A stretch of DNA of 30,992 bases from IMG/VR virus record IMGVR_UViG_3300030372_000355, positions 1-30,992 of that record; one strand, given 5' to 3'. The notes below the pieces were generated by a model. That model saw only the letters and a program-made list of their open reading frames with translations, was not told where the DNA came from and did not search any database. The position numbers and the translations under genes were made by a program. Every line of letters begins with the position of its first letter. The first letter of the stretch is position 1. Of the stretch, positions 1 through 30,992 are shown piece after piece. The DNA is from a virus (taxonomy: Duplodnaviria > Caudoviricetes).

Positions 1-234
1 ACCCATGTCTCCTAAACAGACACCGCAAAACATTTTAGAATTTATTGGGAGTTTTCTTCTTTGTTCTTGTGTAAGATATAAATATTTATAGCTCCACAGA
101 CAATCCATAGTATTTAATTGTGAAGGCGACCAATGATTAAGTTTATAAAGTTCTACCCACTCTGGCAGATCTTTAATGTTATCTAAAAAATCATCTGTAA
201 TTTCTTTTGCGATCGCTTGTTCTTTTGTAATCAT
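1..234 (-). CDS. PD-(D/E)XK (RecB/Cas4-like) exonuclease, N-terminal part; runs off the window edge
   Basis: Not in the ORF track. Manual translation from the ATG at 234 gives MITKEQAIAKEITDDFLDNIKDLPEWVELYKLNHWSPSQLNTMDCLWSYKYLYLTQEQRRKLPINSKMFCGVCLGDMG... The H-x-SPSQL...C-x-W-x-YKY motif is typical of the N-terminus of phage PDDEXK_1-type nucleases. Confidence 0.65.
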   Translation of the reverse strand, partial: MITKEQAIAKEITDDFLDNIKDLPEWVELYKLNHWSPSQLNTMDCLWSYKYLYLTQEQRRKLPINSKMFCGVCLGDMG

Positions 235-254
235 AAAACAAATAAACTTTATTG

Positions 255-269
255 GAACGATTTATGAAC
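255..269. promoter_or_regulatory. Alphaproteobacterial LexA (SOS) box GAAC-N7-GAAC
   Basis: GAAC GATTTAT GAAC is an exact match to the alphaproteobacterial consensus. It lies 21 bp upstream of the leftward nuclease ATG and overlaps the predicted -10. Confidence 0.7.
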
Positions 270-289
270 AAAATTAGTCTTATTGGCAA
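261..289 (-). promoter_or_regulatory. Leftward early promoter with overlapping repressor operator (PL/OL-like)
   Basis: On the minus strand, TTGCCA (289-284) is followed 17 bp later by CATAAA (266-261). The 15-mer TTGCCAATAAGACTA (289-275) matches the operator TTGCCAATAAGGTTA at 1177-1191 at 13/15 positions. Confidence 0.5.
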
Positions 290-338
290 ACATTATTACC
301 AAAAATGTTTAACTCCTGGTTGTGAAGATTGGGGATAA

Positions 339-1052
339 TTAAATATTTAGATTAAATTTTGGAAAAAAAGACATTTTTTGTGGCGCACAAACTTTAATCC
401 ATTCTGGAGGGATACCAGTAGATTTTTTATTAAACGGCAAATTAGTTTTAGGGTGTAATAAATCTAATGTGTAGTTAGGCGTGCTTTCATTAATTTTAAC
501 TAAAGCAACAATGGGAGTGCAACCTTCTTTAGCTGCTTTATTATTTGGTTCTAAATAACAAATTTTATTAATACTATCTTCATGGAAACCTTCATAATCA
601 TTTTTTAAACCATATCTTTCAAACAGCAAAATTTCTCCATGATGTTGACTACCAATTTTAAAAAATTTTACTGCTTTTGTCTCTGGTGTATAAAAACCAC
701 CAGGAACTATTACATCATGGTAATATCTTTTTGTAATATCTTTAACCATAAAACTATCATCTGTATAAGAATGAATTTGTATTGAATTTAATTTTTTAGG
801 CGGAAATAATATTGCAGCTGGATCACATTTTAAAATTTTTGCAATTTCAATAGCATTTTCTGGTGTAATTTGTCTTTCGTAATTAACCCAACGATTTACA
901 GTAACAATATTTTTTTGTAACTTTTGTGCTAGTTCTTTTTGAGACATACCCACTTGGGTTATCTTCTCTTTCAAAAAATTCATGTCTGAACTAATACCCT
1001 TTTTGTTCTTGCTATTTGAAATATTAGTTATGTCTGTAACATTATTTACCAT
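339..1052 (-). CDS. CI-like XRE-family HTH repressor
   Basis: N-terminal HTH (MSQKELAQKLQKNIVTVNRWVNYERQITPENAIEIAKIL) and divergent from a Cro-like gene. The C-terminal domain has no recognisable S24 peptidase Ser/Lys motifs. Confidence 0.85.
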   Translation of the reverse strand: MVNNVTDITNISNSKNKKGISSDMNFLKEKITQVGMSQKELAQKLQKNIVTVNRWVNYERQITPENAIEIAKILKCDPAAILFPPKKLNSIQIHSYTDDSFMVKDITKRYYHDVIVPGGFYTPETKAVKFFKIGSQHHGEILLFERYGLKNDYEGFHEDSINKICYLEPNNKAAKEGCTPIVALVKINESTPNYTLDLLHPKTNLPFNKKSTGIPPEWIKVCAPQKMSFFPKFNLNI

Positions 1053-1060
1053 AATGGCAA
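1046..1060. promoter_or_regulatory. Putative operator (imperfect palindrome TTACCA-TAA-TGGCAA)
   Basis: 15-bp inverted repeat overlapping the repressor start codon. Related copies at 1177-1191, 1194-1208 and 275-289. Confidence 0.6.
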
Positions 1061-1087
1061 CGTAATAATTATTTTAATATCTGTCAA
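1059..1087 (-). promoter_or_regulatory. PRM-like promoter for the repressor, predicted leaderless mRNA
   Basis: Minus strand TTGACA (1087-1082), 17-bp spacer, TACGTT (1064-1059). The predicted +1 falls on the ATG at 1052. Confidence 0.6.
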
Positions 1088-1176
1088 TTAAATTTATTTA
1101 AGTGGTAATTAATTTAACAACTGTGGGTATTTGTGGATAGTTAGTGGTATAAACACAACATATATGGTTAAAGCTA

Positions 1177-1208
1177 TTGCCAATAAGGTTATATTTCCAT
1201 AATGACAA
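1177..1208 (+). promoter_or_regulatory. PR-like promoter overlapped by two tandem operators
   Basis: TTGCCA (1177-1182), 17 bp, TAATGA (1200-1205), with +1 near the Cro ATG at 1212. Operators TTGCCA-ATA-AGGTTA (1177-1191) and TTTCCA-TAA-TGACAA (1194-1208). Confidence 0.55.
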
Positions 1209-1211
1209 CGC

Positions 1212-1409
1212 ATGGGATTAGAAAAATTTAGAATAAGCAAAGGCTTATCTTACAAAAAACTAGCAGATTTGATTGGAATTGGTGGGGTTTCTCCAGCAAC
1301 GACTACTTTTAGGTGGTGCAAGGGATCCAGAATGCCTGGTCGTAATTGGATGAAAATTATTAAAGAAAAAACCAAAGGCAAAGTTCAGCCGTCTAGTTTT
1401 TATGAGTAA
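1212..1409 (+). CDS. Cro-like small HTH regulator
   Basis: 65 aa with an HTH pattern (LSYKKLADLIG...TTFRWCKGSRMP...IKEKTKGKVQPSSFY), divergent from the repressor. Confidence 0.85.
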   Translation: MGLEKFRISKGLSYKKLADLIGIGGVSPATTTFRWCKGSRMPGRNWMKIIKEKTKGKVQPSSFYE

Positions 1410-1686
1410 AAAAAAAGTATTAACTGGTTCTATTGATGACTATCCATTTGTGGAGGTTAAATGGTTTGATACGTTAGCCGATAATTCGTGGATGAGTGTT
1501 GATAAGGCTAAAAAGTTAAAACCCGCTATCTGTATATCAAAGGGTCATAGATTAATTCACACTAAAAATTTAATTACAATTTTTGCTGACTATTCTATTG
1601 ATGCTGAAGATGGAAGTTTAACAGTAGGTAACACCAACACTATTCCTGGTGCTTGGGTTCAAGAAGTTACGGAGATTACTTTTTAA
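1402..1686 (+). CDS. Phage hypothetical protein
   Basis: 94-aa ORF overlapping the end of cro. The VEVKWxD...W...S-x-G...IP pattern resembles small beta-rich marine phage proteins. Confidence 0.7.
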   Translation: MSKKKVLTGSIDDYPFVEVKWFDTLADNSWMSVDKAKKLKPAICISKGHRLIHTKNLITIFADYSIDAEDGSLTVGNTNTIPGAWVQEVTEITF

Positions 1687-1922
1687 TGGTCGATCAAACT
1701 AAATGGGGAATATCTGATTTACAAACAGAAAACAAAGCAAGAGCAAAAGAAAAAAAGGATTTCCAAATTAAAATAGAAGGTTTGAAAAAAGAAATAGATC
1801 GGCTTTCAGAAGAAAACGCTAACGTCAAGTTACTTAATAAAAATTTAAGCAAAGAAAATAAAGATCTTACTAAAAAATTAGACGATCAAGTTAAAGAATT
1901 TAGAAATAAAGGGGATATGTAG
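1686..1922 (+). CDS. Coiled-coil hypothetical protein (start revised to ATG 1686)
   Basis: TAATG stop/start overlap with the upstream gene. Heptad-rich, K/E-rich sequence. Confidence 0.7.
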   Translation: MVDQTKWGISDLQTENKARAKEKKDFQIKIEGLKKEIDRLSEENANVKLLNKNLSKENKDLTKKLDDQVKEFRNKGDM

Positions 1923-2323
1923 TGGCCAGGGGAAGTTTAAAAAATAATTATTTTAATGTTGGCGATCCTTATTCAGAGTGGTGCAGAGAAAATCAAGTTT
2001 ATATGATTGATATGGATGCAGTTGGGATTTGCAAAAGGTGTAAACATCCATTGTATCTAGCCGAGACTTGTTTTGATCGGGGCCAAACCTGGAAGGCGAC
2101 AGCTACTACTGAAGCGTTAGCAAATTTAGCTAGTTTACCTTCATTCCTGGTTTTTTATAAAGTTGATGAAAAAAGAGAGCTTGAGAGCTTTCGAATTACG
2201 CAGCTCACACCAATAAAAGGTAATGAAACTTATTTATTACCAGAAGGTTGGTATCAAGTATTGGAGCTGCTCCAGGAACGCCACGATTTAATTTGTACTA
2301 AAAAAGATAGGAACGTGCTTTAA
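1922..2323 (+). CDS. Hypothetical protein with CxxC, possibly restriction-endonuclease-like fold
   Basis: GTG start overlaps the upstream stop. IDMDAVGICKRCKHPLYLAET resembles a D-x-D...E-x-K-type nuclease core with a CxxC insert. Confidence 0.55.
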   Translation: MARGSLKNNYFNVGDPYSEWCRENQVYMIDMDAVGICKRCKHPLYLAETCFDRGQTWKATATTEALANLASLPSFLVFYKVDEKRELESFRITQLTPIKGNETYLLPEGWYQVLELLQERHDLICTKKDRNVL

Positions 2324-2907
2324 TGAGTTATTTCTTTGTAGGCGATTTAAACATATTAAAGGATAAAAGATTAACACCTATAGATCGATTAGTTTATTTC
2401 AGCCTGGTTTCATTTATGAGTAGTAAGGATGGCAAATGTTATCCACGTTATGCCACCATTAAGCGCGATCTAGGGGTGTCTAAGGCATCTATTAACAGAT
2501 CCATTAAACACCTTGCCAAACTAAAATTGATAACAGTAAAACGCTTATCATCGACAAATCTTTACTTATTAACGCAGCAAGCGGAGCTGGAGAAAAACCG
2601 CTTAAAACGGCTGAAGTCTCAATTTGAGAGGAGTGATGTCTCAGAAAGACATTTATTAATAAAACCATCCTTATATAACTATAATGCTAGGAATGTTAAT
2701 AAGTATCAAAGAGCTAAATTTATCTCCCCCCCAGCCGCTAATCATTCTAAATCAACATTAGAGTATCAAGGCGAGAAATACGAGTATTGCGGGGAATTTG
2801 GTAATTATATTGAATATAGAAACAAAAGCGGAGACAAGGTTGCCAAACATAAGTGGAAAGACGAACCTATAAAAAAGTTTAATGCCATCGAAAAGGTGGC
2901 TTCTTGA
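2323..2907 (+). CDS. Replication initiator-like winged-HTH protein (HTH_36 type)
   Basis: LTPIDRLVYFSL...CYPRYATIKRDLGVSKASINRSIKHLAKLKLI...TNLYLL is a typical phage replication protein N-terminus. Confidence 0.75.
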   Translation: MSYFFVGDLNILKDKRLTPIDRLVYFSLVSFMSSKDGKCYPRYATIKRDLGVSKASINRSIKHLAKLKLITVKRLSSTNLYLLTQQAELEKNRLKRLKSQFERSDVSERHLLIKPSLYNYNARNVNKYQRAKFISPPAANHSKSTLEYQGEKYEYCGEFGNYIEYRNKSGDKVAKHKWKDEPIKKFNAIEKVAS

Positions 2908-3308
2908 AGTTAAGGTGCGTAAAAATTATGAGTATCCTGGATGAAGCTGGCTTGGCTGAACGCTTTATGCCAAAACCTAAAATACCAAAAGCAGCGTCAA
3001 TGTTTGATATTTTGGAGTTTTCTTACGATCCAAAGGATCATGGCTACTATAATTCAAAAAAACTTAAATTAAGAGCAAACACAAAACAAATAAATTGCTG
3101 GGATCTAACAGTAACAGAATTATTACCTCTGGTTGAACTTGAAGATAGAAGAATACTCTGGGCCAGATCCAAAAGATATTCCTGGGTAGCTCTTGGTAAA
3201 ATGTTTGGTTGCCATCGAGTTACGATTAAGAAGAAATACGTCAACGCAGTTTTTAATCTTGAAAGTAAGTTGAATAAAACTCTTATAGACAAGATTGATA
3301 ATATTTAG
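2904..3308 (+). CDS. Putative late transcription regulator (DUF6362/sigma-region-4-like C-terminal HTH)
   Basis: TTG start overlapping the upstream stop with an AAGGTGG SD. C-terminal RRILWARSKRYSWVALGKMFGCHRVTIKKKY HTH. Located just before the packaging genes. Confidence 0.55.
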   Translation: MKLRCVKIMSILDEAGLAERFMPKPKIPKAASMFDILEFSYDPKDHGYYNSKKLKLRANTKQINCWDLTVTELLPLVELEDRRILWARSKRYSWVALGKMFGCHRVTIKKKYVNAVFNLESKLNKTLIDKIDNI

Positions 3309-3311
3309 TAA

Positions 3312-3343
3312 TTGAAAAGGTACAGTTGGATATTAAAATATCC
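3312..3343 (+). promoter_or_regulatory. Candidate late promoter with overlapping palindrome
   Basis: TTGAAA (3312-3317), 16 bp, TAAAAT (3334-3339). Palindrome GGATATT-AA-AATATCC at 3328-3343. Confidence 0.4.
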
Positions 3344-3349
3344 GTAATT

Positions 3350-3604
3350 ATGGCTGGTCATCCACTTAAAAAAATACAATGCGAAAGTATTGCAAGAACA
3401 TCGGGCAAGCAATGTAGAGCAAAAGGGTATTTGATGAAGTCTGGTCATTATCGTTGTAGGTTTCATGGAGGAGCTTCAACGGGAGCTGTTACTTTAGAAG
3501 GTAAATTAATAGCTTACAAAAATTTAAAACAATTTAAAAATTATACAAAAGAACAATTAATACAATGGATCCAAAACAAACAGATGAAATCATCAAGCGT
3601 TTAG
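3350..3604 (+). CDS. HGGxSTG-domain protein (start revised to ATG 3350)
   Basis: C...R-T-S-G-K-Q-C...RCRFHGGASTG signature. This family is commonly found beside terminase genes. Confidence 0.85.
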   Translation: MAGHPLKKIQCESIARTSGKQCRAKGYLMKSGHYRCRFHGGASTGAVTLEGKLIAYKNLKQFKNYTKEQLIQWIQNKQMKSSSV

Positions 3605-3996
3605 AACTTGGCGAACCATTATCAAAAATCACAAAAGACAAGAAGTTACCAGATCAATCAACTGTTTATAAACATTGTAGAGAGAATAAAGATCTTCACG
3701 AAAGAATTATGAATGCCAGGCAAACTGGCGTTTGGACATTGTTGGATAAAATATCAGAAGATATGGAAGTGCCAAAGACACCACAAGAAACACATTTCTT
3801 GAGGGAGAAATATTCGCACATCCGTTGGCTTGCGAGCAAACTTGCAGCTAAAACATTTGGCGATAAAATTCAACAAGACGTTAAACAAGATACGACAATA
3901 ACTGTAAGTTGGGGAAATCCAAATGATATGGTTGAAGCTAAAAAGATTGTGGAAGAAGTACAAACAACATCTGTACCGAGCCTACCAAATGGATAG
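3565..3996 (+). CDS. terS: Terminase small subunit
   Basis: IIKRLELGEPLSKI...LPDQSTVYK...ARQ...RWLASKL..KTFGDK pattern of Sf6-type small terminases, upstream of terL. Confidence 0.8.
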   Translation: MDPKQTDEIIKRLELGEPLSKITKDKKLPDQSTVYKHCRENKDLHERIMNARQTGVWTLLDKISEDMEVPKTPQETHFLREKYSHIRWLASKLAAKTFGDKIQQDVKQDTTITVSWGNPNDMVEAKKIVEEVQTTSVPSLPNG

Positions 3997-4077
3997 ATGG
4001 AGAGTTAAATGAATAAGTGGTAGTTTATCCGTGCTTTCATATTGTGAAAGTGGATCCTCGGGCGCGCGTATGAGTTC

Positions 4078-4092
4078 GAACAAAACAAGAAC
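4078..4092. promoter_or_regulatory. Second LexA-type box GAAC-N7-GAAC
   Basis: GAAC AAAACAA GAAC in the non-coding gap after terS. Confidence 0.5.
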
Positions 4093-4305
4093 ATTAGCCG
4101 TCAACTCCCTGGTTACTCTCTGGTTGGTTCAATAAGATAGAGATTACGTTATTAATCAGTAGGTTTTAGATCTACGACCCATGTTCTCTGCATATAAAAA
4201 TGTAGATTTTGAAAGAACAAAGGTGGGGTATCCCCGAAAATTGGGCCGCGAAATCTAAGAATATATAAGTTGGGAGTTCAACACACAGTCACAGACACAC
4301 ACACT

Positions 4306-4500
4306 ATGAATAAAGATTTTAAAAATAAAATGATAACTGCAATGGTTTTTCTGGCCGAAGATACAAACGGCATGGTTATCCATTTAAACGGATTTGACGA
4401 TCCAAAACACGCAAACTTATTTGTAAAAAAATTAATGAAGAATAGTGGGATTGAGTACAAGTCTATTTTAGACTTAACTGAACTACCCACATTACACTAA
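4306..4500 (+). CDS. Small hypothetical protein (likely start ATG 4306)
   Basis: In-frame ATG within the tracked ORF, giving MNKDFKNKMITAMVFLAEDTNGMVIHLNGFDD...PTLH. Confidence 0.65.
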   Translation: MNKDFKNKMITAMVFLAEDTNGMVIHLNGFDDPKHANLFVKKLMKNSGIEYKSILDLTELPTLH

Positions 4501-4511
4501 CGGGAGGAACT

Positions 4512-4613
4512 ATGGAAAAAATAATTAAAAAATGGAACAGCTGGAGTACAAATAAAAAATCAGCTGTTGTAATAGCTGCTGCTATTATTGTCATTGCTCT
4601 AATTTTACAATAA
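4512..4613 (+). CDS. 33-aa single-pass membrane peptide (not in ORF track)
   Basis: Strong SD GGGAGG and translation MEKIIKKWNSWSTNKKSAVVIAAAIIVIALILQ. Its TAA overlaps the terL ATG (TAATG). Confidence 0.75.
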   Translation: MEKIIKKWNSWSTNKKSAVVIAAAIIVIALILQ

Positions 4614-5893
4614 TGCACATTCAGATACCTTATACACCTCGGCCATTACAAGCGAAGCTGCATGAGGATCTGGATAAACATAGGTTCGCAGTTTTAAATT
4701 GCCATAGAAGATTTGGTAAAACAATCCTGGTTATTCTTCATTTGATTAAGAAAGCTCTTACGAATGATAAAAAGAACCCCAGGTATTATCTGATCGGGCC
4801 AACATTCGTTTCAATAAAACGGGTTTGCTGGGATTATCTAAAGCAATACGCTGGATGTATTCCTGGAACTACATTTAATGAAACTGAGCTGCGTTGCGAC
4901 TTTCCAAATGGCGCAAGAATTACTTTAATGTCTGGAGAGGATCCAGATCGTATCCGTGGAATTTATGCTGATGGAATTTGTGTCGATGAGGTTAGCCAGA
5001 TGAACCCGAAACTTTGGCACGAAATTTTGAGACCCGCTATATCGGATCGTAAAGGGTTTGCATATTTTATTTCTACTCCCGCTGGGATGTCGAATATATT
5101 TTATGATTTATACCAGTACGCATTAAGCGATCCAAGTTGGTTAGCTTATACTGCTAAAGCAAGTGAGACTAAATTAGTAGATCAGCAAGAACTAGACGCT
5201 GCTAAAGCTCAGATGGGGGAGAGTAAATTTTTACAAGAATTTGAGTGCGATTGGGTAGCAAATGTCTCGGGAAGTATTTACGGAGATATAATACAAAGAT
5301 TAGAGGATAATAAACAAATAACCAGGATCGCTTATGATCCATCGCTATTAGTTAATACAGCATGGGATCTAGGTTACGGAGATAATACGGCAATAGTTTT
5401 TTTTCAGCAAGTAGGTAATCAAATAATGATTATCGATTACTATGAAAATAACAAAGAAGGTTTACCGCATTATGTTCAATACATAAAAGATAAAGATTAT
5501 GTTTATGGCGAACACTATGCGCCACACGATATAGAAGTAACAGAATTTAGTAATGGTAAGTCAAGACGAGAAGTTGCTTATCAATTAGGAATAAGATTTA
5601 GGGTACTGCCAAAACTCCCCTTAGAAGATGGGATCCACAGTTTAAAAATGGTTTTACCTAAATGTTGGTTCGATGCAGAAACAACAAAACCATTAATAGC
5701 TGCATTAAGACATCATCATCGAAAGTTTAACGACAAGATGAGAATTTTTAGTGCAAAACCCGTTAAGGATTTTAGCTCACACGCTTGCGATGCTGCAAGG
5801 TATATGGCCATATCTTTATCGGAATTACCAAAACAAAAACTCGCGGATCAGCAAACTGCTGAAAGCGATTATGCAATACACACGGAGAGATAA
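4613..5893 (+). CDS. terL: Terminase large subunit
   Basis: Walker A HRRFGKT, Walker B ICVDEVSQM, ISTPAG coupling motif, RNase H-like AWDLGYGD and HACDAARY. Confidence 0.95.
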   Translation: MHIQIPYTPRPLQAKLHEDLDKHRFAVLNCHRRFGKTILVILHLIKKALTNDKKNPRYYLIGPTFVSIKRVCWDYLKQYAGCIPGTTFNETELRCDFPNGARITLMSGEDPDRIRGIYADGICVDEVSQMNPKLWHEILRPAISDRKGFAYFISTPAGMSNIFYDLYQYALSDPSWLAYTAKASETKLVDQQELDAAKAQMGESKFLQEFECDWVANVSGSIYGDIIQRLEDNKQITRIAYDPSLLVNTAWDLGYGDNTAIVFFQQVGNQIMIIDYYENNKEGLPHYVQYIKDKDYVYGEHYAPHDIEVTEFSNGKSRREVAYQLGIRFRVLPKLPLEDGIHSLKMVLPKCWFDAETTKPLIAALRHHHRKFNDKMRIFSAKPVKDFSSHACDAARYMAISLSELPKQKLADQQTAESDYAIHTER

Positions 5894-5895
5894 TT

Positions 5896-6120
5896 ATGGG
5901 ATTTTTAAAACCAGACCCACCAGCGATGCCAGCTATTCCCGAGCCAAAACCTTTGCCAGAACCACCAAAGGCGGAAGATCCAGAAAGAGAAAGAGAAGCA
6001 GAAGAAAAAAGAGCAAAGATTAGAAGAAATAGAAAAGGAAGATCATCAACAATTTTAACTACTGCTGATGGTTTAGAGGATGACGAATTAACAACTAAAA
6101 AGAAAATGTTAGGAGAATAA
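5896..6120 (+). CDS. Small Pro-rich virion-associated protein (T7 gp6.7/7.3 positional analogue)
   Basis: MGF start, Pro-rich segment and C-terminal KGRSSTILT...KKMLG. Located between terL and portal. Confidence 0.7.
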   Translation: MGFLKPDPPAMPAIPEPKPLPEPPKAEDPEREREAEEKRAKIRRNRKGRSSTILTTADGLEDDELTTKKKMLGE

Positions 6121-6121
6121 T

Positions 6122-6748
6122 ATGGGTGGAGCAAAAGACAGCGGAGCAACTGGTTCAGACGCAGGATTTGAGAATACTCAGAAATCAAAACTGTCAAAAA
6201 AAAATCAAAAGTTAGTTGATACAAGTTTTGATGAAAGAGGTAAAGTTAAATTGGATAATACAAAACTACCTCCTTCTCTTTCTATTTTAAAGGAGCCATT
6301 TAAAGCTGGAACAAAAGTTAATAGAGATTTTTTTACAGATAAAGTTTTAGGTTCTAAAAATTATAAAACAACTTCTAAAAAAGATTTTTTAAACATGACT
6401 GTTAGCCAACAAGAGCAAATCTATGGCGATTACATGAAAGGCAGACAAACTGGTAACACCGATGCTTATGGAAATCCTATTAGCGGTGGCGGTGGCAACG
6501 ATAATAATAACCAACCTATATTAACATCTGCTGCTGAAACTTTACCAGCAAACAATATGACAGCAAACAATATGACAACTACAGCTCCTACAAACGCTGA
6601 AATTACACAAGCTAGTTCAACAACTATGTCTGCTGACGAAATTTTAGTTGCTAATAAGAAAAAGGGTAGATCAGAAACTATTTTAAATAATGCAGATGGT
6701 TTAGGTAATAGTTCTGCTAACACAATGAAAAAAACATTAGGAGCATAG
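6122..6748 (+). CDS. Virion-associated hypothetical protein
   Basis: MGG start and C-terminal KGRSETILN...KKTLG, paralogous to the end of the upstream gene. Directly precedes the portal gene. Confidence 0.7.
   Translation: MGGAKDSGATGSDAGFENTQKSKLSKKNQKLVDTSFDERGKVKLDNTKLPPSLSILKEPFKAGTKVNRDFFTDKVLGSKNYKTTSKKDFLNMTVSQQEQIYGDYMKGRQTGNTDAYGNPISGGGGNDNNNQPILTSAAETLPANNMTANNMTTTAPTNAEITQASSTTMSADEILVANKKKGRSETILNNADGLGNSSANTMKKTLGA
6546..6577 (+). repeat. Perfect 15-bp tandem duplication CAGCAAACAATATGA x2
   Basis: Read directly. Encodes ANNMT ANNMT in frame. Confidence 0.9.
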
Positions 6749-8350
6749 ATGGCACAAGATCCAAAAGCAAAAATGGTATTAGAGAGATATAAAACTCTCA
6801 AAGCTCAAAGAGTTACCTGGGAAGATCATTGGCAAGAAATTGCAGATTATTTTTTACCTAGAAAAGCTAACATTACAGAAAAACATACTAAAGGCGATAA
6901 GCGACACGATCAAATATTCGATGGTACAGCCACTCATGCTTTAGAATTATTATCTTCATCTTTAAATGGTATGTTGACTAATACTGTTTCTCCATGGTTT
7001 ATTTTAAAATTTAGAAACCAAATGATGTTTGACAACGATGTTGCAAACGAATGGTTAGAAAGCTGCGCAAAAATTATGCAGCAAGTATTCTCAAGATCAA
7101 ACTTCCAACAAGAAATATTTGAATTGTACCATGAGCTGTTAGCATTTGGTACGTCTGCTATGTTTATTACAGACGATGTTAAAGATGATTTAAGATTTAA
7201 AACTTTACATATTTCAGAAATATTTATTACAGAAAATGAAAAAGGTTTAGTTGATAGTTTAACTAGAAAGTTTCAAATCAAAAATAAAAACATTCCAGCT
7301 TTATATGCGGATGCAAATCTACCAAGAGCAATCCAAACAGATATAGAAAAATTCCCTTTTGATGACACAACTATTATTCATTCTGTTTATCCAAATGATA
7401 AACCAATGGGTTATGACAATGCAAAAAATATGGATTATATTTCTTGTCATGTTCACGAAAAAACTGGAACTTTGTTAAGAGAAAGTGGATTTAAAGAATT
7501 TCCTTATGTTGTACCTAGATATTTAAAATCTTCATCTAACGAAGTATATGGAAGATCTCCAGCGATGAATGCGTTACCAGATACGAAGATGTTAAACACA
7601 ATGTCTAAAACAACTATCAAGGCAGCTCAAAAGCAAATTGATCCACCTTTAATGGTTCCTGATGATGGTTTTATTTTACCAATACGAACTGTACCTGGAG
7701 GATTAAATTTTTATAGATCTGGAACTAGAGAAAGAATTGAACCATTACAAATAGGTTCAAACAATCCTCTTGGTTTAAATATGGAAGATCAAAGAAGAAA
7801 AGCTATTAGAGAAAACTTTTTTGTAGATCAGTTAATGACAACTGGAAATCAAAACATGACAGCTACAGAAGTTTTACAAAGAACTGAAGAAAAAATGAGA
7901 TTACTTGGCCCCGTGTTAGGCAGATTACAATCTGAATTATTGCAGCCATTAATTACTAGATCATTTAATTTATTATTCAAAAATAATAAACTACCTCCAG
8001 TACCAGAAGAAATCGGAGATCAAGATGTAGAAATTGAATATGTATCTCCATTAGCAAAAGCACAAAAGAGCCAGGAGCTATCCTCAGTTATGAGAGGAAT
8101 AGAAATATTTGGTTCAATGCAAAATATTGCTCCCGTTTTTGATTACATAGATATTGATGGATTAGTTGGACACATCCAAGAAGTATTAGGATTGCCAGCT
8201 AAAATTATGAGATCAAAAGCTGAAGTACAACAAATGCAACAACAAAAACAACAAGCAGAAATGGAACAAATGCAATTACAACAAGCTCAACAAGTGGCGG
8301 AAAGTGCTGGAAAAGTAGCTCCAGCTTTAAAGGTATTAAATGAACAGTAA
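6749..8350 (+). CDS. Portal (head-to-tail connector), T7 gp8/Bbp21-like
   Basis: 533 aa with FDGTA..A...L, YGRSPAM.ALPD, MTATEV..R.EE...LGPVLGRL and IEYVSPLAKAQ motifs. Confidence 0.95.
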   Translation: MAQDPKAKMVLERYKTLKAQRVTWEDHWQEIADYFLPRKANITEKHTKGDKRHDQIFDGTATHALELLSSSLNGMLTNTVSPWFILKFRNQMMFDNDVANEWLESCAKIMQQVFSRSNFQQEIFELYHELLAFGTSAMFITDDVKDDLRFKTLHISEIFITENEKGLVDSLTRKFQIKNKNIPALYADANLPRAIQTDIEKFPFDDTTIIHSVYPNDKPMGYDNAKNMDYISCHVHEKTGTLLRESGFKEFPYVVPRYLKSSSNEVYGRSPAMNALPDTKMLNTMSKTTIKAAQKQIDPPLMVPDDGFILPIRTVPGGLNFYRSGTRERIEPLQIGSNNPLGLNMEDQRRKAIRENFFVDQLMTTGNQNMTATEVLQRTEEKMRLLGPVLGRLQSELLQPLITRSFNLLFKNNKLPPVPEEIGDQDVEIEYVSPLAKAQKSQELSSVMRGIEIFGSMQNIAPVFDYIDIDGLVGHIQEVLGLPAKIMRSKAEVQQMQQQKQQAEMEQMQLQQAQQVAESAGKVAPALKVLNEQ

Positions 8351-8561
8351 AGATCTTAAAGAAATAGAACTTGCTTATAAACAAACTTTTAGTTCTGAAG
8401 CTGGAGAAAAGGTTTTAGAAGATCTAAAAAAAAGATGTAGCTTTTATAATACTACGCACATTAAAGGCGATAGCCATGAAAGCGCATTTTTAGAAGGAAC
8501 AAGATTTGTAATCTTGTTTATTAATAATATGCTCAATAAAAAACCAACGGAGGATAAATGA
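8340..8561 (+). CDS. Bbp19-like small protein
   Basis: YKQTFSSEAGEKVLEDL...AFLEG.R.V pattern, located between portal and scaffold. Confidence 0.75.
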   Translation: MNSKDLKEIELAYKQTFSSEAGEKVLEDLKKRCSFYNTTHIKGDSHESAFLEGTRFVILFINNMLNKKPTEDK

Positions 8562-9403
8562 GTAGTGAAACAAACCAGGTAGCAGTTGAACCTACAAGTC
8601 AAGTGTCTGCGGAAACACCAACAAACGATACAACATTAACGGCAGAAACAGTAGCATCGGATTGGAAAGCCAGTTTATCAGAAGAAATAAGATCTGATAA
8701 ATCTTTAGAAAATATTAAAGATATAGAAGGTTTGGCAAAGTCTTATGTTCATGCACAAAAATTAGTAGGTGCAGATAAAATTCCAGTACCTAATAAATTT
8801 GCAACAGAAAAAGATTGGGATGCAGTTTACGAAAGACTTGGCAGACCCGATGATCCATCTGGATATAAATACGATTTACCAGAAGATCAAAATTTAGATA
8901 GCGAAGCTCTTAAAAGTTTTTCAGATCAAGCGCATAAACTTGGATTACTTCCTGGTCAAGCAAATGGTGTTGTTAAATTTTATAATGATGCAATGTCAAA
9001 AATACAACAAGATCAAGAAAGCGTAGCTGTAGCTGCAAGAGAAAACAGCACTAAAGAATTAAAACAAGAATGGGGCCAAGCATATCCACAGAAAATTAGC
9101 CAGGCTTCTAATCTTGCAAAAAGTGTAGGAGCTAGCGCATTGTTTGATACTAATTTAGCAGATGGAACTAAACTTGGAGATCATCCAGTTATGATAAAAG
9201 CATTTGCAGAGCTAGCAAGTAAAATGGGAGAAGATAGTATTACGCAATCTTCTGGGCCAATTTACCAAACACCAGCTCAATTAGAAAAAGAAATTGGACA
9301 ACTAACACAAGTTGGATCTGCTTATTGGGATAAAAACCATCCTAATCATAAATCAGCAGTTGAAGAAGTTTTAGCTTTACGAGAAAAAAAAAATCAAGTA
9401 TAG
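8558..9403 (+). CDS. Capsid scaffolding/assembly protein
   Basis: Acidic and helical, with LAKSY...LGRP...LKQEWG motifs. Immediately upstream of the major capsid gene. Confidence 0.85.
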   Translation: MSSETNQVAVEPTSQVSAETPTNDTTLTAETVASDWKASLSEEIRSDKSLENIKDIEGLAKSYVHAQKLVGADKIPVPNKFATEKDWDAVYERLGRPDDPSGYKYDLPEDQNLDSEALKSFSDQAHKLGLLPGQANGVVKFYNDAMSKIQQDQESVAVAARENSTKELKQEWGQAYPQKISQASNLAKSVGASALFDTNLADGTKLGDHPVMIKAFAELASKMGEDSITQSSGPIYQTPAQLEKEIGQLTQVGSAYWDKNHPNHKSAVEEVLALREKKNQV

Positions 9404-9412
9404 CTGAAAATA

Positions 9413-9500
9413 TCGGGATAATCGATAGACCCCGAAAGACTTTAGGAAAGACTAACATCTAAAAGATGTAAAAGCCAGGTTTCGACCCGCAAGGATAATC
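9413..9500 (+). ncRNA. Structured cis-RNA leader of the major capsid gene
   Basis: Hairpins TCGGG-ATAA-TC(GATA)GA-C-CCCGA (9413-9435), TTAG(GAAAGA)CTAA, ACATCT(AAA)AGATGT and GA-C-CC(GCAA)GG-ATAA-TC (9484-9500). Confidence 0.55.
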
Positions 9501-9543
9501 AGCCGTTTAACTTAAACATAAACATAACCAAGAGGAGAATAGT

Positions 9544-10419
9544 ATGTCTATTCAAATTACTACTTCTTTTGTTGAACAGTATAGTTCTAACGTATCTATG
9601 CTTTCTCAACAAATGGGAAGTAAACTTAGAGGTTCTGTTGATGTGGAAAATATTAATGGCAAAAATGCCTTTTTCGATCAAGTAGGCGTTACTGCTGCTC
9701 AATTAAGAACGAGCAGACATGGCGATACTCCACAGATCGATACTCCGCACAGCAGAAGAAGATTGAGCTTGGCAGATTACGAGTGGGCTGATTTAGTTGA
9801 CGATGTTGACAAAGTTAGAATGCTTGTGGATCCAACAAGTTCATACGCTAAAGCAGCGGCAGCAGCGATGAATAGAGCAATGGATGATGTTATTATTACA
9901 GCATTCAACGCATCTGCATCAACTGGTGTAGCTGGTGGTTCATCTACAGCTTTACCTTCAACGCAAAAAACTGCAACTTCAGATCAATCAGATGGTTTGA
10001 CTATTGCTAAACTTTTGTCTGCGAAGAAAATCATGGATGATAACGATGTTGATCCTTCTATAAAGAGATACATTGTTTGCGGGCCACAACAAATATCAGA
10101 TCTATTAGGTACAACTTCAGTTACAAGTGCTGACTTTAATACAGTTAGAGCTTTATCAACTGGAGAAGTTAATTCATTCCTAGGATTTGAGTTTATAATG
10201 TCAACAAGACTGAACAAGGATGCAACTAATACTACTGACAGATTAGTTTTTGCTTATACTGAAGATGCTATTAAATTAGGTATCGGTAAGGATATTTCTG
10301 CAAAAATTTCTGAAAGAGCTGATAAGAGTTACAGTACGCAAGTTTACTACTGTATGTCTTTAGGCGCTGTCAGAATGGAAGAAAAGAAAGTTGTTCAAAT
10401 TCCTTGTCACGAAGCATAA
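9544..10419 (+). CDS. Major capsid protein
   Basis: SD AGAGGAG. 291 aa (FVEQYSSNV.MLSQQMGSKLR...RHGDTP...RRR...D.VRML.DP.S.Y...). Follows the scaffold gene. Confidence 0.92.
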   Translation: MSIQITTSFVEQYSSNVSMLSQQMGSKLRGSVDVENINGKNAFFDQVGVTAAQLRTSRHGDTPQIDTPHSRRRLSLADYEWADLVDDVDKVRMLVDPTSSYAKAAAAAMNRAMDDVIITAFNASASTGVAGGSSTALPSTQKTATSDQSDGLTIAKLLSAKKIMDDNDVDPSIKRYIVCGPQQISDLLGTTSVTSADFNTVRALSTGEVNSFLGFEFIMSTRLNKDATNTTDRLVFAYTEDAIKLGIGKDISAKISERADKSYSTQVYYCMSLGAVRMEEKKVVQIPCHEA

Positions 10420-10434
10420 TAGGAGGATAGAAAT

Positions 10435-10914
10435 ATGGGAACTAAAAATACTGACTTAGTAGCAAATTTCGAAGCGTCTCCTTCAGTTGCTAACAACTCT
10501 GCTGAATTACATGGTGTTCTAAGAACAGCTCATGGAACAGTAGAATTAGCATCTGGCGATAGTGACGATGACGATATTGTTATGTTAGCACCAATTCCAT
10601 CAAATGCTGCTGTACCAAGTTTATTCATTGGTTCAGACACTTTTGGCGGATCGTGTACTTTCAATGTAGGAATATACACTTCAGCTGGAGTAGTTAAAGA
10701 CGAAGATGTATTTGCAACTGCGGTAGCTGATGCTGCTGCAATGGCAGATGTTCGTTTTGAAGCTGCTGATATTGATACAGCTGGTAAAAAGATGTGGGAA
10801 TTAGCTGGAGACAGCTCTGATCCAGGAGGATACTACTACATAGCGGCTACTATGGCTGCTGCGGGTGGTACTGCTGGTACTATGTCTTGGAACATTTCAT
10901 ACGTTGTAAATTAA
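10435..10914 (+). CDS. Putative capsid decoration/cement protein
   Basis: Strong SD AGGAGG. Acidic, Ala/Gly-rich beta protein directly after the MCP, at the Bbp16-like position. Confidence 0.6.
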   Translation: MGTKNTDLVANFEASPSVANNSAELHGVLRTAHGTVELASGDSDDDDIVMLAPIPSNAAVPSLFIGSDTFGGSCTFNVGIYTSAGVVKDEDVFATAVADAAAMADVRFEAADIDTAGKKMWELAGDSSDPGGYYYIAATMAAAGGTAGTMSWNISYVVN

Positions 10915-10925
10915 TACAATAAAAA

Positions 10926-10963
10926 TTTTAGGCGGGGAAAGCGAGAGTGGAACCCGCCTAGGA
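10926..10963 (+). other. GC-rich stem-loop with purine internal loop (processing, attenuation or terminator-like element)
   Basis: TTTTAGGCGGG pairs with CCCGCCTAGGA, with a GAAA/GGAA internal loop and a GC(GAGA)GT cap. Confidence 0.65.
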
Positions 10964-10967
10964 TGCA

Positions 10968-11171
10968 ATGACAAAAAAAATCGATAAACCAAAACTGGTA
11001 TTACACTTTAAGAGTGGCAATCATATTTATAGATATGTTTTAGTTGATCGATTTAAACATGATAGCAAAAACCATTATGGTTTTGATACTAAACAAGAAT
11101 TAACTGAAGCTGAAATATTTGCTTTGGTTACACCAAGAAAGTTAAGACGTAAATATATAAGGAAGGAATAA
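10968..11171 (+). CDS. Small basic hypothetical protein
   Basis: 67-aa ORF whose AGGA SD lies inside the upstream stem. Confidence 0.7.
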   Translation: MTKKIDKPKLVLHFKSGNHIYRYVLVDRFKHDSKNHYGFDTKQELTEAEIFALVTPRKLRRKYIRKE

Positions 11172-11172
11172 C

Positions 11173-11319
11173 ATGGCTAAAACTGGATTATACGCAAACA
11201 TTCATAAAAAAAGAGCTAGAATTAAAGCTGGCAGTAATGAAAAAATGAGAAAGCCTGGAAGTAAAGGCGCACCAACAGCAGCAAACTTTAAACGAGCTGC
11301 TAAAACAGCAAAGGCATAA
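11173..11319 (+). CDS. 48-aa highly basic marine-phage peptide (not in ORF track)
   Basis: SD AAGGA and translation MAKTGLYANIHKKRARIKAGSNEKMRKPGSKGAPTAANFKRAAKTAKA. It fills the gap before tail tube A exactly and resembles the GLYANIH peptide I recall from marine podoviruses. Confidence 0.85.
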   Translation: MAKTGLYANIHKKRARIKAGSNEKMRKPGSKGAPTAANFKRAAKTAKA

Positions 11320-11322
11320 TAA

Positions 11323-11904
11323 ATGGCATCCGTAATTCAAATTTGTAACTCAGCATTAAATCAACTAGGAGCTAGTTCTATAACAGCTCTTACTGAAAAT
11401 TCTAAAAATGCAAGATTATGCAACGAAAGATATGAAACAGTAAGAGATGCAGTATTTAGATCTCATCCATGGAATTGCTTAATTAAAAGAGTTCAATTAG
11501 CGCAAGATACAGATACTCCAGCCTGGGGTTTTACATATCAATATACATTACCTTCAGATTGTTTGCGTGTATTACAAATCAAAGATTACGATGCAGATTA
11601 TAAAATTGAAGGAAGAAAATTATTAATAAATGAAGCTGATGTTTATTTAATTTACCTAGCACAAATAACAGATGTTAATCAATTAGATGTGTTGTTAAGA
11701 GAAACAATATCAGCTCATTTAGCACAAGATATTTCTTATGCCATAACTTCAAACTTACAAGTTACAAAGTTAATGACAGATAAATACCAAGCAAAATTAT
11801 CAGAAGCAAAACATACAGACGCTAGCGAAGGATATAATACAGATCCGACACTAGGAAACACAGACCAAGTAATAACAGACGATTTCATAAACAGTAGATA
11901 CTAA
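11323..11904 (+). CDS. Tail tubular protein A (T7 gp11-like adaptor)
   Basis: ICNSALNQLG...HPWNC...YTLPSDCLRV motifs and position. Confidence 0.88.
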   Translation: MASVIQICNSALNQLGASSITALTENSKNARLCNERYETVRDAVFRSHPWNCLIKRVQLAQDTDTPAWGFTYQYTLPSDCLRVLQIKDYDADYKIEGRKLLINEADVYLIYLAQITDVNQLDVLLRETISAHLAQDISYAITSNLQVTKLMTDKYQAKLSEAKHTDASEGYNTDPTLGNTDQVITDDFINSRY

Positions 11905-11906
11905 TT

Positions 11907-14675
11907 ATGCCTAAACAACTTTTAAGCATACCTAGCTTTACGGCTGGGGAGCTTTCATCCTCTATGGAGGGTAGAACAGACTTTGCCAAATATTTTAATG
12001 GCGCAACAAATATAGAAAACTTTGTTGTATTACCCCACGGGCCAGTAACTAGACGGCCAGGATCTTATTTTGTATCTGAAATAAAAACATCTGCAAATAG
12101 CACAAGATTAATACCATTTACTTTCTCAACTGAACAAACTTACATTTTAGAATTGGGCAACAATTATATCAGATTTTTTAAAGATAGTGGTCAAATAGTT
12201 GAAAGTAATAAAACTATAACAGCAATAACTAAAGCTAATCCAGGTGTAGTTACATCTAGTTCACATGGTTATTCTAACGGAGATTTTATAAATATTTCTA
12301 GTGTTGTAGGAATGACAGAAGTAAATAATAAAACTTTTAAAGTTGCCAACAAAACTACAAATACATTTGAGTTACAAGACGTTGATGGTAACAATGTTAA
12401 TTCATCTGGTTACACTACTTATTCATCTGCTGGAATAGCAAATAGAATTTATCAAATCACAACTGAATACACTACTGCACAACTGTTTGATTTAAAATTT
12501 GCGCAATCTGCTGACGTGATGTATATCTGCCATCCCGATCACGAACCGATGAAACTATCCAGAACTGGACATACATCCTGGTCGCTTACAGAAGTAGATT
12601 TTGGAACTAACGGGCCATACATGGATACTAACACAACGGCAACCACTTTAACGCCAGCATCCGCTGGTACGGGAACGGGTGTAGATATAACTGCCAGCTC
12701 AACTACTGGAATAAATAACGGGGATGGTTTTCAAACAACAGACGTTGGCAGAATAATAAAATTTAATGGTGGCGAAGCAAAGATAACGGGTAGAACAAAT
12801 ACAACAGTTGTAGTCTGCACAATTACCGATGCTTTTGCTAACACCGATGCCACAGCAACTTTTCAATTAGGATCATTTTCTGACACTACTGGTTTTCCAT
12901 CTTCAGTTTCTTTTTTTGAACAGCGTTTAGTATTTGCAGCAACTAACGATCAACCACAAACTATATTTTTTTCAAAATCTGGAGACTATGAAAATATGTC
13001 TGCTGGAACTAATGATGATGATGCTATGATTTATACAATCGCATCAAATCAAGTTAATGCAATTAAAGCAATGAAAGCTACAAGAACTTTAATTGTAATG
13101 ACAACGGGTGGAGAATATTCCGTGTCATCTGGAAACGCATCTGCAATTACTCCTACAAATATTTCTATTGTTAAACAATCTAACTATGGTTCAGCGGGTG
13201 TTGATGCTTTATCTATTGGTAACGCCACTATCTTTTTACAAAGAGCTAAAAGAAAAATTAGAGAGCTTGCTTATAATTTTGATACTGATGGTTATGTTGC
13301 ACCAGACTTAACTATACTTGCAAATCATATTACCGAAACTGGCGTAGTTCAAATGGATTACCAACAAGAACCACATTCTGTAGTATGGGCTGCAAGAACA
13401 GACGGAGTGTTATCTGGTTTAACTTACAATAGATTAGAAAATGTCGTAGCCTGGCACAGACATATATTAGGTGGAAAATCAGACACAACTAAAAATATTA
13501 TTCAACAAAAAATTTCTTTTACTTCCAATGCTTCAAATGTTTCAACAACAAATAACACAATCACAATTTCATCACATGGTTTATCTACTGGCGATCCAGT
13601 TTATTATTATGCTGCGTCTAATGTTATTGGTGGATTAAACATTTCTTCACTTTATTACGTTATTGCAGCAGACAGTAATACGATTAAACTTGCAACGACA
13701 GCAACCAACGCTACAGCTGGTACGGCTATCAATTTAACATCGGCTCCTGGATCCGATACAACTCAATTTATTTATCAAGGTGTAAATATTTCTTCTAATT
13801 TTATTTATTCTGTATCTCATGGATTTAAAACTGGAGATATATTTTATTACGATAACACGGGTACAGCGATTGGCGGTTTATCGGAAAATACAAAATATTA
13901 TATTGAAAAAATTGATAACAATCAATTTAAACTGTATTCAGATAAAACTTTATCTACAGTTGTTAGTTTAACTTCAGCTCATACTTCAGAACAAACGGAT
14001 AATATTTTAACTCATGCTAAAGTAGAAAGTGTTGCTGTAATTGATGGCGATACCGATGAAGATCAAGTTTGGGTTATTGTTCAAAGATGGATAAACGGAG
14101 CTGTAAGACGTTATGTAGAATATTTTACACCATTTGATTTTTCAGAAGATGTAACAGCATTTCATTACCTGGATAGTGGATTAAGTTATGTTGGCGATGA
14201 AACATCTACATTATCTGGTTTAGATCATTTAGTTGGAGAAGTTGTAGATGTTATTGGCGAAGGTTCAACTCAAACTTCAAAAACTGTATCTGCTTCTGGC
14301 GGAATAACTTTAGACAATGCAACTGAACAAGCTAAAGTTGGTTTACTTTATACTTCTGATTTACAAACAATGAGATTAGATGAGGGTTATACAGAGACTA
14401 CTCAAACTAAAACAAAAAGAATTTACGATTTATCAATTAGATTTCAAGATACAGTAGGAGCTAGTGTGGGGCCAAATGCAGCTAATTTAACTGCTATTGA
14501 TTTTAGAGCTAGTGGATCTCCAATGAACTTGCCTATTCCATTATTTACTGGAGATAAAACAATAGAGTTTGATACGGGTTATGGAACTGAAGGATTAGTT
14601 TATGTTCAACAACCCCAAGCTCTACCAATGACGATCCTAGGTATCTATCCTAGATTGGAGACAGAAAGTGTCTAA
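11907..14675 (+). CDS. Tail tubular protein B (T7 gp12-like nozzle) with inserted domains
   Basis: SFTAGELS...RRPG, AQSADVMYICHP, FFEQRLVFA, AWHRH and LDSGL motifs. Carries FCCH-like and repeated HG-x-x-TGD insertions. Confidence 0.9.
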   Translation: MPKQLLSIPSFTAGELSSSMEGRTDFAKYFNGATNIENFVVLPHGPVTRRPGSYFVSEIKTSANSTRLIPFTFSTEQTYILELGNNYIRFFKDSGQIVESNKTITAITKANPGVVTSSSHGYSNGDFINISSVVGMTEVNNKTFKVANKTTNTFELQDVDGNNVNSSGYTTYSSAGIANRIYQITTEYTTAQLFDLKFAQSADVMYICHPDHEPMKLSRTGHTSWSLTEVDFGTNGPYMDTNTTATTLTPASAGTGTGVDITASSTTGINNGDGFQTTDVGRIIKFNGGEAKITGRTNTTVVVCTITDAFANTDATATFQLGSFSDTTGFPSSVSFFEQRLVFAATNDQPQTIFFSKSGDYENMSAGTNDDDAMIYTIASNQVNAIKAMKATRTLIVMTTGGEYSVSSGNASAITPTNISIVKQSNYGSAGVDALSIGNATIFLQRAKRKIRELAYNFDTDGYVAPDLTILANHITETGVVQMDYQQEPHSVVWAARTDGVLSGLTYNRLENVVAWHRHILGGKSDTTKNIIQQKISFTSNASNVSTTNNTITISSHGLSTGDPVYYYAASNVIGGLNISSLYYVIAADSNTIKLATTATNATAGTAINLTSAPGSDTTQFIYQGVNISSNFIYSVSHGFKTGDIFYYDNTGTAIGGLSENTKYYIEKIDNNQFKLYSDKTLSTVVSLTSAHTSEQTDNILTHAKVESVAVIDGDTDEDQVWVIVQRWINGAVRRYVEYFTPFDFSEDVTAFHYLDSGLSYVGDETSTLSGLDHLVGEVVDVIGEGSTQTSKTVSASGGITLDNATEQAKVGLLYTSDLQTMRLDEGYTETTQTKTKRIYDLSIRFQDTVGASVGPNAANLTAIDFRASGSPMNLPIPLFTGDKTIEFDTGYGTEGLVYVQQPQALPMTILGIYPRLETESV

Positions 14676-15120
14676 GATAGATTTTGTACCATTTGAAAAC
14701 AAACACGCAGAATTTATTTTAGAACAAGGATTAAATTCTGAATTGTTAGAGTTAAGACCCGAACACAGAAAATACGCTTATTATCTTAAAGAAATTGGAA
14801 TGTCGTTTACTGGGATGTTGAACAACAAACCCATAGCGGCTGGAGGAGTGTTTCCACTCTGGGATGGCGTAGCCGAAGGGTGGGTCTTGGCTACAAAACA
14901 AATAAATAACTTTCCAATAACATTTTCAAAAGTTATTAAATTAAGGTGCGATATGCTTTTAAAAAATAATAATTTTAAAAGATTTCAAACAAGTGTCAAA
15001 GCTGATTGTGATGTTGCTATCCGATTTGCAAAATTTTTAGGTTTAGAGGAAGAAGGATTAATGAAGAACTACGGGCCAGATGGTGCTGACTTTTACAGAT
15101 TTGCGAGGATTTTAAAATGA
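14668..15120 (+). CDS. GNAT acetyltransferase-like protein (T7 gp13 position)
   Basis: PIAAGGV..LW.GVAEGW...AIRFAKFLGL.EEG.M..YG pattern. Confidence 0.75.
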   Translation: MSKIDFVPFENKHAEFILEQGLNSELLELRPEHRKYAYYLKEIGMSFTGMLNNKPIAAGGVFPLWDGVAEGWVLATKQINNFPITFSKVIKLRCDMLLKNNNFKRFQTSVKADCDVAIRFAKFLGLEEEGLMKNYGPDGADFYRFARILK

Positions 15121-15563
15121 GTTTTTTTGGAGATATATTTGCGGGTAAAGCTGAACAAAGAGCAGCTGAATACAATGCAAAGATTATAGAAAATAATAAA
15201 AAAATTAAAGAGCAAGAAGCTAAACAGATTATGTCTGTTCACAACGAATATAACTTGCCAAGATTTGATAAAACAGTTGAACAGATACAAGGTGCAACCA
15301 CAACAAGTTATGCCAGTAGTGGTGTCGAATTATCGGGTACAGTTGCAGAAGCTCTTTATGCACAAGAATTAGAATTACAAACAGACAGAGACATTATGCA
15401 ATTCAATGCAGAGAACGCTAGAGACACAGCAGAGAATGAAGCGATTATGATGCAAGCTGAAGCAGATCTACAAAGATACAGAGGTAAGGTTGCTAAAAAA
15501 GCTAGTTACTTTGCAGCGGGTCAAAGTTTATTAAATACGGGATCAATGTTTTATGGAGCTTAA
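15117..15563 (+). CDS. Internal virion (ejection) protein, gp14-like
   Basis: Ala/Gln-rich helical protein with an ASSGV..SG motif, positioned after the gp13-like gene. Confidence 0.7.
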   Translation: MSFFGDIFAGKAEQRAAEYNAKIIENNKKIKEQEAKQIMSVHNEYNLPRFDKTVEQIQGATTTSYASSGVELSGTVAEALYAQELELQTDRDIMQFNAENARDTAENEAIMMQAEADLQRYRGKVAKKASYFAAGQSLLNTGSMFYGA

Positions 15564-15565
15564 TT

Positions 15566-17671
15566 ATGTCAATTAAATTATACAAATCACAATTAGAACC
15601 AACAGCTAAATCTTCTAATGTTCAAAACAGAGCTTTTGCAAGTCTCCAGGAAGCTGGATCTATTGGTAGAGCCTGGAAAGGCATGGTTCAATCTGGAGAA
15701 AAACTTTACGCAAAACATCTTGATTATAAAACTGACAATGAAGTTTTAGAAAAAGTTAAAGAAGTTATGAATGGTAGCGATAGTTATACGGGTTTATCTG
15801 AAACTAAAATTAACGCATCACAAATGAGTGATCCAGATGCAGCGGGTAAATTATACAACGATCAATGGCAAACTATATTTGACACAGTAAATAGTCAACT
15901 CTCAGGCAAACAAGCTCAAAGAAAGTTCAAGTCATGGATGACAAAACAAAATTTTAAAGATGTAAACGCAATTAAAACAGCATCTACTGAAAATTTTTTA
16001 TTATCATTAAGAAGAAACAAATTAGATCAAGTTGAAACTTTAAAAAAATCTATACTGTATGGAACACCTTTAGAAAGTAGCGCAGCTCGTAAAGAATTAA
16101 ATGCCTGGTACGAAGATACAAAAACAAAAGAAATATTTGGTAATACATTAGATAAAGTAAAGAAAGCAACTGAAACACAAATTGCTTTTTTTAAATATAA
16201 AAATGTACCAATAGAACAACAAGCAGAAGCTATAGAATTAGCAAAGAAAGATCCAAATATTCCTCTTGATGGCGAATATTCTGTTGATGCTTTAGAAAAA
16301 TTACAAGTTACTAAAAAAGTTACTGCTGATTATGCAAACAAAAACAATATTAATACGATGGAAAGCAATATGAAAGCTGGCTATGTAATTAACGAAGAAG
16401 ATTTTGCAGCAGCTATTAAGATTGCGCAAGATACTGGCGATGAAAAAGGTTTAATTAAATTAGCACAAATGCAAGTTGATTATCCTATTTATCAACAACT
16501 AAACAATATGTCTGTAGAGGCAATTCAAAATAGAATAAATATTTTAACTAATTTTCAAGGTAAAGATGGAAAAGGTAAAAAATTAGAAGATATAAATAAT
16601 TTAAGAATTTCAAAAGAATATTTAGATAATTTAACTACAGAATTAAATAAAGATCAATTAGTAACAGCTAGTGAAAAAAATATTATTAGTCTTGAAACTA
16701 TAGGTTTTGAAGAATTACTAACAACTGGCAATATTGATAATTTTAAAGATAAAGTTGAAAAAAGAATTGCACAAGCCAAAACTGTTTCTGATTTTTATAA
16801 AAGATCAATTAAATATTTTACAGAAGATGAAAAGACAGCTATTCAAAGTGCGTTTGATAGTGCAACAAGTGCTAATCAAATTATAAATTTATCTACTGGT
16901 TTAGTTAAAGCATTCGGTATGGATAGTGCAAAAGCATTTAAAGAATTTTCTAAAGATAGTTCAGTTTTTGCTCACATAGGCGGATTAGTTATGATGAATA
17001 ATGGCGTGCCAGGCAATAATGTAAAATTAGCTGTCGATGGATATTTGTTATCTAAAAATGCAGATCTTGCTGATAAGTATAAAATGAAAAGCACAGATGG
17101 AGTTTTACTAAATGTTATAGGTAAATATTCTGGAGCTTTTGGAGAAAATCAAAATACTTTTAATAGAGTAGTAGAAACAGCTAATTATATTTACGCTGCA
17201 CAATTAAAAAATAATGGAGAAACTACAAAAAATTTTAAAGGTTCTGAATGGGAAGAAGCATTTAAAATGGCTGCTGGTGCAACAATAATTGAAAAAACGG
17301 GGCCAGATATAACAATGGGTGGCTTTGATATTAACTCAAGAAAAAACATGGTTGCTATTCCACCTTGGTTAGAAGAAGGAAAATTTAAAGATGTTGAAGA
17401 ATTATTAAAAAGTAATCCAGAATTGTTTACTCAAGCATCATCAAATGGAAAAAATCCACAAATAAACGGAGAAGAATTTTTACCATCACAAGTTTTTTTA
17501 GAACAATATCCATATTTTGTAAGTGTTGGTAATGGTAAATATAAAATAGCCATGGGAGAAAATCCTCTTACACTTGGAGGAGATCACGAATATTTATTTA
17601 ATACTGACAATCAATTATTCATAATTGATCTAAATAATATCAAAGCAGAAATAACAACAGAATTACAATAA
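15566..17671 (+). CDS. Internal virion (ejection) protein, gp15-like
   Basis: 701 aa, largely helical, in the ejection-protein block. Confidence 0.65.
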   Translation: MSIKLYKSQLEPTAKSSNVQNRAFASLQEAGSIGRAWKGMVQSGEKLYAKHLDYKTDNEVLEKVKEVMNGSDSYTGLSETKINASQMSDPDAAGKLYNDQWQTIFDTVNSQLSGKQAQRKFKSWMTKQNFKDVNAIKTASTENFLLSLRRNKLDQVETLKKSILYGTPLESSAARKELNAWYEDTKTKEIFGNTLDKVKKATETQIAFFKYKNVPIEQQAEAIELAKKDPNIPLDGEYSVDALEKLQVTKKVTADYANKNNINTMESNMKAGYVINEEDFAAAIKIAQDTGDEKGLIKLAQMQVDYPIYQQLNNMSVEAIQNRINILTNFQGKDGKGKKLEDINNLRISKEYLDNLTTELNKDQLVTASEKNIISLETIGFEELLTTGNIDNFKDKVEKRIAQAKTVSDFYKRSIKYFTEDEKTAIQSAFDSATSANQIINLSTGLVKAFGMDSAKAFKEFSKDSSVFAHIGGLVMMNNGVPGNNVKLAVDGYLLSKNADLADKYKMKSTDGVLLNVIGKYSGAFGENQNTFNRVVETANYIYAAQLKNNGETTKNFKGSEWEEAFKMAAGATIIEKTGPDITMGGFDINSRKNMVAIPPWLEEGKFKDVEELLKSNPELFTQASSNGKNPQINGEEFLPSQVFLEQYPYFVSVGNGKYKIAMGENPLTLGGDHEYLFNTDNQLFIIDLNNIKAEITTELQ

Positions 17672-20124
17672 TGTCTATTTTTTACGATGAAGAACAAGCT
17701 ACAGCTGTAGAAAATGTAACCAGTACTGCTCAAGGCGAAAGAACTGGTTTTATGAAAAACTATAGTGCTGCCTATAATGCTTTTACTAGATCAGAAACTT
17801 TTGCATCTGAACGAAATAATTATGCAGAAGAATATGGCAACATGATTGAAATATTAAATAAAACGGGTCATACAGATTTTGTTTCTCCTTATGATAATAT
17901 GTTGACTTTTTCTGGAGAAGGCGAAGAACGAGTTGTCGGATATAAGCAAGTTGCTAAAATTCCTAATAGACAAGAATTAGAAGTAGATTTTTGGAATAAA
18001 ATTTCAGAACTACAAACAACAGATGAAAATTTAAAATCATTATTAGTAGAAGCTGGTTTAGATACTCCAGATAATATGAAAGCAACTATAGCAAGTAAAG
18101 CTCATAGTGCCTGGGAAGAATACGAAAATATAAACCAGAGAGCTTCTGGAGAATGGTATTCTTTTGGTGGTAAAACTGGTGGCTTTGTTGGTATGGCTGG
18201 AGGTGCATTTACAGATCCGATTATGTTAGGTGGTGTAGCAGCATCTTTTGGTTACTCTATTCCAAGTGGTATAGGTGCAGCAGCTTTAAGAGTTGCATAC
18301 ATGGAAGCAATTATTGGTGGTGTAACTGAAACATTAATACAATTAAAAGCACAACCATACAGAGCAGAGCTTGGTTTTGAAGATGCTGGTTTAGAAACTG
18401 GTTTAAAAAATATTGCCATGGTATCTGGTGCATCAGCTGTTTTATCTCCATTATTATTAGGTGTGTTTAAATCATTTGGTAAAGGTATTGAAGTAGGCCA
18501 AAAATATCTTGCTAAAGTTCCAACAGAAGATTTACAAAAAATAAAACAAGAACTTAATAATATAAATTCTAAATACAAAGATGATGCTTTAGATAATTAC
18601 AAATTTCCAGAAAAAGATATACCTAACAATACTCCAGCTGCACGAACTGAACATAATGAAAGATTAAATACAGCTGTTAAACAATTACAAGACGGACAAC
18701 CCGTAGATCTACCGCCAATAAGAAATAAAATTATATATCATGGCACAGATAAATATTTTAAAGAGTTTGATCTTAATAAAACAGCAGATCAATCTATTTG
18801 GTTTACAGATGATATTAACGCTATCAAAGCTGGTAAAGTAGGAGCTAGTGGCAAAGGTAATATTATTGAAAGAATAATAGACGAAAATAAAATAAAATTA
18901 GCAACTGCTGAACAAGCTGATAAATTAACAGACGATCAATTAATTGCACAAGGGTTTGAAGGTGTTAAGTATGAAAAATCTGCTGGTTTTGATGACAATA
19001 GTTACAGAATATTTAATACAGAAAAATTAGACAAAACTGGTTCCGTTCAATCTAAATCTGGTTTTAACAAAAACGAAACTAAATTAGCTGAAGATATTGA
19101 AGGTGTTAAAGATTTTGATGTGCCTACAGAGGCAGCTTATAGAAATCAAGCCTCAGTTTCAGAAGGAGAAATGTTTGAAGATGGAATGTCTTTGGCCATT
19201 AAAACGGAAGCTGGAGCAACATCAGCAGCAAAAACAGTTCCTACTGGTAAGCCTTTAGCAAAAACCCAGGATTTGGCATCTACATCCCAGGTAACAGATG
19301 CAGCTCCGTCATCTAAAGTTTTAGCAACTGCACAAACTAAACCTCCACTTATACGAGGTTCTACTACCAGTTCTGTTGGCGATTTTAATTCCATAACTAA
19401 AGATCGATTATACCATATATCAAATGATTTCAACGAAATTTACAGTACGTTGTCGAAAAAACTTGATAGAGTTAAAAAGGATTTACAACCTACAGCAACA
19501 AAATATAGTGGCGATTTAAAGGCACGAATAAAAGATAAGTCTAAATTACAAGAAAAATTAGATCAAAATATTAAACCAGAACATATTTCAGATTATTTAG
19601 GTGCAAGAATTAATTTAGACACCATAACACAAGCAAAGCTAGTTTTATCAGATTTAAACAAACAAGTTAAAATTATTCACATTGACGATTTTTTAGATGA
19701 TGTAGCAAGATCTAATAAAGGCTCTGAATATAGAGCTATTCATGCACAAGTATTAACTAAAGATGGTTTTTCTTTTGAATTACAAATTAGATTAAAAGAA
19801 CTAGAAAAACTTACAGATGAAAGCCACGCAGTTTATAAAAAGTTAAAATGGCAAAAAGATACTTTAACAGCAAAAGAATTAAATCAATTATTAGAAGCTG
19901 ATAAAAAAATTAAAAAAAAATTAAAAGCTAAATATTTTGAAATTAAAGATAAAGAGTTTTCAAGATTAAATCCAACTAATGATATTGATACACCAATAGT
20001 TATTGGACAAAGAATAGATGAGGCTACTGGAGAAATAGTACCACTTACAAAAACATCAAGAGAAATGTACGAACAAGATGCTAAAAGTGCAACTATGTTT
20101 GAAAGATTGAAGGATTGTATATGA
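17671..20124 (+). CDS. Internal virion protein carrying ART-like and RelA/SpoT synthetase-like domains
   Basis: Gly/Ala-rich hydrophobic segment typical of ejection proteins. YHGT...IWFTDD...GFEGV...YRIFN at aa ~354-455. RxK...EK, DYLGAR, EYRAIH, ELQIR and SHAVYK at aa ~615-724. Confidence 0.8.
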   Translation: MSIFYDEEQATAVENVTSTAQGERTGFMKNYSAAYNAFTRSETFASERNNYAEEYGNMIEILNKTGHTDFVSPYDNMLTFSGEGEERVVGYKQVAKIPNRQELEVDFWNKISELQTTDENLKSLLVEAGLDTPDNMKATIASKAHSAWEEYENINQRASGEWYSFGGKTGGFVGMAGGAFTDPIMLGGVAASFGYSIPSGIGAAALRVAYMEAIIGGVTETLIQLKAQPYRAELGFEDAGLETGLKNIAMVSGASAVLSPLLLGVFKSFGKGIEVGQKYLAKVPTEDLQKIKQELNNINSKYKDDALDNYKFPEKDIPNNTPAARTEHNERLNTAVKQLQDGQPVDLPPIRNKIIYHGTDKYFKEFDLNKTADQSIWFTDDINAIKAGKVGASGKGNIIERIIDENKIKLATAEQADKLTDDQLIAQGFEGVKYEKSAGFDDNSYRIFNTEKLDKTGSVQSKSGFNKNETKLAEDIEGVKDFDVPTEAAYRNQASVSEGEMFEDGMSLAIKTEAGATSAAKTVPTGKPLAKTQDLASTSQVTDAAPSSKVLATAQTKPPLIRGSTTSSVGDFNSITKDRLYHISNDFNEIYSTLSKKLDRVKKDLQPTATKYSGDLKARIKDKSKLQEKLDQNIKPEHISDYLGARINLDTITQAKLVLSDLNKQVKIIHIDDFLDDVARSNKGSEYRAIHAQVLTKDGFSFELQIRLKELEKLTDESHAVYKKLKWQKDTLTAKELNQLLEADKKIKKKLKAKYFEIKDKEFSRLNPTNDIDTPIVIGQRIDEATGEIVPLTKTSREMYEQDAKSATMFERLKDCI
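19146..19394 (-). CDS. Nested antisense 82-aa protein (candidate immunity/antitoxin)
   Basis: ATG at 19394 lies 12 bp downstream of a perfect TGnTATAAT. The product MELKSPTELVVEPRISGGLVCAVAKTLDDGAASVTWDVDAKSWVFAKGLPVGTVFAADVAPASVLMAKDIP... looks globular, while the + frame here is an S/T/A/P-rich linker. Confidence 0.55.
   Translation of the reverse strand: MELKSPTELVVEPRISGGLVCAVAKTLDDGAASVTWDVDAKSWVFAKGLPVGTVFAADVAPASVLMAKDIPSSNISPSETEA
19407..19433 (-). promoter_or_regulatory. Internal antisense promoter (extended -10)
   Basis: Minus strand TTGAAA (19433-19428), then TG-G-TATAAT (19415-19407). The -35 spacing is only 15 bp, but the extended -10 is consensus. Confidence 0.6.
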
Positions 20125-22658
20125 GCAAGTTTAGACAATGTATTATTAATGGTGTTAAAGAAGGTTTAATAAGTGAAACTCAAGCATATAAATTTAGAGA
20201 TAATTTAAACGAGCTAGAAGATTTTTATCAATCAAGAAAAAATTTAAGTAAACCAGAAGCAGAGCAAAGAGCTGCAAGAGAAGTTTACGATGCTATGAAA
20301 ATAGAGGAGGCTGAAAAGTTAAGGTTTACTATCTTGCAAAAAAATAAAATGCTTGAAATAGAAAATGTTTTTGCAACTTATAAAAATGCAAATGGAGAGC
20401 AAGATTTTGCAAATGCTTATAGAGCATTAATGGCACAAGATAATATAAATCCTTTACCTAATGTAGAAAGAGCTGTTGATATTGAAAGAGGAAAAGCTCA
20501 TCAATTAATGGCAGATCTATTAGATAAAATGAAATACAAAATTGGTGGGTTTCAAACTAAAAATCAAAAAGCTAATTTAAAATTAATGGTAAGAGAATTA
20601 ATGGGAGAAAATACTTCTAACCTTAATGCAAAACAATTAGCAGATGCTTGGAGACAGACAGCAGAGCATTTAAGAAAAAGATTTAATAAATTTGGTGGTA
20701 AAATTTTATCAAGAAAAGATTGGGGATTACCACAAATACACGATACATTATTAGTAAGATCTGTACCTAAAGCAGAATGGATAGATTTTATTTTACCTAA
20801 ATTAGATTTAGATAAAATGATTAATGAAAGATCTGGTTTACCTTTTAACGACAAAACTATTAGAGAGGCATTAAGTGAAGTTTACGACAATATTGCAACA
20901 GAAGGTATGGCAACTTTCAAACCAAATACAAATGGTTACGGCAAAGCATTACACAATAGAAGATTAGATCACAGATTTTTAGCATTTAAAAACGCTGATG
21001 ATTGGATGGAATATCAAACAAGATTTGGTTCTCCAGATCCATTTAAAACTATGATGGAACATATTAACGGGATGTCTAGGGATATAGCTTTACTTAAAAT
21101 CCTGGGGCCAAATCCAGATGCAATACACACTTGGGCGATACAATCTATTAGAAAACAAATGAAGATTGATGCAGCAGCAGAAGCACAAGGAAAATTTAAA
21201 AGAAAAAGATTAAATAAATATAGAAACGAAGAAGATAGAACTGAAGCAATAATTGAAAATACAAAAAATTTATATGCTTATCACAAAGGAACTTTGCATA
21301 AACCTATTGATGGTTTTATGGGTAGAACTTTTGCATCATTAAGACAATTATTAACTGCTGCACAATTAGGGGGTGCTTCAGTTATGGCAATTACAGACTT
21401 TCATTGGTCAAGAATAACATCTAAATTTAATGGTTTACCTACTTACAAAGCAAATCAAAATTCTCTTAAATTATTAAAAGAAGGTATAAAAAAAGATAAA
21501 GCATTATCAAGAACAGCTATTAGATTAGGATTAATTGCAGAACATTGGAGTACAGTTGCGGGAGTTCAAGCAAGATTTTTAAACGAAGTAGATGCTCCAT
21601 TTTGGTCTAAAAGAATTTCTGATTTTGTATTAAGAGGATCTGGATTATCACACATTACTCAATCTGGAAGATGGGCGTTTGGTATGTCTGTAATGGGAAC
21701 ACTTGCAGAAGAAAGCGGAAAAGTATTTAAAAAATTAGATCCTAATTTACAAAAACAATTACAGAAAAACGGCATTGGAGCTGATGAATGGGATATTATT
21801 AGAAAAACAAAATTATATGATGCTGGAGTAGATGAGCCATCTATGGTTGGTAAAGGTGCAACTTTTTTAAGACCAGATGATATTATGCAAAGAGCTGACT
21901 TAGATGAAGCTACAAGAGAATTTTTAACTACCAGGTTATTAACTTATGTAACTAATGAAACAAACTTTGCAGTACCTACTTCTTCTGCAAAAGGTAGAAT
22001 TGTTGCAAGTGGTTATACTCAACCTGGAACACTACCAGGCGAACTAATGAACTCTGTTTTAATGTATAAAAATTTTCCAATTACTTTAGGAATGACGCAT
22101 TTGGCTAGAGGTTTTCAGCAAGTAGGTTTAGCGGGAAAAGCTAAATATTTAGTGCCAATGATTGTAGGAGGTGCTTTGATGGGAGCTTTAGCTTATGAAA
22201 TAAAACAAATTGCAGCTGGTAAAAACCCAACACCAGTAGAAAATATGGGGCCACGATATTGGTTAAATGCAATAGTTTATGGTGGTGGATTAGGAATATT
22301 TGGAGACTTCTTATTTTCAGATCAAAACAGATATGGTGGATCTTTAAGTAAAACTATTGCGGGGCCAGTTACTTCATTTTTAGGAGATACTATAAATTTA
22401 ACTATTGGCAATCTTATACAACTAGGAACTGGAGAAAAAACTAATGCTGGGAGAGAGCTTGCAGCATTCGTACAAAGATACACTCCTGGTTCTTCTTTAT
22501 GGTATGCCAGAGTTGCTTTAGAAAGAATACTATTTGATACACTTGAAAAGCTAATAAATCCCGATTTTGATAACGATACTAGGAGAGATACTAACAAATT
22601 ATTAAACAGAACTGGTCAAGATTATTGGTGGGAACCAGGCGAAATTACACCAAATTAG
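20121..22658 (+). CDS. Large internal virion (ejection) protein, gp16-like (start revised to ATG 20121)
   Basis: ATGA overlap with the upstream stop and an AAGGA SD. ~845 aa with C-terminal hydrophobic, Gly-rich segments (GGGLGIFGDFLF). Confidence 0.75.
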   Translation: MSKFRQCIINGVKEGLISETQAYKFRDNLNELEDFYQSRKNLSKPEAEQRAAREVYDAMKIEEAEKLRFTILQKNKMLEIENVFATYKNANGEQDFANAYRALMAQDNINPLPNVERAVDIERGKAHQLMADLLDKMKYKIGGFQTKNQKANLKLMVRELMGENTSNLNAKQLADAWRQTAEHLRKRFNKFGGKILSRKDWGLPQIHDTLLVRSVPKAEWIDFILPKLDLDKMINERSGLPFNDKTIREALSEVYDNIATEGMATFKPNTNGYGKALHNRRLDHRFLAFKNADDWMEYQTRFGSPDPFKTMMEHINGMSRDIALLKILGPNPDAIHTWAIQSIRKQMKIDAAAEAQGKFKRKRLNKYRNEEDRTEAIIENTKNLYAYHKGTLHKPIDGFMGRTFASLRQLLTAAQLGGASVMAITDFHWSRITSKFNGLPTYKANQNSLKLLKEGIKKDKALSRTAIRLGLIAEHWSTVAGVQARFLNEVDAPFWSKRISDFVLRGSGLSHITQSGRWAFGMSVMGTLAEESGKVFKKLDPNLQKQLQKNGIGADEWDIIRKTKLYDAGVDEPSMVGKGATFLRPDDIMQRADLDEATREFLTTRLLTYVTNETNFAVPTSSAKGRIVASGYTQPGTLPGELMNSVLMYKNFPITLGMTHLARGFQQVGLAGKAKYLVPMIVGGALMGALAYEIKQIAAGKNPTPVENMGPRYWLNAIVYGGGLGIFGDFLFSDQNRYGGSLSKTIAGPVTSFLGDTINLTIGNLIQLGTGEKTNAGRELAAFVQRYTPGSSLWYARVALERILFDTLEKLINPDFDNDTRRDTNKLLNRTGQDYWWEPGEITPN

Positions 22659-22695
22659 TTATAGACAATATAGACTTTTTTAAATAAAGAGAAAC

Positions 22696-22732
22696 ATAGT
22701 GTAGGATTTTCATGCCTACAAACTATTTTTTT
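22696..22732 (+). terminator. Probable intrinsic terminator/attenuator before the tail fibre genes
   Basis: ATAGT-GTAGG(ATTTTCATG)CCTAC-AA-ACTAT followed by a T run. Confidence 0.55.
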
Positions 22733-22754
22733 CACAACACAGATATAAAAAATT

Positions 22755-24413
22755 ATGACGATTTCTACGACAACTTTGCGTAATTCCTATAGTGGTAACG
22801 GATCCACGACAGAATTTGCGTACACATTTCCGATAAATTCAACTTCTGAAATAACAGTAATTGAAAGATCGGCTACTGGAACAGAGACAGTTAAATCTGA
22901 AGGTACTGGATCTACTAATTATTCTATAGTTGATAATGGCGCATCGGGTGGAACTGTTACTATGGTTACGGCTCCCGCATCGGGAACTACTTTAGTTATT
23001 TTAAGAAACACTAATTTAACTCAAGAAACGGATTATGTTGCTAATGATCCATTTCCAGCAGAAACTCACGAAGATGCTTTGGATAAACTCCAAATGCAAA
23101 ACCAGGAGCTTCAAGAAGAATTAGATAGATCTCTTAAAATTTCTCGTACTAACACAATGACGAGTACCGAGTTTACTACGTCTGCAACTGACAGAGCTAG
23201 TAAAGTATTGTCATTTGATAGTTCTGGAGAGCTATCTGTAACGCAAGAGCTTGGAACATTTAAAGGTAACTGGGCCGCTTCAACAGCGTATGTAATTAGA
23301 GATTTAGTTAAAGATACGTCAACTAATAATATTTTTATTTGTGTAACTGCTCATACCAGCTCTGGTTCACAACCATTAACGACAAATACAGACAGCGCAA
23401 AATGGTCTTTAATAGTTGACGCTGCATCGGCTACCAGTTCTCAAAGTGCTGCTGCAAGTTCAGCCACAGCAGCGGCCAACTCTGCGACAGCTGCCGCTTC
23501 AAGTGCCTCAACTGCGAGTGGCCATAAAGATACTGCGACTACAAAAGCCTCAGAAGCCGCTTCATCGGCAACAGCTGCGGCTAGTTCAGCTACATCTGCT
23601 GCTGCCAGTTACGATAATTTTGATGATAGATACCTAGGAGCAAAATCTAGTGATCCTTCAGCTGATAATGACGGAGACAGTTTAGTTACTGGAGCATTAT
23701 ATTTTAATACTTCAAATAATGTTATGATGGTTTACACGGGTTCTGCCTGGGTAAGAACTACTCCGAGTTCTTCGGATCAAACAAATATTAATACTTTATC
23801 TGCTAGCGCAGTAGTAACTGATATGGGATTATTGGCTACTACCGATGTTATCGCTGATATGGCTTTGTTAGCAAATTCAGATGTTATTGCTGACATGGCA
23901 TTATTAGCAACAACAGATGTCATTGCAGACATGAATACTCTAGCAACGTCTGATATTGTTTCTGACTTAAATACTTTAGCAACGTCTGACATTGTTTCAG
24001 ATCTTAATCAATTAGCCACTTCAGATTTTGTATCTGACTTGAATGCTATTGAAGCAATCAAAGCTAATGTAACAACTGTTGCTGATAATGTAGCTGGTGT
24101 AAATAGTTTTGCAGAAAGATATAGAGTTGGATCATCTGATCCCTCATCTAGTAATGATGCTGGAGATCTCGCGTTTAATACATCGTCAAATGTTTTAAAA
24201 TATTACGATGGCTCTGCTTGGCAAACTATATCAGCCAATACAGACATAAAAGTTTCTGTATCATCAAATGATACAACACCAAATTTCTTACTTTCAAAAT
24301 TTACTGCTGGATCTGGGATCTCTCTAGCAGAAACAAACGATGGCGGTAATGAAACTATAACAATAACAAATACTGGAGATGACCCAACAGCCTTGGCGAT
24401 AGCTTTAGGTTAA
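22755..24413 (+). CDS. Tail fibre protein (T7 gp17-like N-terminus)
   Basis: YSGNGSTTEFAYTF...R.T...ALDKL N-terminal anchor, a GNWAASTAY..RDLV module, an Ala/Ser-rich stalk, 12-aa repeats and a TALAIALG end. Confidence 0.85.
   Translation: MTISTTTLRNSYSGNGSTTEFAYTFPINSTSEITVIERSATGTETVKSEGTGSTNYSIVDNGASGGTVTMVTAPASGTTLVILRNTNLTQETDYVANDPFPAETHEDALDKLQMQNQELQEELDRSLKISRTNTMTSTEFTTSATDRASKVLSFDSSGELSVTQELGTFKGNWAASTAYVIRDLVKDTSTNNIFICVTAHTSSGSQPLTTNTDSAKWSLIVDAASATSSQSAAASSATAAANSATAAASSASTASGHKDTATTKASEAASSATAAASSATSAAASYDNFDDRYLGAKSSDPSADNDGDSLVTGALYFNTSNNVMMVYTGSAWVRTTPSSSDQTNINTLSASAVVTDMGLLATTDVIADMALLANSDVIADMALLATTDVIADMNTLATSDIVSDLNTLATSDIVSDLNQLATSDFVSDLNAIEAIKANVTTVADNVAGVNSFAERYRVGSSDPSSSNDAGDLAFNTSSNVLKYYDGSAWQTISANTDIKVSVSSNDTTPNFLLSKFTAGSGISLAETNDGGNETITITNTGDDPTALAIALG
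23820..24035 (+). repeat. Six degenerate 36-bp (12-aa) tandem repeats in the tail fibre
   Basis: DMGLLATTDVIA, DMALLANSDVIA, DMALLATTDVIA, DMNTLATSDIVS, DLNTLATSDIVS, DLNQLATSDFVS. Confidence 0.9.
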
Positions 24414-24432
24414 TTAATAGGAGAAAAAACAA

Positions 24433-24798
24433 ATGGCAAATACTTTTAAGGTTGTTACTTTCGCTGCTGAACCCGCATCGGCTGGAACTCCATATAAAAT
24501 GTACACAACTGCTGGCAGTACCACTACAGTAATTCTTGGTTTGATCCTAACTAACATTCACACATCTTCTGTTACAGTTGAGGTAGAATTAGTTAGTGAT
24601 ACAGCAAATAGGGGTGGTGCAAATAACGTAGCAAATGGAACATCTTTTTTAGTTAAAGATGTAACTATACCAGCTGGAAGTTCATTAGAACTTTTATCTG
24701 GCGGCAAAGTTGTAATGGAAGCAACAGACGAAATAAAAATTGATTGTTCTGTAGCTGACAAAGTATCTGGATCACTTTCCATAATGGAAATTACATAG
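24433..24798 (+). CDS. Tail-fibre-associated small beta protein
   Basis: SD AGGAG. MANTFK...IPAGSSLELL.G.KVV.E..D pattern, directly after the fibre gene. Confidence 0.7.
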   Translation: MANTFKVVTFAAEPASAGTPYKMYTTAGSTTTVILGLILTNIHTSSVTVEVELVSDTANRGGANNVANGTSFLVKDVTIPAGSSLELLSGGKVVMEATDEIKIDCSVADKVSGSLSIMEIT

Positions 24799-24807
24799 GA
24801 TTTATAA

Positions 24808-25683
24808 ATGGCTTATATAGGTAATACACCAGCAGAAAGTTATGCAAGTTTTGAAAGACAAGTTTTTACTATTGTCAACTCTCAAACTGCATACACTTTA
24901 AATCATGCTGTAACTAATGAAAATGATATTAGGCTTGTAATTAATAATGTAATTCAAGAACCAGGATCAGGTAAAGCATATACTGCTAGTGGCACTACAC
25001 TAACACTTTCTGCTGCATTAGTTAATGGTACAGATGAAATGTACTGTGTTTATCTTGGTAGAGCTTTACAAACTGTAAATGCTCCAGATGGTTCTATTAG
25101 CAACTCACAAGTAGCACCTACAATAATTACTGGTCAAACTGCTGAAACTTCTATCGCAACAGATGACACAATATTAATCCATGACACATCAGCTAGTGCA
25201 TTAAAAAAAATGACTAGAGCAAACTTTGTATCTGGTATTGGTGGAAATAATCAACCATATTTTACAGCATATCAAACTGGTAATTATTCTCTGTCTCAAA
25301 ATACAGCAACAACGATAGTTTTAGGAAACACAACTGTAAATTCTGGAACTGATTATAATACTTCAAATGGAAGATTTACTCCAGAAGTCGCTGGAGATTA
25401 TTTTGTAACTGCAACTCATACTAATAGACATGGCTCAAGTGGTAATGCTGTAGTTTTATTTGAAAGTTATATTCAAAAAAATGGAAGTAATACAAATTTT
25501 AGAGCTAGTGCTGGAAATGAAACAACAAACACATTAGCTCAATCAGTTTCTACTATGGGAGGAATAATTACTATGAATGGCTCTAGTGATTATTTAACAT
25601 TATCAGTAACTCAGTATGATTATACTGCAAACGCAGCACAAAATATATGCGAAATTCAATTTTCAGCATTTAAAATAATATAG
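24808..25683 (+). CDS. Tail fibre/receptor-binding module with C1q-like C-terminus
   Basis: MAYIGNTP start and C-terminal PYFTAY...YNTSNGRFTPEVAGDYFV...MNGSSDYL...FSAFKII. Confidence 0.7.
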   Translation: MAYIGNTPAESYASFERQVFTIVNSQTAYTLNHAVTNENDIRLVINNVIQEPGSGKAYTASGTTLTLSAALVNGTDEMYCVYLGRALQTVNAPDGSISNSQVAPTIITGQTAETSIATDDTILIHDTSASALKKMTRANFVSGIGGNNQPYFTAYQTGNYSLSQNTATTIVLGNTTVNSGTDYNTSNGRFTPEVAGDYFVTATHTNRHGSSGNAVVLFESYIQKNGSNTNFRASAGNETTNTLAQSVSTMGGIITMNGSSDYLTLSVTQYDYTANAAQNICEIQFSAFKII

Positions 25684-25691
25684 GATAAATT

Positions 25692-26243
25692 ATGGCAATA
25701 GATAAAATACAAAGTGAGAGCATAAATTTAGCAGATAATTTTTCATTTACTGGAACTGTAACTGGTGCTGGTGGAACTATAGCAGAAATTAGTCAATACA
25801 GAATGGGTGGTACTACAATCGCTGTTGCAGCAACCACTAGAACATTATTAAATAATTCTTTTGCAGAAATTAATAAAATTGGAACTGGTATGACTTATAG
25901 CTCTGGAGTTTGGACATTTCCTTCTACTGGCATTTGGAGAATTGAACTTACTTTAACATTATTAGCTCAAAGTAATGGTGGAGATTGTAGATATGCTGGG
26001 CCAGAAATTCATATTACAACAGATGACAGTTCTTATACCAATAGAGCAAATGTTTATACTAATGCAAACTGGATTTCTTCAAATTGGTACATGGGTCAGC
26101 ATACTGATCTTATATTTGATGTTACAAACACATCAACTCATAAAGTTAAATTTTTTGCTTATAGTGCTGTTGAAACAGCTACAGAGCAATCAACAAATGC
26201 AAACAGAACTTGTGCGACATTTACAAGATTAGGCGACACATAA
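25692..26243 (+). CDS. Short tail fibre/receptor-binding module
   Basis: Contains GTGMTYSSGVWTFPSTG and ends in RLGDT; paralogous to the C-terminus of 26595-27410. Confidence 0.65.
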   Translation: MAIDKIQSESINLADNFSFTGTVTGAGGTIAEISQYRMGGTTIAVAATTRTLLNNSFAEINKIGTGMTYSSGVWTFPSTGIWRIELTLTLLAQSNGGDCRYAGPEIHITTDDSSYTNRANVYTNANWISSNWYMGQHTDLIFDVTNTSTHKVKFFAYSAVETATEQSTNANRTCATFTRLGDT

Positions 26244-26261
26244 AATTAAGGAGGTAAAACT

Positions 26262-26591
26262 ATGGCACAACTAAGTACAAAAATAAAATTATACTGCGAA
26301 GCTAATGGAGTTTCAAATGTAGATTTTATGAAAGATGTTATGTTGCAAGACGATAGTGATGGTAATGGTGCGTATATCAAAGAATGGAATTTAGATATTG
26401 CACAACCAACTGATGAGCAATTAGCATCTTATGAAACTGCTGCAAATACTGCTGAGAGTAATGCTCAAGTAGATGCAACAAGAAGAAGCCAATACGGAAG
26501 TTGGAATGAGCAGCTTGACGAGATTTTTCATTCAATAGACGATTGGAAAGCAAGAGTACAAACAATTAAAAATAATAATCCAAAGAGTTAA
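26262..26591 (+). CDS. Tail fibre assembly chaperone-like (XkdW-like) protein
   Basis: SD AAGGAGG. LQDDSDG.GAYIKEWNLDIAQPTDEQL and RR.QY.SW.EQLD motifs. Confidence 0.65.
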   Translation: MAQLSTKIKLYCEANGVSNVDFMKDVMLQDDSDGNGAYIKEWNLDIAQPTDEQLASYETAANTAESNAQVDATRRSQYGSWNEQLDEIFHSIDDWKARVQTIKNNNPKS

Positions 26592-26594
26592 TAA

Positions 26595-27410
26595 ATGGCA
26601 TATATAGGTAAACAACCGATTGCTGGAAATTTTCAAATGTGCGATGCAATAAGTGTCGTGAATGGCCAGGCTGCATACACAATGCAAGTAGGCGGAGTTA
26701 ATGTAGCTCCAGAGACAGCATTAAATACGATTGTGTCTTTGAACGGCACGATCCAGAAAGCAAATTCCAGCTATACTATAGCAAACTCAGTTATTACGTT
26801 TTCTAGCAACCTGGCTACTGGAGATGTAATTGACTTCATTTTAATTTTAGGAGATGTGCTTTCAATCGGCACACCTTCAGATGGAACTGTTACAACTGCT
26901 AAACTTGCAGACAGTTCTGTTACAAGTGCAAAATTATCTGGTGTAACTCAAGGTATTACAATGGCAGATCAATGGAGATTAACTTCTGGTGGAGTTTCAA
27001 GTAATGGAGATATTACAACAAATCTTGAAAGATGTAATACTAATATACAAGGAACACTTGGAACTGGAATGACAGAAAGCTCTGGTGTATTTACTTTTCC
27101 ATCAACAGGATTTTATCAAGTATTAGTAACTGCAACTTTTTCTGGTGCTAGTGAAAATGCTATGCAAATTTTAATTAAAGGAACAGCAAATAATAGTAGT
27201 TATGACACTCTTGCATTAATATATGATGGTCAAAGAAATTCCACAAGCACAACTGGAGGTAACTCTGGAAGTACAATAGTTGATATAACAGATACTAGCA
27301 CACATAAAATTAAATTTGCTGCTGGTTCTCTTTCATCTGGTTCAACTATAAATGGACATGATAGCGAAAACCAAACAACATTTTCATTTATTAGATTAGG
27401 AGATACATAA
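26595..27410 (+). CDS. Tail fibre/receptor-binding module
   Basis: MAYIGKQP start, PSDGTVTTAKLADSSVTSAKL linker, GTGMTESSGVFTFPSTG and an RLGDT end. Confidence 0.7.
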   Translation: MAYIGKQPIAGNFQMCDAISVVNGQAAYTMQVGGVNVAPETALNTIVSLNGTIQKANSSYTIANSVITFSSNLATGDVIDFILILGDVLSIGTPSDGTVTTAKLADSSVTSAKLSGVTQGITMADQWRLTSGGVSSNGDITTNLERCNTNIQGTLGTGMTESSGVFTFPSTGFYQVLVTATFSGASENAMQILIKGTANNSSYDTLALIYDGQRNSTSTTGGNSGSTIVDITDTSTHKIKFAAGSLSSGSTINGHDSENQTTFSFIRLGDT

Positions 27411-27411
27411 G

Positions 27412-27903
27412 ATGGCAATAATTAAACCAAACAATAATACATTATCAAGCATAACAGCTTTACCAACTGGTTTAGGTGGTAAGTTTTTGCAAATTCAAAC
27501 GAATACTCATGCTACAAGATTTACAACTTCATCAACAAGTTATGTTGCGGCTACTGGATATACTGTTGCGATCACTCCTTCAGCAACCAGCAGTAAAATT
27601 TTTGTAATCGTCAGTACATCGATGGATAACAAAGGAAGCGATAAAACTATTTACGCAACACTTTACAGAAGTATAAGTGGAGGAGCAACTACGCATATTA
27701 CGGATGATGCAGAAGGTGTCGCTGCCAACTATACTGATAGTGGCAGACAATATACTCCAGTTACACTACACACACTTGATAGTCCAAGCACCACTTCAGC
27801 AGTAACATATCAAGTTTATGTAAAATCTAATGGTAGCCATGATGTTACTTTTAACGATAAAGAAGGTAAGGCACAATTAACAGCGTTTGAAATAGCAGGA
27901 TAA
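27412..27903 (+). CDS. Short tail fibre/receptor-binding module
   Basis: GGKFLQI...ITPSATSSKIFV...LDSPSTTSAVTYQV...EIAG; Thr/Ser-rich beta protein. Confidence 0.65.
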   Translation: MAIIKPNNNTLSSITALPTGLGGKFLQIQTNTHATRFTTSSTSYVAATGYTVAITPSATSSKIFVIVSTSMDNKGSDKTIYATLYRSISGGATTHITDDAEGVAANYTDSGRQYTPVTLHTLDSPSTTSAVTYQVYVKSNGSHDVTFNDKEGKAQLTAFEIAG

Positions 27904-27907
27904 AATT

Positions 27908-28168
27908 ATGGAAAATACAGTTATGAAAGCAATATTATCAATTAATCCAAATGCAGAAGCATCTGTAAGTGGAAATGATATTAATACAGTTCAATGGCAC
28001 AATGGAACAACACCTATTTCTAAAGCTGACATAGAAGCTAAGATAGCAGAATTACCTACTGAAGAAGAAGAAATTACTGCAAGAAGAAATTTAAAAGCTA
28101 GTGCTAAAGCTAAACTAATAGCTGGAGAACCGCTAACTGAAGAAGAAGCTGACACTATAGTTTTATAA
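27908..28168 (+). CDS. Tail fibre chaperone-like small protein
   Basis: AILSINPNAE.SV.G.D...W.NGTTPI...KASAKAKL...LTEEEA pattern at the end of the fibre array. Confidence 0.6.
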   Translation: MENTVMKAILSINPNAEASVSGNDINTVQWHNGTTPISKADIEAKIAELPTEEEEITARRNLKASAKAKLIAGEPLTEEEADTIVL

Positions 28169-28201
28169 TTAATAACCACACAACCTGGCAAGACAAACAA
28201 T

Positions 28202-28432
28202 ATGACAAAGTTTATATTGATACTGTACTTATGTACTTCTGTATCTGGAACTCCAAAATGCAATCAAGAAGCTATAGTGGGTTTTGAATATATAGATTAT
28301 TCAACTTGCGTTATCCATGGTTATAGACACGCACACAATAATTTAATCCAAAACTATACAGTAGAAGAAGTGAATATGGATAAATTAGCAATAAGGTTTG
28401 AATGTAAAGAAATGACAACAGAGAATACATAA
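28202..28432 (+). CDS. Small Cys-containing hypothetical protein with hydrophobic N-terminus
   Basis: Starts MTKFILILYLC and has four Cys. Stop overlaps the next start (TAATG). Confidence 0.65.
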   Translation: MTKFILILYLCTSVSGTPKCNQEAIVGFEYIDYSTCVIHGYRHAHNNLIQNYTVEEVNMDKLAIRFECKEMTTENT

Positions 28433-28662
28433 TGAAAAAAAGAAAAGCGCAATCTAATATAGAAGATAGTAATGGTATAAGAATATCCTACCATGAAAAG
28501 GTTTGCGCTGAACGAATGAAAACTTTGTTTAAAGCAATCGATGAAATGCGAGGGGATATTAAAAGTTTAAAAGCCGATATGAATAGAGGAAAAGGAGCTG
28601 CTACAATAATAATACTAATAGGTGGTTTACTTGGCTCAATCCTCTACTACTTCACGAAATAG
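28432..28662 (+). CDS. Small coiled-coil protein with C-terminal TM helix (holin/antiholin-like)
   Basis: HEKVCAERM coiled coil followed by GAATIIILIGGLLGSILYYF; upstream of the lysozyme. Confidence 0.6.
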   Translation: MKKRKAQSNIEDSNGIRISYHEKVCAERMKTLFKAIDEMRGDIKSLKADMNRGKGAATIIILIGGLLGSILYYFTK

Positions 28663-28924
28663 AACTACAGCTGCTAAAGGTTTATCTAATGAACTATTAG
28701 CTGCTGCTGAATTTGCAAAGGATCCAAATCTAATAGTCTTTACCCCAATAGGCGCGGGGCCAATAGACATATTAGTTCTTAACATAAAGACGGGGGAGTA
28801 CACGGCTTATGATGTCAAAACGCAAAACTATCGCAAGAACGGCTACAAGATTACAAGAGCCAGAACTGGCGAGCAAAAACGATTAGGTGTCAAAATTCTT
28901 AATTTTGATCCAGAAAGTAAATGA
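28622..28924 (+). CDS. Small PD-(D/E)XK-type endonuclease-like protein
   Basis: G...ELLAA..F...GPIDILV...YDVKT motif. Start uncertain (GTG 28622 or TTG 28631). Confidence 0.6.
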   Translation: MVYLAQSSTTSRNRTTAAKGLSNELLAAAEFAKDPNLIVFTPIGAGPIDILVLNIKTGEYTAYDVKTQNYRKNGYKITRARTGEQKRLGVKILNFDPESK

Positions 28925-28927
28925 AGC

Positions 28928-29353
28928 ATGGAAGAAGTTAAACAAAGAGTTAAAGAACACGAAGGGTTTAGGGATACTGTGTATTCCGATAGCCTGGGTT
29001 TCGCTACAATTGGTTATGGCCATCTGGTTCTACCTACCGATAATTTTGTTGAAGGTGTGGCGTATCCTAAGGAGGAGCTTGAAGCTGTTTTCGACAATGA
29101 TTTTCAGATTGCTCTTACATCTGCTGAAGAACTTTTGGAAGAAATAGAAGTACCAGAAACTATTAAAGGTGTCATCTGTGAAATGTGTTTCCAACTTGGA
29201 AAACCAAGAGTAATGAAATTCAAAAAAATGTGGGAAGGTTTAGAGGCAGCTGATTATAATAAAGCAGCTGATGAAATGATCGACAGTAATTGGCATAAGC
29301 AAACTACTTCAAGATGTGAAAGCCTGGCGGAATTAGTTAGGAGCTGTGCATGA
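28928..29353 (+). CDS. Endolysin, T4-type lysozyme (GH24-like)
   Basis: HEGFRDTVYSDSLGFATIGYGH carries the E-x8-D-x5-T catalytic triad; also AADEMIDS.W..QT..R. Confidence 0.9.
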   Translation: MEEVKQRVKEHEGFRDTVYSDSLGFATIGYGHLVLPTDNFVEGVAYPKEELEAVFDNDFQIALTSAEELLEEIEVPETIKGVICEMCFQLGKPRVMKFKKMWEGLEAADYNKAADEMIDSNWHKQTTSRCESLAELVRSCA

Positions 29354-29718
29354 TCCAGTTATTAAGTTTATTAAAAAACCCAGTAACTAAAATGGTGTTC
29401 AATAAAGCAACTGAACACTTTAAACACAAAGCAGAAAAACAAAAAGTAATTAGAGCTGCTGAAATAGAGGCAGCTAAAGACGTAGATATAACTAGAATTA
29501 AAAGCCAGGATCAATCATACAAGGATGAGATATTAATGCTCTGGCTAATCGGGATGCTGACTACTGGTTGGTTTCCAGGTACTAGAGAAAACTTTAGAGA
29601 GTGGGTAGCAATCATAAATGATCTCCCAGATAGCGTATGGTACTTGGTTATCATCGTCTTTACAGCCAGCTTTGGTTCAAGAGTTTCTGACAAGTTGATG
29701 AACAGAAAGAAAAAATGA
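29350..29718 (+). CDS. Putative holin (3TM gene-transfer-release type)
   Basis: SYKDEILMLWL...LPDSVWYLVIIVFTASFG.R with hydrophobic helices; overlaps the lysozyme stop. Confidence 0.65.
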   Translation: MIQLLSLLKNPVTKMVFNKATEHFKHKAEKQKVIRAAEIEAAKDVDITRIKSQDQSYKDEILMLWLIGMLTTGWFPGTRENFREWVAIINDLPDSVWYLVIIVFTASFGSRVSDKLMNRKKK

Positions 29719-30215
29719 TTAATTCTAAAGAGGATGCCTTATCGCATTTTGCCGATTGGTATTTAAACTCTGGAGAAATTAGTAAAGTTTATACACCATT
29801 TAAAAATCCATTGTTATTTATAGAAGGTGTAAGTGGTATAGTTTTATATAGATCTAAACCATTCCAGGTTGAGCTTTTTATATGTCAACCTAATTTAGTT
29901 ATACCAGAGCATACTCATCCAGACGTAGATAGTTACGAATGCTTTTTATATGGCATGAAGTTTACACACTCTGGAGAAACAGTTTTAACAGAGGATCAAG
30001 CATTAGAAGAAAGTAATGGTTTTCCAGTTAATGCTTATCAAACAATCAGAGTTAAGCCTAACGATTTACATGGTGGAACCGCATCAAAATTTGGTGGCGC
30101 ATTTATATCAATTCAACATTGGTTAAATGACGTAGATCCAACTCACGTTAGTTCTAACTGGGATGGTAAATCAATGGGTAAAGAGCATTCAGAACAAGCA
30201 AAATTAAATGGCTAA
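29715..30215 (+). CDS. Cupin-fold hypothetical protein
   Basis: IPEHTHPDVDSYE...VKPNDLHG fits the cupin H-x-H-x(n)-E...H metal-binding motif. Confidence 0.65.
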   Translation: MINSKEDALSHFADWYLNSGEISKVYTPFKNPLLFIEGVSGIVLYRSKPFQVELFICQPNLVIPEHTHPDVDSYECFLYGMKFTHSGETVLTEDQALEESNGFPVNAYQTIRVKPNDLHGGTASKFGGAFISIQHWLNDVDPTHVSSNWDGKSMGKEHSEQAKLNG

Positions 30216-30342
30216 ACAAAAATTTACTCACTTTGTACCTAGAGATAAACCAAAGAAACGGCCAGGAGTTCATAAAAAAACTCAAAACAAAAGTGAAAAA
30301 AGACAAAGAAAGCAAACAAGATACAAGGGTGGTGGCAGATGA
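30208..30342 (+). CDS. 44-aa very basic peptide (not in ORF track)
   Basis: MAKQKFTHFVPRDKPKKRPGVHKKTQNKSEKRQRKQTRYKGGGR. Overlaps both neighbours and resembles the Y-[RK]-G-x-G-R-ending peptides of marine phages. Confidence 0.75.
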   Translation: MAKQKFTHFVPRDKPKKRPGVHKKTQNKSEKRQRKQTRYKGGGR

Positions 30343-30491
30343 AAATAATTTTTTTAAGTTTATTTTTTGCTGGATTACTACTGGGATCTTTCTATCTCGG
30401 TTATATTTTTGCAATAGATATATTTGAACTTGGATGTTTTAGAACAAGCGATGAAAAATTTTTTTTCGATAAATTTTTAAAAATTGAATAA
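30339..30491 (+). CDS. 50-aa membrane peptide (not in ORF track)
   Basis: ATGA overlap with the upstream stop. Translation MKIIFLSLFFAGLLLGSFYLGYIFAIDIFELGCFRTSDEKFFFDKFLKIE. Confidence 0.6.
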   Translation: MKIIFLSLFFAGLLLGSFYLGYIFAIDIFELGCFRTSDEKFFFDKFLKIE

Positions 30492-30500
30492 GGATAATAA

Positions 30501-30593
30501 ATGAAATTAATTAAAGGAGTAGCTTTCATATTAATAGGAATAGTATGGCTATCTCTTATCCTGGCTACAGCCGCTATTGCGGGAGTAATGTAA
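30501..30593 (+). CDS. 30-aa hydrophobic peptide (not in ORF track)
   Basis: SD AAGGA and translation MKLIKGVAFILIGIVWLSLILATAAIAGVM. TAATG overlap with the next gene. Confidence 0.6.
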   Translation: MKLIKGVAFILIGIVWLSLILATAAIAGVM

Positions 30594-30952
30594 TGAAAGT
30601 TTCTGAGAACTCAGTTATCAGCCTCCCAATTAGAAACCTTTTAGCTTTGTGCGCTGCAATCGCTATGGGAATTTTTGCTTATACAGAGATAACAGCCAGG
30701 CTAACTAGCCTGGAGACATCAAGAGAATTACATCAAGCAGATTTATTAAAAAAGTCTGAACAGCTACCAACAGATCAAGAACAATTTATGCTGCTAGAGC
30801 ATATTGCATCCCAGGTAGAAAGTATCCAGGAAGAAATGGAGCTTATGAGAAATAACAATGTCAACATAACTTACGCCATGAAAGATATAGAAAAAATAAA
30901 AGAACAATTAGAAGATCTTAAAGATAAAGTAAGAGCTAACGGGAGCCATTGA
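30593..30952 (+). CDS. N-terminal TM plus coiled-coil protein, possibly spanin-like (start revised to ATG 30593)
   Basis: SD GGGAG at 30581. LLALCAAIAMGIFAY TM segment followed by a long heptad region. Confidence 0.65.
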   Translation: MKVSENSVISLPIRNLLALCAAIAMGIFAYTEITARLTSLETSRELHQADLLKKSEQLPTDQEQFMLLEHIASQVESIQEEMELMRNNNVNITYAMKDIEKIKEQLEDLKDKVRANGSH

Positions 30953-30992
30953 TGAATAGAATTGCAAGGCAAATTTTAAAATATATTTCTGA
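30952..30992 (+). CDS. Start of next ORF, truncated by the window end
   Basis: TGATG overlap; MNRIARQILKYIS... stays open to the edge. Confidence 0.4.
   Translation, partial: MNRIARQILKYIS

Follow-up and report, generated by a model that had tools for sequence, protein, structure and literature searches.

An antisense gene nested in a synthetase-bearing structural-block gene of an HTVC010P-related pelagiphage, and its possible role as an antidote

The locus and its phage

The window (the whole stretch of DNA that was analysed, 30,992 nucleotides) holds most of the genome of a podophage that we class as an HTVC010P-related pelagiphage on capsid homology and gene order: its major capsid protein is 60-65% identical to those of HTVC010P-type pelagiphages, and its structural block is similar to theirs in gene order. 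The same gene block is also found on a contig of a Pelagibacter MAG. Within this block, a single open frame encodes a protein of 817 amino acids, in which a second gene is nested on the opposite strand. The features discussed here are:

339..1052, minus strand: divergent CI-like repressor; context that suggests a temperate phage
17671..20124, plus strand: 817-aa multi-domain gene in the internal-virion/ejection block, from the ORF and its neighbours
17671..18705, plus strand: carrier region, aa 1-345, with a Gly/Ala-rich hydrophobic stretch; conserved with and without the cassette
18727..19035, plus strand: ART-PolyVal-like domain, about aa 353-455, in a slot that holds ParB-like or unrelated segments in most relatives
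19146..19394, minus strand: nested antisense gene, 82 aa, predicted as a small beta-sheet with helices; likely immunity protein
19146..19960, no strand assigned: mobile cassette (antisense gene plus synthetase), an in-frame insert; left edge at the antisense stop, right edge approximate
19407..19433, minus strand: candidate promoter of the antisense gene by sequence motif, TTGAAA at 19433-19428 and an extended -10 at 19415-19407
19423..19965, plus strand: small-alarmone-synthetase (SAS; RelA/SpoT SYNTH) domain, about aa 585-765, from Pfam, fold and catalytic residues

The first-pass annotation of this DNA had assumed a lysogenic context, and this held up. In addition to the repressor in the window, a tyrosine integrase is encoded in 5/5 long contigs that carry relatives of the 817-aa gene, which fits the temperate pelagiphage subgroup II described in PMC8477408 (cited here in part). 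On the repressor and the integrase together, the phage group is likely to be temperate.

Genes neighbouring the 817-aa gene match the PHROG families 308 and 418 (internal virion protein), 992 (head protein) and 684 (virion structural protein). The carrier region is likely the structural or ejection part of the protein, given its position and composition. The N-terminus has no PHROG family match and its sole match among GenBank phages is one Vibrio phage hypothetical protein, so it is from gene position and neighbours that we infer that the protein is likely packaged in the virion and ejected. The carrier has no direct match to any proven virion protein, a MuF domain was found by neither Pfam nor PHROG in the 817-aa protein or in 12 carrier regions, and the 817-aa ORF has no match in cultured pelagiphages; among GenBank phages, no isolate with the cassette was found. 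A longer antisense ORF, of 108 aa, is also present in the carrier region (18252-18578); it was rejected as a gene, with antisense stops in many relatives.

For comparison, 102 loci were collected and the window was added. Eighty-nine of the 102 reach the C-terminus and 13 are cut or broken. Once fragments, short forms and duplicates had been dropped, the loci with linker and SAS gave 61 distinct linker sequences (window included), from which 21 representatives with linker identity below 85% were drawn. These sequences are related and some loci repeat one contig, such that the counts given below are of non-independent events.

The synthetase domain is well defined. Its RelA_SpoT match (PF04607, aa 619-724) scores 42.5 bits, well above the cut-off of 27, with E 8.9e-11, and PF04607 is present in all 120 matches listed, of 231 protein homologues. 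In a structure model of aa 345-774, the SAS domain is confident, the ART region moderate and the stretch of about aa 460-577 disordered. By superposition, the SAS fold is nearest to RelQ/RelP (Z 15.3; rmsd 3.0-3.1 over 167-170 aa), followed by CapRel (Z 12.4) and Tas1 (Z 12.3), with a Foldseek match at E 2.4e-7. The catalytic pattern of FaRel2 consists of R64, K66, K74, D90, G93, R95, Y128, E145 and Q147 (PMC11782079, in part). Mapped onto this numbering by motif spacing, R619, K621, K629, D641, R646, Y687, H691 and Q705 are each present in 61/61 distinct sequences, E703 in 60/61 and G644 in 59/61. The S70-equivalent is K in the window and S in just 23/61, and position R707 is S in 29/61. The catalytic set is almost complete. 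The motifs are Rel-like (G-x-R, x-I-H, I/V-R/S) and the Apk signatures RYT, GxN and YH (syn2-4) are absent, so the product is more likely to be (p)ppGpp or pyrophosphorylated tRNA than (p)ppApp. Both activity and toxicity of the domain are predicted.

The nested antisense gene

The antisense ORF (19394-19146) starts with ATG and encodes 82 aa. Its third codon (wobble) positions coincide with those of the sense gene, an arrangement that commonly gives rise to shadow ORFs, and its reverse strand is read as the disordered linker of the 817-aa protein (linker pLDDT <50). Given the sense protein and its codon usage, such a frame would be open by chance with P = 0.12 in the window and 0.02-0.33 in the 21 representatives, and the window has three other minus-strand ATG ORFs of 71-78 aa, the repressor not counted. 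Taken alone, then, the window offers nothing beyond chance, and it is the comparison with relatives that argues for a real gene. A product of the per-lineage probabilities (1e-20) was discarded because the lineages are not independent. A degenerate DNA scan returned only loci that were already known.

An ATG-started antisense ORF of 80-84 aa is intact in 61/61 distinct SAS-bearing sequences, and its stop falls at sense codons 492-493 in all 61. Across these sequences, sense codons 501-560 contain 0 antisense stops, while most other 20-codon windows contain many. A T before a His or Gln codon, which creates an antisense stop, occurs in 0/171 cases inside the ORF versus 765/2050 outside; a C at the same place, which gives an antisense Trp, occurs in 122/171 versus 190/2050, and is retained under five sense residues (Ser, Thr, Ile, Phe and Leu). 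At sense-fourfold sites whose antisense codon is not fourfold degenerate, the 21 representatives differ pairwise by 0.264 within the ORF, compared with 0.445 and 0.459 in the two flanking controls, whereas sites fourfold in both frames differ by 0.40-0.41 everywhere. The contrast is therefore specific to the antisense frame and to the ORF region, despite the non-independence of the counts. In L077 the sense frame is broken within the linker, and in L101 it stops inside the SAS domain although the antisense ORF is intact.

AlphaFold models the antisense product with a mean pLDDT of 85. The fold has no Foldseek match at E ≤0.001 in PDB or BFVD, and in a comparison with 48,161 chains, made to look for likeness to Tis1/IapK and other solved antitoxins, the best Z is 3.4. 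A family match for the 82-aa protein was found neither in Pfam (searched with 41 members), PHROG, PADLOC, NCBIfam, ESM Atlas, PDB or BFVD, nor among GenBank phages. Co-folding the antisense protein with SAS aa 576-775 gave a score of 0.03 (mark 0.32), which counts neither way. In 3/4 metatranscriptome runs, short and nearly identical pieces lie over the antisense ORF (X1 19131-19318, X2 19297-19447, X5 19042-19208); the contigs are unstranded, the selection of the runs was tied to this stretch and further pieces map to other places, and so they are not used as evidence. On the intact frames, the frame-specific selection, the confident fold and the free-standing homologues described below, the antisense ORF is, as far as comparative analysis goes, a real and selected protein gene, which upholds the earlier call.

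The candidate promoter consists of TTGAAA, 15 nt and TATAAT with an upstream TG, 12 nt ahead of the ATG, and no Shine-Dalgarno motif precedes this ATG. It would lie within the first SAS codons and give a nearly leaderless mRNA. The TG-n-TATA-w motif occurs in 58/61 distinct sequences, at 9 or 12 nt from the ATG in 53/60. The codon preceding Tyr581 is NTA in 60/61, and where it encodes Ile it is ATA in 19/20 cases versus about 40% gene-wide. This conservation and the ATA bias favour a promoter, although the motif overlaps conserved sense Tyr-His codons. A consensus promoter scan did not list the site, and the 15 sites that it gave for the region are close to the mean of 12.7 from shuffled sequence; the earlier description of the ORF as promoter-driven thus finds partial support, from motif conservation but not from the scan.

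The cassette, the slot beside it and the free-standing homologues

The antisense gene and the SAS domain are found together or not at all. Among the 89 loci that reach the C-terminus, linker and SAS are both present in 83, neither is present in six and one alone in none, which is the joint gain and loss that the first-pass annotation had proposed to look for by aligning homologues; likewise, a SAS domain that lacks an intact antisense ORF was seen in 0/61 distinct sequences. A FastTree tree of the carrier, with a distant short form as outgroup, spreads the six short forms over three positions between long ones. The short forms pass from the residue at the antisense stop directly into the C-terminal tail, so that the left edge of the insert coincides with the end of the antisense gene.

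The two parts of the insert also vary together. Over 55 sequences, antisense identity correlates with SAS identity (rho 0.71) and far less with carrier identity (0.20). In 19 pairs whose carriers share at least 90% identity, the antisense genes are at most 0.70 identical and the SAS domains 0.51-0.76, as in L002 and L004 (carrier 0.97, antisense 0.57, SAS 0.59). Antisense type B goes with E or Q at SAS position 625 in 16/16 sequences, and type A in 0/45. Among pairs with SAS domains at least 90% identical, none has an antisense identity below 75%, and the antisense ORF is retained in carriers just 31-39% identical to the query. The antisense gene and the SAS domain are thus gained and lost together, and they are exchanged as one unit between near-identical phages. 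Since linkage alone could produce such co-variation, this establishes a mobile unit and not a physical interaction.

The ART-like domain stands apart from this unit. ART-PolyVal (PF18760) matches aa 353-435 with 23.3 bits in the whole protein and 28.7 on the isolated piece, against a cut-off of 31.2 that two close homologues exceed (L052, 31.5; P0029, 33.5). The region is folded in the model at pLDDT of about 50-87, and fold searches with the ART-plus-SAS model are dominated by SAS. By-eye alignment gives H357, W377 and E430 as active-site residues where H/Y/D is described; several homologues have the D. The slot holds an ART domain in 15/61 distinct sequences, a ParB-like motif in 2/61 and other or missing segments in 44/61 (three of them fragments), and in L010 the ART-like domain is placed after SAS. 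Modules around SAS in the relatives thus include ART-like, ParB-like (by motif and PHROG only) and others. As the slot is swapped in the manner of polyvalent proteins, the ART-like domain reads as an independent passenger outside the cassette, and we abandoned it as a fixed partner of SAS. Of the original layout, with three elements in one frame, the single frame, the synthetase match above cut-off and the antisense ORF stand, while the ART match falls below its cut-off and the promoter stands in part.

A further nested gene may accompany the ParB-like module. Relatives with the long form of this module (L097, L164-L172 and duplicates) contain an open frame of 82-89 codons in the +1 sense-strand frame that converges on the antisense gene; the window has no such ORF. 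A profile built from four of these ORFs matches the C-terminal halves of two free-standing proteins, P0191 and P0200 (E ~1e-11, 221 proteins), of which the N-terminal halves belong to the antisense family. A scan with P0200 returned only nested phage copies. Both fusions are singletons on short contigs, so the link between a second nested gene and the ParB-like module is put forward as a lead.

The antisense family itself also occurs as free-standing genes in bacterial chromosomes. Searches returned 18 and 49 proteins, of which many have N- or C-termini peculiar to them and some have membrane tails. A few weak matches (e.g. P0212) appear unrelated to the family. In the genome G395, an 89-aa homologue on the minus strand is 63% identical over 56 aa, has no open opposite frame and lies in an islet of 1.25 kb, bounded by tRNA-Pro on one side and by a 26-nt repeat of the tRNA-Pro 3' end on the other. 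In G416, two homologues stand in tandem, with genes for a cytosine methyltransferase and a nuclease-like protein alongside. The only Rel seen in either of these incomplete genomes is a housekeeping one. A more distant cluster of the family includes proteins from Ca. Methylopumilus chromosomes. Such orphans are rare in the SAR11 genomes sampled, with 2/401, 2/401 and 1/401 genomes in three overlapping samples, one match being the phage block of genome G001.

Proposed function and comparison with known systems

In light of this arrangement, what might the nested gene do? Our preferred reading, to which we give a probability of roughly 0.58, is that it encodes a protein antidote specific to the SAS domain and that the carrier, packaged and then ejected, holds this domain as an in-frame toxin, every functional step being one that we infer. 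An immunity gene and a toxin gene arranged back to back would have entered a virion protein gene, in frame and close to its end, and translation of the large protein would run across the reverse strand of the immunity gene and yield a disordered spacer. Driven by a promoter of its own and not by late transcription, the antidote would be present in lysogens, in cells that produce phage and soon after the DNA has entered. Carried in the particle and delivered along with the DNA, the enzyme would transfer pyrophosphate to G nucleotides or tRNA. Cells that do not carry the matching antidote would be slowed or poisoned, while lysogens of the same cassette type would be immune, such that cassette types would define immunity groups and bacteria might be protected by acquiring orphan copies of the antidote. 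Against this reading, a phage that poisons naive hosts would need its own antidote very fast, and the benefit is therefore not obvious. Further points against it are the variable S70-equivalent and R707 positions, an antisense protein free of Tyr, the rarity of orphans in the SAR11 genomes sampled, a carrier that matches no proven virion protein, and the loci L077 and L101. Precedents in its favour are the Apk2 toxins with IapK and the toxSAS antitoxins, described below.

One alternative, which we regard as unlikely, is that the pair acts inside the lysogen or infected cell without being injected, either as a guard like Phrann gp29/gp30 or as a mild source of (p)ppGpp that biases towards lysogeny; in the guard version, the small protein would restrain the enzyme until a competing phage or stress frees it. 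The temperate context (repressor and integrase), the SAS motifs and RelP/RelQ-like fold, and the precedent of PhRel (PMC7229694, in part) are all in keeping with such a role. It would, however, require a prophage to transcribe a late gene, as SAS is always fused in frame within a late structural gene that keeps its carrier's C-terminal tail, and the SAS-bearing sense alignment has no invariant internal Met.

Equally improbable, in our estimation, is that the antisense gene is a real but independent moron, such as a superinfection-exclusion gene or an inhibitor of a host protein, that hitchhikes with SAS. Its family occurs in bacterial chromosomes away from phage SAS, in some cases with membrane tails, phage Fc02 offers an example of exclusion genes that overlap (PMC9936078, in part), and physical linkage would explain the co-variation with SAS. 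But a hitchhiker would have to account for a gene that is never apart from SAS in 89 complete loci, including those with carriers 31-39% identical, and for nearly identical SAS domains never being paired with divergent antisense genes; moreover, a second nested gene that is linked to a domain and fused to the antisense family in free-standing proteins fits collections of antidotes. That the ORF is a mere shadow of a Tyr/His-poor linker, and SAS a decayed or non-toxic passenger, is very improbable and largely refuted on the comparative data: the chance values above, the automatic copying of sense conservation in a wobble-sharing frame and the overlap of the promoter motif with conserved sense codons would suit it, but it is contradicted by selection specific to the antisense frame, by the conserved start, stop and length, by the confident fold, by free-standing homologues with no open opposite frame and by invariant SAS catalytic residues.

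The antidote reading can be extended, tentatively and with more doubt than conviction, to a general scheme in which swappable toxin modules are mounted on an ejection protein of temperate SAR11 phages, every module being overprinted with its own antidote (antisense for the synthetase, +1 for the ParB-like module), while streamlined bacteria acquire the antidotes and keep them as orphans or as fused poly-immunity genes. If true, phages and bacteria would be engaged, over virion-injected toxins, in an arms race that has escaped recognition and that gene callers do not see. On the antidote reading itself, the locus would be a natural case of a protein antidote that lies wholly inside the reading frame of its toxin, the pair being inseparable within a structural gene. 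Phage effector domains that seemingly have no immunity gene may hide one in another frame, for which a genome-wide search is possible. In any case, the nested gene is a well-supported antisense overlapping gene with a testable function, which most such genes do not have, and adds a small protein family that has no library match. The pair may also be one way in which SAR11 becomes resistant to phages or lysogens gain an advantage, and touches on the open question of the role of virion-linked polymorphic toxins in temperate phages.

The comparisons that follow draw on parts of the papers cited. Polyvalent proteins (Iyer et al. 2017, PMC5512222) similarly carry ART, RelA/SpoT and DdrB-like ParB domains, shuffled, on one late or virion polypeptide. 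Those with RelA/SpoT are placed in Spirochaete and epsilon-proteobacterial phages, and in the portions of that paper covered, the main text does not contain the word antisense or describe a nested immunity gene. Genes that are translated or functional on the strand opposite a toxin or phage gene are known from olg1/tle3 (PMC8850804) and phage Fc02 (PMC9936078). The olg1 gene, antisense within the T6SS toxin gene tle3, is of recent origin, is confined to a species and has no known function, and an ordinary tli3 gene lies next to tle3; unlike olg1, the gene nested here belongs to a family that also stands alone. The overlapping exclusion genes of Fc02, in turn, are not toxin/antidote pairs. Toxin genes and temperate phages are thus both known to contain antisense overlaps, but not with the antidote-toxin relationship that we propose. 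A nested or antisense protein antidote for a phage SAS was not found in the literature searched (supplementary datasets not covered), in which the layout appears to be new.

The toxSAS toxin-antitoxin modules (FaRel, FaRel2, PhRel of Phrann gp29/gp30, PhRel2 and CapRel) share with our system a SYNTH domain with the FaRel2 catalytic pattern (PMC7229694; PMC11782079) and a conserved small neighbour gene, here in 61/61 distinct sequences; their antitoxins are small, non-homologous and cognate-specific (PMC7229694). In contrast to their two- or three-gene operons (PMC7229694; PMC12691689), the partner here is antisense and nested in the SAS-bearing ORF, the enzyme is fused into a structural protein and the S70-equivalent is variable. 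The antisense protein contains no Tyr, and therefore the YXXY neutralising motif of the pZFD/ATfaRel2-type and CapRel antitoxins (PMC11782079) is absent. More broadly, no match of its sequence or fold to a known immunity protein was found in the databases searched.

The remaining comparison is with MuF-Apk2, virion-linked toxins of temperate phages that have a cognate-specific immunity protein, IapK (PMC12226406). Like MuF-Apk2 with IapK/Aph1, the locus combines a probably temperate phage, a likely virion-linked N-terminal carrier, a predicted RelA/SpoT-type toxin and a small linked partner that varies with the toxin. It differs in that the carrier is a podovirus internal-block protein that lacks MuF, SAS is internal where theirs is C-terminal, the syn motifs are Rel-like where theirs are RYT/GxN/YH, and the partner is nested antisense in the toxin gene where theirs lies downstream, with no adjacent hydrolase here. 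By analogy, the system would work like MuF-Apk2/IapK, yet it is not a member of that family, and its putative antidote is written on the opposite strand of the gene that carries the toxin.

Modules around the linker

The slot preceding the linker in the 817-aa protein and its relatives (window 18700-19060; loci L010, L030, L091 and L097 of related DNA) holds at least five unrelated modules, most of which have no Pfam match, and ART-like or ParB-like modules are also inserted downstream of the alarmone-synthetase domain (SAS). In the following relatives, the ParB-like module carries a second nested frame at its end:

L164:5404-5652, +, second nested frame in the +1 frame
L167:5389-5658, +, second nested frame in the +1 frame
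L170:4124-4378, +, second nested frame in the +1 frame
L097:3813-4061, +, second nested frame in the +1 frame

In these loci it spans 82-89 codons on the strand of the carrier gene and is convergent with the antisense gene; the window has no such second +1 frame. Two free-standing proteins, P0191 and P0200, join the antisense family to the helical motif of the second frame.

The sense frame stops within SAS at L101:2974-5022, where the antisense ORF stays intact, and is interrupted within the linker at L077. These are either assembly errors or inactivated cassettes of antisense gene and SAS.

Other genes of the window and of HTVC010P

The gene at window 14668-15120 matches PHROG internal virion protein 308 and, weakly, a GNAT acetyltransferase (E 0.005). 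In the tail protein at 11907-14675, aa 111-179 form an E1_FCCH-like domain (E 2e-11). Within the tail-fibre gene (22755-24413), region 23400-24200 contains a GC-rich Ala/Ser segment together with LED-like repeats. In the HTVC010P reference (NC_020481.1; L133:6530-11651), the internal-virion block is annotated not as three long genes but as a number of short pieces, possibly reflecting sequencing frameshifts.

Free-standing homologues

Bacterial genomes G395 and G416 carry free-standing homologues:

L132:9669-10999 (G395), 1.25-kb islet flanked by tRNA-Pro and a repeat of the tRNA-Pro 3' end
L177:9823-12499 (G416), tandem homologue pair next to two other genes, one for a cytosine methyltransferase and one restriction-nuclease-like

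The islet contains an orphan antisense-family homologue and a 209-aa gene, both on one strand, and the G416 pair is surrounded by housekeeping genes. Other free-standing homologues (P0123, P0216 and the P0124 cluster of 55 members, one from a 508-kb contig) end in a hydrophobic C-terminal tail. These are probably membrane tails, and could bring the antisense-family domain to the entry site.

Follow-up and report, generated by a model that had tools for sequence, protein, structure and literature searches.

The MuF-Apk2 toxins of temperate phages, with their small binding immunity proteins, provide the nearest precedent for the locus described here. According to that work (PMC12226406), the MuF-Apk2/IapK/Aph1 system joins a head-associated protein with a C-terminal RelA/SpoT-type synthetase to a small, dedicated immunity protein, and the present locus would have the same elements, with the virion role assigned from gene position. 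The MuF domain is N-terminal in MuF-Apk2, whereas no MuF match was found in the host protein considered here or in 14 relatives. In that system iapK and aph1 are separate genes that follow apk2, while the partner at this locus is nested antisense just before the synthetase (SAS) domain. Aph1 and the SAH hydrolases carry HD motifs, and the 82-residue partner lacks a hydrolase motif (an HD motif occurs in 0/47 aligned rows).

The toxSAS pairs FaRel2:ATfaRel2, CapRel and Tas1:Tis1 are also similar in having the same catalytic residues and, as far as the available text of PMC11782079 describes them, a partner of 70-85 amino acids built from a small beta-sheet and two helices. ATfaRel2 and the pZFD antitoxins use a YXXY neutralisation motif, which is missing from the 82-residue family (0/47 rows); the strands of ATfaRel2 are reported in that text to be helix-linked, while the strands modelled here form consecutive hairpins that are followed by the helices. 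The antitoxin in a toxSAS operon is adjacent and co-directional, or fused, to its toxin; at the present locus the partner gene is nested in the opposite orientation, and the putative toxin itself sits inside a virion-region protein. The host gene resembles the polyvalent proteins, multi-domain products with ART, ParB-like, JAB and RelA/SpoT modules for which action upon entry was proposed. RelA/SpoT domains were noted among them in 2017; the accessible text names no partner for that domain, and the words "antisense" and "opposite strand" do not occur in it (PMC5512222). HTVC010P-type pelagiphages share with our record a podovirus layout, an Xre-like HTH gene and Pelagibacter-labelled homologues, a likeness that rests on labels and text; "SpoT" is absent from the available text on these phages (PMC8477408). 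Full-text literature searches, which covered few subscription papers, turned up no antisense-nested partner. The protein family and the gene arrangement appear to be new, within a proposed system of the known phage toxin-immunity kind.

The window, that is, the whole stretch of 30,992 nucleotides analysed, is a virus record judged 81% complete. Its genes include those for terminase, portal, capsid, tail tube, internal virion proteins and tail fibre and an HTH repressor-like gene, and homologues bear Pelagibacter labels; no integrase was detected among the 30 window proteins scanned from this 81% complete record. The host gene (17671..20124, plus strand) encodes an 817-residue protein of polyvalent type and sits amid internal virion genes. 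It is flanked upstream by a phrog_992 head protein gene (15566..17671, plus strand) and downstream by a phrog_684 virion structural protein gene (20115..22658, plus strand), and the upstream side has two more genes with matches to "internal virion protein" families. The 817-residue protein has no PHROG match of its own, so that its proposed packaging rests on gene position. A weak ART-PolyVal match (residues 353-435) is followed by a linker and then by the RelA_SpoT domain (residues 619-724). The ART-PolyVal-like module (18727..18975, plus strand) falls below the Pfam cut-off and is a variable one, since its YHGT motif is found in 7/33 relatives; other modules occur elsewhere, and positions 18600-19100 make up an exchangeable middle of the host protein. 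A variable multi-domain architecture within a virion gene block is what characterizes polyvalent proteins, and both features are found here. Among GenBank phages, the host-protein N-terminus and the SAS each gave one weak match, and a GC-rich SAS gave none.

The SAS domain, the proposed toxin, lies at 19399..19959 (plus strand) and matches Pfam PF04607 above the cut-off (E 8.9e-11), with the motifs RxK..K, DxxGxR, YRxxH and ExQ intact. Across 47 aligned rows, K45, D65, Y111, E127 and Q129 are invariant and R43, K53, G68 and R70 are conserved in at least 90%; the residues that match FaRel2 R64, K66, K74, D90, G93, R95, Y128, E145 and Q147, given as catalytic in the available text of PMC11782079, are thus invariant or nearly so. 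Enzymes of the toxSAS class are toxic and carry out an adenine-specific pyrophosphate transfer. The PDB matches of the SAS profile are RelP, Rel and RelA, i.e., (p)ppGpp synthetases, and no FaRel2, CapRel or Tas1 chain is named among them; toxicity of the SAS is for this reason not indicated by sequence rank.

Within the linker, directly before the SAS domain, the opposite strand carries an ORF of 82 codons (19146..19394, minus strand; ATG at 19394-19392, TGA at 19148-19146). A first-pass annotation, made from the letters of the sequence, had proposed a nested gene at this place, and its minus-strand series of TTGAAA (19433-19428), TGGTATAAT (19415-19407), ATG, 82 codons and TGA lies as it was drawn. 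The description of the overlapping plus frame as rich in S, T, A and P agrees with the composition of 34 distinct loci, where S, A, T, Y and H amount to 14.2, 13.6, 11.4, 0.2 and 0.0% inside the ORF and to 5.7, 7.8, 6.6, 2.7 and 1.3% outside. An accompanying claim of unusual C- and G-ending codons stands for C. The base before CAx is C in 66/85 cases inside the ORF versus 107/1085 outside, a real and specific effect, while the general third-position shift is small (C 0.105 inside, 0.065 outside) and third-position G is unchanged. The annotation had also cautioned that this register, whose third codon positions coincide with those of the host frame, is often open by chance, and it was right to do so: open runs of at least 70 codons occur at 16 places across 20 window genes, and background stop rates give 82 open codons a chance probability of 0.03-0.09. 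Openness in one genome is consequently no evidence, and it was set aside as an argument for the gene. A 5-bp hairpin, TGCCT-N4-AGGCA (19121..19134, minus strand), is indeed present past the stop codon, but it is perfect in the window's own sequence alone among the 34 distinct loci; unconserved and with no terminator match, it was rejected as a terminator.

For comparison, loci were gathered via the SAS domain only, which gave 89 close loci of 51-100% identity, many of them redundant and 34 distinct at 97%. In 87/89 the ORF is complete from ATG to TGA, with 80-85 codons and an unchanged register; one of the two others reaches a contig end, and in the other a single change puts a stop into both frames. 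The antisense proteins are 41-98% identical across the 34 distinct loci. Codon counts leave out L024, which meets a contig end, L089, in which one change closes both frames, the L111/L112 remnant and L043 (host trimmed). Antisense stops number 0 in 2698 codons inside the ORF versus 708 in 24108 outside, and a control open run in the same gene is open in 3-8/28 relatives while the ORF is open in 31/31. The prediction that homologues would keep the ATG and the stop codon, with no stop between them, is thus borne out.

Third-base C is rare elsewhere in the host gene and is fixed at exactly those positions on which the -35 box, the start codon and the Trp codons of the antisense gene depend. The host Ser codon at 19285 is TCC in 33/33 aligned rows (background 0.04), which gives antisense W36; the codon at 19264 ends in C in 33/33 rows under six different host residues, giving W43; and the codon at 19390 ends in C in 32/33 under four host residues, giving the antisense ATG. 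Only 7 of 779 host columns have third-base C in at least 75% of rows, and six of the seven lie inside the ORF or its promoter. Host Arg at 19354 is encoded by CGN in 29/29 cases (background 0.07), and the antisense Arg at this position is kept in 33/33 rows whether the host residue is Arg or Leu; likewise, an antisense Leu at 19369 is kept in 33/33 under host Ser, Lys or Asn. Substitution patterns reverse between the two frames. Outside the overlap, the mean BLOSUM62 score of differing residues is -0.16 to 0.10 for the host frame and -1.14 to -1.27 for the antisense frame, and inside it the values are -0.66 and -0.54, such that the more conservative substitutions belong to the host frame outside and to the antisense frame inside. 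Kept ATG and stop codons, zero internal stops, fixed synonymous sites, the BLOSUM reversal and free-standing homologues (below) all agree with the proposed selection on a minus-strand protein; on this comparative evidence the antisense gene is real, protein-coding and under protein-level selection. Near-identical RNA contigs of 151-188 nt overlap the ORF in 5/6 RNA runs (X1, X2, X4, X5, X6), with a contig beside the ORF in X3 and a second contig in the SAS in X2. These were left out as evidence, because the runs had been selected with positions 18900-19900, the contigs are strandless and X1 covers much of the phage.

Upstream of the antisense gene are a -35 box, TTGAAA (19428..19433, minus strand), which falls in a host Phe codon TTC, and a -10 region (19405..19415, minus strand) in which a TG-extended TATAAT (19412-19407) overlaps TAATCG (19410-19405), the hexamer with 17-bp spacing. 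Alphaproteobacterial sigma-70 promoters have a 17-nt spacing. The annotation's perfect extended -10 promoter survives as a conserved promoter motif, though not in the register that was proposed, which has a 15-nt spacer and a last T that is not always kept; the conserved geometry is TTGnnn-N17-TA. A consensus promoter scanner did not list the TTGAAA-TATAAT site with its 15-nt spacer. TGnTATAAT occurs twice in the window, both times on the minus strand, with the other occurrence at 12171 inside a tail gene (11907-14675). The G of TTG is preserved through synonymous Phe TTC in 30/31 rows (background 0.07) and the T at -12 through a synonymous third base in 32/33. TTGnnn-N17-TA is found 4-35 nt before the start in 33/34 close loci (control 1276/24540 = 0.052) and in 7/13 distant loci (control 88/8639 = 0.010). 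The conserved motif has the form predicted for an alphaproteobacterial sigma-70 promoter, a class with a TTG triad and with TA at -12/-11, in which T-7 is commonly absent (PMC8407463). A conserved motif of host promoter type, as judged from these alignments, is embedded in the first SAS helix.

No SD sequence is present in any of the 34 close loci, and in 32/34 the ATG follows the hexamer at 7 or 10 nt; from these two features we infer a leaderless or near-leaderless antisense mRNA in the close loci. At several GC-rich loci, by contrast, GGAGG-like SD sequences are present. A second synonymously fixed DNA element, TGGC-N7-AAGGC (19509..19524), lies within the SAS, some 80 nt ahead of the antisense -35 box on the minus strand. 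Its Gly codon is GGC in 33/33 rows (GGC accounts for 197/1596 Gly codons) and its Lys codon is AAG in 32/33, and it is possibly a protein-binding site.

An AlphaFold2 model based on 81 sequences predicts a compact fold for the 82-residue protein (pLDDT 86.7, pTM 0.76): a beta-meander with strands at residues 14-16, 19-26, 31-37 and 42-45, two helices at 51-56 and 62-67, and a loose tail. An earlier, weak model had a pLDDT of 58.5, and the fold search made with it gave a best Z of 3.9 among 48,161 chains. W36, W43, G18, P6, P13 and P59 are the conserved residues. The 81 members have no Pfam or PHROGs family match beyond single weak ones, and the HD-domain Pfam family is absent among them; PDB sequences hold no match to the protein, and the ESM Atlas gave matches under 0.9 and nothing usable. 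By its absence from Pfam, PHROGs and PDB sequences, the protein appears to represent a new family. Mean net charges of -3.8 versus +4.9 weakly favour a role in immunity, and charge complementarity fails in most GC-rich pairs.

The distant set consisted of four distinct loci and twelve further loci, with SAS domains 26-38% identical by tblastn and 23-36% identical in alignment. Of the twelve, 11 have a homologous ORF in the same place, at E values of 3e-6 to 3e-24 in a set of 925 segments, and no other match among the 925 segments falls under E 1.7. L146 repeats L108, which is part of the profile, and L143 repeats L142; overall, 13/14 distinct distant loci carry the antisense ORF, over a SAS identity of 23-38% and a GC content of 32-66%. 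A close-only profile matches L106 and L107 and not L108 or L110, which join via the wider profile only. In L139 (1601-3307) a virion-region gene carries a SAS that looks intact, and the 5.5 kb of this locus contain no antisense homologue; another partner may be used there. Host architectures at distant loci vary (ddrB-ParB, RadC/JAB, or none), and this difference implies that linker gene and SAS travel together. Loci reached via the next virion gene comprise 22 with both ORF and SAS, four with neither, two without upstream DNA and none discordant, although most of the 22 overlap the SAS-found set. Judged by this distribution, antisense gene and SAS move as one cassette between unrelated polyvalent proteins. 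L188 and L189 (2596-5007) carry a homologous virion-region gene in which a ParB-like module (identified by eye) replaces the SAS, with no antisense homologue. L111 (2138-2608) and L112 hold a virion-gene remnant from which the antisense gene is precisely missing and in which the SAS is cut after about 30 residues; the surroundings are non-phage, with ferredoxin-like, radical-SAM-like and membrane genes (by eye).

A search for stand-alone homologues, as the annotation had suggested, turned up free-standing copies in two bacterial chromosomes, in both of which the virion frame is closed. One genome (G395, of the family of Pelagibacter record L113) has an 89-residue copy, preceded by GAGGA, near tRNA-Pro amid housekeeping genes. 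Stops close what was once the virion frame, which also lacks a Met, and the sole synthetase match of the genome is a 581-residue frame, a long RSH. The other, of the same order (G1157; L192:1447-3092), has a 77-residue copy preceded by a more distant paralogue (E values for the pair 1e-12 and 9e-5 among 233 segments). The two genes of this tandem pair overlap stop to start and lie between a peptidase-like gene and a 305-residue nuclease-like ORF (by eye), and the phage FDVP motif survives on their opposite strand. With the virion frame closed in these orphans, the minus strand is the one kept once the overlap is lifted. Orphans were met in 1/401, 1/401 and 2/391 genomes of overlapping samples, and a class-wide genome search with the GC-rich profile found 0/401; class-wide searches also gave three weak matches (E 4e-4 to 8e-4) inside frames of 444-625 residues. 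As the orphans are rare and both sites are island-like, they may be phage remnants. Profile searches matched 51 and 56 called proteins. Among 96 called proteins that match the family profile, 33 have 105-399 residues and varied extensions, and some of these may be nested forms; one called protein bears the name of a Candidatus Pelagibacter ubique protein. Called proteins P0234, P0237, P0243, P0246 and P0247 contain the family domain twice or join it to membrane segments or other parts.

The most economical reading, by analogy with Apk2/IapK and the toxSAS antitoxins, is immunity: the antisense gene, within the toxin's own gene and under a host-type promoter, would encode a previously undescribed immunity protein against a toxic SAS that arrives with the virion, a reading to which we assign a probability of roughly 0.7. 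The 817-residue protein would be packaged and then ejected into the cell with the virion, where its SAS would make (pp)pApp or pyrophosphorylate tRNA and the newly infected cell would be stunned; the 82-residue product would bind and silence the neighboring RelA/SpoT domain. The antisense promoter would be read by host RNA polymerase independently of the late operon, so that antidote production would be possible once the DNA has entered, in a lysogen and during virion-protein synthesis, and nesting would render toxin and antidote inseparable upon module shuffling. Orphan copies may be kept by bacteria for protection. Against immunity stand L139, the absence of any sequence or motif shared with the toxSAS antitoxins already known, and the rarity of orphans.

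An ORF that is the shadow of a conserved host linker, or a locus that yields only an antisense RNA damping the virion gene, would account for the shared third positions and the often-open register; the synonymous fixation at the Trp codons and ATG, the antisense Arg retained in 33/33 rows while the host residue changes, the confident AlphaFold2 fold and the orphan genes with a closed host frame all speak otherwise. We consider this account very improbable and, from the synonymous fixation and orphan copies, largely refuted, and an antisense-RNA role, which the annotation had also raised, is not needed to explain the locus. The protein could instead be real and tied to the SAS without being an antidote, i.e., an activator, a substrate adaptor, a folding partner, or a factor acting on host Rel/SpoT to place alarmone levels under phage control. 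Its lack of likeness to known antitoxins, the non-toxic (p)ppGpp synthetases that are the closest solved SAS relatives, the G395 orphan with only a long RSH of 581 residues as synthetase match in its genome, and the interpretation by Iyer et al., in the available text, of such domains as alarmone-like host shut-off would all be in keeping with this, but for an activator the late operon or a fusion would be a better place than the opposite strand with a host-type promoter of its own. Cellular copies that stand alone or in tandem are typical of immunity genes and also tell against it, and we regard it as unlikely.

Quite unlikely, in our estimation, is a resident prophage toxin-antitoxin or abortive-infection module whose SAS acts in the producing cell, through an internal start or cleavage, and is not injected. 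toxSAS modules have been linked to phage defence (PMC11782079), and an HTH repressor-like gene is present in the record; related pelagiphages that carry a gene of this type are described as temperate (PMC8477408). Yet every intact locus examined has the SAS in frame inside a long virion-region protein, and no conserved Met lies ahead of it. The antidote role of the 82-residue protein would be the same under that arrangement.

Immunity to a virion-delivered SAS, if correct, is a candidate answer to the question of how a phage carries a toxic virion enzyme without poisoning the cell that produces it. A wider proposal, to which we give odds slightly above even, is that a virion protein serves phages of Alphaproteobacteria, ranging from SAR11 podoviruses to GC-rich elements, as the vehicle for injecting an alarmone-type toxin, and that a host promoter drives the antidote, of a new family, from the antisense strand of that gene. 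Such a cassette would be shuffled as a unit, its carriers would be immune to kin virions, SAR11 cells would steal orphan immunity, and the S/T/A/P linkers of polyvalent proteins in general would be shadows of unannotated immunity genes. The 82-residue family is missing from Pfam, PHROGs and PDB sequences and is invisible to ordinary gene calling, and its carriers are tied to the most abundant bacteria of the ocean. The locus suggests a rule for further searches, namely that such partners may be sought antisense to the linker that precedes each polyvalent effector domain.
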